The notes beneath the pieces are model-generated. The model searched no databases. It was given only the letters and a program-made list of their open reading frames with translations, and was not told the DNA's origin. Made by a program: the position numbers and the translations under genes. A stretch of 64,000 bases of DNA from positions 186,001 to 250,000 of IMG/VR virus record IMGVR_UViG_3300041411_000129. The stretch is one strand, 5' to 3'. Within the stretch, counting starts at the first letter, position 1, and every line of letters starts with the position of its first letter. Shown here in pieces: positions 1 to 64,000 of this stretch.

Positions 1-1
1 T

Positions 2-196
2 GAAGCTGAACACAAACGTGGCTGCGAACTCAATGGCACTGCGTTCGATCAACGCATGATCCATGAATACGTTCACGTCCCGATCATCGGTCACCGCAAG
101 CACGCTGCTGCGCTGCTCGCAAGCCTGAGCGGTAAGACCAAGATCTTCACCGACTCTCCGCTCGAGCAAACTGAATACAAGCAAGGCGATAAGTAA
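2..196 (+). CDS. 3' end of hypothetical protein (truncated by window)
   Basis: Open frame from window start to TAA at 194-196, followed by a terminator hairpin. Confidence 0.6.
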   Translation, partial: EAEHKRGCELNGTAFDQRMIHEYVHVPIIGHRKHAAALLASLSGKTKIFTDSPLEQTEYKQGDK

Positions 197-213
197 AGTT
201 ATCGCAACACAGT

Positions 214-235
214 GCGCCGGGGCTTTCCCCGGCGT
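214..235 (+). terminator. Intrinsic terminator-like hairpin
   Basis: GCGCCGGGG-CTTT-CCCCGGCGT. Confidence 0.6.
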
Positions 236-292
236 AACTATCAACCTTTTTTGCTAACCTTATAGAACCAATTTCTTATCAGGAGTGTCATC

Positions 293-502
293 ATGTTGCG
301 AGCGTTTCTTTTCTTGGCTATCGGTGTTATTGCAGGCGCAGCTACACAAGTGGTAATCCACAAACACCCCGTTCAACTTAACGGCGCCGCTAAAGCAATG
401 GCCGACTGCGTTGAGAAGGATAGCATCGGTGTAATCAGTCCTGCCGAACTCAACAACGTTTATAAGCTGTGCTGGAATCACGCGACTTTAACTAAGCGAT
501 AA
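293..502 (+). CDS. Small hypothetical protein with signal/TM N-terminus
   Basis: AGGAG SD; hydrophobic N-terminus. Confidence 0.7.
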   Translation: MLRAFLFLAIGVIAGAATQVVIHKHPVQLNGAAKAMADCVEKDSIGVISPAELNNVYKLCWNHATLTKR

Positions 503-512
503 GGATACTTCA

Positions 513-1124
513 ATGCGTTACGGACAAGAGCCACAAGTACTTGGGGAATTCCCTATCGATCTGGTTAAGGCTAAGGTCGAGATGTGTTTCGTGCAGTATC
601 TCCCTATCTTCATCCCAGGTATGCGGAGTATTGAAATCCCCGTTAACCTGGACTGGATTCGCCCACTGGTCAGACAGATCGAATGGGACGCCGCCACTGA
701 ACATGTTTACGTATCGGTGAAGCACCTATTCGTTACTCCAGACAACATGGGTAATCGCCCTGGCTGGCATTCGGATGGCTTCGGTACAGATGACCTCAAT
801 TATATCTGGACTGACCACTTCCCAACCGAGTTCTCTATTCAGGACTTCGAGTTGAGTGAAGATCACCATCTGTCGTTGATCGAACTTGAACAGCAGGTTA
901 AGCCTGAGAGCATCCGCACTTACGGCGAGAACAAACTGGTACGACTGGATAAATACAACATCCATCGTCCGCCAGTGCAGGACAAATCTGGATTCCGTAC
1001 TTTCGTGAAGATCTCGGTCTCCAAAGAACGGTACAACCTGCAAGGCAACGCGCACAATCACCTGATTGATTACGATTGGGAAATGAAACCTCGTGACGCT
1101 GTGCGCAATCCTACTTCGGCATGA
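513..1124 (+). CDS. Putative 2OG-Fe(II) dioxygenase-like protein
   Basis: GWHSDG (HxD) plus distal H (IHRPP) and R (RTFVKIS), as in the DSBH facial triad. Confidence 0.55.
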   Translation: MRYGQEPQVLGEFPIDLVKAKVEMCFVQYLPIFIPGMRSIEIPVNLDWIRPLVRQIEWDAATEHVYVSVKHLFVTPDNMGNRPGWHSDGFGTDDLNYIWTDHFPTEFSIQDFELSEDHHLSLIELEQQVKPESIRTYGENKLVRLDKYNIHRPPVQDKSGFRTFVKISVSKERYNLQGNAHNHLIDYDWEMKPRDAVRNPTSA

Positions 1125-1357
1125 GTAAGACAGCTCAACGAAATCGCCAGCTTTACGCCTACGGATACAGAGTCGGACTCGGTAAAGAGAAGTTCGATTG
1201 GACTAGACGTGCGCGTAAGGTGGGGTGGGAAGCATTCGATCGCGGCAAGGCTGCTGGTAAAGCAGAGAAGCTTCGACGCCAACAGCTTAATGCTAATCCA
1301 TGGCTTGACTTCAAACGGTGGGTTAAACGCGTCTTCCGTAACTTGATAAAACGATAA
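1121..1357 (+). CDS. Basic hypothetical protein
   Basis: ATGA overlap with upstream gene. Confidence 0.65.
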   Translation: MSKTAQRNRQLYAYGYRVGLGKEKFDWTRRARKVGWEAFDRGKAAGKAEKLRRQQLNANPWLDFKRWVKRVFRNLIKR

Positions 1358-1405
1358 CAGCATACAGCCGGGGCAATCCCCGGCTTTGTGTCAGGAGAGT
1401 TCGCA

Positions 1406-1516
1406 ATGACTAAACTGCAAATGGTTCTGGCTGTTCCAGTAGGTATCGCTGTACTGATGGGTATCGGTCATGCTGCTATCTGGATTCATGAAATGATTCG
1501 GGCAGGTTGGCTATGA
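1406..1516 (+). CDS. 36-aa membrane peptide
   Basis: AGGAG SD; MTKLQMVLAVPVGIAVLMGIGHAAIW; not in ORF track (under 60 aa). Confidence 0.55.
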   Translation: MTKLQMVLAVPVGIAVLMGIGHAAIWIHEMIRAGWL

Positions 1517-1788
1517 CAGCTGCTACAGAAATCTGGACTAAACCAGAGGACCTAACGGATGCACACAAGGCGCTTAGAGCAGTCATGCGCTGGCGGTGTC
1601 TTGAAGTGCTTCCGGATGGGTGTATGAAAGCTGTCGATGAGATCACCGGCGTTCTGTCCAACTTCACCCCTGCTGTTATTACTCTGCAAGGGTTGGAGAT
1701 TGGCGATGCTATTGAAGTACGGGAAGGAGCTACCCGTAATCTCGATGTGGTTATTCTTTACAAAAGCGGAGTGAAGTATGAGTCTTGA
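1513..1788 (+). CDS. Hypothetical protein
   Basis: ATGA-coupled ORF. Confidence 0.7.
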   Translation: MTAATEIWTKPEDLTDAHKALRAVMRWRCLEVLPDGCMKAVDEITGVLSNFTPAVITLQGLEIGDAIEVREGATRNLDVVILYKSGVKYES

Positions 1789-2047
1789 CCTAGCGATCTA
1801 TGACGGCAACGATCTGGAACAAGCCTGTATCATCAACTTCACGAACGATGGTTTCCAGGAATTAGTTACTCTCGGTCTTGGGCAGGTTCCTCACTGTACC
1901 GCTAATGATGGCAACCGCGTCATCGACCTCCAGATCTTCCGCCCTAAGGTCGTGAGTATTCTGGAGCAACGTAAGATCCCGAACAATCAAACCCGTGAAA
2001 TGCTCCGGGCTATCGAGCAGTATCGATATCTGGCTATTAACCCGTAG
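1778..2047 (+). CDS. Hypothetical protein
   Basis: GGAG SD; overlaps upstream stop. Confidence 0.7.
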   Translation: MSLDLAIYDGNDLEQACIINFTNDGFQELVTLGLGQVPHCTANDGNRVIDLQIFRPKVVSILEQRKIPNNQTREMLRAIEQYRYLAINP

Positions 2048-2056
2048 GAGGCTGTA

Positions 2057-2854
2057 ATGCCGATTCCAAGAAAGTACGTAATCATCTTCGGTGACGTGGA
2101 TGAGTACATCAAGCACATCAATCGGCCAGTCGACGAGCATGTCGTACTTACCCCACTCATCGACATCGTGCGCAAGAAATATCCACAGATCGTCGAGCGT
2201 TCTGTGGATCTCCTCGACTTCTTTAAGGATATCGAGGAGCCGGTGAGCATCACTCTTCTCGAGTTCTTCAAGGACCGAGCGGAATTGGTCAAGTCTTTGG
2301 AAACTCGTGATGACGAGATGTTCGAAGATGAGGAGGAGTGGGAGAACCATTGGTTCGTTTACTCCGTCGCCAAAGAGTTCATGGTCCTCAACTACGACGT
2401 CGGTTCCATGAATGAAGCGTCGTGCTGTAAGGCTAGCAACTTCCCTGAGAAGTGGGAGAAGGTAGCTGTTCCATTGTTGATGAAGGATGGTTCGATAGCT
2501 GAACTGTCTGAGGGCTTCGCCAACATCTTGGATATGCGTGCCTTCAGTTACAACATGTACCGTGAAGTGGCGAAGCTTGCCGGCGATGAGGGTCGGGTAA
2601 AACTCCCTTACCACTCGATCTTCGAAACCGAAAGCATGAACAACGAGGCTCTCCATAACGATCCCGACGTTAAGTTCTCTATTTACGTCAACCCTAATTG
2701 GGTAGACCCGGTAGAGAAGCTTCGTGAAGAGCGTGAGAAGGAAGAACTCAAACCCGTAGAGCTCAGCGTCGATCGCGTCGATCAGTACCTCGAAGAGCTT
2801 AGCGATGCCTTGCGTGGCATGGACCCAAAGACCACCACGATCACTAAGTTCTAA
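2057..2854 (+). CDS. Acidic hypothetical protein
   Basis: AGGAGG SD; 265 aa; phage-like codon bias. Confidence 0.85.
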   Translation: MPIPRKYVIIFGDVDEYIKHINRPVDEHVVLTPLIDIVRKKYPQIVERSVDLLDFFKDIEEPVSITLLEFFKDRAELVKSLETRDDEMFEDEEEWENHWFVYSVAKEFMVLNYDVGSMNEASCCKASNFPEKWEKVAVPLLMKDGSIAELSEGFANILDMRAFSYNMYREVAKLAGDEGRVKLPYHSIFETESMNNEALHNDPDVKFSIYVNPNWVDPVEKLREEREKEELKPVELSVDRVDQYLEELSDALRGMDPKTTTITKF

Positions 2855-2865
2855 GTAAAAGAAAC

Positions 2866-2880
2866 ATAGACACACATTAC
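2866..2880 (+). promoter_or_regulatory. Putative phage-RNAP promoter, CACACATTAC subtype
   Basis: Intergenic motif also at 9576, 19856, 24192, 25967, 35141, 57622. Confidence 0.55.
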
Positions 2881-2908
2881 AAAAGAGACCAAGCACTTAA
2901 CGCTGTTC

Positions 2909-3349
2909 ATGGGGAAATCCATCATGAGTACATTGATGCCGGAGCGTTTCTACACGCACCGAACTCTTGGCAAGATGTCGCTGTTCATCATGACCAAGTA
3001 TGACGGGAAGAACGCAGATAAGATCGAAGCTATGCTTACGAATCTGTGCCCTCAGTACTCGGGTAATATCAAGAGCGGTTATAACCTGCCTGATCGCCGG
3101 CTGTTCTTGCATACTGGTGATTACCTGACCTTCTCGTACGCGACTGGGTTTCAGGTATTCAGCGAGAAAGAGATCGAACGCAACTTCAACAAAGAACCGA
3201 TCCTCACTCGCCGTGCAACCTACTGGCTGGCTGGCTTCGTAGTCGTACTTGCTATCGCCGCCGCAGTTGTCTGGCAGATGTACGATTACGGTATTGGTTG
3301 CCCAACTCCTGCTGAGGTTAACCAGCAGGTAGGGACTATCTTCAAATGA
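2909..3349 (+). CDS. Hypothetical protein with C-terminal TM helix
   Basis: WLAGFVVVLAIAAAVVW. Confidence 0.75.
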   Translation: MGKSIMSTLMPERFYTHRTLGKMSLFIMTKYDGKNADKIEAMLTNLCPQYSGNIKSGYNLPDRRLFLHTGDYLTFSYATGFQVFSEKEIERNFNKEPILTRRATYWLAGFVVVLAIAAAVVWQMYDYGIGCPTPAEVNQQVGTIFK

Positions 3350-3423
3350 TCGCAATCTTCTAAACACAGCGCTCATCAGCGGAAACGTTGATGGGCGTTC
3401 TTTACTGCCATACGGGAGGATTT

Positions 3424-3789
3424 ATGCCTTACGACATAGTCAAGCAAAACTTGACGAGGTTAGGCACGTTGACCGGAGGTAAGTTAGGCGCCATCGACGT
3501 TATACGCGAATTGAAACAAGGTGGTTTGAGCATCTGGCTTTCTGACGATGCGCTTAACTACACGCGGCATTCGCTGCACGAATATAAGTACGCTGAACAA
3601 GTAACTGACGATCGGATCATTCTGTCCTGGCTGGACCTTCCGCCGTACCAGATTGGCATTCGCAGTCATTTCTATCTACATTCGGCGGCTGGCTTTTTGA
3701 TGTCCGCAATGAGCGATTGGCCTATGGGCTTTCGTGCTTTAATGATTCGCAAAGCTGAACAAGCACTCCAACTTTACGACAACAACTGA
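3424..3789 (+). CDS. Hypothetical protein
   Basis: GGGAGGA SD before ATG 3424. Confidence 0.7.
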   Translation: MPYDIVKQNLTRLGTLTGGKLGAIDVIRELKQGGLSIWLSDDALNYTRHSLHEYKYAEQVTDDRIILSWLDLPPYQIGIRSHFYLHSAAGFLMSAMSDWPMGFRALMIRKAEQALQLYDNN

Positions 3790-3807
3790 TTATTAAGGAA
3801 ATACCGC

Positions 3808-4902
3808 ATGGCTCGTAAAACTGTTCCGACCACATCTCAGGATAACACCAGTTTGAACCTCACCCTTGACCCAAACGATAAGCAGCCGGTCAAGACTGTC
3901 AAGGCCATCGCCAAAGCAGCGACTAAACCAGCAGCGAAGAAGCCTGGACCTAAACCCGGCGCTAAAGCCGCGGCTGCTAAAGCGGCTGTCAAGCCGGTTG
4001 TCGAGAAAGCAACCCGTAACATCGGTGAAGCGGAGGTTGGTCTGAAAACTAGCCTCGATGATCTGCCGAAAGGTTTGACCGACATCCTGCCGGATGCGAT
4101 GTTGGAAATCCTCGATACCACCAAGGGCGATGCCAAGGTCGTCAACTTCGGTGTAGGCACTCTGCCGAATGATCTCGGCTTCGTCCGCGTTTACGCTGAA
4201 GATAAACTGGTGACGATTACCGATCCAGAACATCTACCGCGTGGTTGGGTCACTCTGGAATCGAACAAGACCCTCGGGTCGAAAGTGTTCTACATCCACA
4301 CGACGAAACTGCCAGGTCACCCGCAAGAAGGCGAATACACCACTGCCCTGCGCAATGCGTACGACGTGGCGATCAGCGAAGCTCTGCGCGATGCTGGCTA
4401 CAGTGATTTCATCCCAGCCGCTGTTGCAACTATCGGCGTGGTTGAAGAGTTCAATCCAATGCTGGTAAATATGGAATCTATCCATAGTCGTCTGCGCCGC
4501 CAGCGTCGTCCTGATCAGCAGTACCTCACCCGCCCTATCGGCGAACACTACAACCGCAACACCATGTCGGTATTGACCCGCAATGGTGAAACCGACTACA
4601 TGTTCGTTCTCGATAACCTGATGGAAGTCAACACTTCCCGCGCCGCAGTCAATCAGGCAATCGAACGGGGTCATCAACTGGTGATCGTAACTATCGGCGA
4701 GCGTAGCTTCACTGCCGCTGTGACTTTGGAAAGCTATCCAATCTCACTCAACACGTTGAACCAAACACTGCTGCTCGAATACCTCAACGATGCGGTACGT
4801 GCATTGTTGGTAACGGCATGGTTTGACAAGATGATCACCGATGTGGTTGTCACCGAGTTCAATACCAAGTTCGCCTACGTCACAACCGCACCAGCCGCTT
4901 AA
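3808..4902 (+). CDS. Hypothetical protein with Lys/Ala/Pro-rich N-terminal tail
   Basis: KAATKPAAKKPGPKPGAKAAAAKAAVKP; AAGGA SD. Confidence 0.85.
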   Translation: MARKTVPTTSQDNTSLNLTLDPNDKQPVKTVKAIAKAATKPAAKKPGPKPGAKAAAAKAAVKPVVEKATRNIGEAEVGLKTSLDDLPKGLTDILPDAMLEILDTTKGDAKVVNFGVGTLPNDLGFVRVYAEDKLVTITDPEHLPRGWVTLESNKTLGSKVFYIHTTKLPGHPQEGEYTTALRNAYDVAISEALRDAGYSDFIPAAVATIGVVEEFNPMLVNMESIHSRLRRQRRPDQQYLTRPIGEHYNRNTMSVLTRNGETDYMFVLDNLMEVNTSRAAVNQAIERGHQLVIVTIGERSFTAAVTLESYPISLNTLNQTLLLEYLNDAVRALLVTAWFDKMITDVVVTEFNTKFAYVTTAPAA

Positions 4903-4993
4903 CCGGTATACCCCACGCCAGCAGTTAGGGCGTGGGGCTACATCTACATTTTAATTTTTGTTTGTAGTAACTTTTATTAAGGGGAACTTAACA

Positions 4994-5794
4994 ATGACTC
5001 AGGCTCCACGTCATAGACCGCAGTACATCTTCAGAGTCGTCCACAAGGCCAGTGGGTACTATTTCATGCAGATTGGTTCCATCCAGTCAGTCAACATGGA
5101 CTCTATCGTCAAGCGTGTGCATGACGCGGCTGCGTTGGGACCTAAACGTACTATCGTCAATTACCCGTTGAAAGACTTCGGTGATCGCTGGGCTCCACTG
5201 AGTGTAGGGGACTGGGAAGTCTTCGGTGGGGATATCGCTTATCAGAACTTCGATTCCGCTCTGGAAGCTGCGCGACTTTACGTGACTGAATCTGATACAG
5301 GTAAGTTCCTGCTGAGCAGCAACGTTTTCGAACGCCACGAATGGCCAGCTTACAAACCTGCTAAAGAACGAGTAGTCAGTCGTCATGCTGCTCAGGCTAT
5401 CGCGCATACGGCGTCCACTCCACTGGCTGCCCTGACGTGGTTTGGCGATATCAAACGTTCTTACATTGAAAGTGGGATCGTGACTTGTACGAAAGGTGTG
5501 GATGGCAGCCTGGTAGTCTGGACGATGGGTACATCGCTTACAATGCTAACCCCTGACATCGAAGAGCAGTCCAAGAAATGTGCGGCTGCTGGAAAGATCG
5601 TGATGATTTCGGTATATCTCGATCTGGTGTTCAAGGATACTAGGCGTTTCCATTCAGGTAACGTGATAAAGCCAGTGAAGTTTGCACACTTTGCTCCATC
5701 GATTACGATGGCTATGGCTGAGTTACGCGATCTGGTCAGAGATATCCAACTGACACATACTGGCGACACTGATTATCCAGAATACAAGCATTAA
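4994..5794 (+). CDS. Hypothetical protein
   Basis: AAGGGGAA SD before ATG 4994. Confidence 0.8.
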   Translation: MTQAPRHRPQYIFRVVHKASGYYFMQIGSIQSVNMDSIVKRVHDAAALGPKRTIVNYPLKDFGDRWAPLSVGDWEVFGGDIAYQNFDSALEAARLYVTESDTGKFLLSSNVFERHEWPAYKPAKERVVSRHAAQAIAHTASTPLAALTWFGDIKRSYIESGIVTCTKGVDGSLVVWTMGTSLTMLTPDIEEQSKKCAAAGKIVMISVYLDLVFKDTRRFHSGNVIKPVKFAHFAPSITMAMAELRDLVRDIQLTHTGDTDYPEYKH

Positions 5795-5805
5795 GGTTAA
5801 GCGTC

Positions 5806-6087
5806 ATGGTGAGTAGTTCACTGTTGTTGTTCCGCGCACGTCACTACATGAAGATGCATGGCTTTCACGCTACATCGGTTGACCTCCATTCTACCATCGC
5901 CAGTAATGGCAGAAGGCAGCGGGAGGTCAGTCTGTATACTTCGGAGTTCAGACACTTGGCTTCGGAGAACTTCCAGCTGCGTAATTACGCAGAGGCACTG
6001 GATGGGTTGGTGAAACTTGGCTACACAATCAAACCCTGCCTAGAGCGGGGATTAATAGCAATAAACGCACAGGGGATAGTACAATGA
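5806..6087 (+). CDS. Hypothetical protein
   Basis: Operonic ORF. Confidence 0.65.
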   Translation: MVSSSLLLFRARHYMKMHGFHATSVDLHSTIASNGRRQREVSLYTSEFRHLASENFQLRNYAEALDGLVKLGYTIKPCLERGLIAINAQGIVQ

Positions 6088-6530
6088 GTAAGGTAAGTTT
6101 TCTTCCTCAGCAAGTCGCATCTGGAATGTCTGTTCCGGTAAACATGATCTCACTCAATAGTCCGAACGACTTCACTCGTTTCGCTGTTGAGCATAAGCGT
6201 CTGCTGACGCTGAGCTTCTATCCGAACGACTATCAGGACATGGGTGATAAAGGCCCGACTGAGGAAACCGCCAAAGCAATCGTCGACTTCATCGACAGCT
6301 GTAATGGCGAAGACATCGTGGTTCACTGTGGTGAAGGTCGTATCCGCTCTGCGGCTGTGGCTGAGTTCATCCAGCGTGATTTCGATTACGACATCGACTA
6401 CGATGCTCCTGGTTCTCTCGGCAGCACTGGCGGAATGTCCAAGCATCTGTATCGATTGCTGCGCCGTTACTACGATCCTATCAAGAAGGAACGTAAAGCT
6501 GCTGAACTGGCAAAGGAAGCTGTGGAATGA
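6084..6530 (+). CDS. Cys-dependent (PTP/dual-specificity) phosphatase family protein
   Basis: VVHCGEGRIRS matches the HCxxGxxRS signature. Confidence 0.8.
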   Translation: MSKVSFLPQQVASGMSVPVNMISLNSPNDFTRFAVEHKRLLTLSFYPNDYQDMGDKGPTEETAKAIVDFIDSCNGEDIVVHCGEGRIRSAAVAEFIQRDFDYDIDYDAPGSLGSTGGMSKHLYRLLRRYYDPIKKERKAAELAKEAVE

Positions 6531-6751
6531 TCATGTACTGGGCTACAGCTGCCATCATGGGCGTTCTCTCGGCGCTCATCTACTGGATTCTACATTGGCA
6601 CTTCCATCGCGATAAGCTGGGTAACTGGCGCACGTACATGGGGTTCAAGGGTTGGCTGCGTTGGGGCTGGAGAGCTCGCTGGAACATGGTGGTTCTGTTC
6701 CTCGCCATCATGGTGATGAACTGGGTAACGATGCCGAAAGATTTGATCTGA
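6527..6751 (+). CDS. Two-TM membrane protein
   Basis: Two hydrophobic segments. Confidence 0.7.
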   Translation: MIMYWATAAIMGVLSALIYWILHWHFHRDKLGNWRTYMGFKGWLRWGWRARWNMVVLFLAIMVMNWVTMPKDLI

Positions 6752-6819
6752 CGGCATAAATAGCGGGGGAGTAATCCCTCGCTTTATTTTTTGTTAGTGT
6801 GGTTATCGCAGTAAACTTT

Positions 6820-6836
6820 ATTACAGTCACACATAG
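6820..6836 (+). promoter_or_regulatory. Putative promoter, ATTACAGTCACACATAG subtype
   Basis: 17/17 identical to 47604-47620; variants at 58055-58071 and 46881-46896; directly downstream of a terminator. Confidence 0.6.
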
Positions 6837-6863
6837 TTAGGATACACAAACACTATCATCAAC

Positions 6864-6876
6864 GACCGTGGAGGTC
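6864..6876 (+). promoter_or_regulatory. SD-caging hairpin (copy 1 of 9)
   Basis: GACC-GTGGA-GGTC ending 4 nt before ATG 6881. Confidence 0.75.
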
Positions 6877-6880
6877 TGTA

Positions 6881-7261
6881 ATGAGCATTGAATCTGCATT
6901 CAAAATTGGCCTCGGTGTAATCGGCCTTGGCATCGCTGCCGTAGGTTGTTATAAATCGTACCAATCGTATCAGGAACAAAAGGATAAAACTGATCGCTCG
7001 ATCCGTGAGTCCGAAGAGAAGATCAAAGCCGCGCAAGCTAAAACTGAACGTGCTCGTAAAGACGCTCAAGAAAGCATGCGTAAAACAGATGCATGGCGTA
7101 AGGCTGATCAAGCACGTCACGAAGAAGTGATGGCTGGCTATCGCAAAGACCAAGAAGAACTGGATCGCTACAATGCGTACTATAGCGAACTGCTTGCCGA
7201 TCTGGAAGCTGGTCGCATTACTCCAGATGAACTCGTTAAGAAAATCAAAGCTTATAAATAA
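6881..7261 (+). CDS. N-terminally anchored coiled-coil protein
   Basis: TM helix then K/E/R-rich helix; similar layout at 24672 and 47873. Confidence 0.85.
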   Translation: MSIESAFKIGLGVIGLGIAAVGCYKSYQSYQEQKDKTDRSIRESEEKIKAAQAKTERARKDAQESMRKTDAWRKADQARHEEVMAGYRKDQEELDRYNAYYSELLADLEAGRITPDELVKKIKAYK

Positions 7262-7266
7262 TAATC

Positions 7267-7279
7267 GCCCGAGGAGGGC
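7267..7279 (+). promoter_or_regulatory. SD-caging hairpin (copy 2)
   Basis: GCCC-GAGGA-GGGC before GTG 7289. Confidence 0.7.
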
Positions 7280-7288
7280 ATTGCGTCC

Positions 7289-7972
7289 GTGAAAAAGAAC
7301 GAACTGAAGAAACTATATAACGATTACTTGGTGCGTGAGCATTTGCAAGCACAAGATGCCGTTGTGGGTTTTGGTGGGGCTTTGGTAATGATGGGTCTTC
7401 GTAAGGAGACCAGTGACATGGACCTGGATGTATCGCCGTACTTCTTCGAGATCAATCGTCGTCGGGGTTATCCGATGCACGATGCTCTCGTTGGTAAATG
7501 TATCGACGTTAATGATCGGATCTCGCTTCATGCTGGGTTGCCGATGAAGACAGTGGAGATCGAAGGGGTGTGGTGTTACGCTCCTGAGATCCTACTGATG
7601 CAGAAGCGTCGTATGCTTCGGTACAAAGGTCGTAAGCCTGAGAAGATTCCTCAGGACCTGCTGGACATCGAAGCTCTGGAGAAATATCTGAAGATCGATC
7701 TTCCAGTAGGTGGGCGTCCTTATCCGGGTAGCACTAACGATCTGCTGATGGGGATGGAGTTGACTCCTGAAGAAGAACTCTTCTACGAGCGCCTGCTTCG
7801 CCATCACTGGGCATTCCGGACTGGTCCGAAGTATCAGCACGACTTGAAGGTTGACCGGTTGCTTTCGGTTGATGCGGCAAAGATGAAGGGTAACTACCTC
7901 ATCCTGCTGAATCGCTATCGCTACCGTCATCGCAAAGAACAAGCAAAGCTACAGCTGCAACAATCCGCTTGA
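7289..7972 (+). CDS. Pol-beta-fold nucleotidyltransferase-like protein
   Basis: GFGGALV..G..KETSDMDLDV (hG[GS]..DxD) and distal K..QDLLDI. Confidence 0.6.
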   Translation: MKKNELKKLYNDYLVREHLQAQDAVVGFGGALVMMGLRKETSDMDLDVSPYFFEINRRRGYPMHDALVGKCIDVNDRISLHAGLPMKTVEIEGVWCYAPEILLMQKRRMLRYKGRKPEKIPQDLLDIEALEKYLKIDLPVGGRPYPGSTNDLLMGMELTPEEELFYERLLRHHWAFRTGPKYQHDLKVDRLLSVDAAKMKGNYLILLNRYRYRHRKEQAKLQLQQSA

Positions 7973-8037
7973 GTTATTGGGGAGCTTCGGCTCCCCTTTG
8001 ACTTACCTTTTATTTTGTCCAAAGAAGAAGCCAACGT

Positions 8038-8589
8038 ATGTCTAAGAAAGCAAAGATTGCCATGATTCTGGCCTCCACGATCAATGGTGAGATCGGCTAC
8101 AAGAACACCATCCCGTGGAAGCTCAAAGGCGATCTGCCGCGCTTCAAGGATCTAACCAACGGTAACGTCCTGATCATGGGTCGTAGTAGTTACGAATCGC
8201 TTCCAGGTCCTCTTAAGGGCAGGATCGTTATCGTCCTCACTCGTGATCCAGCCTTCGCATCTGAAGTACACGATCCAGAGAACAACGTCTACAGCGCCAG
8301 CAGCCTCCCTGAGGCTATCGAGAACGCACGTACGTTCAAGACCCAGGTCATCTTCCTTGCAGGTGGCGCTTCGATCTACGAAGAAGGCATGGGCATCGCA
8401 GACGTTGTTTATCTGACGCTTGTCCACAAGCACGCTCCAAAGTACGACACTCGCGTTAAGAACATGCGCTTCCCTGACGACGCGTGGACACAGATCGACT
8501 ACAGACATGTATTCGAACCGGACGCAGAGTTCCCTGAATTCAGCAACCCTTCCCACACCTACCACACTTTCGAACGTATCGAGAAATAA
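8038..8589 (+). CDS. folA: Dihydrofolate reductase
   Basis: IG..NTIPWKLKGDLPRFKDLT, LIMGRSSYESL, LAGGASIYEE. Confidence 0.95.
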   Translation: MSKKAKIAMILASTINGEIGYKNTIPWKLKGDLPRFKDLTNGNVLIMGRSSYESLPGPLKGRIVIVLTRDPAFASEVHDPENNVYSASSLPEAIENARTFKTQVIFLAGGASIYEEGMGIADVVYLTLVHKHAPKYDTRVKNMRFPDDAWTQIDYRHVFEPDAEFPEFSNPSHTYHTFERIEK

Positions 8590-8598
8590 GGATATCCC

Positions 8599-9513
8599 AT
8601 GCTCAGCATTCCTAGTTACCTGATTGACACCTGCTTTGCCTTTACTGATAAAGGCTGGTATCCACTCCACATGCTGGCAATGGAAACCAGCCCTAACCGC
8701 ATCAACGTGATCGTTACAGTTGCTAACGTCAAGATGATGCCTCATCACTTCCCGTTCGATGTGATGAAGTCACAAGAGCTGAAGAAGCGCACTCTGTGGG
8801 AGCGCGTTAAGCAGTTCTTCCTGAAGTTGATCGGTAAGACTGATATCGAATCCCGTCCAGTCGATCCGGCCAAACCTGAGTTCACTGTCGAGTTCATGCC
8901 GCTCGAAGATCTGCTGGACGATCTGGCCAACAGTAAGGCTCGCGCCGTTGAGATCGCCAGCTACGCCGACGTCTCCAGCCAACTCTGGATGGGTAGTCCG
9001 TTTGAAGACGATCCTCGGTTTGCTCAGATGTACGAAGGCTTCCACAATCAACTGATGGCGGCAGCTGCTTTGGGCGTCAACTGGGTCGTGGTTGAAAGCG
9101 AGTACATCAACCAAGCATTCTACCATCGCGACAACTTCCGTAAGCATGTCGAGGCTGTGGTTCGTTCCCGCTACGCCTTCTTCTGCAAGTCGGTCTGCTT
9201 TGACCTGAACCATGCGATCAGTTACCTGCCAGCAAACATGCAGGAACACGCTCGACTGGTATTGGGGTACGAGCCAATCTCTCCAGCGGCTGAAGCTGGT
9301 CTGCTGGCGTATTGCAGTCGTGTGACTGAGAACGGTCCGAAGGATCAACACATCCACACTGAGGGCGTCACTGAGTCGTTCTGGAAGATGCTGAAAGAAT
9401 ATCAGGAACTCCTGAAGCCTGAAGTTACTACAGCGAAAACAATCGTCCAGAACCATTCCGGTAAGGGCGACAATATCGTAAAGCTCGATAATACGTACAA
9501 GGTCAGGAAGTAA
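8599..9513 (+). CDS. Hypothetical protein
   Basis: 304-aa ORF with AAGGA SD. Confidence 0.85.
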   Translation: MLSIPSYLIDTCFAFTDKGWYPLHMLAMETSPNRINVIVTVANVKMMPHHFPFDVMKSQELKKRTLWERVKQFFLKLIGKTDIESRPVDPAKPEFTVEFMPLEDLLDDLANSKARAVEIASYADVSSQLWMGSPFEDDPRFAQMYEGFHNQLMAAAALGVNWVVVESEYINQAFYHRDNFRKHVEAVVRSRYAFFCKSVCFDLNHAISYLPANMQEHARLVLGYEPISPAAEAGLLAYCSRVTENGPKDQHIHTEGVTESFWKMLKEYQELLKPEVTTAKTIVQNHSGKGDNIVKLDNTYKVRK

Positions 9514-9625
9514 CTATCGGCATACAGAGGCGGGAATTCCCGCCTCTTATGTCATGCGCTATAAATAAATTCAGTAACACATTACACACTTGAATCCACA
9601 ACGACATTAGGAGTCTTCAGCAATA

Positions 9626-9733
9626 ATGGATAAGCTACAAAGCTTTGCAAAGGTTGCAGTTACTGTAATAAGCTTGGCCGTCGCATTAGTGGTGGTTAAG
9701 GTTGTAATTGAAATAGCCCGCCGCGGCGTTTAA
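9626..9733 (+). CDS. 35-aa membrane peptide
   Basis: AGGAG SD; MDKLQSFAKVAVTVISLAVALVVVKVVIEIARRGV. Confidence 0.5.
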   Translation: MDKLQSFAKVAVTVISLAVALVVVKVVIEIARRGV

Positions 9734-9755
9734 TATCGCAGATAGGAGTTACCAC

Positions 9756-10304
9756 ATGCTAAGCAAATCCCTTTACAACGAGGCTTGGGAACGAGTCTGT
9801 CGTGAGCAAGTTGATTTAGTTCCAACCGCTTTCTGTAATTACAAAGTCAGTATTGACGATGCGATGACCATCGCCAAAGCTACCACCCATGCCGACGGCA
9901 AGCAGTTCATTGGTCGACGCTTGGCTGGCGAGTGGGAAGAAGGCCGCTACATCCTGTTCCAAGGTAAGTACGGCACCATCGTGGTCTGCTGGAAGACTAC
10001 CGATGACACTGGAGTCTGGTTGGTCAAGTCTCCGGAATACGAATTCGCCGGGTATGCTGACTATAATCAGCACGTCCGTGAACTTGAAGCTATGATCGTC
10101 GAAGCTGTTGCATTCGGGTTCAAGCTTGAAGGGGTAACGTTCTGGTACGACAGCACTTACCGCAAGATCACCAAACGGGAAACTCCGAGCAACTTCGATT
10201 CGCTGCGCGTTATGCAGCGGTTGATGGCTACGATCAAACCCGGCCTTGATGTACTCAAACGTCTACACACACCTTTCGCTGAATCAGTAGGAGAAGCTGC
10301 ATGA
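9756..10304 (+). CDS. Hypothetical protein
   Basis: AGGAG SD. Confidence 0.8.
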   Translation: MLSKSLYNEAWERVCREQVDLVPTAFCNYKVSIDDAMTIAKATTHADGKQFIGRRLAGEWEEGRYILFQGKYGTIVVCWKTTDDTGVWLVKSPEYEFAGYADYNQHVRELEAMIVEAVAFGFKLEGVTFWYDSTYRKITKRETPSNFDSLRVMQRLMATIKPGLDVLKRLHTPFAESVGEAA

Positions 10305-10672
10305 GCATCGTAGAACAAAACCAACAAGCACTAGGCGTCCTGAAGAAGTTGATGGCCGAGAACCCAACGCCAACTCACCAGTACAAACCGGTAATCGAAG
10401 GCGCGATCTACGAAACCACCAAGAACCGTATCACCACCAAGGTATACGTGGACCGGGTGAAGAAGGATCAGGTTATCCTCAAGCGCGATAAAGACGCCAA
10501 GGACAGCTCGACCATCTCTCGTGCCAAGTTCCAGGCGTTCTACCATCTGGATCAGTTGCCAGAAGGTTGGGTGCCGTCGGCCGATATCTGCGCTGCGATG
10601 GAAGGCATCATGAAGTTCGCCACCACTCTGGCGGAAATCAAGAAGCGCGTGTCGGAGTCGTCTAATGTCTAA
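10301..10672 (+). CDS. Hypothetical protein
   Basis: Coupled ORF. Confidence 0.8.
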   Translation: MSIVEQNQQALGVLKKLMAENPTPTHQYKPVIEGAIYETTKNRITTKVYVDRVKKDQVILKRDKDAKDSSTISRAKFQAFYHLDQLPEGWVPSADICAAMEGIMKFATTLAEIKKRVSESSNV

Positions 10673-11168
10673 GCTTATCACCAGCCCTCTTACCACCGGC
10701 GTGGATGATCTGGTACTGCCGTGGGAGACAGCAGTACCGTTATTCCGGATGCATCTGGCTAGCCTAATGCTCAAGCGTGGGATGAGTGTGGTTGAGCTTA
10801 CTGAGAAGCTCAGTGACTTTAAAGACACCACCCTCCTTGAGGAGCTCTTTAAAGAACTGTTCGCCGATGACGCGCCTAAAATAGCAATCTCTATTGCAGA
10901 TAGGCGTTACGAAGCGACTATGTCGTTGAGCATAGCCTGTAACGAAGGTGTCATCCTCAACACAGACCTCACGCCGCGGACTCCAGTCGTTAACGTGGCT
11001 GAGCTTACGATCGATGAAGTTGTGGTCGCTATCGCCGAAGCTTATCCAGATTACACTGTTTGGTGTGACGGAGATGAGCGCGTCTATGTCGACGAAGGTG
11101 ATGATGACCCGAACCTAATGAGCGTTAAAGACGCTTATCAGAAATACATCGTCGAAACCGGTAAGTAA
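10665..11168 (+). CDS. Hypothetical protein (possible HTH-like segment)
   Basis: LMLKRGMSVVELTEKL. Confidence 0.75.
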   Translation: MSKLITSPLTTGVDDLVLPWETAVPLFRMHLASLMLKRGMSVVELTEKLSDFKDTTLLEELFKELFADDAPKIAISIADRRYEATMSLSIACNEGVILNTDLTPRTPVVNVAELTIDEVVVAIAEAYPDYTVWCDGDERVYVDEGDDDPNLMSVKDAYQKYIVETGK

Positions 11169-11231
11169 TAGCGGGGGAACTTCGGTTCCCCTGTTACTAA
11201 TTCTTTCTTCTTTTTTGTTGAGGTAGTTTTT

Positions 11232-11690
11232 ATGGAATTCGACTATAAGCCGGGTAAGTACACGATCACCAAATGCGTCGCTTCTCACTGCGACACCATT
11301 GTGTTCGTCGATCTCGATAACGGCCAGACATTGTCACTCGGCGGTAAGGGTGTTGTGCCGGTTGTTGGTGACTACGTCATGTGTCATCAACTCCCCGATG
11401 GGTTGAAGATGCACATCGAGCCACCGGCTGAGCCACACCTCCGTGTAAAGGACATGCTCGAGGAATGGAACCTAATAGGTGTCCAACGATTACGCCGGCT
11501 CAGTTACGAGCTGGATGGCTTCAATCATTTAGATGACTTGGAGCAGGTGAAGATCTTCACGGGCTTACAAAATGCAACAGCCGTAGGTATGTTCATCGAA
11601 CAATGCAAGTTCAAGAACGCCTACAAGCACGAGAGGAAATTCACTCGGGCAATCAGAGAAGTTGCTCGCGATCTTCACCTACTAGACTAA
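11232..11690 (+). CDS. Hypothetical protein
   Basis: GAGG SD; follows a terminator. Confidence 0.8.
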   Translation: MEFDYKPGKYTITKCVASHCDTIVFVDLDNGQTLSLGGKGVVPVVGDYVMCHQLPDGLKMHIEPPAEPHLRVKDMLEEWNLIGVQRLRRLSYELDGFNHLDDLEQVKIFTGLQNATAVGMFIEQCKFKNAYKHERKFTRAIREVARDLHLLD

Positions 11691-11725
11691 CATCCGTAAA
11701 AAGTTACGGAAGTAGTAAATAAGAT

Positions 11726-11799
11726 GTTCGAACAGCGCCGCGCGTAGCCGCCTCTTCGTAGTGCAGCCGCCCATTGGGCATTTCGCGGCCTGTTCGAAC
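11726..11799 (+). ncRNA. Structured hairpin leader 5' of tRNA-Asn
   Basis: GTTCGAACAG/CTGTTCGAAC (10 bp) plus GCCGCG/CGCGGC. Confidence 0.45.
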
Positions 11800-11804
11800 T
11801 CTGT

Positions 11805-11881
11805 TCCGCGATAGCTCAGTTTGGTAGAGCAAACGGCTGTTAACCGTTGGGTCCCTGGTTCGAGTCCAGGTCGTGGAGCCA
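11805..11881 (+). tRNA. tRNA-Asn(GUU)
   Basis: Canonical cloverleaf, loop CTGTTAA, G73, encoded CCA. Confidence 0.95.
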
Positions 11882-11896
11882 ATTTCTTGTTGTAAT

Positions 11897-11974
11897 GGTG
11901 GGCTTAGCTCAGTTGGTTAGAGCAGCGGCGGGCTTTGCTGTGTGTCCTAGGTTCGAATCCTAGAGTCCACCCCA
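11897..11974 (+). ncRNA. tRNA-His-like RNA (G-1:C73) with non-canonical anticodon loop GGGCTTT
   Basis: Intact acceptor GTGGGCT/AGTCCAC, D and T arms, CCA; no Y32/U33/R37. Confidence 0.8.
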
Positions 11975-11981
11975 TATTCTC

Positions 11982-12070
11982 GAGACTGTAGCACAGTGTT
12001 AGTGCGATCAGCAGGCGTGGTAATTCTCGTCGGCTGGAATGCGTGGGTTCGATTCCCAACGGTCTCACCC
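11982..12070 (+). ncRNA. tRNA-like RNA with expanded anticodon arm
   Basis: GAGACTG/CGGTCTC acceptor, GCAC/GTGC D stem, TTCGATT T loop, 20-nt insert in anticodon arm, ends ACCC. Confidence 0.7.
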
Positions 12071-12106
12071 CATTTCTTTGCAGGGATGCGTAATCGAGTA
12101 TTAAGC

Positions 12107-12781
12107 ATGTCTGTTGATATCAGTAACTATCTGATCGCTACACCACTTCCAGTATCTGAAACCAATCCAGTCGCCTTAGAGCTGCTTGGATCTCTGGCAT
12201 TGATTCAATGTCCTGAGGTTGTTTCTCAGCTGGAAGATGGGTCTGTTCAATTCACCGCACCTACTAAAGGTGCGTCCAGTAAGAGTACTCACCGTACTCG
12301 CACTGAATGGAAAGAACCTGAGTACTGGGCGTTGTCTAGTGCAGCTAAGCACTGGAGTCGCCAGACGATGACTGTTACTAAAGTCAACTCTGCTCAGAAG
12401 GTGGTGGTTGCACAGATTCACGTCAAGGATGCTACAACGCCTCCTTTGAAAGTGTTCTGGAACAAAGGTAAGTTGACGATGGGTTTCCGCGGTAGTTTCG
12501 CCGATCCTACAATCGTTAACTATACCCTCCATACCGACGTACCCTTGGGCGTTCCGTTCAAGATCAGTATCGGTGTGACAGCCAGCGGTTCGGTGTCTGT
12601 CAACGCATCATGTCAAGGGGTTCCTTCCCTAAAGAACGCGTTGAAGTTGAGCAGCACTTGGTTTGACCGCGTACTTCAGTTCCATGGCGGCGTCTACAAC
12701 CAAGTCGACTACACCGATCTTACCTCTGACGAGGATGGTTCGATCTGCATTATCAGTGAGTTGTCTACAACTCACGAATGA
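12107..12781 (+). CDS. Polysaccharide lyase family 7 (alginate lyase-like)
   Basis: RTRTEWKE, QIH and QFHGGVYNQ match the three conserved PL7 strands; upstream part of the ORF-track call overlaps a tRNA-like RNA, so start set at ATG 12107. Confidence 0.85.
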   Translation: MSVDISNYLIATPLPVSETNPVALELLGSLALIQCPEVVSQLEDGSVQFTAPTKGASSKSTHRTRTEWKEPEYWALSSAAKHWSRQTMTVTKVNSAQKVVVAQIHVKDATTPPLKVFWNKGKLTMGFRGSFADPTIVNYTLHTDVPLGVPFKISIGVTASGSVSVNASCQGVPSLKNALKLSSTWFDRVLQFHGGVYNQVDYTDLTSDEDGSICIISELSTTHE

Positions 12782-12787
12782 TTCAAT

Positions 12788-12939
12788 GACTTCTATAGCT
12801 CAGTTGGTAGAGCGTCGTCACTCTCTTTAGGTCGCGGGTTCGAGTCCCGTATCCCCAGCAACGGGGATTAGCTCAGTCGGTAGAGCAGAAGAAAATTACG
12901 AGACGAAGGTCGTAGGTTCAATCCCTGCTAGAAGTCCCA
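12788..12939 (+). ncRNA. Nested double tRNA: outer cloverleaf containing a circularly permuted complete tRNA
   Basis: Acceptor ACTTCTA pairs with TAGAAGT at the end of the second unit; ATCCCC/GGGGAT hairpin; swapped anticodon stems TCGTC/GACGA and GAAGA/TCTTT. Confidence 0.85.
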
Positions 12940-12944
12940 ATTAA

Positions 12945-13020
12945 TGATGCAAGCCTGCGCCCGACACTAAGAGCCCGACGATAGTCATATAGCTCACTAC
13001 GTTGGCCGCAGGCGGCATCA
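12945..13020 (+). ncRNA. Rod-like spacer RNA A
   Basis: TGATGC/GCATCA, GCCTGCG/CGCAGGC, CCGAC/GTTGG, GAGC/GCTC, GAC-GATA-GTC. Confidence 0.6.
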
Positions 13021-13028
13021 CCCTACAC

Positions 13029-13105
13029 GCGTTCATAGTTCAGCTGGTTAGAATACTCGCCTGTCACGCGAGAGGTCGGGGGTTCGAGTCCCCCTGGACG
13101 CGCCA
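13029..13105 (+). tRNA. tRNA-Asp(GUC)
   Basis: Canonical cloverleaf, loop CTGTCAC, G73, CCA. Confidence 0.95.
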
Positions 13106-13121
13106 TATTCAAATGCTTCAT

Positions 13122-13248
13122 GATTCGCATAGCTCAGTGGTAGAGCGCCCCCACAACGGTTCGACTCCGTACGCATCCATCCTTCGGTTTGGGTGTGACC
13201 TGGATAACATGGGGGAGGTCGATGGTTCAAGTCCATCTGTGAATCCCA
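13122..13248 (+). ncRNA. tRNA-like RNA (G-1:C73, CCA) with permuted T-arm/acceptor module in the anticodon loop
   Basis: ATTCGCA/TGTGAAT; CCCCC/GGGGG; inner ACGG-TTCGACT-CCGT plus CGCATCC/GGGTGTG. Confidence 0.8.
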
Positions 13249-13254
13249 ATTCAA

Positions 13255-13322
13255 TGATCCTTGCAGCGGCTGCGCCTGAGTAAATGCTGTCTTAACTTGA
13301 CGTTACGGCGTCAAGAGGATCA
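13255..13322 (+). ncRNA. Spacer RNA B
   Basis: TGATCC/GGATCA closing helix; TTGACG/CGTCAA hairpin. Confidence 0.5.
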
Positions 13323-13332
13323 CCCGTTACAC

Positions 13333-13418
13333 GGAGAGGTTCCCGAGCGGTCAAAGGGATCAGACTGTAAATCTGACGCCTAACAGCTTCGAAGGTTCGA
13401 ATCCTTCTCTCTCCACCA
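13333..13418 (+). tRNA. tRNA-Tyr(GUA)
   Basis: Type II cloverleaf, loop CTGTAAA, A73, CCA. Confidence 0.95.
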
Positions 13419-13439
13419 TTTACCGCTTTACCGGTTTAT

Positions 13440-13572
13440 CCCTTGGTCAGCCGAAAGGGGCTGGGCGGCTATCTGTTCGATACGGTACGTGAGCGCTTTA
13501 GGCAGCTGGCCATAGGCCGCTCACGTTCGTCGTTCAGAAGCGTCGAGAGTTCAACTCTCTCACTCGGGGCCA
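13440..13572 (+). ncRNA. Third nested tRNA-like RNA
   Basis: Outer T arm GAGAG-TTCAACT-CTCTC, ACTCGGG-G-CCA end, TGGGCGG/TCGTTCA stem; inner TTCGATA loop plus CGTGAGC/GCTCACG helix. Confidence 0.65.
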
Positions 13573-13576
13573 TACA

Positions 13577-13714
13577 TGACTCCCTGTGGGACATAGGGGC
13601 TATAGCTTCGTTCGTGTTAGTTGTGTGTAGCGGTCTGCTCTGCGGAGCGCGGCCCAACATGGGAACGAGGGTTTCTGATTATCGCCGGGTGTTCGGTAAT
13701 CAGAGATGGAGTCA
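13577..13714 (+). ncRNA. Multibranched spacer RNA C
   Basis: TGACTCC/GGAGTCA closing helix; CTTCGTTC/GAACGAGG; TCTGATTATCG/CGGTAATCAGA. Confidence 0.6.
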
Positions 13715-13722
13715 ACATACAT

Positions 13723-13834
13723 GGCAAGATGATCTCTGCGAAGATGATCGGAGTACACTCTAGAAGAGTGACTTAACTAGTGCAGTTAAGGACCTAACCG
13801 TTACTGAGGTTCGATTCCTCGTCTTGTCTCACCA
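13723..13834 (+). ncRNA. Atypical type-II (Leu-like) tRNA-like RNA
   Basis: GGCAAGA/TCTTGTC acceptor, TAG in central hairpin, 7-bp variable arm, canonical T arm, TC-ACCA end. Confidence 0.55.
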
Positions 13835-13836
13835 AA

Positions 13837-13867
13837 CATAAAGCCCGGCATTCCGCCGGGCTTTATG
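13837..13867 (+). terminator. Terminator ending the RNA cluster
   Basis: CATAAAGCCCGGC/GCCGGGCTTTATG, 13-bp stem. Confidence 0.8.
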
Positions 13868-13892
13868 CTGTCACTAACTAAACTGAAGAGAA

Positions 13893-14414
13893 ATGCAAAT
13901 GACCACTACCTCACGACCAGCCTACGACTTTAAGGCAATGGTGCAGAGTTTGATCGAACCGTTTACCACTAATGCTGAGTGGTTTGAAGAATGCCGGCTG
14001 ATGATCGGTTGTGATGACGGCCATTACTTGAAGGAATTCAAGACCGTCGGTATCGCAGGTCCTCGGCAATGTGGTAAGACGAAGATGCTAATGGAGCTCT
14101 TCAGTGTAACACCTGATAGTCTTTACGTGGTTCCTAATCTGCCACTGAAGAACGCATTAATTGGCTGGGCTACTAATCCAGTTAGTGAGCGTGGTTATGG
14201 ATTGACGATCCCTGTTGATCGAGTCGTTACCTCGTATGACATTAAACAAGCTATCAACGCCGTCAAGCACGGCGGTGAGGATACCTTGCCCAAGGCTAGC
14301 ACTATCTTCGTTGATAGTCCTTACGGTGTCTTTAGCGAGCTCAGAAAGGCCAAGTTTTATAACTGGCTCGCTGAACGCGGTGGCCACAAACAAATCATCA
14401 TCACAATTGAATAA
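13893..14414 (+). CDS. P-loop NTPase-like protein
   Basis: GIAGPRQCGKT Walker A. Confidence 0.7.
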   Translation: MQMTTTSRPAYDFKAMVQSLIEPFTTNAEWFEECRLMIGCDDGHYLKEFKTVGIAGPRQCGKTKMLMELFSVTPDSLYVVPNLPLKNALIGWATNPVSERGYGLTIPVDRVVTSYDIKQAINAVKHGGEDTLPKASTIFVDSPYGVFSELRKAKFYNWLAERGGHKQIIITIE

Positions 14415-14618
14415 GTGAGTAGCAGCATGTCCCATCGTGAAATCGATGCAGAAGTCGAAGAGTTGTTGAAGTCGGTTACTAACACCGGTATCAAACAACT
14501 CAAGTGCTGCAATGCCACTAACCAGAAAGCTCTCAATGAGCTGGTTAATGACATCAACGCCGCCTTCACTAAGGCTGCGCGCGCCTCTACTAAAACCCCC
14601 GGTAGCACCGTCCTTTAA
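14415..14618 (+). CDS. Hypothetical protein
   Basis: Short ORF; start uncertain. Confidence 0.5.
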   Translation: MSSSMSHREIDAEVEELLKSVTNTGIKQLKCCNATNQKALNELVNDINAAFTKAARASTKTPGSTVL

Positions 14619-14634
14619 GATCTAGGAGTTTCAC

Positions 14635-15045
14635 ATGTCTGAAGTAACTGAAGTAAAGCCAGTTGTACAAATGGCAAACCAACAACGCCTTCTGGAAATG
14701 ATGGGTGAGTTCCACACCCGTGATGAGATCGACGTTCCAGCGTTCTTCGAACGTGTGCGGGAGTGGGTGGCTATCCCTGAAGACGACCGCTATTCGATCG
14801 AGCTGATCGGTCTGAACATCGTCTGGTTTGCTGCGGTGATCGATAAGATCTACCCGAGCGTGGTCGACGAATACGGCGACGACATCAAGAAGTTCGAAGC
14901 GTTCATTACCGAGCGTCTTGGCAAACACGCCAAGTACGTACGTTCCGGCGTCCTGTACCAGAACTCCCTCAAGAACTGGCTGTGTAAGTTCAACTGGGAA
15001 ACTGCGCTCAAGATCCCACTGTCCTTCACTCTGCGTGATCGGTAA
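14635..15045 (+). CDS. Hypothetical protein
   Basis: AGGAG SD. Confidence 0.8.
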   Translation: MSEVTEVKPVVQMANQQRLLEMMGEFHTRDEIDVPAFFERVREWVAIPEDDRYSIELIGLNIVWFAAVIDKIYPSVVDEYGDDIKKFEAFITERLGKHAKYVRSGVLYQNSLKNWLCKFNWETALKIPLSFTLRDR

Positions 15046-15055
15046 GGGGGGGGGG
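15046..15055 (+). repeat. G10 homopolymer at RBS position
   Basis: TAA-G10-TGTA-ATG. Confidence 0.85.
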
Positions 15056-15059
15056 TGTA

Positions 15060-15419
15060 ATGTTCGTACCTTTCAAAGTCCCTGACCTTGAAGGCGCTAC
15101 AGAGGCCACACCAGCTCGAGTATGGGTTGGTCTGGTCGATGTAGTGAAGACCTTCAAATGGGCGCTTGTAGGAGCTGCCAAGCAGAAGCAGCTCAGCTTT
15201 AAGCAAGCCACCGAACTGCTCAACGATCCTACTACGCCAGAAGACTGGCAGGTGGTTCGTGAATTAATCCAGATTATGTTTTCTAAACATCCGGAGGGGT
15301 ACATTCTTAAGCGATCCGTCGGCCTTGGTACTAAAGAGACGTTGAACGTCAGACTCAATCGAGTCGGTAAGTGCAAGGTTAAGCTCAACATCTATTCGGT
15401 TAGGTTAGGGCGCTACTAA
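15060..15419 (+). CDS. Hypothetical protein
   Basis: Operonic ORF. Confidence 0.75.
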   Translation: MFVPFKVPDLEGATEATPARVWVGLVDVVKTFKWALVGAAKQKQLSFKQATELLNDPTTPEDWQVVRELIQIMFSKHPEGYILKRSVGLGTKETLNVRLNRVGKCKVKLNIYSVRLGRY

Positions 15420-15428
15420 GGAGCGGTT

Positions 15429-15665
15429 ATGTTAGGTACAGGAATTATCGGAAGAAGAACGTATTCGTGGCCGGAGTATTATCATCACGAGTATGACCGC
15501 TACGGTACACGACGGAGCGCGATGTATTACTTCCCCCTCAAGGATGAGCAATCCCCGCTTCGGCTGAGTTGGAAAGAGGAAGCGAAACGTCCTTGGCTGA
15601 AGCCTAAACCGAAAGCTAAAGAGATCTCTTCTAATCTCTACAAGCTTCTCGCCCGTTCTAATTAA
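15429..15665 (+). CDS. Hypothetical protein
   Basis: AAGGAG SD. Confidence 0.65.
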   Translation: MLGTGIIGRRTYSWPEYYHHEYDRYGTRRSAMYYFPLKDEQSPLRLSWKEEAKRPWLKPKPKAKEISSNLYKLLARSN

Positions 15666-15679
15666 TCGGAGTGATCGAA

Positions 15680-15895
15680 ATGCATGAACCAAGCAAAACA
15701 CCTATCGCCGATTTGGGCGATGACTTCGAACCGGAGTCGCAAGAGGACTTCGCGGAACGTCAACTGACTGGCGAGTTTGATGGCAAGTCGGAAGATGAAA
15801 TCCGCGACATCTATGTCCGTGAAGAAGCGGACGACAATCACGAGCATGAGCAACGACTCATTGATGAGGAGGAAGCTGCGGATGACGATGACTAA
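15680..15895 (+). CDS. Highly acidic small protein
   Basis: D/E-rich throughout. Confidence 0.7.
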   Translation: MHEPSKTPIADLGDDFEPESQEDFAERQLTGEFDGKSEDEIRDIYVREEADDNHEHEQRLIDEEEAADDDD

Positions 15896-16172
15896 TATCG
15901 ATCTCAAGGCTCACGTCCAAAGAACAATGGATGCTGCCTTACAGTACTTCGTAGGGACTAAGAAGCTTTCGTTCAAGGAGTTTGATTCAGACTTAGGACC
16001 TTTCCTTGAGGCCCACCTGAAACAACTTCCGCGTTATGAGCGACTGAGCTATAAGCTCCATTCGTTCCCTGATGGTGATCACTTTGACATCGGTATCGTA
16101 TTCGATGGCGGCTTTGTAGCCGCGCAGCTGTTCGAGGTTGATCCGATCAAATCATCGACAACCTTTCATTAA
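15888..16172 (+). CDS. Hypothetical protein
   Basis: ATG 15888 after GAGGAGG-containing region. Confidence 0.7.
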   Translation: MTNIDLKAHVQRTMDAALQYFVGTKKLSFKEFDSDLGPFLEAHLKQLPRYERLSYKLHSFPDGDHFDIGIVFDGGFVAAQLFEVDPIKSSTTFH

Positions 16173-16175
16173 CGA

Positions 16176-16208
16176 CATAGATCCCCGGCCAAGTGCCGGG
16201 GATCTATG
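16176..16208. terminator. Bidirectional terminator
   Basis: CATAGATCCCCGGC/GCCGGGGATCTATG between convergent genes. Confidence 0.8.
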
Positions 16209-16221
16209 CTCTTTCTTTTTT

Positions 16222-16452
16222 TTACTTCTTGAAGAGTGCATCATGGCGGGCCTGTAGATCGTTGAGGGCTAAACCACTACCGCACTGACCACAGTTACCA
16301 CGACAGGTATTACAAACAACTTCACCATCTACCGTAATGAAGTCCTGATACTTCATGTCGTTGTGGTATTGAAGCTTAGCCGTAGCCACCTCCGCTGTAT
16401 CACTTGGCGGGAAGAGTGACTTAGCCCACAGTTTGATTTTGTATGGAATCAT
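16222..16452 (-). CDS. Small Cys-cluster protein
   Basis: CNTCRGNCGQC. Confidence 0.65.
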   Translation of the reverse strand: MIPYKIKLWAKSLFPPSDTAEVATAKLQYHNDMKYQDFITVDGEVVCNTCRGNCGQCGSGLALNDLQARHDALFKK

Positions 16453-16652
16453 TTCAAGCACCGTTTGCACAGACAAACATCGCCAGCATCAGCAGCTTCT
16501 GGTTTCGACTCTCGTGTCACGGTCATGCACCAGCAAGTACTAGCAGACTTACCATCTGTCATAGCGCAGTATGCGGGTGCTTTGCACTCAGGGCAGGTGT
16601 GAGTGTTGGTTTGAGCTTTAAGTTGATCCAGAAGCTCCATGTGGACGCTCAT
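16449..16652 (-). CDS. Cysteine-rich CWC-family protein
   Basis: CPECKAPAYC...TCWCM...CLCKRC. Confidence 0.75.
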   Translation of the reverse strand: MSVHMELLDQLKAQTNTHTCPECKAPAYCAMTDGKSASTCWCMTVTRESKPEAADAGDVCLCKRCLK

Positions 16653-16707
16653 GCAGTATTTCTCTGTATAGGGAGTGAAAGGGAGACCCGAAGGTCTCCC
16701 AGTTAGA

Positions 16708-18951
16708 TCACTTGAAGATAACTTCGCAGGTATCGCCGTTGCAGGCGATGGCACCCATGGTGTCAACTTCGGTGTACGTTTGCTTCTTCAGCTCATCGGA
16801 GAAGTCGATAGGCTTCAGTGCGCGGGTGATGTTCTCCCACTTGTGAAGGTTATAGACATCCTTCAGGCAGAAGGTCATCAGCTCGATGTTGCCACCGAAG
16901 TAGTTGTTGGCAAACTTCTTGGCACGACGAACCCAGTCACGAGGCAGCAGGTGTTCGGAATTGTCGTCTTCGAAGGTCATGCCGAAACCTTGAGCAGTGT
17001 CGCACGCAGCCCAGAGGTTGTTGGCGAAAGCCTTCATGCCGTCAACGATCAGACCCGATGCAAACATTGCACCTTCGCCGTACTTGGTCATGATTTCCTG
17101 AGCAGTCAGGACTTCAGTGAACGGAGCCTGAGCGTAAGCCTTGTCACCGGCGCCTGCCATCAGACTGATACCAGCGAAGTACTGACGGTTGTCGAAGATG
17201 TACTGCTCGACCTCGGCCCATTCTTCGTCAGTGTTGCCGACAGAGATGGTATTCGAGATATTGTGGCGGATGCGTTTGTCGACCGACAGCGAATCGTCGC
17301 TACCGTGTTCGATCCAGTGTTGTTGCGCCAGCTTCACGTATTCCAGCTGTTTGACGCCCAGCAGGTCTTTCTTGAAGATAGCGGTTTCACTGGCCACGAT
17401 AGGGAACGATACAACCAGAGACTTGCCGGTTGGGTCCCAAACGGACTTGTCAACCATTTTCGGGTTATGTTCCAGGAACAGCGGCATTACGGTTTCCTGG
17501 TCAGTCATCTGCACGTTGCGGAAGTAGCGTGCGGAGTGAGCGCCGTGGATACCGGAGTCAGTGCCCAGCAGAACAGATGCGTTGCCAGAAGGCTTGGTAG
17601 TAGTCGCACGAGGAGCCGGGTTGATCCCGATCATCTTGGCGATCTTCTTGTTCCAAACCAGAACCAGCTCAGCGCCGGCCTTCATGTTCGCTTTGTCGAA
17701 CAGAACGTCAGGGCTGGTCATCCAGCCAGTGATGGAGCAGCCCAGGAGGGCTTCACGTTCGGTGATCTCACGGGTAGCATCACCGAGGTAGGTGAAGTTC
17801 GTGTAGCCGGCTTGCAGGGTGCCCAGGATGGCGCTGGCCTTGCACATGCGGAACAGGTTTTCTACCGTGGTGATCTGTGCGCCGTTGCCTTCAGTCAGGT
17901 TGCAGAACTGGAAGCCAGAACGACCATCTTTGGTGTAAGCACGCAGACCGATTTCAACGCAAGGGTTGAAGCCTTGTTCGGTGTCTTCAGCGAAGATGAA
18001 ACCAGGCTCGCCGAACTGACGTACCGACTTCATGATCGCAGCCCATTCATCACGGGTCAGATCTTTACGGATCAGCAGAGCGGAGTTGTTCGAACGACCA
18101 CGTTGCGGGTTGGCGTCGAACCAGTTACCGGTCTTGGCAGTCATCATCTCGATGTCATCTTTCGAGAAGATGCAGATGGTGGCAGCGCGACGGATACCGC
18201 CGGACAGAACAGCGTCAGCCATGTGCATGACGAAGTCATACGCGTGGATCGGCTTGAGGTTCAGTTCAAGATCAGGGTGAGCGATACCGTCCAGCAATTC
18301 ACGGCATTTCTCGATGGAGCGTTGCAGGCCGTCTGGACCTGGGGCTTTGAAGCCGCCGGAGATCAGGGCGCCGCGTGGGCGGATCTGCGAGTAGTCGAAG
18401 TGGACTTGCTTGCCCTGGTATTCAGGGAAGGTGCCACCATCGATGAAGTACGAAGACAGCAGCACGCCGAATGCGTCAGCCCAGCCTTCGATCGAATCAG
18501 GAATCTGGAAGACCTTGGCTTCGTCGCCAGAAGGTGCGGTGATCTTCGGCAACTTGGCGATGTGGTGCTTCTGTACAGAGAAGCCTACGCCGCAACCGGC
18601 CAGCAGCAGGTACATGGCGTGTTGGAAGAACTCAGCACGGTCGCAGTAACTGAACGAGCAGTTGTACATGCGAGCTTCGTGTTGGAAGATCTGTGGACCA
18701 CCGAATTGCAGAGCGCGCTGTGCGCCCAGTACTGCCTTGTCCTTGTAAGCCTGTTCAGCGAATGCAATCGCTTCTTCCAGCTCAGGAGTCATCTTGTCCG
18801 CGTATTTCTCGCGGTGCATGTTCATCACACGCTCTACAGCTTCTTCCCAGGTTTCATACCGCCCGTGCTGCTCAGACCAGCGCGAATACCCCATTACGAA
18901 CTTGGAGTCCGACAGCATGGCTTTGGCGATTGGTTGGAAATTGAAATCCAT
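16708..18951 (-). CDS. nrdJ: Class II (adenosylcobalamin-dependent) ribonucleotide reductase, monomeric RTPR type
   Basis: GCGVGFSV, VLSGGIRRAATI, FNPCVEI, FCNLTE, TTKPSGNAS, C-terminal CxxxxC; no nrdB nearby. Confidence 0.88.
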   Translation of the reverse strand: MDFNFQPIAKAMLSDSKFVMGYSRWSEQHGRYETWEEAVERVMNMHREKYADKMTPELEEAIAFAEQAYKDKAVLGAQRALQFGGPQIFQHEARMYNCSFSYCDRAEFFQHAMYLLLAGCGVGFSVQKHHIAKLPKITAPSGDEAKVFQIPDSIEGWADAFGVLLSSYFIDGGTFPEYQGKQVHFDYSQIRPRGALISGGFKAPGPDGLQRSIEKCRELLDGIAHPDLELNLKPIHAYDFVMHMADAVLSGGIRRAATICIFSKDDIEMMTAKTGNWFDANPQRGRSNNSALLIRKDLTRDEWAAIMKSVRQFGEPGFIFAEDTEQGFNPCVEIGLRAYTKDGRSGFQFCNLTEGNGAQITTVENLFRMCKASAILGTLQAGYTNFTYLGDATREITEREALLGCSITGWMTSPDVLFDKANMKAGAELVLVWNKKIAKMIGINPAPRATTTKPSGNASVLLGTDSGIHGAHSARYFRNVQMTDQETVMPLFLEHNPKMVDKSVWDPTGKSLVVSFPIVASETAIFKKDLLGVKQLEYVKLAQQHWIEHGSDDSLSVDKRIRHNISNTISVGNTDEEWAEVEQYIFDNRQYFAGISLMAGAGDKAYAQAPFTEVLTAQEIMTKYGEGAMFASGLIVDGMKAFANNLWAACDTAQGFGMTFEDDNSEHLLPRDWVRRAKKFANNYFGGNIELMTFCLKDVYNLHKWENITRALKPIDFSDELKKQTYTEVDTMGAIACNGDTCEVIFK

Positions 18952-19173
18952 TGTTTAGCTCCGATGCTCAATATGATGACGTGTAGTTAAGGTGAGTTGA
19001 TCCCTAATAGGACCTGTTCTTCGGGTTTATTTTTACGGGTGTTTTTCTTGTTGGCCTATACTATCTTTGACTCGATTTTATACGTTAAAAAGTTACCACG
19101 ATGGATGATTGTTATAGGCCTAAATTCCAATGGCTCTTTATTTCTTTTAATAGATCAGGGAGTATACAGATCC

Positions 19174-19848
19174 ATGAATACCGTAGAGAAACTATTACTC
19201 AAAGCACTGAACGACATCTCAGACTTCGAAGCCAGTACAGGTAACGGAATACCTTTCATCAAGAATATCATCGATAAAGTCACCATCGACTATCATAACG
19301 CTGTAATGGGGCGTAAAGACCCAATTCAATGGAACCCAGCAGAACCCCCTCAGGACGCACGTAACTGCAAGGATCATCCAGCAGTACGTAACACTGACTA
19401 CATGGAAGTTCATCACCTGACGGGTACGTCAGGTTGTTCTCCAAAGTATCCTCACTGGACGTGGCCGGTGCTTGGCGTTATTGAAAGCGGATCAAGCAAA
19501 CAACTGGTAGTTCCTGGCGATTGGATCTTCGAGCCAATAGAAGGTCAGTACGTCATAATCAGCGCGATTCAGTACAGCGCTATCTTCGGCGAACAACCTT
19601 CCCGGCTTCTGAACTGTACAGAACTTCATTGCGCCGCCACATGGCTGCGACACAAACACAATCTCGATAACGATAAGTACAGGTCGCAATTCGCTGAACT
19701 TGTCGAAGAGGTTGGTCTAAAGGGTGGCGATGAGCTCACTCCGAAACAACTGGAGTCCATTCTGATGAGGGGCTTCGCGGTTGATCGCGCTGACCTTATA
19801 GAGGCGTACGACGCTTACCTGAATTGGCCTGAACAGCAACGTAAATAA
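19174..19848 (+). CDS. Hypothetical protein
   Basis: AGGGAG SD before ATG 19174. Confidence 0.75.
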   Translation: MNTVEKLLLKALNDISDFEASTGNGIPFIKNIIDKVTIDYHNAVMGRKDPIQWNPAEPPQDARNCKDHPAVRNTDYMEVHHLTGTSGCSPKYPHWTWPVLGVIESGSSKQLVVPGDWIFEPIEGQYVIISAIQYSAIFGEQPSRLLNCTELHCAATWLRHKHNLDNDKYRSQFAELVEEVGLKGGDELTPKQLESILMRGFAVDRADLIEAYDAYLNWPEQQRK

Positions 19849-19909
19849 ACACAGACCTACATTACTAAATAGAGCAACATCCCTAAACCCCGTAACAAGG
19901 AAGCGTCAC

Positions 19910-20239
19910 ATGTCTAAATCGACAGTAGTTCCAGCAGAAGTATTGGCCAATCTGCAAACCGAAGAAGGTAAAGCAGGTGGTTTCTACGTCATCGCCCACC
20001 AAGGCGAAGATGTGATGACCGTGATCGTGAAAGACAACGTGCTGGTTCAGATTCCTCTCCACACTGGCGAAGAAGTTCAAGGTAATGGTTCCAACGCCTC
20101 TACCCCAACACCTCACCCGATCGGCACCAAAGTCTGGTTCAGCGCCGAAGGTAAACTGCTGGATGTTCAGATCCCTAGGTTCGCTCAGCCGAAAGCTTCG
20201 AAAGCCCAAGGCTGCGACACCCCGCGTAAGCAGGCCTAA
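19910..20239 (+). CDS. Hypothetical protein
   Basis: AAGGAAG SD; flanked by promoter motif and terminator. Confidence 0.8.
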   Translation: MSKSTVVPAEVLANLQTEEGKAGGFYVIAHQGEDVMTVIVKDNVLVQIPLHTGEEVQGNGSNASTPTPHPIGTKVWFSAEGKLLDVQIPRFAQPKASKAQGCDTPRKQA

Positions 20240-20307
20240 GCAATAGTACATGGCAGGGGTCATTCCCTGCCATGTATGCCCTTTATTTTTGACATGAGGA
20301 GGATGTG

Positions 20308-20835
20308 ATGTCCGTAGTAATTTATTCAGATGGTGTCTTAGGCGCCGATCGTCGGTGTGTTATCGCTGGCGGTAGTTGGAACGTTTCTCAGCAACCAATG
20401 CAGAAAGTACACACTCATAGCTCGAAGACTTTCGCTATGGCCTCCGCTGGCCACATCCCTGGTCCTCGTGGCATGAAGATCATCATGGATACGATCCATG
20501 GGATGCTGCTTCGGTTCTTCTTGGAGGAATCCCAAGAGTCGATGGAGATGACGCCAGATATCAAGGCCAAACTCTTCTCGGAAACCCGCACCAGTATCTT
20601 CGTCATGACGAAGACTGATGTCTGGCTCTTCCACAGAGATCAGCCGACGTGGATTGAGATCACTCACCACAATTACTACTCAGGTAATGGTTCTCCTGCG
20701 GCGGCTGTATGTATCGCTGCTGGCCTGACCGTCATCCAAGCGCTTAACGAAATCCCTTACGTCTCTGCTGAAGTTGGGGATGGATACGATACCGTTAAAG
20801 CAACCGCCCTCAAACTGATGCAAGTGGAGAAGTAA
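20308..20835 (+). CDS. Putative Ntn-hydrolase/HslV-like protein
   Basis: N-terminus (M)SVVIYSDGVLGADRR; late GNGS..A motif. Confidence 0.45.
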   Translation: MSVVIYSDGVLGADRRCVIAGGSWNVSQQPMQKVHTHSSKTFAMASAGHIPGPRGMKIIMDTIHGMLLRFFLEESQESMEMTPDIKAKLFSETRTSIFVMTKTDVWLFHRDQPTWIEITHHNYYSGNGSPAAAVCIAAGLTVIQALNEIPYVSAEVGDGYDTVKATALKLMQVEK

Positions 20836-20836
20836 C

Positions 20837-21409
20837 GTGGCTAACGTCTGCGCTATCTACAATGATGAGTTGTACGTTGCCACAACTCTCAAGAAACCAA
20901 ACGGCCTTCTTGCCACCTTCCCGCTTGAAAGTCTGTACTGCCGCTACGGCATGATCCTACCTACCGAGTATCTGTCGCTGAACTTGATCGACGTTCTCAA
21001 CGGTACGACTAGTCATCACTTCAGCGGTGACGTTGCCATCCTCGGCTGCCTGCTCACGCATGAAGGTGTTGTCTACGAGTACTACCTCGGTAACCTCACC
21101 CACAATGACGTCGGTGATAGCAGTATCAGGATGCGCCGTATTCCGACTGGTGAGGGTGTTCGCTTCGTTAAGTCCAACGGTGCGCGTACGGAAGAGCAAG
21201 TGCAGATGTTGATGCGCCTACTCGACATCGGCAAGATCAAGTCAATGCTCCATGGCTTTGAAATCCTCCACAAGGCTTCTCCAGGCCATTCACCTGAAAT
21301 GAATAAGCTGAACGTCAAGGCCGTTATGGCGGAGCTGGTCGCAAAAGGCTTCACTGATCCGATCCCATCCACTATTGTCTTCCACGACATCATGACTCCA
21401 AAGGAATAA
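20837..21409 (+). CDS. Hypothetical protein, possible paralog of the preceding gene
   Basis: Similar N-terminal beta-strand pattern. Confidence 0.65.
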   Translation: MANVCAIYNDELYVATTLKKPNGLLATFPLESLYCRYGMILPTEYLSLNLIDVLNGTTSHHFSGDVAILGCLLTHEGVVYEYYLGNLTHNDVGDSSIRMRRIPTGEGVRFVKSNGARTEEQVQMLMRLLDIGKIKSMLHGFEILHKASPGHSPEMNKLNVKAVMAELVAKGFTDPIPSTIVFHDIMTPKE

Positions 21410-21412
21410 AGC

Positions 21413-22261
21413 ATGCTCTGCTGCTACCACGCCCACTGTGTTGATGGTTTGGTAAGTGCTTGGGTAGTATCCAAGTTCGCTACCAAAGAAAAGATCGAAG
21501 ACATTCGTTACGTGCCATGCGTTTATAACGATGGCGTTGTTCCTGAAGTGATCAAGGGCGAGACTGTCCTGATCGTTGACTTCTCTTTCGATCCTGAAGT
21601 TCTGGTCGAGATGTGTAAGGTTGCCAGGGCTGTGGTTCTGATTGACCATCACGAATCGGCCATCCGGAAGATCTGGGCGTACTTCGACAATCATCCGATC
21701 CCACGTAATCTGGATTTGCGGCTGAACGAGAAACTGTCTGGCGCAGGTGGTACATGGAACTTCCTATTCCCAAGCGCTGCGATGCCGGTCATGGTGGCTG
21801 TTGCTCAGGACTACGATCTGTGGTTGTTCAACTACCCACATACCCGCGCAGTCATGGCCGGTATCAAGGGTAAACCTCAGACCTTCGAAACACTGGATTG
21901 GGTAAGTCACAATCTGGACGACTGTATCGCTCTGGGTCAACCTCTCGTAGATAAAGAAGACGAGATGATTGCGACCCACGTCCGTGATGCGGTCATGGTG
22001 GAGTTCGAGGGTTACACCGTCCCTATGGCCAACGTACCTCGCTACATCCACAGCCTGGCTGGTCACGAGTTGGCTAAGAACAATCCATTCTGCATCACGT
22101 ACTTCGATAACGGTACTGTACGTGAGTTCAGTCTGCGCTCCAATCGCGAAACCGGCCTGATCGTCAATACCCTCGCCGAGAAGTACGGTGGCGGTGGACA
22201 CCCCCACGCTGCTGGCTTCCGTGTACCTCTCCCTAACCCGCTTGAAGGAATTAAAGCATGA
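21413..22261 (+). CDS. DHH/DHHA1 phosphoesterase (NrnA/NrnB-like)
   Basis: YHAHCVDG, IVDFS, IDHH, GGGHPHAAGF. Confidence 0.9.
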   Translation: MLCCYHAHCVDGLVSAWVVSKFATKEKIEDIRYVPCVYNDGVVPEVIKGETVLIVDFSFDPEVLVEMCKVARAVVLIDHHESAIRKIWAYFDNHPIPRNLDLRLNEKLSGAGGTWNFLFPSAAMPVMVAVAQDYDLWLFNYPHTRAVMAGIKGKPQTFETLDWVSHNLDDCIALGQPLVDKEDEMIATHVRDAVMVEFEGYTVPMANVPRYIHSLAGHELAKNNPFCITYFDNGTVREFSLRSNRETGLIVNTLAEKYGGGGHPHAAGFRVPLPNPLEGIKA

Positions 22262-22908
22262 GTGAAGTTACAACCTCCCTGCCAACGAAACTTCCTCGCA
22301 TCGACCTCACTTGCGAGAATAATGAAGACATCCAGTTCGTCGGTAAGATTGCGCGGCATAAAGACGGGTACATCACCCAGACGATGGAAGAACTGATCAG
22401 GGATGTTTACTACGACGTCTATCCGCAGAGTGGTCAGCCGGCAATTCTCGGCGTAATCAGCGTCAGCAGTGACTACATCGATCTCCCAGAAGATCCAATG
22501 ATCGAAGTAGTCATCGAAACCCTGCGTGGTACTGCGCTGGACTACGCGGTTGCTGAAGCGTTGGAATGGATAGCTCCTCGTGCAGAAGGCGGTAAACTCA
22601 CCTTCACCAGCGGTGCGGTGTACGAGGACAAGTCCTACGGTGAGAAGTTTGCCCCATCCTGCTCCGATTCCATCACATCGTACTTCATCAACAAGCATCA
22701 GTTGAGCGTAACGTGGGTGCCTATCGATCGTGGGAATGAGGCTGGTAAAAAGGTTCCTCTCATTGGTGTGCGGGAGCAGTCCACACACCACGGCGCTACC
22801 GGCGATACGTTACCGGAAGCTGTAGCGCGTTACATAGTGAAGTCAGCTACTCCACGTCCATACGTGTCCATCCCGTACTCTCTACTCGGCCACATCGACG
22901 CTGAGTAA
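22258..22908 (+). CDS. NinX/DUF2591-like protein
   Basis: LRGTALDYAVA...FAPS...GDTLPEAVARYIV...VSIP. Confidence 0.6.
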   Translation: MSEVTTSLPTKLPRIDLTCENNEDIQFVGKIARHKDGYITQTMEELIRDVYYDVYPQSGQPAILGVISVSSDYIDLPEDPMIEVVIETLRGTALDYAVAEALEWIAPRAEGGKLTFTSGAVYEDKSYGEKFAPSCSDSITSYFINKHQLSVTWVPIDRGNEAGKKVPLIGVREQSTHHGATGDTLPEAVARYIVKSATPRPYVSIPYSLLGHIDAE

Positions 22909-22973
22909 GTAATAACCCAGGACAGTTATCATGTGCTAACTGTCCTGATTGTCCTCAACATGGGAAAGTAAAT

Positions 22974-24137
22974 ATGTCTTTGGTAATTGCTGACGAAGGT
23001 CCGTTCATCAAGGTTGATCACATCAACTTCAAGAATCGCATCGAGAAGATTCCTGGTGGCGTTTACAAGGTTGGTGTCGTTGACGAAGAGCCGGTCCTGG
23101 TAAAGGATCGCGAGAAGTTCGATCTTCCGAAACGCATCTACGGTAAACACGAAGCTTACAAGAACGCTGTAGTTCGTAAGTTCCGTGAAACCAAAGGTAC
23201 GCTCGGCGTACTGATGGACGGCCTGAAGGGTACTGGTAAGTCGTTGCTGGCTGAAGGTATCTGCAACAAGCTGATCGAAACCGACATGCCGATCCTGCTG
23301 GTATCGGACTCCGTCTCGCCGTCGTTGCTCAAGCACTTCATCGAAGCGATGGGTCCATGCGCGATCTACTTCGACGAGTTCGGCAAGTTCTACAAGGAAG
23401 AAGCTCGTGACAAGATGCTCACGCTCTTTTCCGACTCCAGCCTGAAGCAAGTCATGTTCATCGTGACATCGAACCACACCGGCGAACTGACGGACGCCAT
23501 GGTTCACCGTCCTGGCCGTTTCTTCTACAAGTTCAACTACAAAGGCTTGGAAGAAGAAGAGATCCTCGAGATCATCGAAGACAACAAGATCGAACCCGCG
23601 GTCTTGGCGTACATGCTCGACTACTGCAAGTATCACCAGTGCAGCTTCGACGTGGTGCGTGTCTTGATCGGTTGCGCATTCAACATGCCGACTGTCGAGA
23701 AATACATCGAGGAACTGAAGATCCACAACGTTCCTAACCAGGTATACACGCAGTACCGTGTATCTGAAGTGATGTACAAGGGTGATAAGTTCGAAGGCGA
23801 CATCACTGTCTCCGAAGAGAACGGTATCCTGAAGATCGCTCTGCGTGACAAACTCACGACGGACGTGATCGAAGAATGCACCTTCGAATGGACCAAGGCT
23901 GATAAGGTTCCACTCGGCAAGGGCGGTACTGAATATCGCATCAAGCTGTCCGACACATTGACCGTCAAGATTGATCGTACTGTATCGAGTTGGAAAGCCA
24001 ATGGCGTCGTACTGGATCTGCCGATGAGCTTCGAGAAAGGTGCTGGTCGCGGTTTAAAGCGCCAACGCCGCCGTGGCTTCGGCGAAGGCGATTACCCCCA
24101 GGGTCATCCTCTTCACGATGGTGACGATGACTGCTAA
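22974..24137 (+). CDS. AAA+ ATPase
   Basis: GLKGTGKS, IYFDEFGK, IVTSN, HRPGRF. Confidence 0.9.
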   Translation: MSLVIADEGPFIKVDHINFKNRIEKIPGGVYKVGVVDEEPVLVKDREKFDLPKRIYGKHEAYKNAVVRKFRETKGTLGVLMDGLKGTGKSLLAEGICNKLIETDMPILLVSDSVSPSLLKHFIEAMGPCAIYFDEFGKFYKEEARDKMLTLFSDSSLKQVMFIVTSNHTGELTDAMVHRPGRFFYKFNYKGLEEEEILEIIEDNKIEPAVLAYMLDYCKYHQCSFDVVRVLIGCAFNMPTVEKYIEELKIHNVPNQVYTQYRVSEVMYKGDKFEGDITVSEENGILKIALRDKLTTDVIEECTFEWTKADKVPLGKGGTEYRIKLSDTLTVKIDRTVSSWKANGVVLDLPMSFEKGAGRGLKRQRRRGFGEGDYPQGHPLHDGDDDC

Positions 24138-24240
24138 GTAATAGCCGGGACTTCGGTCCCGGCTATATGCCGCATTGCAATTAATTAAAGCCACACATTG
24201 TAAACTCGCTATACTCCCATCCACCAACGAGGGTCGTAAA

Positions 24241-24648
24241 ATGAGCGGCTCGAGAAACACCAGTATACTGGATAAGGCAGAAGATGCAGTAGTCTATCTT
24301 TACAAGTTGTTCAATTACGCAACCCACCCTCGACGTAAAGTAGTTGTAGTTGTAGAGCAACCTCGGGCGAAACCTGAAGTACGCCCAACGCCACCACCAG
24401 ACGTGGAGCAATCTGAAAATGAACGCAATGGTTCGGATAGTGGCACGCGCCATGAACGCCGAAGGGAGGACATACGACGCCGAAGGGAGAAAAATATCCA
24501 AGAGCATCGTGCGCACATACGCGCACTTCGCGAAGAAAGGGAAGACCTTCTTAAATACGGCGTTGAAATTGACCGCCTTCTGCACGACCAAGAAACAGAA
24601 CTAAAACAAGAGGGTCACGATGTTAACAATCTTGACCTTAAAGATTAA
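24241..24648 (+). CDS. Charged coiled-coil protein
   Basis: R/E-rich C-terminal helix. Confidence 0.7.
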   Translation: MSGSRNTSILDKAEDAVVYLYKLFNYATHPRRKVVVVVEQPRAKPEVRPTPPPDVEQSENERNGSDSGTRHERRREDIRRRREKNIQEHRAHIRALREEREDLLKYGVEIDRLLHDQETELKQEGHDVNNLDLKD

Positions 24649-24671
24649 CCGACGAAGTAAGGGGTAGTTAC

Positions 24672-24998
24672 ATGTCGATCGCAAGCGTCATTACCAAGGT
24701 TGGAGCAATCGCCACTGTAGGAGCTGGTGGCTATTGGCTGTATAAGAAACTTCGTGCGGCTTCATCCGAGATCTCGGCGGAAGAGCGTCTGCGTGAGCTC
24801 AACGAAGAGCTTAACAAAAGCTGGAAGATTTTGAGCAGCTGTGCCAAAGCCGCCTCGAAGGAGTCGGTAAAGGGAGATTGGCTGACGGAATACGACCACC
24901 TTCGCGACCGCATGACCGGCCCACGGGATAACTATCAAGTAGTTGCCCAGCTCCTCAACGACATCAATCTACTCGTAGAGCGTGTCGTTAGCCTGTAA
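24672..24998 (+). CDS. N-terminally anchored coiled-coil protein
   Basis: VGAIATVGAGGYWLYKK TM, then helix. Confidence 0.75.
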   Translation: MSIASVITKVGAIATVGAGGYWLYKKLRAASSEISAEERLRELNEELNKSWKILSSCAKAASKESVKGDWLTEYDHLRDRMTGPRDNYQVVAQLLNDINLLVERVVSL

Positions 24999-25049
24999 AC
25001 AAACATAACGGCGGGGTTTCTCCCCGCCCACTTCTAAGTAAGGATACAC

Positions 25050-25415
25050 ATGAAATACCTAACAGCACTCGCGCTCGTTCTCTTCGCATCCGCAGCAACC
25101 GCAACTGAAAACCCATTCTCCAACGGTGATGAAACCTCCCAACACGAAATCACCGAGAACACCTGCAAAATGCTGGAAGCGATTGGTCGATCTGCTGTTG
25201 ATGCTAAATCCAAAGGGGTTATCGAATCAACGGTAATCGCCGGGCTCATCAAACCAAGACACATGGAGTCCCCGGCATTCCGGGCTATGTTCCCGGAGAT
25301 CATTACGATGGTCCACGAGATCTACGAAATGGATGGTGACGCTAACCCTATCTCAGATGTTCACTTTGCGGACTGTGAGAAAAGTGTTGGCCGATTTCTT
25401 ATTTACTACAACTGA
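25050..25415 (+). CDS. Secreted hypothetical protein
   Basis: Signal peptide MKYLTALALVLFASAATA. Confidence 0.8.
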   Translation: MKYLTALALVLFASAATATENPFSNGDETSQHEITENTCKMLEAIGRSAVDAKSKGVIESTVIAGLIKPRHMESPAFRAMFPEIITMVHEIYEMDGDANPISDVHFADCEKSVGRFLIYYN

Positions 25416-25427
25416 AGGAATACAGTA

Positions 25428-25877
25428 ATGCTCAAAGGTCCTATCGTACAGAAAGAAGTACTTGCCGGTAGCACGGCGTTGAAAGTCTGCTCCAGCGTCG
25501 CTAAGTCTGGTGCTTTGGCCCAGTCCATCTGCGCACTGGATAACTCCAAGATCGGGACGAAGTTCTCTTTCGTCTATGATAAGCCGTTCAAGAAAGGCGA
25601 GACAGGTATCATCATCGCCACAAGTCGTGGATGGATCGCACTCTCAATGCAGCAGGAGATCCTCGGCATTTCCACTAACTGGTCAGGTACAGACCTCTTC
25701 TTGAATGAAGAGTTCACCGATCAGTTCAAAGATGTCATCATGGTCGGCCTCCCATCAATCACAATGGCTAAGCTCATGGACTTGTCCACCGAAGATGCCC
25801 CTAAGGCTATCCGGATCTGGAAGTCCATCGCAATCGCCGTTCACGAAGGCATCACAGCCTTTACGGAAATCGAATGA
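25428..25877 (+). CDS. Hypothetical protein
   Basis: AAGGA SD. Confidence 0.8.
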   Translation: MLKGPIVQKEVLAGSTALKVCSSVAKSGALAQSICALDNSKIGTKFSFVYDKPFKKGETGIIIATSRGWIALSMQQEILGISTNWSGTDLFLNEEFTDQFKDVIMVGLPSITMAKLMDLSTEDAPKAIRIWKSIAIAVHEGITAFTEIE

Positions 25878-26016
25878 TTTATAATACGCTACGGAGGGTA
25901 ACACCTCCGTAGCCCTCATTCTTTTTTTTTGGTTAAAAAGATACAGGCAGTATAAATATTTTAGGCAACACATTACAGACTTGATACACATCCCTTAATC
26001 AATTGGAGTTACATCG

Positions 26017-26322
26017 ATGTCCAAGCCTGAAGTTACTAACGTCTACGAGATCAACAGCATCGAAGAACTGGCTGGTCTGATCACCAAGGTTAATACCGTG
26101 GTACAAGACAAGGGCGGCGTTATCGAAACCACCATCACTATCGGTGGTGAAGAGTTCATGGCCCGTTCCGAGAACTACCAGAAGACCGGCGAAACCGGCG
26201 AAGTTCTTGCACGTATCTGCGAGAACATGAAAGACGCACTGACCGCTGCCCTTGACGCTATCGTCAAAGACGGCGAAGTGTACATCGAAGGCGTGCAGTT
26301 GGTCTTCGTCGGGGAGATGTAA
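26017..26322 (+). CDS. Hypothetical protein
   Basis: GGAG SD; downstream of promoter motif. Confidence 0.8.
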   Translation: MSKPEVTNVYEINSIEELAGLITKVNTVVQDKGGVIETTITIGGEEFMARSENYQKTGETGEVLARICENMKDALTAALDAIVKDGEVYIEGVQLVFVGEM

Positions 26323-26325
26323 GTA

Positions 26326-26505
26326 ATGGGGGAGTTGATAGCCTTTGGTATTATCACCTACCTCCTAGCTCTGGTTCAAGGATTCCTGATTGATCTGCGA
26401 CCTGTTCGCCGCACCTATTACGAGCCCAAGAATCGGAGACCCCTCCCAACCAAAGTTCCGACTGCTCCGCCTCCGATACCGAGGAGATGTAAATGTGCTG
26501 GTTAA
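26326..26505 (+). CDS. 59-aa membrane protein with Pro-rich tail
   Basis: TM N-terminus; not in ORF track. Confidence 0.5.
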   Translation: MGELIAFGIITYLLALVQGFLIDLRPVRRTYYEPKNRRPLPTKVPTAPPPIPRRCKCAG

Positions 26506-26603
26506 CCCCAGAACTTGTAACGGCGTTCAAACCAATTGCCTGGGCGTTCGCACTATCCATCGTCGGTTTCGGCGTGGCTAAGTACGGACACCACTGGCTG
26601 TAA
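26493..26603 (+). CDS. 36-aa membrane peptide
   Basis: GAGGAG SD; IAWAFALSIVGFGVAKY. Confidence 0.5.
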   Translation: MCWLTPELVTAFKPIAWAFALSIVGFGVAKYGHHWL

Positions 26604-26640
26604 ACAATAAACCCCGCAACATCCATTAGTGAGTGTAATA

Positions 26641-27531
26641 ATGAAAAAGATGATTCTCGCTGGTCTGGCCATGATGGCCGTTTCGTTCGGTGCAATGGCC
26701 GATGTTAAGCAATTGAACTTCTGCACTGGTGCCGAGGGTGGTTTCTACGACTCCTTCGGTCACCAGCTTGGTGGCGACATCAAGAAGCAATCCAAAGGCC
26801 TGGCCACCGTCGACTACCTGACCACTGAAGGTTCGGTATCCTCGGCAAGTATGCTGAAGTCCGGCGAATGCAATATCGCCCTGCTGCAAGCAGACGCGGT
26901 GATCTCCCGTCCGATGCCTTCGGACATCGCCCTGTCTGACGCGCACTCCGAAGCGATCTTCTGGTTGCACGGCAAAACCGGGGTCAAAGACTTCGACGAC
27001 ATGAGCGATGACGAGAACAAGAACTACGGTGTTGCCATCGTATCTGGTTCTGGTGCTGAAGTGACCCTGCGTAACTTCGGTAACGTCGACAAGAAGTTCA
27101 AGAACCTTAACATCATCACTTTCGATGATTGGTTCTCCGCCGCCAAAGCTACAGCTGAAGGCAAGATCCGCCGTGCTGGTAATGACATCATTATCGCTGG
27201 CATGATCTACGTCGGCCGTATGGGTAACATCTCTTCTGAAATCACCGGTGACTTCAAGGACGACCTGACCATCGGCGAAATCGACGTCAGCTCTTTCAGC
27301 GACGTGAAGGATGGGAACAATAACCCACTCTACACCAAGTGCAAAGTCGAGAAGACTAACGGCATCAAGACTGATACCTGGGGTGATCCTGTAACTTACT
27401 GCGTCCGCGCGCAAGTGGTTTACAACAACGAGATCTTCACCGACATGCCTGTCAAAGATGCGCGCGAACTGCGTAAGTCGATGGACAAAGCAATCGTGCA
27501 GAACATCCGTCAGCAACAAGCTGCTAAGTAA
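26641..27531 (+). CDS. TAXI-family TRAP solute-binding protein
   Basis: Signal peptide; TGAEGGFYDSFG; TEGSVSSASMLKSGECNIALLQAD. Confidence 0.75.
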   Translation: MKKMILAGLAMMAVSFGAMADVKQLNFCTGAEGGFYDSFGHQLGGDIKKQSKGLATVDYLTTEGSVSSASMLKSGECNIALLQADAVISRPMPSDIALSDAHSEAIFWLHGKTGVKDFDDMSDDENKNYGVAIVSGSGAEVTLRNFGNVDKKFKNLNIITFDDWFSAAKATAEGKIRRAGNDIIIAGMIYVGRMGNISSEITGDFKDDLTIGEIDVSSFSDVKDGNNNPLYTKCKVEKTNGIKTDTWGDPVTYCVRAQVVYNNEIFTDMPVKDARELRKSMDKAIVQNIRQQQAAK

Positions 27532-27608
27532 CACGCGGCCAGCGGGGAAGGGAAACCTCCCCGCTTTTACTTACACTTTATTTTTTCTGTATAGACCAGG
27601 AGTTGTAA

Positions 27609-29252
27609 ATGGAATCTGTATCTAAAGCGGTCGTGGATAAATCCGGCGCTACTTTCTCTGAATTGAATGCCGTCGTCCAGGCTACTTTCAACAAGAACAT
27701 GGCGGCTCACGGCCCTAAGTTGTTCGTCGTTTCTATCCCTAACCCGGAAGAGCTGGCCAAGCCAATGTTCGCTCAGTACCTCGCGGGTTTCCCGGAAGAA
27801 GGTCGTCAACATCACAACTGCCGTTGCTGCTCGCAGTTCATCCATCGCTTCGGTGATCTGGCATTCGTCAGCTCCACCGGTGAGTTGGTATCGGCATTGT
27901 GGGATGCCGCTGCTGTACCTGATGAGTTCAAGGACTCCGTCGCACGCATGCAGCAAGCTGTAGAGCGTAGCGTGGAAATCCTCCACCCGTTCACCGAAGT
28001 CCCAGGCAACATTCTGGGTATCGCTGAAACCAACGGTTGGAACCACTTCCAGATCAAGCACCCAGATCTGAAAGAAGTCGAAAAAGACAAGTACGGCGAA
28101 CTGCGTGGTCAGGGTATCGAGAAGCACGAACAACTGACCAAGGTCCTCGACACGTACCCGGCCGTTGTTATCCGCGATGCAGCTCACCTGCTGCAAGGCG
28201 ATATCCTCAACATGGCGCACAAGTACCGTCACGTTGCTGAGCGTCTGCTGTCCTTCGCAACCATGCTCGAGAACATCAAGAACCTCAAGCACCGCTCCAA
28301 CCTGATCTGGCGCGAATCGGCCAGCGTCGGTGAAACGCAGACTCACACCTGCGGTAACGTGTTGGGTCGTCTGATGGACGATATCGCTAAAGGTTACAGC
28401 ACCGCCAGCGTTATCCGCAATTCCAACGAAATGACTCGGAAGGAAGTGTACCAGCGTGTAGTGGCGGCGCCTACCCAAGGCAACGTGCAAGTGGCTATCA
28501 AGATCATGACCGAGTTGGGTATGACCGAAGATGACCTGATGCGTCGTGCGGCCCGTCTGGAAGAGATCGAAACCTTCTGGAAGCCAACCGAAGCCAAGGA
28601 GCCTGAAGCCAAACCTGCTAGCATGTTCGCTGACCTTGTAACCAAGGAAGCCGAAGCCAAGCCTCAGGACAAGCCTCTGATCGCCCCTGAAGTGAAAGTG
28701 ACTCTGCGTACCTTCATGGAAGAAGTGATCAACAAGGGCAAAGCCCTGTCGATGCAGATGTACATCTCGGCAGCTCCACTCGCCGACATCAACTTCACCG
28801 CTCCAGTGAAAGAAGATGCTGGTCGTCTGTTCTGGTTCGACAACCACGAAGATCGTCGTGTACGTATCTCCTGGTTCACCAAGGACAAGCCACTCGCTCC
28901 ACGCGACCTGGGTCTGAACATTGGTAGCTGGGTGAATATCACGGCTCTGGCCGACGTTCCTCCGATGTGGTTCAGCGCTTCTAACCCGCGCTCGCAAGAG
29001 TTCTCGGTCTGTGCAGCGATTCTCGAAGGCGCACAGATGAAGCTGGACTGCACTATGTGTCTGTTCCCTGAACTGTTGCACCCTGAGCTGGCTGAAATCT
29101 CCCGTGTCATCGAAACGTTCTCCAAGAACCGCAAGTTGATCGACAGCGATAAAGGCACTACCACCGGTACGCCGTTGGGTCGTGGTTCACACCTGATCCG
29201 TGTAACTACGGCGCTGGGTATCAGCACCTACCGTGTTGAAGGCTTGAAGTAA
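27609..29252 (+). CDS. Large hypothetical protein with HNCxCC motif
   Basis: 547 aa; QHHNCRCCSQF. Confidence 0.85.
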   Translation: MESVSKAVVDKSGATFSELNAVVQATFNKNMAAHGPKLFVVSIPNPEELAKPMFAQYLAGFPEEGRQHHNCRCCSQFIHRFGDLAFVSSTGELVSALWDAAAVPDEFKDSVARMQQAVERSVEILHPFTEVPGNILGIAETNGWNHFQIKHPDLKEVEKDKYGELRGQGIEKHEQLTKVLDTYPAVVIRDAAHLLQGDILNMAHKYRHVAERLLSFATMLENIKNLKHRSNLIWRESASVGETQTHTCGNVLGRLMDDIAKGYSTASVIRNSNEMTRKEVYQRVVAAPTQGNVQVAIKIMTELGMTEDDLMRRAARLEEIETFWKPTEAKEPEAKPASMFADLVTKEAEAKPQDKPLIAPEVKVTLRTFMEEVINKGKALSMQMYISAAPLADINFTAPVKEDAGRLFWFDNHEDRRVRISWFTKDKPLAPRDLGLNIGSWVNITALADVPPMWFSASNPRSQEFSVCAAILEGAQMKLDCTMCLFPELLHPELAEISRVIETFSKNRKLIDSDKGTTTGTPLGRGSHLIRVTTALGISTYRVEGLK

Positions 29253-29339
29253 CACTGCGGCACATAGGGCGGGGAGAAATCCCCGCCTTTATGCTGTACA
29301 TTTATATTCTCTACCCTCATTTATTAGAAGGACTTTATA

Positions 29340-29861
29340 ATGATCCAGATATTGCAGATTCGTAAGAAAGACGGCGAGACTTTCAGCGATCTTCGCGAAG
29401 AGTCTCAGATGAAAGCTCTCAAGCTGTTGCTCGAATGTGAGTTCGGTTTCGGCTGCACCGTTGTAAGTATCGGCGATACGGACGTCTCCGTACAGACGGA
29501 ATTGATGGGTTGCGTGGATACCACAGCTCTGACTGGCCCTAAAGAGGAGATGGCGCTGATCGTTAAAGCGACTGCCTACTACTCCCACATTAAGGATCAG
29601 ATGTTCCTGCCAGAATACCGTAAGGACTTGGCTAAACACGTTCTGGAAATGACCGACGGTAATCCGCGGATTATCGCATTGGGTGCCGGGATGTTCGTAG
29701 GTGTCTCGTTCTTACGTGGTACGCTGATTGCGATGTTGTGCGAAGACGATGTTCAGTACTTGCCCCGAATGCAGAAGCTAGACCAGCCTACGTTAATGGC
29801 AATGTTCGAGCTGAAGTTCGGTGACAAGATTCCGATGAATGAGATACTCGAGCTTGTATAA
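29340..29861 (+). CDS. Hypothetical protein
   Basis: AAGGA SD. Confidence 0.8.
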   Translation: MIQILQIRKKDGETFSDLREESQMKALKLLLECEFGFGCTVVSIGDTDVSVQTELMGCVDTTALTGPKEEMALIVKATAYYSHIKDQMFLPEYRKDLAKHVLEMTDGNPRIIALGAGMFVGVSFLRGTLIAMLCEDDVQYLPRMQKLDQPTLMAMFELKFGDKIPMNEILELV

Positions 29862-30212
29862 ATGCATAAACCAGACCCAATCTCAGGGGACTATACGGCG
29901 CAGTGTCATTTCGCAATACTCGAGAACATCAATCTGACTGTACCGTGGTACTTGGCAGTCTCGATAGGGTATTACGAGTACGACACGTCGCTCATCACTG
30001 ATGCGCTGTACGACCAGATGTCCATCATGATGAAGACGTTCTGGGGTGATATAAAACACAGGCATAAACACCTGATAGATTACGATGCATTGAAGGCAGG
30101 TACGGCTTACTACTTAAAGGAAACCGACATGCCGACAATCGTACAAGTAACAACAATTCAAATGGTCCGCGCGTATGACGCCGCATTACAATCGAGGTTG
30201 AGAGGGAAATGA
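29862..30212 (+). CDS. Hypothetical protein
   Basis: Abuts upstream stop. Confidence 0.7.
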   Translation: MHKPDPISGDYTAQCHFAILENINLTVPWYLAVSIGYYEYDTSLITDALYDQMSIMMKTFWGDIKHRHKHLIDYDALKAGTAYYLKETDMPTIVQVTTIQMVRAYDAALQSRLRGK

Positions 30213-30358
30213 ACCTTACACCGCTTATCAAACGTCTCTTCCTGACACTGATCTTTCTCATCGCGCTTGTCGGTGTGGTTGAGATCAGTAAAGGTCCATC
30301 CGCATCAACTCTCGGCACTGCGATCGAGAACCAGGTGAAGCAACTCACCAAGGAATAA
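30209..30358 (+). CDS. 49-aa membrane protein
   Basis: LFLTLIFLIALVGVV. Confidence 0.55.
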   Translation: MNLTPLIKRLFLTLIFLIALVGVVEISKGPSASTLGTAIENQVKQLTKE

Positions 30359-30361
30359 CTC

Positions 30362-30694
30362 ATGCGTCCGAATACCGGAACGTCCGACTACCTCAAGGGG
30401 ATGAATGTCACTACAGCTGTTGATGACATCCTCGGGGAATCAGTCCTCAGGACGTACGGTCTTGTGAAGCGAAACTTCCCCGAGATCTGCGTCCCTAAAT
30501 ATTACTCAGACGCGATCTGCCATGCGACCATGACTCTGGTCGTACGTGAGTGGCGGAGCAAAGGTAGGGTCTTCTACGGAGACCACGATTACGTCTTAGG
30601 TCCTAACGCCATCATCAACATCCACACCGAAGTATTGGAAGTTGGTGGGGAAACTATAATCAGAGCAAGACAAACCCCAAGGAGTAAATCATGA
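30362..30694 (+). CDS. Hypothetical protein
   Basis: AAGGA SD. Confidence 0.7.
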   Translation: MRPNTGTSDYLKGMNVTTAVDDILGESVLRTYGLVKRNFPEICVPKYYSDAICHATMTLVVREWRSKGRVFYGDHDYVLGPNAIINIHTEVLEVGGETIIRARQTPRSKS

Positions 30695-30906
30695 AGAAAG
30701 ATAACTTGCTGGAAGCTGTAGCGATCGCCAAGATGAATAGCACCATCAACATCGGTCGTGGTCTGTCGATCTTCAGTATGTTCCGTAACTCTGACGGTCG
30801 TATGGGACTAGGTCTACATCCCACCCGTAACGATATCGACCGTCATGGGAAACCGGTTAAGAAAAAGAAAGGTAACATGAAGCAAGACAAGAACGTCTAC
30901 AAGTAA
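30691..30906 (+). CDS. Basic hypothetical protein
   Basis: AAGGAG SD. Confidence 0.7.
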   Translation: MKKDNLLEAVAIAKMNSTINIGRGLSIFSMFRNSDGRMGLGLHPTRNDIDRHGKPVKKKKGNMKQDKNVYK

Positions 30907-30954
30907 CAATTTCTCGTACCGAACAGATACTACTTTATTCTTCAGGAGTTTCAC

Positions 30955-31536
30955 ATGAACCGCTTACAGAAACCACAAACCAAACTCGATCCAGTTACAG
31001 TTATCTCTCGCAATCTGGTAGATCTGGAACCTGGTATCCCTAACTTCAGCGGCGATGGTTACGCTCAGTCTGCGTTATCTCATGGCTGGCACGTCATGTT
31101 CAAATCGGCTGAAGGTACTGATCTACTTGATCACATGTTCTTGGTCAACCAGTTTACTGGACAGCAAATCCAACTCAAGCTGTTTAAAGAACGTTCCGAG
31201 TTCCGCTCACTCATCGAAGTGAACGATGAACTGGACATGATGGATGAGATCGGTTACTTCTTCCATCCTCGTCACGATTCGGCGATTACCATTTACTGGC
31301 AGTCGATCGATAAGGTCGGTATCAATCCAGACCACGTTGACGTGCAATACGTTCTGTACGCAGCTCATGAAGGTTCTGTCTTCATCCGCATGGCTGACCT
31401 ACTGTCCCCGCTGCTCGACAAGATGTGGCATGATGAAGGTATCGCGTTCGACGCTCCTCCGGTTGAATGGCGTCACCGTCAGTGGAATGATTACGAACAA
31501 GGTTTCCACGCTCAAGCGCCGAAGGGAGCTGAATGA
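30955..31536 (+). CDS. Hypothetical protein
   Basis: AGGAG SD. Confidence 0.8.
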   Translation: MNRLQKPQTKLDPVTVISRNLVDLEPGIPNFSGDGYAQSALSHGWHVMFKSAEGTDLLDHMFLVNQFTGQQIQLKLFKERSEFRSLIEVNDELDMMDEIGYFFHPRHDSAITIYWQSIDKVGINPDHVDVQYVLYAAHEGSVFIRMADLLSPLLDKMWHDEGIAFDAPPVEWRHRQWNDYEQGFHAQAPKGAE

Positions 31537-32072
31537 TGTCGGTCATGCACGGAGACTCCCCAGATCTTGACATGCAAGTAATAGTCCACCCAGAACGCGA
31601 CGCTGGCGCTGATGCGGCTGATCGTATTCGTACGGTCGGTGCTGCTATCGCTCACAACGCCAAGGTTGCTCTCAAGCGCCTGATCATTACCTGTATCGTT
31701 CTCTTCATCGCAGCTGTTGCTGGCGCGGTATGGTACGGCTATGAAACCCGTGTACTCGGCACTACCACCGATACCCGCACATGCGAGTTTGAAATCGGTA
31801 AGACCAAGATCACGGCAGTTCGCAGCTACACCTATCCGTACCAAGAGTATTACGGATTCCACATCCGCGATAACAGCAAGATCTACGAGAAGACCGTAAT
31901 GGCTCTCGACGGTACACAGCTGACAATCCTCGGTAATGATGCCGGCGCTCTCTGGAGTCAATTCGTTGACGCTGGTGATCGTGGGCAGTTCATTATGAAG
32001 CCTTCCGATGAATACACCTTCATCGTGGGTAAGCAGGCCGGTAAGGTCAACTACAAAACCTTTTGCAAGTAG
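31533..32072 (+). CDS. Single-TM periplasmic-domain protein
   Basis: LIITCIVLFIAAVAGAVWYG. Confidence 0.8.
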   Translation: MMSVMHGDSPDLDMQVIVHPERDAGADAADRIRTVGAAIAHNAKVALKRLIITCIVLFIAAVAGAVWYGYETRVLGTTTDTRTCEFEIGKTKITAVRSYTYPYQEYYGFHIRDNSKIYEKTVMALDGTQLTILGNDAGALWSQFVDAGDRGQFIMKPSDEYTFIVGKQAGKVNYKTFCK

Positions 32073-32081
32073 GAGCCTGTA

Positions 32082-32504
32082 ATGGGTAGCTACCTTTACG
32101 CAACCGTAATCCGTAAACTGGAAAGTGGTGATTACGATCACGACAACCACAGTTGGGATACTGTCCTGACTAAACCCAACGCGGTCAAGCGTCATTTGCT
32201 TTGCGGTGATGGGCGTTACTACAACTTCCCTGAGATCAAGCCCCGCAATGGCGTTCACGAGTCGCTGAGTCTCGATGAGCATACCGGCGGTGCAATGGGG
32301 TGGGATCATTGTCGTTACGTCTGGTACACACCTCAAGAGCTTCTGGCGTTTGACTGGGATCAGGTGATTACCGAATCCCCGCATGACATCGAAGTCATCG
32401 GTAAGACGTATCGCCAATGCGTTCCTGCTGAGTGGTTTGAATACATTCAGGCTCGTGCAAACGAATCGGCCGTGGTGGCTATTCAGTTCTCCGTCGATAA
32501 TTGA
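32082..32504 (+). CDS. Hypothetical protein
   Basis: AGGAG SD. Confidence 0.8.
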   Translation: MGSYLYATVIRKLESGDYDHDNHSWDTVLTKPNAVKRHLLCGDGRYYNFPEIKPRNGVHESLSLDEHTGGAMGWDHCRYVWYTPQELLAFDWDQVITESPHDIEVIGKTYRQCVPAEWFEYIQARANESAVVAIQFSVDN

Positions 32505-32511
32505 GGTTCTT

Positions 32512-32982
32512 GTGGAATACGGTAAAGACGAAGCACTGAAGATCTTGGACACCCTGCTTGAAGATGAACGTATCACTCCTGAGGTGTATGACTTCATTGT
32601 CACCTCAGATCTTCTTCAGAAGCCCGATGCGCTTGGTTGTGTCCGGCCCGTCACCATCGATGGTGAACCTCGTGAAGAGTTCTACCTTTATACCAAGGAT
32701 GAGCACTGTATACCGCAGTCGATCAGGTCTGCACTTAACCGCCGTAGATTCATTGCTCGCGGTAAAAGAGCTATAGTGAAGTTCGTTGGTCAACTACTGA
32801 TCGATCGACGGATTAGTCTCGCGCAGTACGACGGGCTTCTGGCTGCTAAGACCATTAATGAGCCGACGGTTTTCGCTAACATCCTTGTAGTGAATGATCA
32901 TGAAGAAGTGGTCATAATGGCAGACGTTGGTGATGCATTATTCACCGTTCTCAAACCACCTATCCCAGTTAAGGAGTCCTGA
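32512..32982 (+). CDS. Hypothetical protein
   Basis: GAGG SD before GTG 32512. Confidence 0.7.
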   Translation: MEYGKDEALKILDTLLEDERITPEVYDFIVTSDLLQKPDALGCVRPVTIDGEPREEFYLYTKDEHCIPQSIRSALNRRRFIARGKRAIVKFVGQLLIDRRISLAQYDGLLAAKTINEPTVFANILVVNDHEEVVIMADVGDALFTVLKPPIPVKES

Positions 32983-33500
32983 TGGATCTCTTCGTAACCC
33001 TCTCCGGCATGATGACTACAAGTCTGAAAGCCCGCTTCAAAGAACTGGTCGATACCAAGAAGATCGATCTCTCGAACTTCGCCAGTGAAGATAAGTACCA
33101 CATCGCTGCTCGTCAATGCATGGGTGCTTTGAGCAACTCCCTCACCAACGTCGACAAGTCCCACCTCACCTATCTGGACATCTCGGTGTTCAGCTTCCTG
33201 TTGTTCAGTCTCGAATCCGAAACACCGGCCGAAGTAATCGAAACCGGTCTGGGTCTGACGCAGGGTGATGAGTCCACCGAAGCTGCTGCGCCTGCATCCA
33301 ATCCTTTGGGTGGCGGTCAGACTGTCTGTGGTGCATGGGGCGGTACTCCTGTGTCGCTGGCAGATGCTGACCAAGCCCTTCGTGGTGATCAAGCTCATAC
33401 GCCCGATCGCTTCGATGGTCATCGGCAAGAAGATATCGGCATGTACACGGCCGAAGGTATCAAGCCGGTTAAACCAGCTGACCAATTCGATCAGGAGTAA
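32982..33500 (+). CDS. Hypothetical protein
   Basis: TGATG coupling. Confidence 0.8.
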   Translation: MDLFVTLSGMMTTSLKARFKELVDTKKIDLSNFASEDKYHIAARQCMGALSNSLTNVDKSHLTYLDISVFSFLLFSLESETPAEVIETGLGLTQGDESTEAAAPASNPLGGGQTVCGAWGGTPVSLADADQALRGDQAHTPDRFDGHRQEDIGMYTAEGIKPVKPADQFDQE

Positions 33501-33503
33501 TCC

Positions 33504-33824
33504 ATGCAGGTAGTTCGCAACTATGTTCAAAAAGCAGTTCCGGTTGAGATCCTACAGTATGACGGGAAGAACTACTCTGAGCTCCTCGTCTTCTGTAACC
33601 CAGACCCACTTACCGCTAATGCCGTTTACATGCCGGGCCTCAATCAGGTGCGTCTCAGCATGCGTGTGCGGAAAGTGCCAAAGGTACGGGCTGGCATTTC
33701 GATCCCCAATCCTATCGAAGCGCTTGTAAACATCGGCGACGTCATCGTCAAGTATCCTGATGGTACTTTGAAGTTGATGTCCGTTGAAGAAATTCAAACC
33801 GAGTTCGAACAAGTCAAGGAGTAA
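33504..33824 (+). CDS. Hypothetical protein
   Basis: AGGAG SD. Confidence 0.8.
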   Translation: MQVVRNYVQKAVPVEILQYDGKNYSELLVFCNPDPLTANAVYMPGLNQVRLSMRVRKVPKVRAGISIPNPIEALVNIGDVIVKYPDGTLKLMSVEEIQTEFEQVKE

Positions 33825-33828
33825 TCCC

Positions 33829-33924
33829 ATGCTCAGTTTCATTGGTGGTTTGGTTGTGTTCATTCTTGCTGTCCGTGGCATCGTCGGTTTCGTCGAAGAC
33901 TTCAAGAAAGCAGGTAAGTCGTAA
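33829..33924 (+). CDS. 31-aa membrane peptide
   Basis: AAGGAG SD; followed by terminator. Confidence 0.55.
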   Translation: MLSFIGGLVVFILAVRGIVGFVEDFKKAGKS

Positions 33925-33986
33925 GTAAACGATTGGGGGAGCTTCGGCTCCCCTAGTCTCACTCTTTTTTTTGAGATTAAAACGCC

Positions 33987-35080
<1,094 letters not shown>

Positions 35081-35182
35081 ACAGCATACGGGCCGGGGTA
35101 ATTCCCCGGCTTGTGTCCACTTAACTTAAATTTACACAGCCACACATTACGCTATTAGAGTAACCACATCAGAAGGAGTAAC

Positions 35183-35902
35183 GTGATGGGTTTAGTTCAT
35201 CGTTTCGAAAGGAACGAGAAAGGGCGTGACATCGCAGTTGCTGACGTGCATGGACACTTCAAGAAACTTCAGAAAGCATTAGACGCTATTGGCTTTGATC
35301 CTAAAGTTGATCGTCTGTTCATCGCTGGAGATTTGGTGGATCGTGGTCCTGACTGTCTCGATGCGTTGGATTGGTTAAAGCGAGCTCATTGTGTACGTGG
35401 TAACCACGATAACTACGTGGTCCAGTACATCAAGGGCGATTCCGGTAAATGGATTTCTGAAGGCGGCGTTTGGTTCGAACCGTTATCAGAACAACAGAAG
35501 CGACTCTGGCTCTGGCACTTCTACAGGTTGCCGCTGGCAATCGAAGTGAAGACAAGTCGTGGAACAGTTGGGATCATTCATGCCGACTGCGTAATGCCAC
35601 ACTGGCCTGATCTGATGGCTGAGTTGGATGGCTATCAGGATCTCGATTGTAAGCGTAAGAAACTTATTCGTAACTGCTGCATGTGGTCAAGGGGTCGATT
35701 TGAACTTAACGATACTACTTGGGTCACTGGCATCCGGGCTGTAGTGGTTGGACATAACCCAACTAACCTACCGGTAGTTCTTGGAAACGTACACCACATC
35801 GATACGACTGCTGGATATCCGCAGGCTCGTTTCACTTTCATTGATCTGGAAACACTGCAAACATTTACAGCTCCGTTTAATTACGGTTGGATGATGCAGT
35901 AA
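35183..35902 (+). CDS. Ser/Thr protein phosphatase, lambda NinI/PphA-like metallophosphoesterase
   Basis: DVHG, GDLVDRG, RGNHD, VVGH, IDT. Confidence 0.9.
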   Translation: MMGLVHRFERNEKGRDIAVADVHGHFKKLQKALDAIGFDPKVDRLFIAGDLVDRGPDCLDALDWLKRAHCVRGNHDNYVVQYIKGDSGKWISEGGVWFEPLSEQQKRLWLWHFYRLPLAIEVKTSRGTVGIIHADCVMPHWPDLMAELDGYQDLDCKRKKLIRNCCMWSRGRFELNDTTWVTGIRAVVVGHNPTNLPVVLGNVHHIDTTAGYPQARFTFIDLETLQTFTAPFNYGWMMQ

Positions 35903-35913
35903 GGGGATGTTTG

Positions 35914-36174
35914 ATGCGCACTAAGATTGCGTGGCCGGAAACCTATCGTGAGATCCCAGGTATGATGGGGTTTCCAACCGAGTATGTAGATTATACCGCT
36001 GGCTTCTATGAGCAGCGCGTTGTCCCACTCGTGACGGCGGCGATCACCACGCTCGAGAATCAGATCGACGTGTTGAAGCAACAGAACGAAGCGCTTAAGC
36101 AAACGATTGCCGCGAGCAAACCTAAAGTCAAGTACTGCCACGAAACAGGTAACTGGATCGTGATCAAGGAATAA
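35914..36174 (+). CDS. Hypothetical protein
   Basis: AAGGGG SD. Confidence 0.7.
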   Translation: MRTKIAWPETYREIPGMMGFPTEYVDYTAGFYEQRVVPLVTAAITTLENQIDVLKQQNEALKQTIAASKPKVKYCHETGNWIVIKE

Positions 36175-36178
36175 CGAA

Positions 36179-36391
36179 ATGAAGTTAATCGGATTAGATG
36201 TTGAAGACTTTGACGATGTGGATATGGATCGGGTAACTATCTCTACATCGACCGTACCAATGGCTTCACTCCTGGCTAATATGGCTGATGCTAATTGGTT
36301 CATTGAAGTGCAGCCAATCCAGCAGAACGAGAAGTGGATAACCACATTCAAACGCGGTAATTCCGATAACGGCACAATCTTTCCTAAATGA
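36179..36391 (+). CDS. Hypothetical protein
   Basis: AAGGA SD. Confidence 0.7.
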   Translation: MKLIGLDVEDFDDVDMDRVTISTSTVPMASLLANMADANWFIEVQPIQQNEKWITTFKRGNSDNGTIFPK

Positions 36392-36401
36392 GGAGTTCGT
36401 C

Positions 36402-36635
36402 ATGACTTACTTGATTTATGGTTCGATGGTGCTATTGGTCTACCTAGCCATCAGTGCCACGCTGTACTTCCACATGAGGAAGTTAAGGAAGACCCGCAAC
36501 ATTCCACCACAAACCGTTTACGAATGGAATCGCATGTCGGTCATCTGGCCAGGCTATATTGCTTTCATTATTTTCGGTATTGTGTACGGCTGCGTTGCAG
36601 CCATCATTTCTTTTGCTAGGGACAAGTTTCGATGA
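36402..36635 (+). CDS. Two-TM membrane protein
   Basis: GAGGAG SD; two hydrophobic helices. Confidence 0.75.
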   Translation: MTYLIYGSMVLLVYLAISATLYFHMRKLRKTRNIPPQTVYEWNRMSVIWPGYIAFIIFGIVYGCVAAIISFARDKFR

Positions 36636-37432
36636 CACCACGTACCAAACACGCTCTCAGACAAGCTGCGATCTGCATCCCTATAGCGCTCGCGGCTGGC
36701 TGGGGTATCGCCGGCACCATCATACCCCTCATGTTAGATCACTTCTGGACTGGGGCTATGTACGTGATGCTCACGGCCATCTGCTTCGATACATTCCTCA
36801 AGATGGTCTATCCGAAGTTCGCATGGACTAGACCTTACGAGCCACCGGCCTTCGATTTCAACGATCCTAAACGATGTAACTTTACTGGCATCCAGCAAAT
36901 ATCCAGGGCTCATCGACAGGGGGCTTCTTCCGAACACCTCTTTCCGACTATAGTTGTCGGTTATGAAGAGGTCGTTAATCAATCAGCACCAATCCCTAGA
37001 CTCTGGCCGTCCGAAGAAGAGTTGATGAAGTTCTGTGGTGATGATCCAGATCTTCGCGCTAAGTATTACAAGGCATGGCGGGAAGCTAATCTCAAATCAT
37101 GGAACCTGCACAACGACAGAGACTGGATGGTGCGGCACCTAGACTACGCCGCTAATTACGAAGAACAGGAACGCATGCGCAAACTGTTCTTAGGTGTGTG
37201 GGAGCCTAAACATCCACTCTATCGTTACGCCAGTGTCGAGTATCTGGAAAGAGTATTCGAGCAGATCGAACTGATCGGCTACGCCGACGTAGTCTTCAAA
37301 GAACTAGAACAACAGCCCGTTCCGATCGATCCAGATCTGCTGTACGACATTCTGCGTGAATTCATCATCATGGTTAAGGTCAACCCGAATGAGAAAGCGA
37401 TATTTAAGCCCTTCCCGGAAACACACGCCTGA
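36632..37432 (+). CDS. Membrane-anchored hypothetical protein
   Basis: Two N-terminal TM helices. Confidence 0.8.
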   Translation: MTPRTKHALRQAAICIPIALAAGWGIAGTIIPLMLDHFWTGAMYVMLTAICFDTFLKMVYPKFAWTRPYEPPAFDFNDPKRCNFTGIQQISRAHRQGASSEHLFPTIVVGYEEVVNQSAPIPRLWPSEEELMKFCGDDPDLRAKYYKAWREANLKSWNLHNDRDWMVRHLDYAANYEEQERMRKLFLGVWEPKHPLYRYASVEYLERVFEQIELIGYADVVFKELEQQPVPIDPDLLYDILREFIIMVKVNPNEKAIFKPFPETHA

Positions 37433-37622
37433 AGAGAAGCGGCTTATCATTAAGTTGTTTGCTGTAGAGCGTGCAAAGAAGAGTATCGATGTACCCGTAG
37501 TCGAGTTCAACGTAATCCCGTTCTCGTCTGAACCTCGTCTCGATCAGTTACTTGAAAATCTCAGGCGGTCTGTCGTATTGACGATGGGTATGCCTCCACA
37601 TTTAGTAAGGAGTTGGGGATGA
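37389..37622 (+). CDS. Hypothetical protein
   Basis: Fills gap; start uncertain. Confidence 0.45.
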   Translation: MRKRYLSPSRKHTPEEKRLIIKLFAVERAKKSIDVPVVEFNVIPFSSEPRLDQLLENLRRSVVLTMGMPPHLVRSWG

Positions 37623-37894
37623 CTAAAGATGGCGTACGTGAGGTTGTCTTTCATGAACTGGATGAAGAGTTGACGCTTTATCCAACCTTGATCCCGGTCT
37701 GCAAGAAAGAGTTCGAATCCTTCCTTGCTGAGGCACGTATCCCGATTCGTAACCCGCAGGTTCGGATTCGTCTGCCAGAACAACCGTGTGGTCATCAAAT
37801 GAGCTGGGCTGTTGAACTCGAAGTCTTGGGTGATATATTTATCTTCAAGGCTCGTAGAGTTCCATTCAGCGCTGATAAGTTAAGAGGTGAGTAA
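37619..37894 (+). CDS. Hypothetical protein
   Basis: AAGGAG SD. Confidence 0.7.
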   Translation: MTKDGVREVVFHELDEELTLYPTLIPVCKKEFESFLAEARIPIRNPQVRIRLPEQPCGHQMSWAVELEVLGDIFIFKARRVPFSADKLRGE

Positions 37895-38691
37895 TGCAAG
37901 ACCAAGGTTTTAAATGGATTATCGTTTCTGACGTAGCTGAGCTGACTGCGTTTAACAACATCCTCGGCCTCGGCCATCCCCTGTCGCTTGATGATCTGTT
38001 CCAGAAGATCAGCGATGAGGTTGACACTGAGTTCCAAGCCCACTGGGAAGAGAATGCTGCGCGTGGTCTGATCGAAGACGACATGCCGCATAAGGGCGCG
38101 ATGGAGAAGGCTAAACGCCGATCGGCTCTGGTTCAGGAGTTGGCCTTGTCCAGTAATGGCGAGGCTACCTACTACACCCTGATTCCACCGAAGGCTGTGG
38201 TCGAACTAAAGGCAGCGTTGCGTAGCCTGTTGCTTACCCAGACAAGTAAGCTGAAAGCCGTCCAGTCTGCTGGCTATAACGCCAAGGCTCCTGAAGCTAC
38301 ATGGTTCCTTGCCCGCGGTGTCGCCGTTATCATCGAAGGTGATGTAGACATCCTTCGTAAGGCTGAAGGTGTATGGGGACATCTACCTAGGGCTTTCCAG
38401 TTGATGGAACCTAAGGAGTTGGATGACTCCCGCGCCTACGCGTGCCAGTCGGTCGGTCCTACTGGTTTCACTACGTGGATCTCTCAAGACATCGACAGTA
38501 TCCATCTGGTCGTAGAAGAGGGTCCAACCGTTAAGCTGGTTTCCTACAGTCCTACCAATGCTTTCAGTGAAGAAGCTGTGTTGGGTGAAGTTCAGCGGTT
38601 GTACGAAGGTCGTCCTGTCGAGCTGCATGAAGCTTTCGAAGACATTCAGTTCGATGCGTCCAAGTACGACCCAGTCAAGGAAATAGTGTAG
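37894..38691 (+). CDS. Hypothetical protein
   Basis: GAGGTG SD; TAATG coupling. Confidence 0.8.
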   Translation: MQDQGFKWIIVSDVAELTAFNNILGLGHPLSLDDLFQKISDEVDTEFQAHWEENAARGLIEDDMPHKGAMEKAKRRSALVQELALSSNGEATYYTLIPPKAVVELKAALRSLLLTQTSKLKAVQSAGYNAKAPEATWFLARGVAVIIEGDVDILRKAEGVWGHLPRAFQLMEPKELDDSRAYACQSVGPTGFTTWISQDIDSIHLVVEEGPTVKLVSYSPTNAFSEEAVLGEVQRLYEGRPVELHEAFEDIQFDASKYDPVKEIV

Positions 38692-38753
38692 ATTACGTAA
38701 ATAGTTACTGGCATAGTGCTATCTTATGTGAACATTCGCACTAAGGACTTCGA

Positions 38754-39056
38754 TTGGACATTCGTGCCCGACTCGCGGTGGCTCTTTGCGTGGTTCTTGC
38801 TTCGGTAGATACGATGGCAGCGCCTCTCGAGATTCGGGTGCCGCAACCTAAGTACTACTGTTCCTCAGATGAACAACTTACTAAGATGCAAGTCTTCTTG
38901 CAGGCGAAGGAGTTGGAACTCGAGGAGCGCAGATACGACCCGTTCTTAAGTACCACGTTCTTCTGGGGAACGAAAGGGCTGAGCGGGACGTATAAAGAAC
39001 TATACCTCGGCAACCCTGGCGACAACATACTCACCCCACGCCGTTGGAGCATGTAA
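38754..39056 (+). CDS. Possible secreted hypothetical protein
   Basis: TAAGGA SD, TTG start, signal-like N-terminus. Confidence 0.55.
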   Translation: MDIRARLAVALCVVLASVDTMAAPLEIRVPQPKYYCSSDEQLTKMQVFLQAKELELEERRYDPFLSTTFFWGTKGLSGTYKELYLGNPGDNILTPRRWSM

Positions 39057-39099
39057 GGTGATGATAGTGACTCCCTGACGCCTTTGGGTCATACAGAAA

Positions 39100-39314
39100 C
39101 CACCCCACTGATAAGCGTAGATAGTCAACAACCGATTCGGGATAACCGGTCAAAGAGGCTCCTGTGTGGAGCAAATGCCAACCCTGTCCCCGTGCGCATA
39201 CACGGACGCCAGATGGTAGATGTATCCGCCACCCCGCGCATCGAGGGCGTCGCTGTTCCAACTCCCCGGAGCGGGGCTAGGTTGAGTTCAGGATCGTCGG
39301 TAGAGTAGGGGTGG
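39100..39314 (+). ncRNA. Candidate structured ncRNA (about 215 nt)
   Basis: CCACCCC/GGGGTGG closing helix and at least 5 internal stems; T-rich 3' flank. Confidence 0.5.
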
Positions 39315-39361
39315 CCATTTCTTTTCTTTATGCCGCAAACATTTATTAAGGTGCCATCATC

Positions 39362-39874
39362 ATGACTACACCACGCTTAGGTGATCCAATCATCTCGACC
39401 GATAAAGATGGTAAAGAACGCCGCTCGTACGTTACGGTTAACCCTGATCGCCGCACAGCTCCGCATCGCCGTATGAAGAAAGACATCGCCGAGCAAGCCA
39501 AACTCAGGGAAGAACGGGAAGCCCAGGAGTGTTTGGATGAACCAATCCCAGTGTTCGATGGTACAGCAATAGCCGAGGCTTACGCCACCGCTGCGGAGCA
39601 TCTCGGCATTAGCCTCATGGGGACAAACATTCGTGTTCTCGATATGTTGGAATCGTATCAGCTCAATGTCGAGCGTAGTCACGATGGACTTCTCAAGATT
39701 CCGTATTCCAAGGATATCGATGAGTTCCTCCAGAACAGTGACTTCAAGACGTACATCGGTAAGCTGTATAACCACCCAATCGACTATGTCGGCAACGTCG
39801 GCATTGCGCTAATGGAAGCACTACCTAACTCCGGGTTCACTGGATCTGCAACACTAACTTTCGTAGCAATATAA
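39362..39874 (+). CDS. Hypothetical protein
   Basis: AAGGTG SD. Confidence 0.8.
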   Translation: MTTPRLGDPIISTDKDGKERRSYVTVNPDRRTAPHRRMKKDIAEQAKLREEREAQECLDEPIPVFDGTAIAEAYATAAEHLGISLMGTNIRVLDMLESYQLNVERSHDGLLKIPYSKDIDEFLQNSDFKTYIGKLYNHPIDYVGNVGIALMEALPNSGFTGSATLTFVAI

Positions 39875-39886
39875 GGAAACAACGGA

Positions 39887-40648
39887 ATGAATCTGGTAAT
39901 TGAAGATGTAGTAAAGAGCCATGCTATTAAGAAAATGAATAGCTCTCTTGAACTCGCCAAGATGTGGCTGCACATCACCGGAACCAACCCAGGTGGTGAA
40001 AACCCTTACCACAACAACACCCACATGAAGCGCATGGCCGGTATCGCAGGCTTCCTATTGGAGAGTGATCCTTTCTACGCTACTCTGACTCCAGATCAGA
40101 AACGTATCGAAAGTACACTCCTACTCATCGCCTGTCTCTGGCATGACTACGGTCATAGCGCCGGGAAGAAGCCTGATCTCGAGAACATTCAGTTCGCGAC
40201 AGAAGCATTCATGAACTGGTTCAATGGCGCGTGGCCTGAAATGATCATGTACCTTGAAGGGAAAGATCACGCAACCCTCAATAAGGACGATGAAGAAGGT
40301 GCTGTTAAACTGGCGGCTAAGCACGCCAAGGTCATCTCAGAACTCCTCAAGGTCACCGAATTTCCATTCGTCCATCAACCAAGAACTGTCCTCGAGAAAT
40401 GCATCCGCGACGCTGATCTCCTGTATACGTTCGACGTTAACACTGGTCAGATCGTTCATGGTCTTTACCTGGAACTGAAGAGTTCCGGTAAGTTCCCTTT
40501 CTCGTTCATGAGCTTCATGCATCGCCAGTCGGAGTTCCTCGATAGCTGCGAACACTTCACAGACCTTGGCAAACAGATCCACGCGACAATGAAAGACGAC
40601 GTTCTAGCTCGTCAATTCGCTTGGGCTGAATCCCAAGGCTTCGCGTAA
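39887..40648 (+). CDS. HD-domain phosphohydrolase
   Basis: NPYHNNTH, LWHDYGH, IRDADL. Confidence 0.85.
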   Translation: MNLVIEDVVKSHAIKKMNSSLELAKMWLHITGTNPGGENPYHNNTHMKRMAGIAGFLLESDPFYATLTPDQKRIESTLLLIACLWHDYGHSAGKKPDLENIQFATEAFMNWFNGAWPEMIMYLEGKDHATLNKDDEEGAVKLAAKHAKVISELLKVTEFPFVHQPRTVLEKCIRDADLLYTFDVNTGQIVHGLYLELKSSGKFPFSFMSFMHRQSEFLDSCEHFTDLGKQIHATMKDDVLARQFAWAESQGFA

Positions 40649-40710
40649 TAACAAACCAACAATGGAGAGGGTATATACCCTCTCCCACTTATGCCCCTAG
40701 GAGTATCACC

Positions 40711-40986
40711 ATGTCCATTAAGATTAATGAAGTATCCTTCACCGCAGCTGTAGGCGCCGAAGGTCACATCAACGTAACTCAAACTGTCCTCACCCTCATC
40801 CCAAGTCTGAAGGCCGAACAAATCTCCATCGACAAGCGCGTCTATGAAGACAACGACGGTATCATTTACGATGAAGAAGAGGGCATGAATAAGAAGATCA
40901 ATGGCGACATTGTTCTTGATTACAAGGCCTACGGTAACAAAGAACAACAGCAACTCGAAATCACCGCAATCATCACCCACCGATAA
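40711..40986 (+). CDS. Hypothetical protein
   Basis: AGGAG SD. Confidence 0.75.
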   Translation: MSIKINEVSFTAAVGAEGHINVTQTVLTLIPSLKAEQISIDKRVYEDNDGIIYDEEEGMNKKINGDIVLDYKAYGNKEQQQLEITAIITHR

Positions 40987-40996
40987 GGAAGTCGCC

Positions 40997-41392
40997 ATGT
41001 CTGAAGAAGTTAAAGAATACCCAAAGGCTCAAGTACTGGTCAACCAACGTCTGGTGCTGCCGGATGCATTCATTAATCCTGAAGTTCATCTATACCTGCC
41101 AACCGACGCCATCGGCAACATGACCTGTCCTCTCAAGGCCGTTCGTATCGAATGCTGGAAGCGATCTACGGGCGATGTCAAACGCAGCGTACTGGCGGAC
41201 ATCTTCAGTAGCAATCGCTCCGGCCTGGCGTTCAGCCTCCTGAAGCATCAATCAGAGCTGGAGTTCGGCATGCTGACCATGAGTGTGGCCTTCGGTAGCC
41301 TGAAGGTTCTGAACGACTGGTTGTTCACGCTGGAACGTTTCCCAGCAGGCGACCTGAATCGCTTCGACGCCTACTACACTCCAGGCAAGTAA
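40997..41392 (+). CDS. Hypothetical protein
   Basis: AAGGAAG SD before ATG 40997. Confidence 0.75.
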   Translation: MSEEVKEYPKAQVLVNQRLVLPDAFINPEVHLYLPTDAIGNMTCPLKAVRIECWKRSTGDVKRSVLADIFSSNRSGLAFSLLKHQSELEFGMLTMSVAFGSLKVLNDWLFTLERFPAGDLNRFDAYYTPGK

Positions 41393-41439
41393 TTGACACG
41401 GGGGACTGATACTCCCCCGACTTTATTAAGGAATAGATC

Positions 41440-42429
41440 GTGGCTAATAAACGTCCTCTCGTTTTATTTTCTGGTGGTTTGGATTCAACCTTCAACATGC
41501 TTCTCCACACGCTTGAAGGTGAGTCGGTTGATTACGTTTATATCGACGGGGGTCAAGGTAAAGGTAAGGTCAAGGCAGAGGAAGCGACTATCGATCGTAT
41601 TCTGACCGCACTACATGAACATGCTCGACGTAAGGAGAAAGACGTACGACATCGGTTCAGCACGCACCCTCTGTCGGAGGTTAACTTCTGCAATACTCCT
41701 AGCGCTGGCTGGCGTCAACCTATCCCATGGTTGGTATCGGCGTTAGAAGTAGTAGATCCAGAGAAACACTCGGCTGTTGAAGTCTCCTACGTTCAGGGTG
41801 ATGAAATCATCAGCCGACTCCCTGAACTACAAACGGCGTGGGCTGCGATGTGGGCAGTCACTAAAGTCGGTGAGTTGGTTCCACTGAAGTTTCCGCTCAA
41901 GGATGTCAGTAAGCAGGGTATCCTCTGTCAGATGCCTGAAGATTTGTACAAGCTGACGTGGGTTTGTGAAACACCGATCCTGCAAACGTTCGCTTGGCCA
42001 AAGAGTTGTATCGAATACGGCCGTAGTCATAATGCTCGCTGCCGCGCATGTGAAACTCGTCTCGTTGAGCTGTATCGTTTCGAACTCCGTAACGGTAAGA
42101 CTCTCGAACAATACCACACTGAATGCGCTGAGAAGATTGCTCGTGAAGAGCAGGAAGAGAAAGACCGTGTTCGTCGCCGTGAAGAACGTATCGCTGAAGA
42201 TATGGCCGATGGGTATAAGTCAGCGCTACCTGCTGGTGATGAACTCTCATCTACCTTCGATCGACTACCTAATCGCGGTGACTGGAAAGAACCAGATCTC
42301 ATTAAAGAACCGGATGTCTTTGCTGGTACAGACACGTCTACTATTGACGACATGATGCGCTTTGCCCATAACCCGATGATTCTCGGCAACGTAGAAGCCG
42401 TTCAAGAAGTAGAAATGCAGGAAGCTTAA
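41440..42429 (+). CDS. QueC-like PP-loop ATPase
   Basis: LVLFSGGLDST; TWVCE...C...CRAC metal cluster. Confidence 0.75.
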   Translation: MANKRPLVLFSGGLDSTFNMLLHTLEGESVDYVYIDGGQGKGKVKAEEATIDRILTALHEHARRKEKDVRHRFSTHPLSEVNFCNTPSAGWRQPIPWLVSALEVVDPEKHSAVEVSYVQGDEIISRLPELQTAWAAMWAVTKVGELVPLKFPLKDVSKQGILCQMPEDLYKLTWVCETPILQTFAWPKSCIEYGRSHNARCRACETRLVELYRFELRNGKTLEQYHTECAEKIAREEQEEKDRVRRREERIAEDMADGYKSALPAGDELSSTFDRLPNRGDWKEPDLIKEPDVFAGTDTSTIDDMMRFAHNPMILGNVEAVQEVEMQEA

Positions 42430-42526
42430 CGACATAAGGGCCGGGGATCTTCCCCGGCCTGTGTTTGTATCTTGTTACATTTGGGACACTAAGTATGTCC
42501 ACATATTCCCTTTTAGGTCGTTCATT

Positions 42527-43351
42527 ATGTCCGTATTTTCTGATGGCGAGCTGATGGCTCGCAGTATCAAACCAACGTACTTCAAGATCTGCCCAGACGC
42601 AGCTCCAGTACCTGTAATCCCCGGTGTCACCCACAACAGCGCCGAGATGCTCCAGTTGTTGAATCTTAAGGACATCTATCCCGAGATGGTCGTCGAAGCA
42701 ACTGACGAGATGCTCGAGGAGATGAAATGGAAGCCTCTCATCACGCCGTTTGTAGCTGACTCCGTCAAGTACATGTCGACGTCGGCGCCGAAGGAAACAG
42801 CCAAGCCTCAGGGCACCAACTACGAAATGCCCGGCGGTTATATCGCATGGGACCAACGTATCCCAAGCTACGGCGTTTCCAGCTACGGCTATGACATTCG
42901 TCTGGCTGAGAAAGACATCAAGATCTTCAGTAACATCAATTCTCCGATCATTGATCCGATGGATGTGTCTGAAGATTGTTACGTGCAGGCTGAGATCCGC
43001 ACCTGCCCGAAGACTGGTCTGCGTTACTACATGCAGCCGCCTAACAGTCTGGCCCTCGCCCACACTGCTGAGATCTTCAATATCAGCCGTGACATGCTGG
43101 TAGGTTGCTTCGGTAAGTCCACCTACGCCCGTGTAGGTCTGGTTCCAATGATCACGATCCTCGAACCTGAGTGGTCTGGTCAACTGGTACTGGAACTGGC
43201 TAACCAAACCAACTCCCCGGTCAAGGTCTACATCGACTGCGGTATCGCTCAGCTCGTGTTCTGGAAAGCTTCCGAAGTCTGCCGCGTAAGCTACGCAGAT
43301 CGTGGTGGTAAGTACATGCATCAGCGTGGAACTGTTGGCGCGATCATTTAA
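42527..43351 (+). CDS. dcd: dCTP deaminase (with N-terminal insertion)
   Basis: SYGVSSYGYDIRL, GKSTYARVG, ILEPEWSGQLVLE, YADRGGKYMHQRG. Confidence 0.92.
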   Translation: MSVFSDGELMARSIKPTYFKICPDAAPVPVIPGVTHNSAEMLQLLNLKDIYPEMVVEATDEMLEEMKWKPLITPFVADSVKYMSTSAPKETAKPQGTNYEMPGGYIAWDQRIPSYGVSSYGYDIRLAEKDIKIFSNINSPIIDPMDVSEDCYVQAEIRTCPKTGLRYYMQPPNSLALAHTAEIFNISRDMLVGCFGKSTYARVGLVPMITILEPEWSGQLVLELANQTNSPVKVYIDCGIAQLVFWKASEVCRVSYADRGGKYMHQRGTVGAII

Positions 43352-43380
43352 GGCAACCGTAGTTTTAAAAGGAATATGGA

Positions 43381-44712
43381 ATGTTCGAACTATTACTAGG
43401 ACTAATCAAAACCAACCCACAAGTAGCTGGCGCCCTGACGTTAGTCATCGGTGGATCGGTGTCTTATTTCGTACGTGACATTCCTCTGAAACTGTGGGTA
43501 TTCCTCAAGGCTCAGGCTATAGTTGAAGCTGAGTTGGATAACACGTCTGAGTGGAATGGTAAAGATCCTATCTTCATGAGATTCATGAATTGGTATCCTA
43601 ATCATTCCATTCAATGGATGTCACGGAGCTATAAGTACAATTCAGAAGGGAAGATGGTTGCCGGTAAAGGTAATCAGTACTTCATGTTCAAAGGTAGATT
43701 GTTCTGGTTCTTCATTACAGACCTTTCTTCCGATGGAGTCCATTTCCGCAAACAGGTCATTAACATTCGGTGCTTGTCTAGAAGTAAAGCATTGATGAAC
43801 GACATGTTGGACACTGCAACGTTTGTAGAGGCAGGTGCAGCGAAAGCAGCTATCCAAGTCTTCTCATTGCGGGTGACTCAATATGAACAAACGTGGGTTA
43901 GTGTTGGTTCATATCCGATCTTGAAGAATATGGTTCCTTTGGTAAACGCTGATACGTTTGGCGTTATCTCCGAATGCCTTAAACGGTTTGCGGGGACGAA
44001 GGAATGGTTCGATGAGAATCACATCACTTACAAACGAACGTTCCTGTTCTCAGGTCCGCCGGGTACTGGTAAATCTACATTGGCGATGCAGATCGCCATG
44101 ATGACTGGTCGAGATGTTTACTTAGTTGATTTGCAGAACATCCGCGGATCTGACTTCACCAACATCGTTGGGTCTATCCCTTCAGGGTCAGTGATGTTGT
44201 TGGAGGATGTACATGGATGCGATGAGCTCCTGAAGCGCGAACCGCTTGAAGACGGTAATCGGTACGTGAGTTCCCAAGGTCCGGATTTGTCTCAGGTGTT
44301 GAACGTCCTCTGCGGTATCATTCCGTTAGCAGACATCATCACCATCATGACGACCAACTATAAAGAACGATTGGAGCCTGCTCTTTACCGCCCAGGGCGG
44401 GTTGATGTGGATGTCGAGGTTGGGTATCTGAATAACGAAGCTATCCTTGCTTGGGTGTATCGCACCTACGGTCCCGAGGTTAGCTCTCATTACGTCGACC
44501 TGAACTTCCCTCACACTCTCACTGTTGGTGAAGTGTATCGGCTGTACGAACTACACAGAGACGATCATCGTTCTGTGATAAACGGGATGTTGCGTTATGG
44601 GTATAAGGAACTGGGCTATGCAACTTCAGCAGATAGCAGTGAAGGTACGCGGTCTTCTCAAGTTGCCACCACCAGATCAGTCAAACACCTTGGAGAGTTT
44701 GCCAGTAATTGA
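43381..44712 (+). CDS. BCS1-like AAA+ ATPase with N-terminal TM
   Basis: GPPGTGKS, MLLEDVH, MTTN, YRPGRVD. Confidence 0.85.
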   Translation: MFELLLGLIKTNPQVAGALTLVIGGSVSYFVRDIPLKLWVFLKAQAIVEAELDNTSEWNGKDPIFMRFMNWYPNHSIQWMSRSYKYNSEGKMVAGKGNQYFMFKGRLFWFFITDLSSDGVHFRKQVINIRCLSRSKALMNDMLDTATFVEAGAAKAAIQVFSLRVTQYEQTWVSVGSYPILKNMVPLVNADTFGVISECLKRFAGTKEWFDENHITYKRTFLFSGPPGTGKSTLAMQIAMMTGRDVYLVDLQNIRGSDFTNIVGSIPSGSVMLLEDVHGCDELLKREPLEDGNRYVSSQGPDLSQVLNVLCGIIPLADIITIMTTNYKERLEPALYRPGRVDVDVEVGYLNNEAILAWVYRTYGPEVSSHYVDLNFPHTLTVGEVYRLYELHRDDHRSVINGMLRYGYKELGYATSADSSEGTRSSQVATTRSVKHLGEFASN

Positions 44713-45259
44713 AGACAAACTCATTCCACGGCCACCAATTCTTCTACGACTGGAAGATTGTGAGACTGAGAGGGAAACCATCCCACAGTTTTTGGGGTAT
44801 GGGTGGTCCTTCGGTAGTGAGCATTATCTAACCGCATCTATCCACAATTCGGTTCATGCGGCTACTAGAGGTGACCATCCGTTTAATGTCAAGACATCTG
44901 AGATCGAGATCGAGACACTCAGCGAACTCCACGATAGCCTGACTATAAATGTCAAAGCATCTCAGATAGTGAGTAGTGAGTACTACGAGTTCGCAGGTCC
45001 TCTGTTTGCCGCTATGTTCTGTCCTAGCGGTTACACGATCTACGGTGGGTCTATGCTCAACGAGATGGTTGGTGGTCCTTCTGAGGTCTTCCTGAGACTT
45101 ATCCAAAAGATAGCCTTACGCCTCAACTGTAGGATCAACACTATTGAGACAGCGAAGGATGGAGCAACTCTGGTGTTGTTCACCCCATGGGATGCTAACC
45201 AAACCTTCTTTGACCTCATAACCAAAGTGGACGATAGAACTGCTGATGCTGGTGAATAG
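44597..45259 (+). CDS. Hypothetical protein (start probably near 44700)
   Basis: Overlaps upstream gene by 116 nt; start uncertain. Confidence 0.6.
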   Translation: MGIRNWAMQLQQIAVKVRGLLKLPPPDQSNTLESLPVIEDKLIPRPPILLRLEDCETERETIPQFLGYGWSFGSEHYLTASIHNSVHAATRGDHPFNVKTSEIEIETLSELHDSLTINVKASQIVSSEYYEFAGPLFAAMFCPSGYTIYGGSMLNEMVGGPSEVFLRLIQKIALRLNCRINTIETAKDGATLVLFTPWDANQTFFDLITKVDDRTADAGE

Positions 45260-45314
45260 AAATAATCAGAGGCGAGTCTAACAATCGCCGATTGTCGTAA
45301 TTAGGAGTATCACG

Positions 45315-45992
45315 ATGAATAAGAAGCCGGCTGCTAAAAGCAAGAATCTGTCTCTGGGGATTCCCGCTGTTTCCAATGGGGATGGGACGGACATTACAAG
45401 CATTAACGCGACGGTGTTTCACATCCTGCGCAAGAAGAAGACCGCCGATGTTAGCACCTACGGGTTGCCAAACATGAACGACGATGTCTTCAGCCGCAAG
45501 ATTCGTCTGGTCAAGCTTCCGAAGAAAGATGCCCTCGGTCCAATCGAAGACATCCCGGATCTGGAAGATGTGCATCACACTGACCTGCCATGGATCGGTC
45601 AAGCCACCTTCGGTACGGCCAGTCGTCAGTTCCGCTCCAAGAACATCCTGGCATGCGCTGTGGAGGTCGTTCGTGAGATCGACGGCTATCTGTACCGTCT
45701 GTCTGTAGCGATCGATGAGCCGAGCGGTGAACCGCTTCCGCCGACTCTGGTGTATCTAAACAAAGCTACGCCACTGGAACGCGAACACACCCTCGTGGTC
45801 AATCGCGAGGTCACTGAAGCGGAGCGTGAGTTCTACATGGCCGATGCTCCACCTGTTCCAATGGGTCTGCTGAAAGAACTGTCGGCTCTTGGCTACGGCT
45901 GCACCGGCACCACCTTCAAGCTCCTCAATGACGCTCGTATGGGGACATCGATCCACTGCGAACTGTACGGGAAAATCCTATTGGCGTCTTAA
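45315..45992 (+). CDS. Hypothetical protein
   Basis: AGGAG SD. Confidence 0.8.
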   Translation: MNKKPAAKSKNLSLGIPAVSNGDGTDITSINATVFHILRKKKTADVSTYGLPNMNDDVFSRKIRLVKLPKKDALGPIEDIPDLEDVHHTDLPWIGQATFGTASRQFRSKNILACAVEVVREIDGYLYRLSVAIDEPSGEPLPPTLVYLNKATPLEREHTLVVNREVTEAEREFYMADAPPVPMGLLKELSALGYGCTGTTFKLLNDARMGTSIHCELYGKILLAS

Positions 45993-46003
45993 GGGGGGGG
46001 GGG
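45993..46003 (+). repeat. G11 homopolymer at RBS of spanin gene
   Basis: TAA-G11-TAAC-ATG. Confidence 0.85.
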
Positions 46004-46007
46004 TAAC

Positions 46008-46511
46008 ATGTTCGGACTGGATATTAAAGGGTTAGCGAAGACTTACATGCCGTTGATTATCGGTTTGATTGGTCTCGCGCTCTTCATGATGATTCGATCA
46101 GCCTTTATAGGGTACGTTGATAATGAAAAGGCACTCACTGAAGCACAAGCTGCAACAGCGAATGTACTTACAATCAACGCTAGCCTTAATACTGAGATCA
46201 CGCGACTTACGCAAGATGTCAAAGATCGCGCTGATACGAATCAGAACATCAGCCAAGGCCAAGCAGCCTTAGGTGGGGATCTTGATGGACTCAAGTACGA
46301 ACTCGACATTGCAACAGCCGCCCGCGACGAAAGTTACATCGAGTATCAGTCGCAGTGCAAAGCCAAAGTTCCTACTTCGGTTCCGGCACGTAATACCGTT
46401 GCAAATGTCGGGCTACATCAAGACGTGGAAGCGGTAGAGCTGACAATAGCATGGAAGGCTTACTGCAAAGTAACGCCCGATGCTACCCAGTGTCTGGAGA
46501 AAGATAAATGA
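46008..46511 (+). CDS. Inner-membrane spanin (Rz-like)
   Basis: N-terminal TM, coiled coil, C-terminal CKVTPDATQC; followed by a lipoprotein gene. Confidence 0.75.
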   Translation: MFGLDIKGLAKTYMPLIIGLIGLALFMMIRSAFIGYVDNEKALTEAQAATANVLTINASLNTEITRLTQDVKDRADTNQNISQGQAALGGDLDGLKYELDIATAARDESYIEYQSQCKAKVPTSVPARNTVANVGLHQDVEAVELTIAWKAYCKVTPDATQCLEKDK

Positions 46512-46831
46512 TTCGATCACTCATCCTACTCATCGCAGTGCTTGGACTTTCAGGCTGCGGACATCAACAGATTGTGGAGAAGACAGTCACCAAATACGTT
46601 GCACTCGATGAAGGTTGGTTTGCGCCATGTCCAATGGTAGAGCCGCCTAAGATGTTGGATTACAATGCGGTCACTGATCGCAAGAAAGCTGACATGTGGG
46701 CAAGAAAGTATCTGGATCAAGCAGGCGTCAATGGCGACTGTAACATCCGGTTAAAAGAAGCCCTCGAGTACCAACGCAAGAAAGCTGCCGAAACTACGAC
46801 AGTGACATGTGTGGATGGGGTTTGCAAATAA
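46508..46831 (+). CDS. Outer-membrane spanin lipoprotein (Rz1-like)
   Basis: Lipobox LSGC; CP..PP motif. Confidence 0.8.
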   Translation: MIRSLILLIAVLGLSGCGHQQIVEKTVTKYVALDEGWFAPCPMVEPPKMLDYNAVTDRKKADMWARKYLDQAGVNGDCNIRLKEALEYQRKKAAETTTVTCVDGVCK

Positions 46832-46936
46832 CATACAGGCCGGGGAAATCCCCGGCCTTATGTCTGCGTACTCAACTTTTTTATGGTCATACATTGTCGG
46901 GGTACATAAACGCTACGAAAGCAAGGGAGGTTCATC

Positions 46937-47158
46937 ATGCTTAACGAATACGCTACAAATGGCGTTAGTCGTGGTGAACTGCTTAACAGGCACTCCCACG
47001 CTACCGTCATGTTTAAACGCGCTATGCGTCTGCACGGCGTTAACTCTAACGAGGCAAAGCACTGGGATGGTCTCTTGAACGAACTGGAGAAGTATCTCCA
47101 CTCTAAAGGAATCATCCGCATTGACCACAAAAGCTTTTTGATCACCGAGGATAACTAA
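46937..47158 (+). CDS. Hypothetical protein, paralog of 47671
   Basis: FKRAMRLHGVNSNEAKHW vs FERAMRTHGINSEQANHW. Confidence 0.8.
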   Translation: MLNEYATNGVSRGELLNRHSHATVMFKRAMRLHGVNSNEAKHWDGLLNELEKYLHSKGIIRIDHKSFLITEDN

Positions 47159-47233
47159 ACAGTTGTCTTCTGGTACAGAACTGCTACAATGGACTCGTTC
47201 CAAAGTAGTAGTGCAACACCCCGTGTAACTAAC

Positions 47234-47246
47234 GACCGTGGAGGTC
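47234..47246 (+). promoter_or_regulatory. SD-caging hairpin (copy 3)
   Basis: GACC-GTGGA-GGTC before ATG 47250. Confidence 0.75.
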
Positions 47247-47249
47247 AAG

Positions 47250-47543
47250 ATGTCGTATGGAGACAAGTTCAGCTACGACGAAGAATTCGTCGCTCTTTCA
47301 TCTGGCTTAGGTCAGGCGGTACAGGAGCTTCGAGATCGTCGAAACGAACTGAACGAGAGCTATCGGTTGTTAGGAGCGGAGCGCATGACAATGCGCTTGC
47401 AAGGCTTAAGTACTACGGACATTGATGTTAAGATGTCTGAAGTGATGCAGGCAATCCGTGAGATTGGAGCTAAAATTGATTCCACTCAGTCCGCCCACTT
47501 AAGTTACTTGCGAAACTGTCAGGTTGGTTATACTGACAGGTAG
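47250..47543 (+). CDS. Coiled-coil hypothetical protein
   Basis: Heptad-rich. Confidence 0.75.
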   Translation: MSYGDKFSYDEEFVALSSGLGQAVQELRDRRNELNESYRLLGAERMTMRLQGLSTTDIDVKMSEVMQAIREIGAKIDSTQSAHLSYLRNCQVGYTDR

Positions 47544-47603
47544 CTGTAGGAGACGGGGGTAACACCCCGTCTTTTTTTTGTCTGAATAATCGTAATGAAA
47601 AAG

Positions 47604-47620
47604 ATTACAGTCACACATAG
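47604..47620 (+). promoter_or_regulatory. Putative promoter ATTACAGTCACACATAG
   Basis: Identical to 6820-6836. Confidence 0.6.
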
Positions 47621-47670
47621 TCGACGTAGTGAAGCACTTCATTTACCCGACTCTGTAAAGGACTATCGCC

Positions 47671-47856
47671 ATGCTTACATTCTTGAGCAATCTGTTTGAC
47701 GGCAACACCAACGAAACTCGTGAACGCGCTTTGAAAGAACTGCGTATTGCGAAGAACTGCTTTGAACGAGCGATGCGCACTCACGGCATCAACTCGGAAC
47801 AAGCAAACCACTGGTCGGCGAAAGCTGACGAAGCCGAGAAAGCCCTGGGTCTGTAA
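47671..47856 (+). CDS. Hypothetical protein, paralog of 46937
   Basis: Shared RAMRxHGxNS motif. Confidence 0.8.
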   Translation: MLTFLSNLFDGNTNETRERALKELRIAKNCFERAMRTHGINSEQANHWSAKADEAEKALGL

Positions 47857-47872
47857 CCCAGAAGGATGCAAC

Positions 47873-48046
47873 ATGATGAACTTTAAACTGATCGTTACGA
47901 CAGTCTCATTAATAGCCGCTGGTACAGCGGCTAGCTATGCTGCGTACCGAGTAGTGAAGAAGTCCCGTGAAGAAGGTATTCCAGTCTTCACGGTTATCGT
48001 CCAGGCTTATAACACCACCGTTGATGAAATCCGCAATAAGCTGTAA
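47873..48046 (+). CDS. Small TM-anchored protein
   Basis: LIVTTVSLIAAGTAASYAAYRVVKK. Confidence 0.7.
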   Translation: MMNFKLIVTTVSLIAAGTAASYAAYRVVKKSREEGIPVFTVIVQAYNTTVDEIRNKL

Positions 48047-48056
48047 TCATCCAACC

Positions 48057-48069
48057 GACTGAGGAAGTC
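48057..48069 (+). promoter_or_regulatory. SD-caging hairpin (copy 4)
   Basis: GACT-GAGGA-AGTC (compensatory T-A pair) before ATG 48074. Confidence 0.7.
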
Positions 48070-48073
48070 CGCT

Positions 48074-48328
48074 ATGCAAGTACAAGCCTACAAAGAAGCA
48101 ATGCTTAAATTGGCCGCCCGTTACAAGGAGCTGAAGAAGCGCCTCAACGTGATGGGTACAGAACCATGGAACTGGCCGATCGCCGCACATCCGCTGTTTG
48201 TCGCCTACACCACGAAGGTTCTGGATACTGACCCTACTCCGGAAAATCTGGAAGAAGTAATCTCCGGGATCAATCGACTGATCCTGGCTATCGACGGTGA
48301 AATCTCAGTAACCGCATTCCCTGTATAA
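48074..48328 (+). CDS. Hypothetical protein
   Basis: Operonic ORF. Confidence 0.75.
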   Translation: MQVQAYKEAMLKLAARYKELKKRLNVMGTEPWNWPIAAHPLFVAYTTKVLDTDPTPENLEEVISGINRLILAIDGEISVTAFPV

Positions 48329-48343
48329 CACTTTCTTATTATC

Positions 48344-48356
48344 GTCCGAGGAGGAC
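48344..48356 (+). promoter_or_regulatory. SD-caging hairpin (copy 5)
   Basis: GTCC-GAGGA-GGAC before ATG 48361. Confidence 0.75.
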
Positions 48357-48360
48357 TAAC

Positions 48361-48933
48361 ATGCAAAAGCGCAACTTTATCACTAACACCGTTATCAACA
48401 CTAGCCGTCTGGTAGCCGTCTATGACGATCAGATGGGGATGGTCGGCTACACGAATGACCGCCCAATCGGCGATGCATTCGTGTTCATCAAGGAACATGG
48501 TTACTTCGTCAGGATCGGTTTCTTCAACATGGATTACGAGGACTACGTCAACGCAGCTCTGTATCTGGAGCTTCCCGTAATTACTAACTTCACGTACAAC
48601 GAGTATGTGGAGAAACTGAATTACGAACGTGCTGTGTATGGCGCACTTAGCGGCGCAATCACTGAAACCATTCTGGCTCAGTTGATAGAAGGTCTTGCCC
48701 GAATGGATGAAACCTTCCCAGGTCCAACGCTGACGTCGTTCGAAAACTACGACGAGGTAGTTAACAATATCAACTGCCTCAAACGAGTGATAGTCCAGCA
48801 CGGAGGCAAGCCTTTCAATGTAGGCACTGCATTCGAGAAAGATCCAGAAGATTACAGCCGGCCATTACATCATGCGCTGAAAGTGATCGTCGAGGAAAAT
48901 ACCCGTCGAGTACGTGGCAATCGCCACTACTAA
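48361..48933 (+). CDS. Hypothetical protein
   Basis: 190-aa ORF. Confidence 0.8.
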   Translation: MQKRNFITNTVINTSRLVAVYDDQMGMVGYTNDRPIGDAFVFIKEHGYFVRIGFFNMDYEDYVNAALYLELPVITNFTYNEYVEKLNYERAVYGALSGAITETILAQLIEGLARMDETFPGPTLTSFENYDEVVNNINCLKRVIVQHGGKPFNVGTAFEKDPEDYSRPLHHALKVIVEENTRRVRGNRHY

Positions 48934-48994
48934 CCCGCAACAAGAGAGCAGCTAATCCCTGCTCTCTTTTTTTTACCCTAAAAGGAATACCCCG

Positions 48995-49651
48995 ATGTTC
49001 GAACAAACCGAATCACGTCAACTGACTGAAGCTCAGAAGAAAGACATCAAACAGAAGTACGAGCAAGGTCTGAATCAGGACAAGGTCAAGAGCGCACTGC
49101 ACTCGGTCGACATGTCTCTGGGCATCTTCGGCGGCGGTAGCAAGATCTCTCTGATGGAGCGTCCAATCAGCCGCTTCGTTTTCCACACGATCTTCTCCAA
49201 CCCGAAGGTCGAATCATTCTTCCGTCGCTGCCACGAGGCTGAGACGTACATCACCTCTGACGAGTTCGCCGAGTTCGAGAAGATCTGCCAAGAGATCACC
49301 GTCAAGATCTCCAAGACCTCCATCGAACAGATCTTCCTGTCGGCCGCCAAGCTGCCGCACACCAACGTTGATCTGTGGGTGATCGAAGCTGACTGGCGTG
49401 ATCTGACTGCCCGCATCACCTGGACTCCTGAAATGGAAGCCGCGGTTGAGCAACAGATGGCCGGCATCTTTAACCACCTCGAGCGTCTGCGCGCACTGTC
49501 CACCCGTGACGTTCAGTACTACACCCTGGGCGACATCCTGACCGGCGAAGCCGCCTCTGAAGCCCGTGCTAACGAAGCGCTGATGGAAGCATCGTGCGCT
49601 CTGCTGCGCCAGCACCTGCTGTCCATGCCTGTGCAACAGCACGTCGGCTAA
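48995..49651 (+). CDS. Hypothetical protein
   Basis: AAGGA SD; strongly C/G-ending codons. Confidence 0.85.
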   Translation: MFEQTESRQLTEAQKKDIKQKYEQGLNQDKVKSALHSVDMSLGIFGGGSKISLMERPISRFVFHTIFSNPKVESFFRRCHEAETYITSDEFAEFEKICQEITVKISKTSIEQIFLSAAKLPHTNVDLWVIEADWRDLTARITWTPEMEAAVEQQMAGIFNHLERLRALSTRDVQYYTLGDILTGEAASEARANEALMEASCALLRQHLLSMPVQQHVG

Positions 49652-49734
49652 TCGATAGACGCTCCTTCGGGAGCGTCGTTCTATTTCTTTTTTTTATCTG
49701 AATTCGATGCTATGCCCACACTGAGGATAGCATC

Positions 49735-50175
49735 ATGGCATCGAAGACATTTGGTAATTTGGACACGCGTGAATTAGCACGTCGGGACTATCTCTTATTA
49801 GGGAACTTCTGGCGTCAGGACAAAGAGCTGGGTCTCATTGTTGCGAAGAAAGGTTTCCGAACCAACTACGCGAGCATTGACGTCTTGCTGAAAACTGGCT
49901 TGATCTTCTTCTACGCCTTCTTGGCGAGTTACGGGGATCAGTCAGCTACCATCCACGACTGGTTGTACAGCGGTTATGGCATCGAGCGTGCAGACGGTAG
50001 TATCTATTACCCTACACGTAAAGAATGCGATGAAGCGTTCCACAGAGCCTTGTTGGATGAGGGTGTGGGACCTATCAGAGCGATGATGTTCTACATCGGT
50101 GTACGTCTTGGTGGTGCTGCGCATTACTCGAAGGTTCCGGTTAAGTTTGTGCCTCAGGCGGTGCTTGAGGCGTAG
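49735..50175 (+). CDS. DUF1353-family protein
   Basis: GFRTNYASI, ATIHDWLYS, RKECDEAF, YIGVRLGG. Confidence 0.75.
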   Translation: MASKTFGNLDTRELARRDYLLLGNFWRQDKELGLIVAKKGFRTNYASIDVLLKTGLIFFYAFLASYGDQSATIHDWLYSGYGIERADGSIYYPTRKECDEAFHRALLDEGVGPIRAMMFYIGVRLGGAAHYSKVPVKFVPQAVLEA

Positions 50176-50196
50176 TAGATTAATAGAAGGGCGACC

Positions 50197-50487
50197 ATGG
50201 AACGATTTCATCGTAAGAAAGAAGCTGCTGCGAAAGGATTCTTCTTCCTAGATCATGAATGTACCGGTAAGCTATACACCGGTAAGTCCACGAACATCTT
50301 GAAAGAAGTATTGGCCATCAGAGCGGCCTTGAGAGTCGGGAACTGTACTTGCAAGAAGCTCCAGAAGCTCTTCAATTCAGATCCCGAGTTTGATGTGCGG
50401 TTTATAATCACGAAGGCAATACCCGACGCTGCGCTACTCGAGAAAGAGTTCCGTAAAGGTAAGCCCAAACATCTATTGATCAACTGA
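50197..50487 (+). CDS. Degenerate GIY-YIG-like protein
   Basis: FFFLDHECTGKLYTGKS; H-less variant; distal E. Confidence 0.45.
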   Translation: MERFHRKKEAAAKGFFFLDHECTGKLYTGKSTNILKEVLAIRAALRVGNCTCKKLQKLFNSDPEFDVRFIITKAIPDAALLEKEFRKGKPKHLLIN

Positions 50488-50496
50488 GGTAAAGTC

Positions 50497-50970
50497 ATGA
50501 AAGCTCTATGGAATATCATTAAACCCATCATAATGCCGTGGAATCTTCCATGGCTGCTGGTGACTATCCTCCTCGGGTACGCTACGTGTCACTATTACAT
50601 CGAGTATAGCACGTACCGCCAGAAGGAAATCCGTAAGGTTGTTCTTCTCGATACGTGGAGTGAAATGCATGGATCGAAGCACAGCATCCATGAAGAGTTC
50701 ATGGGTTACTTCCGTGACGATCTTAGCGGCACTGGGTTTGAGTATCCGGTGAGTGGTGGCCTACACGAGTCCTTCTCTAAGACCTTGAAAGCAATGCCGC
50801 TCGATGTCAGGCTGTCGCCGCGAGATGTGGGGAATGAAGGTCAGAAAGACTGGATGATGTTTGCATTCCTCCTCTATGGAATTGGGTTCCTCGTATCGAT
50901 AGTTGTCAGGATCGGTGTGTGGGGTGATTCCATTAAACAGAAGTCTTACGAGAAACACTCGAAGAAATAA
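50497..50970 (+). CDS. Two-TM membrane protein
   Basis: N- and C-terminal TM helices. Confidence 0.75.
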   Translation: MKALWNIIKPIIMPWNLPWLLVTILLGYATCHYYIEYSTYRQKEIRKVVLLDTWSEMHGSKHSIHEEFMGYFRDDLSGTGFEYPVSGGLHESFSKTLKAMPLDVRLSPRDVGNEGQKDWMMFAFLLYGIGFLVSIVVRIGVWGDSIKQKSYEKHSKK

Positions 50971-50976
50971 GCGCAG

Positions 50977-51007
50977 CATAAAGCCCGGCACAATGCCGGG
51001 CTTTATG
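50977..51007. terminator. Bidirectional terminator
   Basis: CATAAAGCCCGGCA/TGCCGGGCTTTATG, 14 bp. Confidence 0.85.
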
Positions 51008-51014
51008 TCGTTCG

Positions 51015-54000
51015 TCACTTGATGCTACGTTCCATCCACGTCAGCAGAGCGATGATTGTGTCCTTAGCAATCACGTCTGGATGAGGTAGACCTTCCACGA
51101 AGACTTGACTAACACCCTGGTGATACCACTTATCGTAGAAATCCATGTACAGGGGATTGTCGTAATCGTAGATAGCGTCACTGAACTCAGACCCATCCGA
51201 ATGATCCAGCCAAGTGAACCAGTAGTCCTTCTCATACATCGGAAGGAGCTGCTCGATCAACTTAACTGCCTGTAGAATCTCAGCTTGTGTCAACGCCTTG
51301 ATCGTTTCAGGAGCCTTCACTGGAGTTTCGCGACTGTCAATCCAAATGTCGAATTCACGTTTCTCTACCTTAGTAGTGAATGCCGTGTGTCCGCCGATAG
51401 AATGAGTAGGTTTCAGATCAACGATAGGGGTTGGGATTTTCTTGAAGTCGGCGATAGCCTTCTCCCCCAACTCCTTAACCTTATCCGCATCATCCGCCTT
51501 GATCGCCGCGATAATCTTCGGTACTACACCTTTGTAGATCGATTGAACTGCGTCGTTCATGGCTTTCAATTGACCATGGAACTTATCACACAACCGACTG
51601 GCGTCACCTACAGCGCTACTGACCGCAGGAATGGAGTCCAAGAACTTACCGTTCAGCGAGAGTGCCTGAGCGATACCACCACTCGATACCGTGCTATTGA
51701 AAGTCTGCTCCGACAACCATTTGCTATTGCCGAAGTATTCTTTCAGGTATCTGTCAATACCTGTCGCATCGAGCATGTTGTGTTTTTCTTTAATGACGGC
51801 CTTGTTCCTGGCTTCATCCATCTTCTTCTTTGGATCGCCGACGATCAGATTTTTAATGCTCTTCATCATGTCGGAGAAACCTTCAAAGGAAGGCGGAATG
51901 ACTTTAATCTGCACAGAGTAGCCGTGCAGTGCCTGCCTGACGTCAACAGGTACGCAACGAACGATGTTCTTGCTGACTTCGCCTTGAGTCTTGTACTCAC
52001 CAGACAATCCATTGACTGGGTTGTAGTTTGCCATCCAACCATCTTTGACGTCCGGTTTGATCGTGTACAGGAATACCTGCAACGCATGAACGTCAGTAAT
52101 AGTCAGAGGTTCGTTCGACTCGATCTCGATACGACGGCCAGTGAACTTGTAACGGTTGAGTTTGAACTTCTTCTCGATAGCCGAGGAGATACCCAACATC
52201 ACCGCCGTGTCCTTGTCGTCAGCAGCGTACAGCCATTCATTAGTCTCGCACTTATCCCAACGCACGATCTCACCACTACGTTGGAAGCCAGGCAGAAGCT
52301 CGCCTTGCTTGAACGCAGAGCCGTGGTAGAGGTATTGCGGCAGATCTACTTCAGGTTCTTCCTGTACAGCGTACGGCGCAATGGTGTCGCCAACTTCACG
52401 GGAATAAGCAGCCGATTCCGAGTTCCAGCCTTCACCACCGCCACGATGCATGTCGCCTTGGAAGACGCCCAGCAGATCAGCAACGAACGACCCTAAGTCA
52501 GCCATGAAGTCGAACACTTCCAGAGACAGAGTCTCGGTGTCCACGTTCTTGATGCCGAGGATAGATGCGGTCATTTCAGCCGACCACGTCAGGATGTCGT
52601 TACTGCGGGTGGAGATGTTTGGAGCATCGCCAGTATCCAGCAAGAAGTCGAAGACGAATACTTCACTGTCTTGACCCAACCGGGCAGCACGAGCGATTGT
52701 CTGTGTGCGGATCGCATCACGGAACGGTTGGTTGAGCATCAGGATGGTGTTTGCAACGGTCAGTGGTACGGCCGTAGACAAACTCTGGAATGTAGCGACC
52801 AGAGGATTGAGGTCCTCATCCTTGTAGTACTTGGCCACGATGGTTGGTAAGTCCTTATTGGTCTCACCGTACACCTTCGCTGGAGTATACCCATCGTGGT
52901 ACAGTTTGTCGGCAGCAGCTTCCAGCACTTCAACGTAACTGGTGAAGATCAGCGTCTTCTTCTTAGCCGCATCGATGTACTTCTCGAGATCGATGTGCGC
53001 CAGCATATCCAGGTGGCATGCACTGCGGGCCTTACCAAGCACCCCGCCGAGCGCCTCACCCATGATTTTCAACTTGACATATTTAACTACACTGCGGGCG
53101 CCTTTGAACTCAGCTTTCAGAGAACCATTCAGCCTTGGCATGATGGTCTTCAGCTCGTACCGATTACAGAGCTGAGCCTCAGCCTTCATGGTCATCGGAT
53201 CAAATCCGCCAGATACAGTTGCGAAAGCAGATCGATAAGCGTTGAACTCACGACGATCAAGATCAGTACGAAGAGTCTTCTCAAATTCATTGAGACCTTC
53301 CTTGTACTTATCTTCGTAGAACTTCCGGTTCTTCTCGTAGTAGTCCTTGCGTTCATCAATGAACTTACGCATCCGAGCGCCGATGGCTTCCAACGTATAG
53401 TCGTTACCATTAGGCATCTTCACCATGACCTGTTCCACAGTCACCACTGTGTCTACCACGTCCTGTTTAGGAACGTGATACTTCAGGTGACCGATGCGGT
53501 TACGGAGAATGTCGTTTGCGCGTTTAGCGTCCTTGCCGTAGATCTTACGGAAGGCTTCTTCGCAGTTATCATCAAAGTACGGATCGACACACTTAAGGAA
53601 AGGAATACATTCCGATCCCATCGCTTGGATTGGTGTACCGGACATCCATAGGCAGTAAGCGATAGTCGGCATCTTACACATCTCGACCAATAGCTGGGTG
53701 CGGTCAGCGGCAAGACGGTTGAAGTTGTGCGACTCATCGACGATGATCATGGCGTCTTTGAATTCGCGAGGGTTGGCTTTAACGAAGTCGAAGATCGTTT
53801 GGATCGATTCGTAGTGGCAAACGTAGAAGTGCTCGTCCAGCGTCGGGAGACGACCTTCAGTACTCACCCAGTAACGACGCTTGGTCATCATGATGTCTTG
53901 GATGGTATCCTTCCAAACACGCTCTGCGGCGTTCTTAGGAGTGAAGACGATAACCTTAGGCGCATGTAGTGCCTCGCTCAACACGAGAGCTGTAACAGTC

Positions 54001-54470
54001 TTACCGGTGCCTGCGCCAGCATCGAGCAGATAACCTTTAAGCTTGTAAGCAGGGACCATCCGACCGTACAGTTGAGCGAACTCACGCTGGAAAGGCTTCA
54101 GTGGGAATGGAACCTGATTGTCCACTACAGACATGTCAGTGATCGACTTGACATCACGGTCTACGTCACCGAGCCAAGTCTTCTCACGTAGCTCCTCGAT
54201 GACCTTAGCCAGTACACGCTTCGGCGTACGGGTCTGCTTGTCATCGTACAGCGTTTGACACATGTAAAGGAAGTCGAATCCGAAGAAGTGACGCATCTTG
54301 AATTCGCTACTTCGAACATTCTGGAACATGTACTTGTAGAGAGCGTTGGTTCCCCAGAGACGATACACGTCCTTGAAGAACAGCATCGTACTGATACCTT
54401 CCACTACAATGAAATCACGGGTAGTGGTTACGTCCACTAATCCAAGACGCCGCCTTAATCCTGCTAACAT
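51015..54470 (-). CDS. SNF2/SF2 helicase with about 500-aa C-terminal extension
   Basis: DAGAGTGKT, IVDESHN, MSGTP, QTIARAARLGQ. Confidence 0.88.
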   Translation of the reverse strand: MLAGLRRRLGLVDVTTTRDFIVVEGISTMLFFKDVYRLWGTNALYKYMFQNVRSSEFKMRHFFGFDFLYMCQTLYDDKQTRTPKRVLAKVIEELREKTWLGDVDRDVKSITDMSVVDNQVPFPLKPFQREFAQLYGRMVPAYKLKGYLLDAGAGTGKTVTALVLSEALHAPKVIVFTPKNAAERVWKDTIQDIMMTKRRYWVSTEGRLPTLDEHFYVCHYESIQTIFDFVKANPREFKDAMIIVDESHNFNRLAADRTQLLVEMCKMPTIAYCLWMSGTPIQAMGSECIPFLKCVDPYFDDNCEEAFRKIYGKDAKRANDILRNRIGHLKYHVPKQDVVDTVVTVEQVMVKMPNGNDYTLEAIGARMRKFIDERKDYYEKNRKFYEDKYKEGLNEFEKTLRTDLDRREFNAYRSAFATVSGGFDPMTMKAEAQLCNRYELKTIMPRLNGSLKAEFKGARSVVKYVKLKIMGEALGGVLGKARSACHLDMLAHIDLEKYIDAAKKKTLIFTSYVEVLEAAADKLYHDGYTPAKVYGETNKDLPTIVAKYYKDEDLNPLVATFQSLSTAVPLTVANTILMLNQPFRDAIRTQTIARAARLGQDSEVFVFDFLLDTGDAPNISTRSNDILTWSAEMTASILGIKNVDTETLSLEVFDFMADLGSFVADLLGVFQGDMHRGGGEGWNSESAAYSREVGDTIAPYAVQEEPEVDLPQYLYHGSAFKQGELLPGFQRSGEIVRWDKCETNEWLYAADDKDTAVMLGISSAIEKKFKLNRYKFTGRRIEIESNEPLTITDVHALQVFLYTIKPDVKDGWMANYNPVNGLSGEYKTQGEVSKNIVRCVPVDVRQALHGYSVQIKVIPPSFEGFSDMMKSIKNLIVGDPKKKMDEARNKAVIKEKHNMLDATGIDRYLKEYFGNSKWLSEQTFNSTVSSGGIAQALSLNGKFLDSIPAVSSAVGDASRLCDKFHGQLKAMNDAVQSIYKGVVPKIIAAIKADDADKVKELGEKAIADFKKIPTPIVDLKPTHSIGGHTAFTTKVEKREFDIWIDSRETPVKAPETIKALTQAEILQAVKLIEQLLPMYEKDYWFTWLDHSDGSEFSDAIYDYDNPLYMDFYDKWYHQGVSQVFVEGLPHPDVIAKDTIIALLTWMERSIK

Positions 54471-54575
54471 GGTAATCCCCGTTGTTTCGAAGTAGTGGAG
54501 GTAAATGACATAAAATGTGTCTCTACCTATTCGAGTGATTTACAAGCATACATCATTGAACTAGATAACCCCAAT

Positions 54576-54590
54576 CGACCGAGGAGGTCG
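54576..54590 (+). promoter_or_regulatory. SD-caging hairpin (copy 6)
   Basis: CGACC-GAGGA-GGTCG before ATG 54593. Confidence 0.75.
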
Positions 54591-54592
54591 CG

Positions 54593-55138
54593 ATGTCTGA
54601 GTTAAAAGATCCGTACGTTTTGTTTGAAGCACTGGTAGCAATTTCTAAGGGCTGTACCAACGTAACTCAAGCCAAGAACATCGCAGCACAAGCACTTAAA
54701 GACTATAGCGCTGGTGATGTTCGCCTAGCCGTAAAGTCTGGCGTCGATAAGGTTACTGGCGCTGTCTTCCAGAAGGTCACTCCGGGGATGTATACGAAAC
54801 CCGGTAGCAATCTCACTAGTTACGTTCTGGACATTCCTTATAACGAAGAGTGCGAATATCGCTGCGTGTATGTCAGTTACCGCAACGGTGATTCCACTCG
54901 ATTCATTCTTGAGACTCCTAAAGGCGTTGATACTAACGTCCTCAAGAACGATCTCAAAGATGCTGGTCTCGGCTGGTATCTACGCAATAATCCTGATTTC
55001 AAATACTGGATTCTCGAGGATGTCGCTCGGACCGCAATTGAAGCGGGTTTCAAACCAACCACTCCGGTAATCACTATCCGGGAGTGGAACCATAACAAAC
55101 GTTTCCGTCATGGCTACATTGTAGTGGCCAAACACTAA
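54593..55138 (+). CDS. Hypothetical protein
   Basis: 181-aa ORF. Confidence 0.8.
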   Translation: MSELKDPYVLFEALVAISKGCTNVTQAKNIAAQALKDYSAGDVRLAVKSGVDKVTGAVFQKVTPGMYTKPGSNLTSYVLDIPYNEECEYRCVYVSYRNGDSTRFILETPKGVDTNVLKNDLKDAGLGWYLRNNPDFKYWILEDVARTAIEAGFKPTTPVITIREWNHNKRFRHGYIVVAKH

Positions 55139-55152
55139 TGAGGAACCCATCG

Positions 55153-56481
55153 ATGTCTAGCACTACCTCTATTGCGTTCTCCACAGTTAACCGTTATTCA
55201 CCTCAAGCGGCGTACCCTGTCAGTAACCCAATCAACCTGATGGTGGATAAGACCACCGCTGATAACTGGCCCGAACGTTCCAACTACCGAAAGGATACTG
55301 CTCATGACCGTATCTTCGATGCGGCGCAAGAGAATCGGTTACAGTTCGTTATCACCCACACCGTGAGTCAGACTGCATCCTCGACTGTCGTTCACCACAT
55401 GTTCGGTTATGCCGACCATGATGGTAATCCTGAACTCATGTCCGACGACATACAGCTCTTCTTCAGCCGTGCGATCACAATCCGCTCGGCACAGGTGCGT
55501 GACATCACTGGTATTCGTACCATCTCCAACGTGGTAGAAGACGTGCTGTTAACGCAGGGGTGGATGGAGGGTGCGCGCGTACAACGTCCTGGAGATATCT
55601 TCCAGAATCTTAGTGCCGAGTCAACCTTCAGCGCTTTCTTCACGCCTGGCATGGTGTGCGTTAATCTATCCGGGGCTTTCAAGAAGAACCAAGTGAAGAT
55701 GATGCACACGAGTAACGAGAGTCCTACTCGTTACATCAAGACCGTCTCCGATGCGTTACACGGCGCCATCAAAGACTGCATTGCTGATCCGATAGAGATG
55801 AAAGACGACTATCTGTTCAGTGCTGCGCAGGATCGGACGAGCGAACCCGTACTCACTCACCACTGGTTCTTCCATCAGCTAGCGCTTGAAACCGAATATG
55901 ATCTCGCCGGTTATGTAACTCTCGGTGACTTCAAGCGGATCTTCGAACCTGAGAATGTATCGTTCACGCTTAATGAATCGGCTGATCGTACAGACCTCAC
56001 TCCGTGGACTGGCTCGGTGGAATCTTATCTGGCCAACCTTCTGATCAACTCTGTCAATGCGAGCATGACTGACTACGGCTACATGTCTGTCAGACTCGAC
56101 GGCATCATCGGTAAGGGTAATGTTCACATTACCCAGCACGCTGTCGGGATGCTTGATCGGAATACGTTCGACGATCTCATCCCTGAGTTCGACATCAAGC
56201 GACCGGCGTTTGCTGATGTCGTGAAGAAAGATCTGAAGATGTTCGTGTGGAATAACGATAGTCCGCCGATCCAGTTCAGCATCGTGGTCGATATCGCTGG
56301 CGTGGCTTCAGTCCACCTGAAAGTGGGCGATGAATCACCTCAGAGGTTTGAACGTCCGATGTACATGGTCGGTATGTTGTCTGGTCAATGGGTGGTGACT
56401 GAAAGTACTATCGATAACAATCGTGCGTACTTCAAGGATGCCATCAGCGTTCTTACCAGTCGCGCTGTCGTTCAACAGTAA
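55153..56481 (+). CDS. Large hypothetical protein
   Basis: GAGGA SD before ATG 55153. Confidence 0.8.
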   Translation: MSSTTSIAFSTVNRYSPQAAYPVSNPINLMVDKTTADNWPERSNYRKDTAHDRIFDAAQENRLQFVITHTVSQTASSTVVHHMFGYADHDGNPELMSDDIQLFFSRAITIRSAQVRDITGIRTISNVVEDVLLTQGWMEGARVQRPGDIFQNLSAESTFSAFFTPGMVCVNLSGAFKKNQVKMMHTSNESPTRYIKTVSDALHGAIKDCIADPIEMKDDYLFSAAQDRTSEPVLTHHWFFHQLALETEYDLAGYVTLGDFKRIFEPENVSFTLNESADRTDLTPWTGSVESYLANLLINSVNASMTDYGYMSVRLDGIIGKGNVHITQHAVGMLDRNTFDDLIPEFDIKRPAFADVVKKDLKMFVWNNDSPPIQFSIVVDIAGVASVHLKVGDESPQRFERPMYMVGMLSGQWVVTESTIDNNRAYFKDAISVLTSRAVVQQ

Positions 56482-56531
56482 GCGGCATAAGCACCCACTC
56501 CTTCGGGAGTGGGTGTGGTCGCTTCTTTTTT

Positions 56532-56849
56532 TTAGAGTTCGGACTCAGGGATGTCAACCATCGACACTGTTTGTCCAGCCAGCTCGTGCGTGCAGTCGCT
56601 GAGGAATTCCCACTGCCCGTTACGAATGAAGCTGTGGCAAACAACCGCTTCAGTGCAGAACTTATTGAATTGAACCATGATGCTTGGCGAATACGTCGGC
56701 ATGTTGACGTTACCATCCCACTGCCACTGCTGATTACTATCACTCGGTTTATCTACTGCGATGTGGTGCATCCACTTACAGCCTGGGCAATAAAGTCCAT
56801 GCATGAAGCCTGCGAAGAGTTCGATCTTAGGTGAGAGTAATTCGCTCAT
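56532..56849 (-). CDS. DUF6527-like Cys/His protein
   Basis: CPGC..H...W.WDG....PTYSPSI...CHSFIRNG..EFLSDCTH.LAGQTV. Confidence 0.7.
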   Translation of the reverse strand: MSELLSPKIELFAGFMHGLYCPGCKWMHHIAVDKPSDSNQQWQWDGNVNMPTYSPSIMVQFNKFCTEAVVCHSFIRNGQWEFLSDCTHELAGQTVSMVDIPESEL

Positions 56850-56885
56850 GATTTGTATGTCCTATAGAACCATTGGGGAACTAAC

Positions 56886-57317
56886 ATGTCTGGGCTTTCT
56901 TACGATCTGGAGCGGCTATTAAAGCTAGCGCTACGAGATCCATTTCTTGGTCACGCAGCCTTACAGTCGAACATGGAGAACATCACTCCTATCGTCTATA
57001 AAGGACACACCGTTGGCTTCGCAGTTCCGTTCCGTGAAAAGGATGGCTACTGGCGAACTGGTTCTATCTTCATCGAACCTGCATTCCGTCGTAAAGGAAT
57101 CGCACACGCTTGGATCGAGGAGTTCATGGAAGGTAAGGCTGGGCGTGCATGGATTGATCCACGTAACGCTTCGAGCATCGCAGCTTACACTGCGGCAGGC
57201 TTTACCAAGTCAGGAAGACGTGTCAAATCAGATAAGACTGGTAACTGGTTTGATGAGTATCTGACAGAAGAAGCAGGTATGGAGAGCAAGCTACCTACGA
57301 CGCTGCTGGCTTGGTGA
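56886..57317 (+). CDS. GNAT-family N-acetyltransferase
   Basis: IFIEPAFRRKGIA; NASSIAAYTAAGF. Confidence 0.85.
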   Translation: MSGLSYDLERLLKLALRDPFLGHAALQSNMENITPIVYKGHTVGFAVPFREKDGYWRTGSIFIEPAFRRKGIAHAWIEEFMEGKAGRAWIDPRNASSIAAYTAAGFTKSGRRVKSDKTGNWFDEYLTEEAGMESKLPTTLLAW

Positions 57318-57328
57318 TCACTATTATA

Positions 57329-57599
57329 TATGTACTAGGCTGCTTCGGGCTGATGAAGCCAAGTATCATGCTAGGTGGGCTCACACGCTCCTCCACCTAG
57401 CCACTGAGGTCGGGACGCTCTCCTCGACCTAGGCGTTGATGTTCGCGGGTTCGTCAACGTCTTGTTAGGTACTCAGTACTTAGCCGTTTGAGAATGGTAA
57501 CGTGAGAGCGCGCCTTTCTCAAACGGATAGCTACTGCGCCCCTGTGTGTTATCGGTATTCTCCCCACCTACTGGAGCAATCTGGTAGGTGGGGTTTATG
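57329..57599 (+). ncRNA. Candidate TATG-initiated sRNA with anti-SD loops
   Basis: Five stems plus GCAA-capped terminator; no credible ORF. Confidence 0.6.
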
Positions 57600-57665
57600 C
57601 TGCGTGTTAAGAAACCGCAGCCACACATTACCATTTCGTATAACATCAATCAATGGAGTAACACC

Positions 57666-58055
57666 ATGGCAGAACGTCTCGTAGCAATTGTCCACATGCA
57701 CCAAACCGATTCAGACAAACACATGTTCGACTATAACGGTCGGATGATCCATATTTGCCCACGACCTTACAAAGAGGACTGTGTCCCAGTCGAGGTGGTT
57801 TACGTAAACCTGATTGGAGATCTGGTGATCGAGCGTGGTGATGTCTACATGCACGTCCTGAAACACGGTGATCAGGCCGGCTACTCTAAGGCTATGGCGG
57901 GTCCTTTCCGGATTGGATTCGAAGACCTTAAGAAGCGGTTCTATTTCCACTACCTCAAGAAAGAAGGCATCCATAAATGGCGGTGTCCTACAGACGACAT
58001 CGAACTGGCTTGGGAGCATGCTCAACCAATGCCGTATAAATCACAGTCAAAATAA
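57666..58055 (+). CDS. Hypothetical protein
   Basis: GGAG SD before ATG 57666. Confidence 0.75.
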   Translation: MAERLVAIVHMHQTDSDKHMFDYNGRMIHICPRPYKEDCVPVEVVYVNLIGDLVIERGDVYMHVLKHGDQAGYSKAMAGPFRIGFEDLKKRFYFHYLKKEGIHKWRCPTDDIELAWEHAQPMPYKSQSK

Positions 58056-58116
58056 TTACAGTCATACATTGCGTCAGTACATACACACAACGATATCCAT
58101 TCCGGATACGTTAAAC

Positions 58117-58129
58117 GACCGTGGAGGTC
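58117..58129 (+). promoter_or_regulatory. SD-caging hairpin (copy 7)
   Basis: GACC-GTGGA-GGTC before ATG 58133. Confidence 0.75.
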
Positions 58130-58132
58130 AAC

Positions 58133-58525
58133 ATGTCTGCAATCACTCTCGCTACTATCGAAGCCACCCTGCGCGCAGTACTGACTGCTCCTGAAGGCGA
58201 TCAAGTAATCACCTTCTCTCAAGGTGCTATCGACCAGATGAATGAAATAACTGACATCATCATCACCGCCACAGGCTACGATGAATCCAAGGTGTCTGAA
58301 GACGATCTGATTCTAGCCGCTTCTTTCGCCAGCTATTTCACCAAAGCCGCAGTTAGTGGTGTGGTTGTAGATGGGGTTATTCAGCCAGCCAAGGAAGAAG
58401 AATACCGTGCTGAGCTGGTGAAGGTAAAAGAAGTCTACAGTCAAGGCGCTGGCATGTGCGGCGTAGCTTTACCTGTAGTTCTTCTTTGCAAGCTATTCAA
58501 CGAACTGCCTAGCTTCACCCGTTAA
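58133..58525 (+). CDS. Hypothetical protein, tandem paralog 1
   Basis: ITLATIEATLRAVLTAPEG. Confidence 0.8.
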   Translation: MSAITLATIEATLRAVLTAPEGDQVITFSQGAIDQMNEITDIIITATGYDESKVSEDDLILAASFASYFTKAAVSGVVVDGVIQPAKEEEYRAELVKVKEVYSQGAGMCGVALPVVLLCKLFNELPSFTR

Positions 58526-58535
58526 TCAACCCAAC

Positions 58536-58548
58536 GTCCGTGGAGGAC
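58536..58548 (+). promoter_or_regulatory. SD-caging hairpin (copy 8)
   Basis: GTCC-GTGGA-GGAC before ATG 58555. Confidence 0.75.
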
Positions 58549-58554
58549 CGCAAT

Positions 58555-58947
58555 ATGACTACCGATAACATTACAGTTGAATCCATTGAAGCTCTGCTGC
58601 GCGATGTAATCACTGCGCCTACTGGCGCGCATCTGATCATCATTCCTGAGTCTTCCCTGAAACAACTTCAGGCAGTGAGCGATGCTTTCGTTGAAGCTTC
58701 CAACCTCGATGTTAACAACGTTGGCAAGGACGCTTTACTGGCTGCGAAGTTCGCGGCTGAGATGTACAGCAAAGACCACATCACCGGTGAGATCGTTGCC
58801 GGTGAATTGATCGCTTACGATCAGGAAGCATTGGACAAGAACCTCAAGTCCATTCGTGAACACCCAGACTTCGTCAATGAAGGCTTGGCGCTTACGATCT
58901 ACCTGATCAACAAGATCTTCGCTGAAGTTAAACAATTCCGTCGTTAA
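58555..58947 (+). CDS. Hypothetical protein, tandem paralog 2
   Basis: ITVESIEALLRDVITAPTG. Confidence 0.8.
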   Translation: MTTDNITVESIEALLRDVITAPTGAHLIIIPESSLKQLQAVSDAFVEASNLDVNNVGKDALLAAKFAAEMYSKDHITGEIVAGELIAYDQEALDKNLKSIREHPDFVNEGLALTIYLINKIFAEVKQFRR

Positions 58948-58957
58948 GGAGATTGCG

Positions 58958-59281
58958 ATGCTTGAATGGCTCCATGCACACGGCATAACGATCGTCTGCG
59001 TGCTTAACATCATCGCAGCCTCATCCATAATCTACGGAGTACTTGCCCGAAACTATTGGGCCAATGAAGAATCCCACGAGTACTGGGAAAGGGCTATCAA
59101 GAAGAAGTGTATTCAGATTGATAAGCTCTGTCAAAAGAAGGGGTACAAACTACGTCCAGCTGATGCAGCATTATTAGTCTGGGCTGCTGGACATTCCACT
59201 GTAAGGGAGTATACTCGTAAACAGCTGGAGCCGTATTACATTCAGCTGAATGACGTGCTACAACAGATCGAGAAACACTAG
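58958..59281 (+). CDS. TM-anchored hypothetical protein
   Basis: AAGGAG SD; N-terminal TM. Confidence 0.75.
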   Translation: MLEWLHAHGITIVCVLNIIAASSIIYGVLARNYWANEESHEYWERAIKKKCIQIDKLCQKKGYKLRPADAALLVWAAGHSTVREYTRKQLEPYYIQLNDVLQQIEKH

Positions 59282-59291
59282 ACTACCTATC

Positions 59292-59304
59292 GCCCGAGGA
59301 GGGC
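59292..59304 (+). promoter_or_regulatory. SD-caging hairpin (copy 9)
   Basis: GCCC-GAGGA-GGGC before ATG 59311. Confidence 0.75.
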
Positions 59305-59310
59305 AAATTT

Positions 59311-59757
59311 ATGTTCTGCGCAACCCGTAATGAAGTAGCTGTGACCAAGAAACGCTTCGTCAATCTGACTGAAGATGATTTCAACGTTGGCATGTACACC
59401 ATCGCGACTAAGCTGAACAAGTTCGCCGACTTCGCGATGTTCCAATCTTCGCATGACGAAGATGGCTTGCGGATGACTTTCTTTGTAGAGAATGCCAAAG
59501 GCGAAGAGATCGTTAAAGGGATCTACCGCAAATGGGCTCAGCTGTTGGCTAACACCATGAAGACTGGTGCAGCTAAACGTAAGATGTACGACACGACTCA
59601 GATCGCCGTACGTCAAATACGTCACCCGTATGCGGAAGGTCGAGACATCCCAGTGTGGGTTTGGGAGATCTCTACCAAATACGAACTTCGCACCAACACC
59701 GATGCAGTCTACGATTTACTGAAGACCGCTATCGAATACGTTGAGAAGCATCACTAA
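59311..59757 (+). CDS. Hypothetical protein
   Basis: 148-aa ORF. Confidence 0.8.
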   Translation: MFCATRNEVAVTKKRFVNLTEDDFNVGMYTIATKLNKFADFAMFQSSHDEDGLRMTFFVENAKGEEIVKGIYRKWAQLLANTMKTGAAKRKMYDTTQIAVRQIRHPYAEGRDIPVWVWEISTKYELRTNTDAVYDLLKTAIEYVEKHH

Positions 59758-59812
59758 TCGATTACCGGCGGGGTTTCTCCCCGCCAACACTTTCTTATTT
59801 AGGAGCTACACC

Positions 59813-60514
59813 ATGAACAATATTCAAGATGCTGGTGTTGTACTGGCTGCATTGGCTGAAGCCGGTGGCCGTTATGTTGACGATCACATTGATCGTGAAG
59901 CTACCGTAAAGCACGCTGCAATCTTCCAGCGTGCTAACTCTCGTGACGTATGCGTACCAATCCTCAGCGGGCAGTACTTCTGCCTCAACGGCATGTACAT
60001 CGGCGAAGATTCGAAAGTCCACCTGTCCAAGGAATCTGTTGGCGGCGTGGTTGACGGTCGAACGCTTGGTGTGAAAGAATCGATCGAATACTTCAACAAA
60101 GTTTATCAGCCTTCTCGGTTGATCGACCTGACTGAATTCGAAGCGCGTCCTGCGGCCGCTACCCGATCTGTCTTCAAGAAGCACGAAAGCTTCTACGCTT
60201 ACAACGTCGTCGACACTCACGACGCAGCAGGTACGATCTTCTACCGCAACACTTATTACAACACCATTCGTGAGAAGGATTGTGTTGACTGGCAGATCGC
60301 TCGTGCGGTGCAGCTGAGTCCAACTGACGTGTACGTACGTGAGTACACTGCGGATGGTGCGATCAGTCACTACATCCACATGCCGGTAATGGAGAAGTTG
60401 ATTGAGCACCGCGACTTCTGCAAGAACGCTGGTATTCCGTACGGCGAGATCCACAACGTAGACGCCATCAAAGCAGCTATCGTTGAGTTCTACCAGATCC
60501 GCGCTGGCAAGTAA
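59813..60514 (+). CDS. Hypothetical protein
   Basis: AGGAG SD before ATG 59813. Confidence 0.8.
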   Translation: MNNIQDAGVVLAALAEAGGRYVDDHIDREATVKHAAIFQRANSRDVCVPILSGQYFCLNGMYIGEDSKVHLSKESVGGVVDGRTLGVKESIEYFNKVYQPSRLIDLTEFEARPAAATRSVFKKHESFYAYNVVDTHDAAGTIFYRNTYYNTIREKDCVDWQIARAVQLSPTDVYVREYTADGAISHYIHMPVMEKLIEHRDFCKNAGIPYGEIHNVDAIKAAIVEFYQIRAGK

Positions 60515-60587
60515 GAGGGTGGGGACTTCGGTCCCCATTCTTTTTTTTTGTCGTGATCCGTAATTAATTACTGTGGCGATGTGATAC

Positions 60588-60906
60588 TATGTAGAAACGC
60601 CCTCATTGATTAGTCAATGCACAGTTGATACACCTAGCTCTTTTACAACTTATTAGTCTCCCTCAAGATAGTAAGGACGAACTCATACGTCCAGCTCCCT
60701 CTGATAGACACAAGCATCGCTGGTATAAAGCCCAGCACACCCCTAGCGGTCTTACAGAGTCTGACCGCGTTCCCTTAGAGTTTGGAATAGAACCAGTACA
60801 GTACGGGTCCAATCGCCGCGATTGCTTTAGTACTCGAACAAACGTGCCGGGCCTTTCGGAGCATCCCGTAAGAAATATAAAGCCCGGCCTCGCGCCGGGC
60901 TTTATG
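60588..60906 (+). ncRNA. Candidate TATG-initiated multi-hairpin ncRNA
   Basis: Series of short stems between two terminators; no credible ORF. Confidence 0.4.
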
Positions 60907-60989
60907 CCGCATGTGTAATAAAAGAAAACAGAGTCTTATATTGTACACTTGAATCTATACCGCCCCTAATACCCGCACGGAGCATTAAC

Positions 60990-61787
60990 ATGTCTGCCTA
61001 CCTGTCTCAACAAGATAAAGCTAAAGTCAACATTCTGGAAGGCTACGCTCCTCGCAAGCTTACCAACGTTGAAGTGATCATCAACGAGATTCGTCTATTC
61101 GATTGGACGTATCCTGATAGCGACTGCCCAAAGACCTATAAGGCCGGCGCTGAGCGTAAAGAAGTTCTGCGTAGCGCTATCTCCTACACTCTGGGTGATA
61201 ATCCGTCTCTCGCCACTCTGGCTCGTGCAGCGTTGGAAGGTCAGCAAGCTCGTAACGATCTGTTCGACAAATACCCGTATGTCAAACACTTCGACCTGAT
61301 GAACGCCAAGAGTCATAAAGGTCTACTTGGGTGCCATCTGGCTGGTCACGACACGTATCGAGTCATGGCTTGCATCGACTTCCTTAAAGACCTCTACGAC
61401 ATCGTTGTAGCCCTTCCAGCGAACAAGAGCAACGTGTTCATCTCCACGAATAGAACGCCGATGTACCGTGACCTGAGAGCCATTGCTGTCAACTCCAAGG
61501 TTCCAGCATTGTTCGGTATGGCGATCCCGGCTGCACTTCAGCAACGCGTCTACGACGTCCTGCGTGTAAACACGTATACGCTCGACATCATCCAACAGTT
61601 CGGTCTGCACGGCATTGACCAGATGATGGATTACTACAAGAACCACCCGTCCTCCAAAGAAGCTTTCCGCGTCTTCAATATGTTTGAAGTTGTGGACTGT
61701 CCTTACGTGCGGGATGCGAAGTATCTTCAGGTAATCATGAACGATCGGTACTACTCGTTCTACGTCAAGCGTAATCAGTTCGTGTAA
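60990..61787 (+). CDS. Hypothetical protein
   Basis: GGAG SD. Confidence 0.85.
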   Translation: MSAYLSQQDKAKVNILEGYAPRKLTNVEVIINEIRLFDWTYPDSDCPKTYKAGAERKEVLRSAISYTLGDNPSLATLARAALEGQQARNDLFDKYPYVKHFDLMNAKSHKGLLGCHLAGHDTYRVMACIDFLKDLYDIVVALPANKSNVFISTNRTPMYRDLRAIAVNSKVPALFGMAIPAALQQRVYDVLRVNTYTLDIIQQFGLHGIDQMMDYYKNHPSSKEAFRVFNMFEVVDCPYVRDAKYLQVIMNDRYYSFYVKRNQFV

Positions 61788-61842
61788 CTAGGTGGGAGGC
61801 TTCGGCCTCCCGTCTCCACTTCTTTTTTTTTGAGTAATTTCC

Positions 61843-62214
61843 ATGGATGCGTCTACGACGATTGATGATTTTCTATTAAGAGAAGTCCGACACACTATCC
61901 CCGCTGCACTACTAGGTGTGCTTGGCGATCGAGCTGAACTCATCCGTCTTATTCAGGAACATCTGACTACTGCCAAAGGTACGCTTGGCGATGAGATACG
62001 TCCTTCGATATGGAGGACTGTTAGTCGATACGTCGTCAGTAAAATCAAATTCAACATCTTCGAACTATATCCGAAGCGAGAGAATGACATAACCCTCGAA
62101 CCACGATTACTTGAGTTCTGTTCTGAGTACGATGAAGCCGACGAAAGGGCGGAACTCGTATTGCTTGAAATCAAAGACATTTGTCGTAAGTACGGTTCAA
62201 TTCGGAGATCTTGA
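61843..62214 (+). CDS. Hypothetical protein
   Basis: 123-aa ORF. Confidence 0.65.
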   Translation: MDASTTIDDFLLREVRHTIPAALLGVLGDRAELIRLIQEHLTTAKGTLGDEIRPSIWRTVSRYVVSKIKFNIFELYPKRENDITLEPRLLEFCSEYDEADERAELVLLEIKDICRKYGSIRRS

Positions 62215-62215
62215 A

Positions 62216-62995
62216 ATGATTCAAGTCATGGTTAGCGGTAAAGTTGGCGTTGGCAAGAGCCATGTGTTAGCGGTCATTGAGCGAGCCTTGAATGAGGCTT
62301 ACGGAGAGACCATCCAGATCGTTTGCGAAGATACTGAGGAAGAGCGCCGGTCTATCGGCGAAGACATCCGTGAGTGGCAACAGCCGACGGTTGAGAAGAT
62401 CGTACTGACTCCGTATACGGCTTGGCATCGGGAAGAGATCGTGGATGCCGGTGATGAGCCTGTTCGTGATTACTTCACTGAGTGGACAAGAGGTCGTGAA
62501 GAATCTCCCTTCAAGGCTGGCGCCCTGGCTAGCTTCATCGAAGATAAATATCCTCCGTTCAAACCCCGCTACGAAACATTGAATGGACGGGTAATCAGGA
62601 TTGATGAAGCTCACCCAACTGCTGCTAAAGCGGCGGTTGCTAAATTGGTTGAATCTGCTAACGTACTGCACATCGAAATGTTTATGCCTGGTGATAACCA
62701 TCAGATGATCGGAATGGGTTACCTGAACGATGGCAAGATTGCCGCGCAGTATGCAAACCTTATCAAAGGTATTGTCTTCGATATGGCGTTTGTAGAGCCG
62801 TACTTCGGAGATCAGGAAAAGGTTACTACGTTCCGCAATGTAGAGGTGCAGTCAGCCATGTCCCAAAATAAGGATGGTGCGACTTCAGCATCCATCGGCT
62901 TTAAGGTCGGTAAGATGAATGTCGTCTTGCGGAATAAGCACGATCCTAATCCATTGCAGTTCGGTATTCCTCTTGGAGTTACTGAGGAAGGCTAA
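62216..62995 (+). CDS. Protein with N-terminal P-loop
   Basis: VSGKVGVGKSH. Confidence 0.7.
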   Translation: MIQVMVSGKVGVGKSHVLAVIERALNEAYGETIQIVCEDTEEERRSIGEDIREWQQPTVEKIVLTPYTAWHREEIVDAGDEPVRDYFTEWTRGREESPFKAGALASFIEDKYPPFKPRYETLNGRVIRIDEAHPTAAKAAVAKLVESANVLHIEMFMPGDNHQMIGMGYLNDGKIAAQYANLIKGIVFDMAFVEPYFGDQEKVTTFRNVEVQSAMSQNKDGATSASIGFKVGKMNVVLRNKHDPNPLQFGIPLGVTEEG

Positions 62996-63025
62996 TCCGT
63001 AATTACTTACGGGTGATGGAATCAG

Positions 63026-63218
63026 TATGTGAGAACACCCTTCGGTCATTAAAGTCCTAAGCTTGGTCGCCCAATGTCCTGCGTGGTCGCTGGGTGTTCT
63101 CACTACATTCAATGAGACGTCTTGTACGGTTGCGGTATTTCCTGTGCTTAAACTCTCATTCGCTCGTTGGATGCCTTGCACTCCGTCGGTGGCTTCGGTC
63201 ATCGACGGGGTTATTTTT
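63026..63218 (+). ncRNA. Candidate TATG-initiated structured ncRNA
   Basis: 12-bp GTGAGAACACCC/GGGTGTTCTCAC, 7-bp AATGAGA/TCTCATT, UUCG-capped terminator. Confidence 0.55.
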
Positions 63219-63287
63219 CGTTTTATGTCGTTTGTTGGGGATCGTATGTAGTGAATTGGTTCGCTACGTTTAGCAGGGAACTTCGCC

Positions 63288-63812
63288 ATGAAAGTGAATA
63301 TCGCTATTTCTCCGTTGGCCAACATCTTGGCGGCCATCAACGCGGCTAACACCGCTTCCTCTACCAACATCACCGAAGCCCAGATTACTGCTGCTGCTCC
63401 GGTTGTTGCTGCTGGTACTGGCGGGCGCAATACCACCGTCGAACTGACTGGCGTTGACGGTCAAGGTATCGAAGGTTCTCGTACCTTCGCTTACACCCGT
63501 CAATCTCTGGCTACTGGTGCAGTGGCTTCCACCGCTCCAGCCAGCGTCACCGTTCTGGAAGCAGATGACCAGGCGGCATCTGTCACCAAGGTTGCCACTG
63601 CTCTCGGCCTGCTGGCCAGTGAATTCGATGCCAGTGCTTACACCGCTCCTGTGGATCAAGGCACTCCTGGCACCGTGACCATCACCGCCAAAGCTACCAG
63701 CCTGCTGTACGTTGGCGAACGCGTCGTTCCTCTGAACTTCGCTGACGAAGACGTAGCGTTCGCTACCGTAGCGCCGATCACTGACCTGGATGCTTTCGAA
63801 GCTGAAGCGTAA
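63288..63812 (+). CDS. Probable virion structural protein (Ala/Thr-rich beta domain)
   Basis: Composition; TATG upstream; tandem paralog follows. Confidence 0.6.
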   Translation: MKVNIAISPLANILAAINAANTASSTNITEAQITAAAPVVAAGTGGRNTTVELTGVDGQGIEGSRTFAYTRQSLATGAVASTAPASVTVLEADDQAASVTKVATALGLLASEFDASAYTAPVDQGTPGTVTITAKATSLLYVGERVVPLNFADEDVAFATVAPITDLDAFEAEA

Positions 63813-63822
63813 GTGATGTAAA

Positions 63823-63852
63823 CATAACGCCCGGCTTCGGCCGGGCTTTATG
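63823..63852 (+). terminator. Terminator
   Basis: GCCCGGC-TTCG-GCCGGGC-TTTATG. Confidence 0.8.
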
Positions 63853-63896
63853 CTATGCGAGGGGTGTTTATACTCTTTATTGCTGGAGGAGTCTGT

Positions 63897-64000
63897 ATGC
63901 AAATCAATCTGGGTCTTAGCCCACTATCTAACGTATTGGGTTTGATCAACGCAAAGAATGGATCGAGTATCGTCGAGACACAAGTGACTGTCGATGCGGT
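63897..64000 (+). CDS. 5' end of paralog of 63288 (truncated by window)
   Basis: MQINLGLSPLSNVLGLINAKN vs MKVNIAISPLANILAAINAAN. Confidence 0.75.
   Translation, partial: MQINLGLSPLSNVLGLINAKNGSSIVETQVTVDA

What the first reader, a model, noticed from the sequence alone, without database searches (positions are those of the whole stretch)
12788..12939. Complete circularly permuted tRNA nested in the anticodon loop of another tRNA
Read linearly this looks like two tandem broken tRNAs, but every helix pairs crosswise. Outer RNA: G-1 at 12788, acceptor ACTTCTA (12789-95) with TAGAAGT (12929-35), C73 and CCA (12936-39); anticodon stem TCGTC (12815-19) with GACGA (12902-06). Inner RNA: TCTTT (12824-28) with GAAGA (12888-92); T arm GCGGG-TTCGAGT-CCCGT; acceptor ATCCCCA (12851-57) with CGGGGAT (12862-68) joined by a GCAA loop, with a C1:A72 mismatch; D arm GCTC/GAGC. 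The order is A5'-B3'-B5'-A3'. The two anticodon stems meet through small bulges. Removing 12821-12895 would leave an outer loop A-T-TAC-G-A with U33.
Basis: partly seen in the sequence, partly recalled or inferred. Interest (0 to 1): 0.92.

Follow-up and report, generated by a model that had tools for sequence, protein, structure and literature searches.

The report
Phage tRNA-Val with nested tRNA-like insert
In a jumbo-phage tRNA cluster, a valine-type tRNA gene has its anticodon loop interrupted by a complete, back-to-front tRNA-shaped domain; this is real, conserved in related phages, and belongs to an undescribed family of interrupted phage tRNA-Val genes whose processing is unknown.

Summary
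Window 12788-12939 folds as one RNA. The outer part is a tRNA body: an acceptor stem extended by G-1:C73, a D arm, a 5-bp anticodon stem, a T arm and an encoded CCA. Its anticodon loop carries a 75-nt insert, which is a permuted tRNA core: T arm, a 7-bp acceptor helix capped by GCAA, and a D arm.

It is not a misassembly or a one-off. Orthologues from independent metagenomes and distant copies, including cultured Burkholderia phage FLC9, keep all eight helices. In five genomes 208 of 210 pair cells are canonical and 23 pair positions show compensatory changes. The linear-tandem pairing sits at chance.

ARAGORN in intron mode calls it tRNA-Val(UAC) with a 75-nt intron. A second interrupted tRNA-Val(AAC) lies at 13122-13248.

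I found 24 such elements in 8 phage genomes. All read N-A-C in the anticodon register, with inserts of 11-109 nt on the 5' side of the anticodon.

The inner domain matches the tRNA-like module of the bacterial Y RNA YrlA (40.9 bits, below Rfam's threshold). It cannot be a second decoding tRNA.

The best reading is an intervening tRNA-like domain in a phage tRNA-Val precursor. A stable two-headed tRNA mimic remains a serious rival. "Enigmatic" tRNA introns of Lak megaphages are the only precedent I found.

The parts
12788..12795 (+). G-1 (12788) and outer acceptor 5' strand ACTTCTA (12789-95)
   Evidence: Pairs with 12929-36. 35/35 canonical cells in 5 genomes, and 4 of 7 positions show compensatory changes.
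12798..12813 (+). Outer D arm (GCTC-AGTTGGTA-GAGC)
   Evidence: Invariant in relatives.
12815..12819 (+). Outer anticodon stem, 5' strand TCGTC
   Evidence: Pairs with 12902-06. UA>CG and CG>UG changes in L121. 25/25 canonical cells.
12820..12894 (+). 75-nt insert (ARAGORN 'intron' at tRNA position 32), made of the 5' junction ACTC, the permuted tRNA-like domain and AA
   Evidence: aragorn -i. The boundaries can shift by 1 nt, because 12820 and 12895 are both A.
12824..12828 (+). Inner 'anticodon stem', 3' strand TCTTT, followed by variable loop AGGTC (12829-33)
   Evidence: Pairs with 12888-92. 24/25 canonical cells, and all 5 positions show compensatory changes.
12834..12850 (+). Inner T arm GCGGG-TTCGAGT-CCCGT
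   Evidence: Matches the T arm of the YrlA model.
12851..12868 (+). Inner 7-bp acceptor-like helix ATCCCCA / CGGGGAT closed by GCAA (12858-61), with a C:A mismatch next to the loop
   Evidence: It is 7 bp long in the six members where I counted it: window, L122, L121, L227, L282 (34/35 canonical cells, 7 of 7 positions with compensatory changes) and FLC9-a (read by eye); L382 looks like 8 bp. The closing loop is 4 to 30 nt in relatives.
12871..12886 (+). Inner D arm GCTC-AGTCGGTA-GAGC, preceded by the U8 A9 equivalents at 12869-70
12888..12892 (+). Inner 'anticodon stem', 5' strand GAAGA
12895..12901 (+). Outer anticodon loop ATTACGA, with anticodon UAC at 12897-99, U33 at 12896 and G37 at 12900
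   Evidence: A35 and C36 are in the same register in all 24 family members I read.
12902..12939 (+). Outer 3' half: anticodon stem GACGA, variable loop AGGTC, T arm GTAGG-TTCAATC-CCTGC, acceptor TAGAAGT, C73 and CCA
13122..13248 (+). Second interrupted tRNA-Val(AAC). The outer tRNA again has G-1:C73 and CCA. The 51-nt insert (13153-13203) is a T-arm-like hairpin plus an 8-bp hairpin with a UUCG loop. The loop is ATAACAT at 13204-10.
   Evidence: Rfam tRNA model gives 48 bits across the insert. aragorn -i calls Val(aac) with a 51-nt intron. Orthologues are in L121 and L122. Distant copies are in L227 and L282.

Best explanation
Window 12788-12939 is one gene for a 152-nt structured RNA in the tRNA cluster of a jumbo phage (IMG/VR contig of 254 kb).

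Shown:
- The outer part is a tRNA body of valine type: anticodon UAC in the normal register, an encoded CCA, and an acceptor helix lengthened by G-1:C73.
- Between nucleotides 31 and 32, on the 5' side of the anticodon, sits a 75-nt insert that folds on its own into the core of a second tRNA in permuted order. The order is anticodon-stem 3' strand, variable loop, T arm, a 7-bp acceptor helix capped by a tetraloop, D arm, anticodon-stem 5' strand.
- This is the design of the tRNA-like domain of the bacterial Y RNA YrlA.
- Both layers are kept by selection.
- The element belongs to a family of at least 24 insert-bearing tRNA-Val-type genes in 8 phage genomes. Their inserts range from 11 to 109 nt and vary in fold.

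Inferred:
- It is co-transcribed with the neighbouring tRNAs and trimmed by RNase P at the outer 5' end.
- The insert is an intervening sequence. It is neither a group I intron nor a bulge-helix-bulge intron.
- Protein enzymes must cut it out and reseal the anticodon loop. That would take an endonuclease and an RNA ligase of the phage or the host.
- The product would be tRNA-Val(UAC). Together with the neighbouring tRNA-Val(AAC), it would serve the GUA/GUG and GUU codons that the phage uses heavily.
- The L-shaped insert would act as a folding or recognition handle for tRNA-binding enzymes.
- The inner domain is not a second decoding tRNA.
For: Structure: with the figures given under the observation check.

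Valine-type outer tRNA with an excisable insert:
- aragorn -i calls Val(tac) with intron (32,75) and Val(aac) with intron (31,51).
- In-silico excision gives tRNA-Val calls for every family member tested.
- The Rfam tRNA model spans the second element at 48 bits.

Family:
- 24 elements in window, L122, L121, L227, L282, L236, L274 and FLC9 all read N-A-C two nucleotides before the outer stem.
- The search patterns contained no anticodon information.
- N34 differs among paralogues, as it does for isoacceptors.
- Insert fold and length vary widely while the outer tRNA stays constant. The window and L122 outer halves are 100% identical, yet the inner acceptor helix is replaced. That pattern is typical of intervening sequences.

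No ordinary tRNA-Val:
- None is present in any of these clusters.
- None is present in the whole FLC9 genome.

Codon demand: in the window's ORFs GTT is 28% and GTA 20% of Val codons, at 50% GC.

Context: same strand and the same flanking spacer motifs as the neighbouring tRNAs.

Precedent: Lak megaphage tRNAs have 'enigmatic introns', one of which is itself predicted to be a tRNA (10.1101/356790).
Against: - No splicing machinery for such inserts is known in bacteria or phages.
- There is no bulge-helix-bulge motif (by inspection), and no ribozyme or group I match in Rfam.
- No RNA ligase, RtcB or endonuclease was recognised among the 40 window ORFs scanned. The rest of the 254-kb genome was not visible.
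- Across the family U33 and a purine at 37 are not conserved. About 10 of 24 elements have a pyrimidine at 37, so many excised products would be non-canonical. The two window elements would be canonical.
- C73 in all el1-type members, and G-1:C73 in the window clade, is the bacterial tRNA-His identity mark. It fits badly with a Val anticodon.
- FLC9 has three of these elements beside only eight ordinary tRNAs. L227 has four and L282 five, although only part of those two genomes was seen. That is more than decoding needs.
- No insert-free allele of either outer tRNA exists in IMG/VR or GTDB genomes.
- The elbow of the insert (T loop, D loop) is conserved between distant phages. This suggests the insert itself is functional.
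Confidence: 0.45

Rival explanations
1. The RNA is never spliced. The mature product is the full-length two-headed tRNA mimic, possibly opened by RNase P in the inner acceptor loop, as happens to M. smegmatis YrlA. It would act by mimicry. The outer part would present an aminoacylatable or synthetase-recognisable tRNA end, with A35 and C36 as ValRS identity elements. The inner L-shaped domain would bind a second tRNA-binding factor. The RNA would then work as a decoy or sponge for host tRNA-targeting defence nucleases, or as a Y-RNA-like scaffold.
For: - The inner elbow and the 7-bp acceptor length are conserved with compensatory changes in distant phages.
- The inner domain resembles YrlA's tRNA-like domain. 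That domain is modified by tRNA enzymes and, with a 7-bp stem, is cut by RNase P and receives CCA in vivo (PMC4201824).
- No insert-free alleles were found.
- U33 and R37 are relaxed while A35 and C36 are strict.
- The acceptor end is odd: C73, or G-1:C73.
- Each genome has several paralogues.
- Phage tRNAs are known to evolve to evade anticodon nucleases (PMC10264068).
Against: - The insert fold is not constant. In the same genomes it can be a plain hairpin or an 11-nt palindrome, so a specific second 'head' cannot be the general requirement.
- A decoy of host tRNA-Val would not need AAC and CAC variants.
- No partner protein was identified.
Confidence: 0.32
2. It is a split or permuted tRNA pair. 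The junctions are cut and the halves re-ligated (inner circle, outer exons). RNase P and a 3' processing enzyme open the inner acceptor loop. The locus would then yield two functional tRNAs, as for the permuted tRNA genes of Cyanidioschyzon merolae.
For: - The order is 3' half then 5' half, with a closed acceptor.
- The 7-bp inner acceptor fits RNase P's measuring rule (PMC4201824).
Against: - Only 4-7 unconserved junction nucleotides would form the inner loop. L227 has 11 junction nucleotides in total for two loops.
- There is no discriminator or CCA after the inner acceptor, and no bulge-helix-bulge motif.
- In the orthologues the closing loop is a 30-nt hairpin.
- Paralogues lack a D arm or any tRNA-like shape.
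Confidence: 0.07
3. It is a true member of the YrlA family, a Y RNA that binds a phage or host Ro60/Rsr protein. The outer tRNA would stand in for the Ro-binding stem.
For: - Rfam YrlA (RF02553) is the best family match: 40.9 bits, E = 6.7e-8 over 12803-12919.
- Some jumbo phages encode TROVE proteins (PMC7824862).
Against: - The score is below the gathering threshold of 69, and the match is carried by the T arm, acceptor and D arm module alone.
- In the Rfam alignment, four pairs in the model's two outer stems are flagged non-canonical.
- There is no GNCGAA(N)G motif on the 5' strand.
- No TROVE hit appeared among the 30 largest window ORFs or the neighbouring ORFs.
Confidence: 0.05
4. It is a dead locus or an artefact: two tandem tRNA genes scrambled by rearrangement or misassembly, or a tRNA gene disrupted by a selfish tRNA-derived insertion and now decaying.
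For: ARAGORN in standard mode and Rfam with gathering thresholds find nothing here.
Against: - The same architecture appears in independent assemblies and in a cultured phage.
- There are 23 pair positions with compensatory changes.
- The outer halves are 100% identical between genomes whose neighbouring lyase gene is 81% identical in protein.
Confidence: 0.02

Closest known systems
'Enigmatic' introns in tRNA genes of Lak megaphages (Devoto et al., bioRxiv 10.1101/356790)
   Same: Both are large-phage tRNA genes interrupted in the anticodon region by short inserts that are not group I introns and have no known splicing mechanism. One Lak intron, in tRNA-Thr(TGT), was itself predicted to encode a tRNA. 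The authors suggested that such introns are common in large phages.
   Different: - Lak introns were placed by eukaryote-mode tRNAscan, and insert-free alleles exist.
- Here the insert lies 5' of the anticodon (31/32 to 33/34) and no insert-free allele was found.
- Here the isotype is almost always Val.
- Here the nested unit is a permuted, closed-acceptor tRNA-like domain.
- The hosts differ: Pseudomonadota jumbo phages here, Prevotella there.
- Whether the Lak nested tRNA is permuted could not be checked, because no supplement is held.
tRNA-like domain of the bacterial Y RNA YrlA (Rfam RF02553; Chen et al. 2014, PMC4201824)
   Same: Both have the same module order: T arm, acceptor-like helix closed by a loop, D arm, all borne on a stem that corresponds to the anticodon stem. 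The conserved tRNA tertiary-interaction nucleotides are present (U8, A14, G18 G19, T54 T55 C56, and the 15:48 pair). YrlA is the best Rfam hit.
   Different: - The module sits on a complete tRNA body instead of a Ro60-binding stem.
- The score is below the family threshold.
- No Rsr/TROVE gene was seen nearby.
- It lies in a tRNA gene cluster.
Circularly permuted tRNA genes (Cyanidioschyzon merolae; Thermofilum pendens), from my own knowledge and the review PMC4090602 listed
   Same: The 3' half is encoded upstream of the 5' half, and the acceptor ends are joined by a short linker.
   Different: - Those are stand-alone genes processed through a bulge-helix-bulge motif and a circular intermediate into a decoding tRNA.
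- Here there is no such motif, no usable inner anticodon loop, no discriminator or CCA, and the unit is nested inside another tRNA.
Group I introns in bacterial and phage tRNA anticodon loops (PMC3984707, listed)
   Same: Both interrupt the anticodon loop of a bacterial-type tRNA gene.
   Different: By my own knowledge, group I introns are at least about 200 nt with a conserved catalytic core. These inserts are 11-109 nt, have no Rfam intron match, and one of them is a tRNA fold.
Engineered 'tRNA scaffold' RNAs, in which cargo is inserted in place of the anticodon loop (my own knowledge)
   Same: A tRNA body carries a foreign structured RNA at its anticodon stem, which gives tRNA-like processing and stability.
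   Different: This one is natural, is conserved in phages, and keeps the anticodon-loop nucleotides 3' of the insert.

Membership tests
YrlA / bacterial Y RNA (RF02553) | Score at or above Rfam's gathering threshold (69 bits) | tested here: not met
   40.9 bits, E = 6.7e-8.
YrlA / bacterial Y RNA (RF02553) | tRNA-like domain: T arm, loop-closed acceptor helix, D arm | tested here: met
YrlA / bacterial Y RNA (RF02553) | Ro60-binding stem formed by the 5' and 3' ends, with GNCGAA(N)G on the 5' strand | tested here: not met
   The ends form a tRNA acceptor stem. The motif is absent from the 5' strand. Four pairs in the model's two outer stems are flagged non-canonical in the alignment.
YrlA / bacterial Y RNA (RF02553) | Encoded next to an rsr (TROVE/Ro60) gene | tested here: not met
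   No TROVE hit in the flanking ORFs or in the 30 largest ORFs of the 64-kb window. The rest of the genome was not visible.
Circularly permuted tRNA genes | 3' half upstream of 5' half, with the acceptor ends linked | tested here: met
Circularly permuted tRNA genes | Bulge-helix-bulge motif at the termini for the splicing endonuclease | tested here: not met
   The junctions are ACTC and AAATTACGA. No 3-4-3 motif can be drawn (inspection).
Circularly permuted tRNA genes | A functional 7-nt anticodon loop after joining the termini | tested here: not met
   4-7 unconserved nucleotides remain.
Archaeal/eukaryal protein-spliced tRNA introns | Bulge-helix-bulge motif, or the canonical 37/38 position | tested here: not met
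   The insert is at 31/32, and there is no such motif.
Group I intron in tRNA | Catalytic core (P3-P9), about 200 nt or more | tested here: not met
   The insert is 75 nt and folds as a tRNA. There is no Rfam intron match at E up to 10.
Insert-bearing ('intron-containing') tRNA genes of large phages | A complete tRNA body whose anticodon loop is interrupted by a short insert that is not a group I intron, in a phage tRNA cluster | tested here: met
.
Insert-bearing ('intron-containing') tRNA genes of large phages | The insert is removed from the RNA (true intron) | not testable with these tools
   This needs RNA data.
tRNA-Val | A35 and C36 in the anticodon register (the main ValRS identity elements, from my own knowledge) | tested here: met
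   UAC at 12897-99. All 24 family members read NAC.
tRNA-Val | A73 discriminator and no G-1 (my own knowledge of the E. coli identity set) | tested here: not met
   C73 is paired with an encoded G-1, which is the bacterial tRNA-His mark.

The most novel reading that the evidence does not exclude
Jumbo phages of Pseudomonadota have a protein-dependent way of handling tRNA-Val genes that carry a structured, sometimes fully tRNA-shaped, domain 5' of the anticodon. There are two forms of this reading. In the first, it is a new bacterial or phage tRNA splicing pathway: cutting directed by tRNA-binding enzymes, then sealing by a phage or host RNA ligase. In the second, it is a new class of stable two-headed tRNA mimics with a chargeable Val/His-marked end and a second tRNA elbow, used against host tRNA-targeting defences or to recruit tRNA-binding proteins.
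Probability: 0.35. Interest if true: 0.9.

Novelty: new variant of a known kind. Interest (0 to 1): 0.75.

Why it matters
Bacteria and their viruses are thought to lack protein-spliced tRNA introns. The only tRNA introns accepted there are self-splicing group I introns.

Here a conserved family of phage tRNA-Val genes carries short structured inserts, one of them a full tRNA-shaped domain. There are two ways to read that. If the inserts are removed, an unknown excision and ligation pathway exists, and a cultured phage (FLC9) makes it directly testable. If they are not removed, this is a new kind of tRNA-mimicking RNA built from two tRNA bodies.

It also links the tRNA-like domain of bacterial Y RNAs to tRNA genes, which may bear on how such mimics arise.

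On the practical side, standard tRNA finders miss these genes, so tRNA repertoires of large phages are under-counted.

Tried and rejected
- **Standard finders.** ARAGORN in standard mode and Rfam at gathering thresholds find nothing at the locus.
- **Phage collection searches.** Megablast against 50,697 phage records gave no match. Distant blastn with the element alone returns only tandem-tRNA look-alikes such as T4-type His|Arg.
- **Psa21.** Pseudomonas phage Psa21 shares the neighbouring lyase gene but not the element.
- **Motif scans.** These were YrlA-like hairpins, tandem tRNAs and 'mini' tRNA-like genes. The family census is therefore a lower bound and not a frequency.
- **My generic scanner.** It gave false positives from tandem tRNAs with similar acceptors (L353, L385).
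- **aragorn -i over all loci.** It is too permissive for a census and mis-assigns some members.
- **Insert-free alleles.** The search found none.
- **Origin of the two tRNA bodies.** The inner and outer bodies are not specifically similar to each other or to any of about 950 ordinary tRNAs in the fetched loci.
- **Protein scans.** Pfam and PHROG scans of 40 window ORFs and 10 ORFs of related loci gave no RNA ligase, RtcB, TROVE or tRNA endonuclease.
- **Promoters and terminators.** The consensus scan was uninformative.
- **Structural motifs.** I looked for bulge-helix-bulge, kink-turn and known ribozyme readings of the junction and rejected them on inspection and on Rfam.
- **Lak supplement.** The Lak paper's supplement is not held, so I could not see its nested tRNA.
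- **Covariance model.** I did not build one, because MAFFT misaligned the distant members. I counted pairs on hand-parsed segments instead.

Full report
**What is there**

Window 12788-12939 lies in a same-strand cluster of small RNA genes, directly after a PL7 polysaccharide-lyase gene (12176-12781). The cluster holds tRNA-Asn, Ser, a doubtful Leu, Asp and Tyr. The window is part of a 253,921-bp IMG/VR contig. That contig is a jumbo phage distantly related to Pseudomonas phage Psa21.

The thermodynamic optimum of the 152-nt stretch is the nested double cloverleaf. Standard tRNA finders miss it.

**Is it more than chance or an artefact?**

Two orthologues come from other metagenomes: L122 (a 13-kb contig) and L121 (a 188-kb contig). 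They keep the architecture while differing in sequence.

- RNAalifold predicts the nested fold from the alignment alone, with six compensatory pairs.
- The pair count gives 99.2% standard pairs, against 40-51% for slid partners.
- More distant copies exist in L227 and L282, in cultured Burkholderia phage FLC9 (LC667451.1), and probably in L382.
- Over five genomes the nested model has 208/210 canonical cells and compensatory double changes at 23 of 42 positions. That includes all 7 positions of the inner acceptor and all 5 of the inner 'anticodon' stem.
- Pairing the halves as two linear tandem tRNAs gives 30/120 canonical cells, which is chance level.

Misassembly, a one-off rearrangement and a decaying pseudogene are therefore excluded.

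**What the two layers are**

The outer layer is a tRNA. With introns allowed, ARAGORN calls 12789-12939 as tRNA-Val(tac) with a 75-nt intron at position 32. The remaining loop, A-U-UAC-G-A, is canonical.

The inner layer matches Rfam's YrlA model best (40.9 bits, E = 6.7e-8, below the gathering score of 69). YrlA is a bacterial Y RNA. Its tRNA-like domain has this same order: T arm, loop-closed acceptor helix, D arm. It is handled by tRNA enzymes. The M. smegmatis version, with a 7-bp stem, is cut by RNase P and receives CCA (PMC4201824).

Here the module sits on a whole tRNA rather than on a Ro60-binding stem. No TROVE gene was seen in the window. It therefore looks like YrlA's domain but is not a member of that family.

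**The inner unit is not a second decoding tRNA**

- Its acceptor is closed without a discriminator or CCA.
- In L121 and L122 the 4-nt cap is replaced by a 30-nt extension hairpin.
- Between the window and L122 the outer halves are 100% identical, yet the inner acceptor helix is a different sequence of the same 7-bp length.
- The junction nucleotides left for an inner anticodon loop number 4-7 and are not conserved.

**A family**

A second element lies 180 nt downstream (13122-13248). It is a tRNA body, again with G-1:C73 and CCA. Its anticodon loop carries a 51-nt insert made of a T-arm-like hairpin and a UUCG-capped hairpin.

- The Rfam tRNA model spans it at 48 bits.
- ARAGORN calls it Val(aac).
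- It too has orthologues and distant copies.

Reading the fetched loci, I found 24 insert-bearing elements in 8 phage genomes:

| Genome | Elements |
|---|---|
| window | 2 |
| L122 | 2 |
| L121 | 2 |
| L227 | 4 |
| L282 | 5 |
| L236 | 4 |
| L274 | 2 |
| FLC9 | 3 |

In all of them the five bases before the 3' strand of the outer anticodon stem read N-A-C-N-N. The search patterns held no anticodon information.

- N34 is A in 8 elements, U in 7, C in 7 and G in 2.
- Inserts are 11-109 nt and always lie 5' of N34.
- The inserts fold as an 11-nt palindrome, a plain hairpin, a T-arm plus hairpin, or a full tRNA-like domain.

The three exceptions in related loci read CAT (L125, L136) or perhaps TGC (L382).

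No ordinary tRNA-Val was found in any cluster. FLC9 has none in its whole genome. It has only eight canonical tRNAs, all in the one cluster that holds the three elements. No insert-free allele of either window element exists in IMG/VR or in GTDB genomes.

**How it most likely works**

I favour an intervening sequence in a tRNA-Val precursor, with confidence about 0.45. The reasons are:

- The outer body is a constant tRNA while the insert varies.
- A35 and C36 keep the anticodon register.
- N34 varies among paralogues, as it does for isoacceptors.
- There is no ordinary tRNA-Val.
- The phage uses GTT and GTA heavily.
- Both window elements would have canonical loops after excision.

The steps are inferred, not shown. 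They are co-transcription with the cluster, RNase P cleavage at the outer 5' end, excision by a protein endonuclease, and sealing by a phage or host RNA ligase. The L-shaped insert would serve as a folding or recognition handle.

There is evidence against this reading:

- No such machinery is known or was seen.
- U33 and a purine at 37 are not kept across the family.
- C73, and G-1:C73 in this clade, is the bacterial tRNA-His mark.
- There are more paralogues than decoding needs.
- Insert-free alleles are absent.
- The insert's elbow is itself conserved.

These points feed the main rival (about 0.32): the full-length RNA is the product. It would be a two-headed tRNA mimic, acting as a decoy for tRNA-targeting defences or as a Y-RNA-like scaffold. 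RNase P might open it in the inner loop.

The other readings are unlikely. They are two functional tRNAs from a permuted pair (0.07), a true Ro60-binding Y RNA (0.05), and an artefact or pseudogene (0.02).

**Comparison with what is known**

The only precedent the paper library shows is the Lak megaphage report of 'enigmatic' tRNA introns. It includes a tRNA-Thr intron itself predicted to be a tRNA, and the remark that such introns may be common in large phages (10.1101/356790).

The present case differs in five ways:

- The insert lies 5' of the anticodon.
- The isotype is almost always Val.
- The nested unit has a permuted, closed-acceptor design.
- No empty alleles were found.
- The host range differs.

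It fails the defining tests for permuted tRNA genes, bulge-helix-bulge introns, group I introns and YrlA. I therefore file it as a new variant of a known but unexplained kind.

**Limits**

- Several family members were parsed by eye.
- Only 64 kb of the 254-kb genome could be read.
- No RNA data exist.

Noticed in passing
window 12945-13020 and 13255-13322: Two very stable stem structures lie in the spacers before tRNA-Asp and tRNA-Tyr (z = -5.9 and -3.3). They share their ends (UGAUNC...GNAUCA followed by CCC). They look like a small family of processed hairpin RNAs. They have no Rfam match.
   Followed up: partly
window 13432-13578 and 13723-13834: The cluster holds two more structured RNAs. 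One is a 147-nt RNA (z = -4.1) with a T-arm-like hairpin and a 3' ...GGGG-CCA end. The other is a tRNA-like RNA with acceptor GGCAAGA/TCTTGTC, a T arm and ACCA. ARAGORN misses the second one, and Rfam tRNA-Sec gives it only 19.6 bits. A GC-rich hairpin followed by TTTAT at about 13842-13870 probably ends the transcription unit.
   Followed up: partly
window 11982-12069: ARAGORN calls a tRNA-Leu(cag) with the anticodon at position 28, and Rfam gives it only 38.6 bits. This is an abnormal tRNA and may be another non-standard member of the cluster.
   Followed up: no
window 12176-12781: An alginate/PL7 polysaccharide-lyase gene sits inside the tRNA cluster. This linkage between lyase and tRNA cluster recurs in many related jumbo-phage contigs and in Psa21.
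   Followed up: partly
L236 (rc 3240-4290), L274 8810-9100, L319 (FLC9) 2440-2905: In this clade the outer acceptor stems of the insert-bearing Val-type elements carry a conserved 1-2-nt bulge in the 3' strand. Some are 8 bp long including a -1:73 pair.
   Followed up: no
Many IMG/VR loci (for example L210, L212, L213, L244, L258): These are 'mini' tRNA-like genes with an acceptor stem, a D arm and a T arm. Only about 11 nt stand where the anticodon arm and variable loop should be. They recur in unrelated viral contigs.
   Followed up: no
L004, L054, L040, L057, L243, L017: Other phage tRNA genes carry 40-140-nt inserts on the 3' side of the anticodon, like the canonical 37/38 position. This is a different class from the one studied here and may be the Lak-type introns.
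   Followed up: no
L119 (Psa21) 4550-5368: An 820-nt unannotated gap lies downstream of the lyase gene. It ends with what looks like a lone tRNA-Leu 5' half (about 5320-5345), just before the annotated tRNA-Leu.
   Followed up: no
L127, L137, L274 and the elements themselves: Anticodons with A at position 34 (AAU, ACC, AUG, AAA, and AAC in the Val-type elements) are unusually common in these jumbo-phage clusters. This could point to A34-to-inosine editing, or to non-standard tRNAs.
   Followed up: no
L227 8368-9093 and L282 754-1473: A ~240-aa protein with a crAss001_48-related domain (PF21825) is encoded inside the cluster, between Val-type elements, in both distant genomes. L282 also shares the DHH and AAA genes found downstream in the window (21413-22261, 22974-24137).
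   Followed up: partly

What the first reader, a model, noticed from the sequence alone, without database searches (positions are those of the whole stretch)
12945..13722. Three spacer RNAs with shared boundaries, each directly 5' of a tRNA
A (12945-13020): ATGATGC...GCATCA, then CCCTACAC, then tRNA-Asp. B (13255-13322): ATGATCC...GGATCA, then CCCGTTACAC, then tRNA-Tyr. C (13577-13714): ATGACTCC...GGAGTCA, then ACATACAT, then the Leu-like RNA. All share an A-TGA.../...TCA terminal helix and a TACAY-ending linker, but their interiors differ (rod versus multibranch). Inference: RNase P cleavage of the downstream tRNA releases them as independent sRNAs, or they govern processing.
Basis: partly seen in the sequence, partly recalled or inferred. 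Interest (0 to 1): 0.6.

Follow-up and report, generated by a model that had tools for sequence, protein, structure and literature searches.

The report
Small RNAs inside phage tRNA array
Three folded non-tRNA RNA pieces lie between the tRNA genes of an uncultured soil jumbo phage, are kept with compensating mutations in five related genomes, and carry the end signals that RNase P reads on tRNAs and 4.5S RNA, so they are probably cut out as small stable RNAs whose job is unknown.

Summary
Spacers A, B and C are strongly folded + strand RNA elements in a tRNA array (11805-13835) of a 254-kb rhizosphere jumbo phage. They fold as a rod, a three-way junction and a perfect four-way junction.

Five related metagenomic genomes keep them, with 99% of pairs intact and compensatory changes in every element. 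No Rfam family matches. More distant relatives of the phage lack them.

The "shared boundaries" are not special to the spacers. They are the leader and trailer grammar of the whole array: ...AAU|G or ...UACAY|G before each module, and helix-N-CC(A/C) after it. TGA/TCA is not invariant: A has TGG/CCA in three genomes, a compensatory change. TACAY belongs to the downstream tRNA's leader.

A and B copy the E. coli pre-4.5S RNA layout (U-1, G+1:C72, A73, CCC). RNase P probably cuts at both ends and releases 70-140-nt RNAs.

B behaves as an optional cassette. It is absent, moved, or replaced by an unrelated module B' in relatives. That weakens the idea that it governs processing of the downstream tRNA.

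No RNA data exist, and the function is unknown. These are new members of a known kind, like the T4 rnaC/rnaD stable RNAs.

The parts
12940..13028 (+). Spacer A. Linker AUUAAU, then G12946 as the predicted 5' end. Rod hairpin of 25 pairs. Terminal helix 12946-12950 with 13015-13019 (U12945-A13020 can also pair). A13020 is discriminator-like, followed by CCC 13021-13023 and UACAC 13024-13028, the leader of tRNA-Asp.
   Evidence: MFE z -6.0. In 6 genomes 99.3% of cells are paired, with compensatory changes at columns 8/79 and 34/54. CM R1 scores 106-114 bits on + against 24-32 bits on -.
13249..13332 (+). Spacer B. Linker AUUCAAU, then G13256 as the predicted 5' end. Terminal helix 13256-13261 with 13316-13321. 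Hairpin 1 is 13263-13290, with the conserved loop GCGCCUGAG. Hairpin 2 is 13296-13315 and abuts the 3' strand of the terminal helix. A13322 and CCC 13323-13325 follow, then GUUACAC 13326-13332, the leader of tRNA-Tyr.
   Evidence: MFE z -2.5. In 3 genomes 94.5% of cells are paired and 4 pairs changed on both sides. It is an optional cassette.
13573..13722 (+). Spacer C. Linker UACAU, then G13578 as the predicted 5' end. Terminal helix 13578-13583 with 13708-13713 (U13577-A13714 can also pair). Three arms follow: 13584-13605, 13606-13670 and 13671-13707. They form a four-way junction with no linker bases. The tail is A13714 ACA, then UACAU 13718-13722, the leader of X4.
   Evidence: MFE z -3.7. 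In 6 genomes 47 pairs are 99.6% paired, 3 are compensatory and 8 are G-U pairs that fit only the + strand. CM R2 scores 163-171 bits.
12789..12939 (+). X1, the upstream neighbour of A. It is a tRNA-shaped RNA with an encoded CCA. Its anticodon loop is replaced by a circularly permuted tRNA-like unit: T arm, closed acceptor-like hairpin, D arm.
   Evidence: Fold. Rfam YrlA gives 40.9 bits, E 4.6e-7, below the gathering score of 69. Compensatory replacements are seen in L003 and L006.
13029..13105 (+). tRNA-Asp(GUC), with CCA encoded.
   Evidence: ARAGORN and Rfam, 68.1 bits.
13123..13248 (+). X2, the upstream neighbour of B. It is a tRNA body with a 63-nt insert in place of the anticodon loop. 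The insert holds a T-arm-like hairpin plus an 8-bp hairpin. CCA is encoded.
   Evidence: The tRNA model scores 48 bits across the insert. Fold.
13333..13418 (+). tRNA-Tyr(GUA), with CCA encoded.
13440..13572 (+). X3, the upstream neighbour of C. It is tRNA-like, with an acceptor stem, a T arm, GCCA, and an anticodon arm of about 80 nt.
   Evidence: Fold z -3.6. In L003 and L095 the long arm is replaced by a different helical sequence.
13723..13834 (+). It is tRNA-like with a T arm and an acceptor stem but no 7-nt anticodon loop. Its 3' end is CACCA in 4 genomes and TACTA in 2.
   Evidence: Rfam gives only tRNA-Sec at 19.6 bits. Fold. A compensatory GAUC to GGCC change is seen in L006.
13841..13868 (+). 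Terminator-like hairpin GCCCGGC-ATTCC-GCCGGGC followed by TTTAT, closing the array.
   Evidence: Sequence. The same 25-mer recurs at G000:172530-172554. The consensus scan did not list it because it has only 4 T in 8.
11805..12069 (+). Start of the array: tRNA-Asn, tRNA-Ser, and a 'tRNA-Leu' with a 22-nt anticodon loop.

Best explanation
A, B and C are autonomous structured RNA modules in a polycistronic phage array. The array is built from tRNAs, tRNA-like chimeras and non-tRNA modules.

Each module is closed by a terminal helix that imitates an acceptor stem. It has U at -1, a G+1:C72 pair and a purine at 73. A and B then have CCC, and C has ACA.

Inferred steps, none shown:
1. The array is transcribed as one RNA, from upstream of tRNA-Asn to the hairpin at 13841.
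2. Host RNase P cuts at U|G at the 5' foot of each spacer helix: 12945|12946, 13255|13256 and 13577|13578. It does this the way it cuts pre-4.5S RNA.
3. RNase P also cuts at the 5' end of the next tRNA: 13028|13029, 13332|13333 and 13722|13723.
4. 3' exonucleases trim the 5-7-nt tail back to the helix.

This leaves discrete stable RNAs of about 75 nt (A), 70 nt (B) and 140 nt (C).

The short repeated linkers (CCA-AUUCAAU, UUACAY) double as recombination joints, so modules are swapped between phages as cassettes.

What the released RNAs do is not known. The most likely job is a trans-acting one, binding a protein or an RNA of the host or phage tRNA machinery, rather than a cis role in maturing the neighbouring tRNA.
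For: Structure and selection:
- All three fold far better than shuffles.
- In six genomes the pairs stay 99.3% (A), 99.6% (C) and 94.5% (B) intact. Compensatory double changes occur in each: A 2 pairs, C 3 pairs, B 4 pairs.
- Many G-U pairs and the CM scores fix the + strand.

Processing grammar:
- The module table shows every module preceded by ...AAU|G...CAU|G or ...UACAY|G and followed by N-CCA (tRNAs, X1-X3) or N-CCC (A, B).
- In L093, B' ends G-CCA.
- E. coli ffs, read from the annotated record, has leader ...CUCUCAAU|G and a mature 3' end ...CCCCC-A-CCC. This is the same layout as A and B.
- RNase P is known to process pre-4.5S RNA, phage M3 RNA and phage C4 RNA, and to pair with RCCA (PMC11143913).

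Autonomy:
- B is missing in L093 and L094, where X2 joins tRNA-Tyr through 9 nt.
- B sits before a non-tRNA module in L006.
- B is replaced at the same site in L095, and in the 147-kb contig of run X8, by the unrelated B'. B' also occurs between tRNA-Ser and X1 in L094 and upstream of X1 in L093.

Transcription:
- No promoter-like site was found inside the array.

Precedent:
- T4 annotates two small stable RNAs, rnaC and rnaD, right behind tRNA-Arg in its tRNA cluster.
Against: - There is no expression or end-mapping data. None of the 24 runs holding the stretch is RNA, and the laid runs are DNA contigs.
- C lacks the CC of the RCCA signal (A-ACA).
- A is always found as X1-A-Asp and C as X3-C-X4 (6 of 6 genomes), so a cis link to a neighbour cannot be excluded for them.
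- Conservation is shallow. CM searches find A and C in only the 6 close genomes out of 84 sources. Each compensatory change is one or two events.
- The host and its RNase P are unknown.
- No target complementarity was found within the array.
Confidence: 0.55

Rival explanations
1. The spacers are cis-acting elements only. They would be self-contained hairpins that keep neighbouring tRNA-like modules from misfolding into each other. They could also block 3' exonucleases or set the order of cleavage. After processing they would be degraded and never act as RNAs of their own.
For: - Closing terminal helices are the common trait of inter-tRNA stretches in relatives of this phage.
- A and C keep fixed neighbours in all 6 genomes.
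- Much of the stem sequence is free to covary.
Against: - B is dispensable for tRNA-Tyr (L094, L093) and is interchangeable with the unrelated B'.
- Loop sequences are strongly conserved: both outer loops of C are invariant, and GCGCCUGAG in B is kept while its stem changes.
- Simple insulation needs neither an acceptor-like N-CCC end nor a 138-nt four-way junction.
Confidence: 0.25
2. The spacers are decaying remnants of former tRNA or tRNA-like genes, or scars of mobile elements that target this array. They would have no present function.
For: - The array is a target of mobile DNA. L003 has a 650-nt endonuclease-coding insert in the anticodon loop of tRNA-Tyr.
- Module content differs between close relatives.
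- The elements are absent from more distant relatives.
Against: - Pairs are kept through double substitutions.
- Of the substitutions in stems, nearly all preserve pairing.
- Fold z-scores are -6.0 and -3.7.
- No residual D-loop or T-loop motifs are present, and no tRNA model matches A, B or C even at E 10.
Confidence: 0.1
3. The spacers are regulatory or catalytic cis elements of a known class: intrinsic terminators or attenuators, self-cleaving ribozymes, or tiny ORFs starting at the ATG.
For: - Each begins with AUG.
- Each has a stable hairpin.
Against: - No U tract follows any of the three helices. The tails are CCCUACAC, CCCGUUACAC and ACAUACAU.
- No ribozyme or other Rfam family matches at E up to 10.
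- The 6-9-codon frames have no Shine-Dalgarno sequence. In L006 the frame of A loses its stop and runs into tRNA-Asp.
- AUG is part of the leader shared with X1, X2 and tRNA-Ser.
Confidence: 0.03

Closest known systems
Phage T4 rnaC (species 1) and rnaD (species 2) small stable RNAs
   Same: - They are non-decoding RNAs of 119-139 nt.
- They are encoded on the tRNA strand inside a phage tRNA cluster, directly behind a tRNA.
- A homing-endonuclease gene sits in the same cluster.
- Their function is still unknown.
   Different: - No sequence relation was seen.
- rnaC carries a tRNA-type T arm and rnaD ends in ACCA, so they resemble X1-X4 more than A, B or C.
- A, B and C have no tRNA arms apart from the acceptor-like helix.
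E. coli 4.5S RNA precursor and other hairpin-type RNase P substrates (phage phi80 M3 RNA, P1/P7 C4 RNA)
   Same: - The leader ends ...CAAU.
- G+1 opens a long helix.
- The 3' end is C72-A-CCC, followed by an A/U-rich trailer. This is the same as in A and B.
- RNase P processing of these RNAs is established (PMC11143913).
   Different: - A, B and C have no SRP domain IV motif and no Rfam SRP match.
- They lie inside a tRNA array.
- C has A-ACA instead of A-CCC.
- Cleavage has not been tested.
YrlA (bacterial Y RNA-like, RF02553). This concerns neighbour X1, not the spacers.
   Same: - X1's inner unit has the YrlA order: T arm, closed acceptor-like hairpin, D arm.
- M. smegmatis YrlA is cut by RNase P and receives CCA (PMC4201824).
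   Different: - The score is 40.9 bits against a gathering score of 69.
- The phage has no Rsr/TROVE gene.
- The stem that binds Ro60 in YrlA is replaced in X1 by a second, complete tRNA body with CCA.

Membership tests
Any Rfam 15 family | Covariance-model score at or above the gathering score | tested here: not met
   Only tRNAs pass in the window. At E up to 10 nothing credible overlaps A, B or C. Relatives also show only tRNAs.
tRNA | Cloverleaf with D and T loops and a 7-nt anticodon loop | tested here: not met
   ARAGORN and RF00005 find nothing in 12940-13028, 13249-13332 or 13573-13722. C has a four-way junction but no T-loop or D-loop motif.
Hairpin-type RNase P substrates (pre-4.5S-like) | U-1, G+1:C72 at the foot of a coaxial helix, purine 73, C74 C75 | tested here: met
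   A has AAU|G...C-A-CCC and B has CAAU|G...C-A-CCC (G-CCC in L006). B' has CAAU|G...C-G-CCC or G-CCA. C is only partly met (ACAU|G...C-A-ACA).. The reference ffs was read.
Hairpin-type RNase P substrates (pre-4.5S-like) | Actual cleavage by RNase P at the predicted bond | not testable with these tools
   This needs an in vitro assay or 5'-end mapping. No RNA runs are available.
Phage tRNA-cluster stable RNAs (T4 rnaC/rnaD type) | Encoded within a phage tRNA cluster on the tRNA strand, between or behind tRNAs | tested here: met
.
Phage tRNA-cluster stable RNAs (T4 rnaC/rnaD type) | Accumulate as discrete stable RNAs during infection | not testable with these tools
   None of the runs that hold the phage is RNA.
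Intrinsic terminator | G+C-rich hairpin followed by a U tract | tested here: not met
   No U tract follows the closing helix of A, B or C. The scan lists no site at any of the three closing helices. Its only hit inside a spacer is a chance-level internal hairpin in C at 13596-13609: 2 sites were found in the region against 2.5 expected.
Conserved structured ncRNA (general) | Pairs kept by compensatory changes in independent genomes | tested here: met
   A has 2 pairs, C has 3 and B has 4 with changes on both sides. Sliding the 3' partner by 1-3 columns drops pairing to 17-50%. There are few independent events, so support is moderate.

The most novel reading that the evidence does not exclude
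The array is a phage 'RNA cassette operon'. In this reading the tRNA-processing machinery is used as a general release system for a fast-evolving, recombining set of non-tRNA and chimeric tRNA-like RNAs. A, B, B', C, X1-X4 and the many unknown helix-closed modules in about 80 related jumbo phages would belong to it. These RNAs would act in phage-host conflict, for example as decoys or inhibitors of host tRNA-targeting nucleases, RNase P, the CCA-adding enzyme or Ro/Rsr-type RNA surveillance.
Probability: 0.12. Interest if true: 0.8.

Novelty: new member of a known kind. Interest (0 to 1): 0.48.

Why it matters
Phage tRNA arrays are usually read as codon-usage or anti-defence tRNA supplies, and the DNA between the tRNAs is ignored. 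In this phage that DNA encodes conserved, strongly folded RNAs. These RNAs use the same end signals as tRNAs and 4.5S RNA, and they are shuffled like cassettes among related phages.

If they are released as stable RNAs, they add new families to a class known since the 1970s (T4 species 1 and 2 RNAs) whose function has never been explained. They also offer several small, well-defined molecules on which that question could be tested.

There is a practical point too. tRNA-array 'spacers' of jumbo phages look like a rich, unannotated source of structured RNAs, none of which is in Rfam.

Tried and rejected
- **Cultured-phage relatives.** Megablast found none. Distant blastn matched only the tRNAs. 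tblastn with the nearby NrdD found two remote phages.
- **Pattern scans that gave only chance hits.** The A pattern hit L088 and L089, both coding. The C-X4 junction hit L091 and L096, both eukaryote-like. The B pattern hit L099 and L100, both coding. The B' pattern found nothing in IMG/VR. The C pattern found nothing in GTDB genomes.
- **CM searches.** Models for A and C, run over 84 sources of about 1 Mb, found no distant homologues.
- **Rsr/TROVE gene as a partner for the Y-RNA-like X1.** None is present in the 254-kb genome.
- **Expression.** No RNA run was found. The laid runs are DNA contigs and show only strain variants.
- **Pairing between A, B or C and other array RNAs.** The best z was -2.3, which is not meaningful. 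The first attempt timed out.
- **Small ORFs, terminators and ribozymes.** All were rejected on sequence and Rfam grounds.
- **Modules D and E of L094.** Their folds are not better than shuffles, so they are not claimed as RNAs.

Full report
**Setting**

The window is bases 186001-250000 of a 253,921-bp IMG/VR virus record with direct terminal repeats. DNA of this stretch is found in rhizosphere, root and soil metagenomes, and in no RNA run. It has no close cultured relative.

The finding lies in a + strand array at 11805-13835. ARAGORN and Rfam call five tRNAs there: Asn, Ser, an odd 'Leu', Asp and Tyr. An alginate-lyase-family ORF is embedded at 12107-12781. A terminator-like hairpin at 13841-13868 follows the array, and its 25-mer recurs elsewhere in the genome. 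No sigma-70-like promoter lies inside the array.

**Observation**

The three spacers are as described, with their 5' coordinates one base late. They fold much better than shuffled sequence:

| Spacer | z-score | Shape |
|---|---|---|
| A | -6.0 | rod |
| B | -2.5 | terminal helix plus two hairpins |
| C | -3.7 | 7-bp terminal helix plus three arms, a four-way junction without linker bases |

**What surrounds them**

Each spacer follows an unusual tRNA-shaped RNA that ends in an encoded CCA.
- X1 (12789-12939) is a tRNA whose anticodon loop holds a circularly permuted tRNA-like unit. This gives a sub-threshold YrlA match of 40.9 bits.
- X2 (13123-13248) is a tRNA body with a 63-nt insert in the anticodon loop.
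- X3 (13440-13572) has an anticodon arm of about 80 nt.
It is tRNA-like but has no anticodon loop.

The region is therefore an array of many kinds of structured RNA, not tRNAs separated by junk.

**Relatives**

The embedded ORF retrieved 80 IMG/VR loci. BLAST and covariance models for A and C found the spacers in only a narrow clade. That clade is the window, L003, L006 and three metagenome contigs L093, L094 and L095. A sixth variant is a 147-kb contig in run X8.

Within this clade the structures are maintained:
- A: 25 pairs, 99.3% paired. A-U changes to G-C in the terminal helix, and G-C changes to A-U in the inner helix.
- C: 47 pairs, 99.6% paired, three pairs changed on both sides, eight G-U pairs.
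- B: terminal helix and hairpin 2 kept through four double changes, while the loop GCGCCUGAG stays constant.

Sliding the 3' partners destroys the pairing in every case. The number of independent events is small, so this is moderate, not overwhelming, evidence of selection on structure.

**Boundaries**

Listing all modules shows that the 'shared boundaries' are the junction grammar of the whole array.
- After each CCA comes a short A/U-rich linker.
- Before each module comes ...AAU|G or ...CAU|G (tRNA-Ser, X1, X2, A, B, B', C) or ...UACAY|G (Asp, Tyr, X4; C also fits; in L006 X3 has the same UACAU leader before a C, ...UACAU|C).
- The TGA/TCA of A becomes TGG/CCA in three genomes, so the helix is conserved and not the motif.
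- TACAY stays in front of tRNA-Tyr in L094, where no spacer B exists. It is therefore the tRNA's leader.

What A and B do share is an acceptor-like end: U-1, G+1:C72, A73 (G in L006), then CCC. B' has G-CCC, and in L093 a true G-CCA.

I read E. coli ffs from the annotated K-12 record. Its precursor has ...CUCUCAAU|G, and the mature 4.5S RNA ends ...CCCCC-A-CCC. This is the same arrangement. RNase P is known to process pre-4.5S RNA, phage M3 RNA and phage C4 RNA, and its P15 loop pairs with RCCA (PMC11143913). C has the U|G:C-A part but ACA instead of CCC.

**Cassette behaviour**

Module order in the six genomes:

| Genome | Order |
|---|---|
| window | ORF-X1-A-Asp-X2-B-Tyr-X3-C-X4 |
| L003 | as the window, with tRNA-Tyr split by a 650-nt endonuclease-coding insert |
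| L095 | as the window, but with B' in place of B and the same CCCGUUACAU linker |
| L094 | Asn-Ser-B'-X1-A-Asp-D-X2-Tyr-E-X3-C-X4 (no ORF, no B) |
| L093 | B'-X1-A-Asp-X2-X3-C-X4 (no B, no Tyr) |
| L006 | ORF-X1-A-Asp-D-B-(helix-flanked tRNA-like)-X2-X3-C-X4 |

- B and B' are optional, movable and interchangeable. A and C keep their neighbours.
- Identity levels are mosaic. L006 has 99% ORF identity but 82% in A. L003 has 83% ORF identity but 97% in A. This points to recombination, for which the repeated linkers are natural joints (inference).

**Mechanism**

Shown:
- structured, conserved, + strand elements
- acceptor-like ends
- cassette variation

Inferred:
- co-transcription of the array
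- RNase P cuts at both ends of each spacer
- exonucleolytic trimming
- accumulation as RNAs of about 75, 70 and 140 nt

Unknown: function. I favour a trans-acting role over a cis processing role, for three reasons. B is dispensable for tRNA-Tyr. Loops are conserved. The ends are more elaborate than insulation requires. A cis role for A and C is not excluded. Terminator, ribozyme and micro-ORF readings fail on sequence and Rfam evidence.

**Comparison with known systems**

The closest system is the pair of small stable RNAs rnaC and rnaD behind tRNA-Arg in the T4 tRNA cluster. That cluster also holds a homing endonuclease gene. Those RNAs have tRNA-type features, like X1-X4. A, B and C are closer in design to hairpin-type RNase P substrates such as pre-4.5S RNA.

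None of A, B, B' or C belongs to an Rfam family. They are new sequence families within a known kind.

In more distant relatives, the stretches between tRNAs also hold strongly folded modules closed by helices of 10-14 bp. None is in Rfam. The phenomenon is therefore wider than this window.

**Verdict**

This is a real feature, correctly observed. Interest is moderate as it stands. It would be higher if the modules prove to be released RNAs with a role in phage-host conflict.

Noticed in passing
window 12789-12939 (X1); L003 2553-2728; L006 6683-6857: This is a 'tRNA inside a tRNA'. The outer tRNA body has a CCA end. Its anticodon loop is replaced by a permuted tRNA-like unit: T arm, closed acceptor-like hairpin, D arm. 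The inner hairpin is ATCCCC/GGGGAT in the window and CACCGC/GCGGTG with a 31-nt loop in L003. Both anticodon-type stems covary. It resembles YrlA (40.9 bits, below the gathering score), but the phage has no Rsr gene.
   Followed up: partly
window 13123-13248 (X2) and 11982-12069 ('tRNA-Leu'): Both are tRNA bodies with oversized anticodon loops. X2 has a 63-nt insert with a T-arm-like hairpin. The 'tRNA-Leu' has a 22-nt loop. They may be non-decoding tRNA mimics.
   Followed up: partly
L003 3157-3806: In a close relative, tRNA-Tyr is split in the anticodon loop by a ~650-nt insert. The insert encodes a NUMOD3 plus phage-endonuclease-I-like protein, a homing-endonuclease type. Joining the flanks does not restore the UGUAAA loop, so the tRNA may be inactivated or need an unusual splice.
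   Followed up: partly
window 12107-12781: An alginate lyase family 2 protein (PF08787, E 2.5e-42) is encoded in the middle of the tRNA array. About 80 related viral contigs hold it. It is absent from the array in L094. This hints at a host that makes alginate-type polysaccharide.
   Followed up: partly
L012 2537-2673; L021 2145-2280; L026 3206-3345: A shared ~135-nt module closed by a 14-bp helix (TTTTGAAATTAGCT...AGCTAATTTCAAA) sits between tRNAs in three more distant relatives. No Rfam match was found. Other inter-tRNA stretches there are also closed by helices of 10-14 bp.
   Followed up: no
L011 6764-6885 and L026 about 3400-3510: A shared module ends ...CCGGTACTGACC-ACCA just before a tRNA. 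This is another non-tRNA module with an NCCA tail.
   Followed up: no
L006 7294-7420: A tRNA-like unit with T arm GCGGG-TTCGAAT-CCCGC is enclosed by an 11-bp helix (GAGCTTATCAG...CTGATAAGCTC). It lies downstream of spacer B in that genome.
   Followed up: no
window 11691-11804: A long inverted repeat (GTTCGAACAG...CTGTTCGAAC) encloses a G+C-rich stretch just upstream of tRNA-Asn. It is conserved in L003, L006 and L094. It could be a promoter or operator region, or a 5' processing structure of the array.
   Followed up: no
window 13834 (X4 3' end); L006 7960-7966: X4 ends CACCA in four genomes and TACTA in two (L006, L093). An encoded CCA is therefore not essential for this tRNA-like RNA.
   Followed up: no

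What the first reader, a model, noticed from the sequence alone, without database searches (positions are those of the whole stretch)
13440..13572. Third nested element with a Thr-like inner acceptor
Outer RNA: CCTTGGT/ACTCGGG (one mismatch), G73 and CCA, D-like GCC/GGC, 7-bp TGGGCGG (13462-68) with TCGTTCA (13530-36), and a perfect T arm. Inside: a TTCGATA T-loop hairpin, then CGTGAGC (13488-94) with GCTCACG (13519-25), resembling the Pseudomonas tRNA-Thr acceptor GCTCATG/CATGAGC as I recall it. An alternative fold exists: ACTCGGG also pairs with CCTGAGT (13275-81), and AGGCAGC (13500-06) pairs with GCTGTCT (near 13286). That fold would enclose the whole tRNA-Tyr, so a conformational switch is possible.
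Basis: partly seen in the sequence, partly recalled or inferred. Interest (0 to 1): 0.72.

Follow-up and report, generated by a model that had tools for sequence, protein, structure and literature searches.

The report
tRNA-shaped phage RNA with long arm
Window 13440-13572 is a conserved gene in a jumbo phage's tRNA operon for a tRNA-shaped RNA that cannot decode, because a long double-stranded arm sits where the anticodon arm should be; the arm exists in two swappable versions.

Summary
The outer tRNA frame is real. The motif "T arm, 7 nt, N, CCA" occurs seven times in the 254-kb genome, always on the + strand of this cluster; shuffled genomes give about 0.1. The inner stem 13487-94/13519-26 is also real, and it is fully re-paired in a second allele.

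Three parts of the reading are not supported: the inner "tRNA" (T-loop hairpin and Thr-like acceptor), the TGGGCGG/TCGTTCA anticodon helix, and the switch that would enclose tRNA-Tyr. Seven distinct variants from about 20 contigs fold best as a four-way junction:
- an acceptor stem of 7-8 bp;
- a 5-bp hairpin whose loop ends in an invariant GG;
- a T arm;
- one continuous irregular arm, 13464-13544, with no anticodon loop.

The gene is single-copy. It is far more conserved than its neighbours: 94.7% identity against 71.6% for the gene downstream. It comes in two arm alleles, A and B, that assort independently of the genomic background.

No Rfam family, ARAGORN model, cultured phage or GTDB genome matches it. 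My best reading is a non-decoding tRNA mimic that is matured like a tRNA, with the arm as its working part. Its function is inferred, not shown.

The parts
13440..13572 (+). Whole gene of the tRNA-shaped RNA ('el3'), 133 nt
   Evidence: Seven distinct variants in about 20 contigs. The covariance model R1 finds exactly one copy per genome, at 151.5 bits. The single-sequence fold has z = -3.6.
13440..13447 (+). Acceptor stem, 5' strand. It is 7 bp from 13441-47, and an 8th pair C13440:G13569 is possible.
   Evidence: Pairs with 13562-69. Pair 13443:13566 is U.G in 2 variants and U-A in 5. T13444/C13565 is a mismatch in all variants.
13448..13463 (+). D-like hairpin: 5-bp stem 13448-52/13459-63, loop 13453-58
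   Evidence: The stem is invariant. The loop reads GAAA, GCT, ATTT or ACTT followed by an invariant GG (13457-58), where tRNA has G18G19. There are no unpaired nucleotides at positions 8 and 9, unlike tRNA.
13464..13544 (+). Long irregular arm in place of the anticodon arm; no 7-nt anticodon loop
   Evidence: RNAalifold gives 31 pairs in this arm, and 9 of them change on both sides. Single-sequence folds of alleles A and B give the same architecture independently.
13464..13467 (+). Base helix of the arm, 5' strand. It pairs with 13541-44, directly next to the T stem.
   Evidence: Pair 13467:13541 is G-C in 5 variants and A-U in 2. Pair 13465:13543 is G.U or A-U.
13487..13494 (+). It pairs with 13519-26.
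   Evidence: All 8 pairs are kept in all 7 variants. Six pairs change on both sides between alleles A and B. Within allele A one pair passes from G-C through G.U to A-U.
13495..13518 (+). Apical region of the arm, with the only arm sequence shared by both alleles: AGGC-(A or TG)-GCTGGCC at 13500-11
   Evidence: These columns are invariant in alignment A4 while the flanks differ. The motif forms a 3-4-bp mini-hairpin in both alleles.
13545..13561 (+). T arm: stem GAGAG/CTCTC, loop TTCAACT (TTCGATC in allele B)
   Evidence: The stem is invariant. Both loop versions keep T54, T55, C56, R57 and A58. It is one of only 7 such sites in the genome.
13562..13572 (+). Acceptor 3' strand (13562-68), G at the discriminator position (13569), encoded CCA (13570-72)
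   Evidence: GGGCCA is invariant in all variants. The phage has no CCA-adding enzyme gene.
11805..13866 (+). Context: the one-strand tRNA/tRNA-like gene cluster with a terminator-like hairpin at its end (GCCCGGC 13843-49 / GCCGGGC 13855-61, then TTTAT)
   Evidence: tRNA calls. The terminator is read directly from the sequence. The simple terminator scan did not list it.

Best explanation
13440-13572 is a single-copy gene for a tRNA-shaped RNA of about 133 nt that cannot decode. It lies near the end of the phage's tRNA operon.

The RNA keeps the parts of a tRNA that processing and tRNA-binding factors recognise:
- a 7-8-bp acceptor stem;
- a canonical T arm;
- an encoded G-CCA 3' end;
- a short D-like hairpin whose loop ends in an invariant GG, which could dock on the T loop to form the tRNA elbow.

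The anticodon arm is replaced by one long, irregular double-stranded arm of about 80 nt with no anticodon loop.

Inferred mechanism: RNase P and the usual 3' trimming release it from the operon transcript as they do the neighbouring tRNAs, and it accumulates as a stable RNA. The tRNA frame gives maturation, stability and mimicry. The arm is the working part. It exists as two old alleles, A and B, which have different sequences but the same fold and the same apical motif, and which are exchanged between phage backgrounds.

The most likely role is a tRNA mimic or decoy, or a tRNA-scaffolded RNA, that binds a host or phage factor. It is not an adaptor in translation.

Shown: the gene, its conservation, the fold outline, the absence of an anticodon loop, and the allele structure. 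Inferred: processing, stability and partner binding.
For: - Non-random tRNA frame in series with real tRNAs: 7 sites in the genome, all in this cluster.
- Seven variants share the fold. Of the cells in 48 pairs, 95.2% form standard pairs, against 36-42% when partners are slid. Nine pairs change on both sides.
- Alleles A and B each fold into the same four-way junction on their own.
- The loop GG and the T-loop positions 54-58 are invariant while neighbouring loop bases vary.
- Strong purifying selection. Window versus L007: the element is 94.7% identical, the next RNA 86.5% and the downstream gene 71.6%. Window versus L002: the element is only 70%, although the neighbours are 99.6% and 92% identical. 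This means cassette exchange.
- The same alleles were recovered unchanged from many independent samples.
- No anticodon loop is found. ARAGORN does not call it even when introns are allowed, and Rfam gives no tRNA, tmRNA or YrlA match even at E up to 10.
- The two sibling elements next to it are tRNA frames with structured inserts and also covary.
- A contig from a cDNA library spans 13444-13820 without a gap at the arm.
Against: - There is no direct evidence of expression, RNA ends or a partner. The cDNA-library contig has depth 2.6 and may derive from DNA.
- The seven variants fall into two clades, so most compensatory changes amount to one A/B event rather than many independent ones.
- The middle of the arm (13469-13486 with 13527-13540) is not resolved by covariation.
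- The acceptor stem has a mismatch in every variant and the D-like hairpin has no linker. Neither is typical of a tRNA, so RNase P recognition is plausible but untested.
- A purely cis role in processing cannot be excluded.
Confidence: 0.5

Rival explanations
1. It is mainly a cis-acting processing or stability element. On this view the tRNA-like fold is there so that RNase P and 3' nucleases cut the operon transcript at this point, releasing or protecting the neighbouring RNAs (tRNA-Tyr upstream, the 260-nt structured RNAs downstream). The arm would have no trans function.
For: It sits between tRNA-Tyr and two further structured RNAs on one transcription unit with a single terminator-like hairpin. 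tRNA-like punctuation of transcripts is established in organelles (own knowledge).
Against: A cut signal needs only the acceptor/T minihelix. That does not explain near-invariance of about 80 nt of arm within each allele, or the motif shared at the arm's tip. In L007 and L069 the neighbours differ but the element is unchanged.
Confidence: 0.17
2. It is a decaying relic: a former nested tRNA (a duplicate of the neighbouring element at 13122-13248) that has lost its D loop, inner T arm and anticodon and now drifts without function.
For: Part of the arm's 5' strand in allele A resembles the inner T hairpin and stem of the neighbour (…GTTCGA…GTACG…), read from the sequences. The tRNA features are incomplete.
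Against: It is much better conserved than the flanking protein gene and the flanking RNA. The stems are kept by compensatory changes. Both alleles persist unchanged across many samples and backgrounds.
Confidence: 0.1
3. It is an intron-containing tRNA gene: the arm is an intervening sequence that is removed to give a functional tRNA.
Against: For this element no 7-nt anticodon loop or 5-bp anticodon stem remains after any contiguous deletion I could find. ARAGORN does not call it with introns of up to 400 nt, nor any relative with up to 700 nt. The base helix abuts the T stem with no variable loop. No group I intron was detected. The phage lacks the splicing endonuclease, RtcB, Rnl1 and Rnl2. 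No intron-less allele exists in the collections scanned. The cDNA-library contig is unspliced.
Confidence: 0.06
4. One reading: a tRNA nested in a tRNA-like RNA (inner T-loop hairpin plus a Thr-like acceptor) that can refold with sequences upstream of tRNA-Tyr as a conformational switch.
For: All the named complementarities exist. The sibling at 12788-12939 really does contain a permuted tRNA-like module. Pair 34:46 of the small hairpin changes on both sides.
Against: The hairpin is broken in all allele-B variants. The proposed anticodon helix has two breaking pairs and no compensation. The fold is about 11 kcal/mol less stable than the rod. The stem sequence is not conserved. The upstream partner is a movable spacer module that is replaced in L070, relocated in L007, and unchanged where the arm allele differs.
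Confidence: 0.04

Closest known systems
Canonical bacterial/phage tRNA (Rfam RF00005)
   Same: Acceptor stem, 5-bp T stem with a TTCRA-type loop, encoded N-CCA, GG in the D-side loop, and location in a tRNA operon.
   Different: No anticodon stem-loop, no variable loop, no unpaired positions 8, 9 or 26, and a D stem of 5 bp that starts directly after the acceptor. It is not detected by Rfam or ARAGORN.
tRNA-like domain plus helix 2 of tmRNA
   Same: An acceptor/T-arm minihelix with a CCA end, a reduced D region, and a long irregular helix leaving from where the anticodon arm would be (own knowledge of tmRNA architecture).
   Different: No G3.U70 (position 3:70 here is U.G or U-A), no pseudoknots, no tag reading frame, about 133 nt instead of about 350. 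ARAGORN's tmRNA search finds nothing in the window, and Rfam gives no tmRNA match on this element.
YrlA-type bacterial Y RNA (RF02553; Chen et al. 2014, PMC4201824)
   Same: A non-decoding RNA that mimics tRNA and is also found in phages. The sibling element at 12803-12919 matches the YrlA model at 40.9 bits, below the gathering score of 69.
   Different: This element gets no YrlA match. Its tRNA module is not permuted and has free ends with CCA. There is no Ro60/TROVE gene in the phage.
Engineered 'tRNA scaffold' for expressing recombinant RNA (Ponchon and Dardel design) and natural tRNA-linked viral RNAs such as gammaherpesvirus 68 TMERs and mascRNA (own knowledge; not searched for in the paper library)
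   Same: A foreign structured RNA takes the place of, or is attached to, the anticodon arm of a tRNA frame, which provides processing and stability.
   Different: Those are laboratory constructs or eukaryotic/viral Pol III products. No natural phage example came up in my four literature searches.

Membership tests
tRNA (RF00005 / ARAGORN model) | Full cloverleaf recognised by covariance or heuristic models | tested here: not met
   No RF00005 match at E up to 10, even when the element was searched alone. ARAGORN makes no call with or without introns.
tRNA (RF00005 / ARAGORN model) | Acceptor stem, T arm and 3' N-CCA | tested here: met
   Acceptor 13441-47/13562-68, T arm 13545-61, G-CCA 13569-72. 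All are invariant or covarying.
tRNA (RF00005 / ARAGORN model) | 5-bp anticodon stem with a 7-nt loop (U33, purine 37) | tested here: not met
   The consensus fold has a continuous arm with no such loop.
Intron-containing tRNA (group I or protein-spliced) | A ribozyme core or splice motif, and a canonical tRNA after excision | tested here: not met
   No Intron_gpI match. ARAGORN with introns allowed makes no call. No EndA, RtcB, Rnl1 or Rnl2 in the phage. Host enzymes could not be tested.
tmRNA | G3.U70, tag reading frame, pseudoknots | tested here: not met
   Position 3:70 is U.G or U-A. ARAGORN's tmRNA search finds nothing in the window, and Rfam tmRNA models give no match on this element.
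YrlA / Y RNA | Match to RF02553 and association with a Ro60 (TROVE) protein | tested here: not met
   No match for this element. No TROVE gene in the 254-kb genome. The host's Ro60 status is unknown.
tRNA mimic that is processed like tRNA (functional class, not a sequence family) | Cleavage by RNase P at 13440/41, a stable CCA-ended product, modification by T-loop enzymes | not testable with these tools
   Only the structural prerequisites are shown.

The most novel reading that the evidence does not exclude
The element is one of a set of at least four tRNA-framed RNAs in this phage lineage: 12788-12939, 13122-13248, 13440-13572 and 13723-13834. On this reading they act as RNA decoys or adaptors against host factors that recognise tRNA, for example nucleases or toxins that act on tRNA bodies or CCA ends. 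The exchangeable arm (alleles A and B) would set which host factor or host strain is countered. That would be a natural, modular 'tRNA scaffold' system used in phage-host conflict.
Probability: 0.18. Interest if true: 0.8.

Novelty: new variant of a known kind. Interest (0 to 1): 0.55.

Why it matters
Phage tRNA clusters are normally annotated by tRNA finders and read as codon-usage or anti-defence tRNA supplies. Here a conserved, strongly constrained gene in such a cluster escapes every standard detector and cannot decode.

If it is a stable tRNA mimic, three things follow:
- Phages would be seen to build non-coding RNAs on tRNA frames, the trick used in the laboratory to express recombinant RNA.
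- The two old, exchangeable arm alleles would give a direct handle for finding what the RNA binds.
- tRNA counts in jumbo-phage genomes would be shown to miss a class of genes.

Tried and rejected
- Rfam at gathering and at permissive thresholds, on the 2.5-kb region and on the element alone: no family.
- ARAGORN with introns and tmRNA search: calls the two siblings but not this element.
- BLAST against 50,697 phage records: no relative of this element. The sibling at 12789-12939 hits only tandem tRNA pairs of T4-like phages at 68% identity, which reflects linear order and not the nested fold.
- Pattern scans:
  - IMG/VR gave only two related contigs, plus unrelated tRNAs and coding sequence.
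  - JGI metagenomes gave four loci.
  - GTDB genomes gave none.
- Looking for intron-less alleles of the two siblings: none found.
- Searching the phage for Ro60, RtcB, EndA, Rnl1, Rnl2 and the CCA-adding enzyme: all absent.
- The downstream P-loop protein as a possible partner: no tRNA-related similarity.
- RNA evidence: one cDNA library holds a low-depth contig of a relative, which is not enough to show transcription or RNA ends.
- An earlier register of my own for the base helix (13464-68 with 13527-31) was dropped. The G-to-A change at 13467 breaks it, and that change covaries with 13541 instead.
- I compared the arm by eye with a type I-F CRISPR repeat, with SRP RNA domain IV and with a tRNA-Sec anticodon loop. 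Only short chance similarities turned up, and none formed the required hairpins.
- Literature searches for nested or scaffolded tRNA-like RNAs in phages found nothing relevant beyond the YrlA paper.

Full report
**Setting.** The window is bases 186001-250000 of a 253,921-bp IMG/VR virus record with direct terminal repeats, that is, a jumbo phage. It is found in rhizosphere, root, soil and compost metagenomes. Standard tools find five tRNAs on the + strand between 11805 and 13418: Asn, Ser, an odd Leu/Thr, Asp and Tyr. An alginate lyase gene sits among them. A terminator-like hairpin follows at about 13843-13866. The finding lies 21 nt after tRNA-Tyr.

**Checking the observation.** To see which ones exceed chance, I scanned the whole genome, both strands, for a 5-bp stem with a TTCRANN loop, followed by 7 nt, one nucleotide and CCA. 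There are exactly seven such sites. All are on the + strand in this cluster: Asn, Ser, the element at 12789-12939, Asp, the element at 13123-13248, Tyr, and the finding. Twenty block-shuffled genomes gave 0 or 1 sites. The T arm and CCA end are therefore real. By contrast, a 7-mer that pairs at 6 of 7 positions or better with the acceptor 3' strand occurs three times within 260 nt upstream.

**Relatives.**
- No cultured phage has anything similar.
- Pattern scans and exact-protein look-ups of the downstream gene recovered the locus from about 20 contigs of independent samples. These contigs include other genomes of about 250 kb.
- They hold seven distinct versions of the element.
- Allele A: the window, L007, L069. 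Allele B: L002, L073, L074, L089.
- The first 13 and last 17 nt are identical in all versions. Between them, alleles A and B differ in the D-side loop, the T loop and almost the whole arm.

**Structure.**
- RNAalifold on four and then seven variants gives a four-way junction. Its parts are:
  - the acceptor, 13440/41-47 with 13562-68/69;
  - a 5-bp hairpin, 13448-52 with 13459-63;
  - the T arm, 13545-49 with 13557-61;
  - one long irregular arm, 13464-13544.
- The base of the arm (13464-67 with 13541-44) abuts both the hairpin and the T stem with no linker.
- Of the cells in 48 pairs, 95.2% are standard pairs, against 36-42% when the 3' partners are slid by 1-3 columns. Nine pairs change on both sides.
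- Informative pairs:
  - 13467:13541 is G-C in five variants and A-U in two.
  - The eight pairs of the inner stem hold in every variant, and six of them change on both sides between the alleles.
  - Within allele A, one pair passes from G-C through G.U to A-U.
- Alleles A and B, folded separately, each give the same architecture.
- The hairpin loop varies (GAAA, GCT, ATTT, ACTT) but always ends in GG. Both T-loop versions keep positions 54-58. These are the contacts that make the tRNA elbow, which is an inference from tRNA structure.

One of its pairs is broken in all allele-B variants and another in two allele-A variants.
The hairpin pairs have essentially zero ensemble probability.
- The middle of the arm is thus not settled by covariation alone, but the rod is favoured.

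**The proposed switch.**
- The segment 13255-13322 that holds the alternative partners folds on itself and behaves as a movable spacer module.
- In L070 a different module takes its place upstream of tRNA-Tyr, although the element there is identical to the L002 version.
- In L007 it lies about 350 nt upstream of the element, with different genes and no tRNA-Tyr between them.
- L073 has the same spacer as the window but the allele-B arm, which lacks the AGGCAGC partner, with no compensating change.
- I consider the switch unsupported.

**Selection.**

| Comparison | This element | Next RNA downstream | Downstream protein gene |
|---|---|---|---|
| Window vs L007 | 94.7% | 86.5% | 71.6% |
| Window vs L002 | 70% | 99.6% | 92% |

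- Allele B is nearly unchanged in L073 and L089, whose neighbouring genes or RNAs have diverged.
- A 147-kb contig of another run matches the window on both sides but has 113 other letters in place of 13424-13537.
- Each allele is therefore under strong constraint, and the alleles move between backgrounds as cassettes.
- The only arm sequence common to both alleles is the apical motif AGGC-(A or TG)-GCTGGCC at 13500-11.

**What it is not.**
- Rfam gives no tRNA, tmRNA, YrlA or intron match, even with the element searched alone at E up to 10.
- ARAGORN does not call it with introns allowed.
- The covariance model built from six variants finds one copy per genome and no paralogue.
- It is absent from 185,579 species genomes.
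- The phage encodes no Ro60, RtcB, splicing endonuclease, Rnl1, Rnl2 or CCA-adding enzyme.
- No contiguous deletion leaves a normal anticodon arm.

**Context.**
- 12788-12939 is a tRNA frame whose anticodon stem opens into a permuted tRNA-like module: T arm, capped acceptor-like stem, D arm. It scores 40.9 bits on the YrlA model, below the threshold of 69.
- 13122-13248 is a tRNA frame holding a T hairpin and a capped stem.
- Both covary: 44 pairs with 5 compensatory, and 38 pairs with 4 compensatory.
- Part of the allele-A arm of the finding resembles the insert of the second element, which suggests common descent.
- Downstream, 13577-13714 and 13723-13834 are two more covarying RNAs. The second is again a tRNA-like frame, with two hairpins in place of the anticodon arm.

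**Interpretation.**
- The best-supported reading is a non-decoding tRNA mimic that is matured like a tRNA from the operon transcript. The frame would provide processing and stability, and the arm would be the working part.
- With almost no conserved single-stranded stretch, the arm looks more like a protein-binding or double-strand-mimicking module than an antisense RNA. This is inference.
- What it binds is unknown. A decoy for a host factor that recognises tRNA would fit the allele pattern, but this is speculation.
- The only RNA-level datum is a depth-2.6 contig from a wastewater cDNA library. It spans 13444-13820 of a relative without a gap at the arm and may derive from DNA.
- Four literature searches found no description of such RNAs.

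Noticed in passing
window 12788-12939: A tRNA frame (8-bp acceptor with G-1:C73, D arm, T arm, CCA) whose anticodon stem opens into a permuted tRNA-like module: T arm, loop-capped acceptor-like stem, D arm. It matches Rfam YrlA at 40.9 bits (threshold 69). The inner capped stem is swapped between relatives, with compensation. The triplet at the anticodon position is UAC in the window and CAC in the relatives, both valine anticodons.
   Followed up: partly
window 13122-13248: A second tRNA frame, with a 51-nt insert made of a T-arm-like hairpin and a capped stem. The acceptor, anticodon-type stem and inner stem all show compensatory changes. In L002, Rfam's tRNA model spans it at 46.5 bits.
   Followed up: partly
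window 13577-13714 and 13723-13834: Two further structured RNAs before the terminator: a 138-nt multi-branch RNA closed by GACUCC/GGAGUC, and a 112-nt tRNA-like RNA with two hairpins in place of the anticodon arm. Together they have 90 predicted pairs, 9 with changes on both sides. The CCA end is missing in L007 and L089.
   Followed up: partly
window 11982-12069: A tRNA-like gene with a region of about 20 nt where the 7-nt anticodon loop should be. ARAGORN calls it Leu(CAG), or Thr(CGT) with a 13-nt intron. It is present in the window but absent at this position in L070 and L073.
   Followed up: no
window 11898-11974: The gene called tRNA-Ser(GCU) has class I length with no long variable arm, and G instead of U at position 33 in ARAGORN's drawing. 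It is therefore not a canonical serine tRNA.
   Followed up: no
L002 2830-3485 (relative; corresponds to window about 13368-13372): In one relative the anticodon loop of tRNA-Tyr is replaced by an insertion of about 650 nt. It carries a 201-aa ORF with a NUMOD3 motif and a PD-(D/E)XK-type endonuclease domain, so it looks like a homing endonuclease. No group I intron was detected by Rfam, and the ORF's stop codon overlaps the 3' part of the tRNA.
   Followed up: partly
window 12107-12781: An alginate lyase gene (PF08787, E = 2.5e-42) lies inside the tRNA cluster and is conserved there in relatives. This hints at an alginate-producing host such as Pseudomonas.
   Followed up: no
window 13255-13322, 12945-13020; L069 1560-1610, L070 5305-5362: The spacers between the tRNA-type genes are self-folding modules that appear at different positions, or are swapped, in different relatives. 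The cluster is a mosaic of exchangeable RNA modules.
   Followed up: partly
window 11805-13418: The only fully canonical tRNAs of the cluster are Asn(GUU), Asp(GUC) and Tyr(GUA), all with GUN anticodons. The unpaired junction triplets of the two nested elements (UAC or CAC, and AAC) are complementary to GUN anticodons. This could be chance, or could mean that they are valine tRNAs.
   Followed up: no
L007 330-480 (relative): In L007 a different tRNA-like element occupies part of the cluster. It is enclosed by a 13-bp outer stem (TTGAGCTTATCAG/CTGATAAGCTCAA) and contains a T arm (GCGGGTTCGAATCCCGC). No tool calls it.
   Followed up: no
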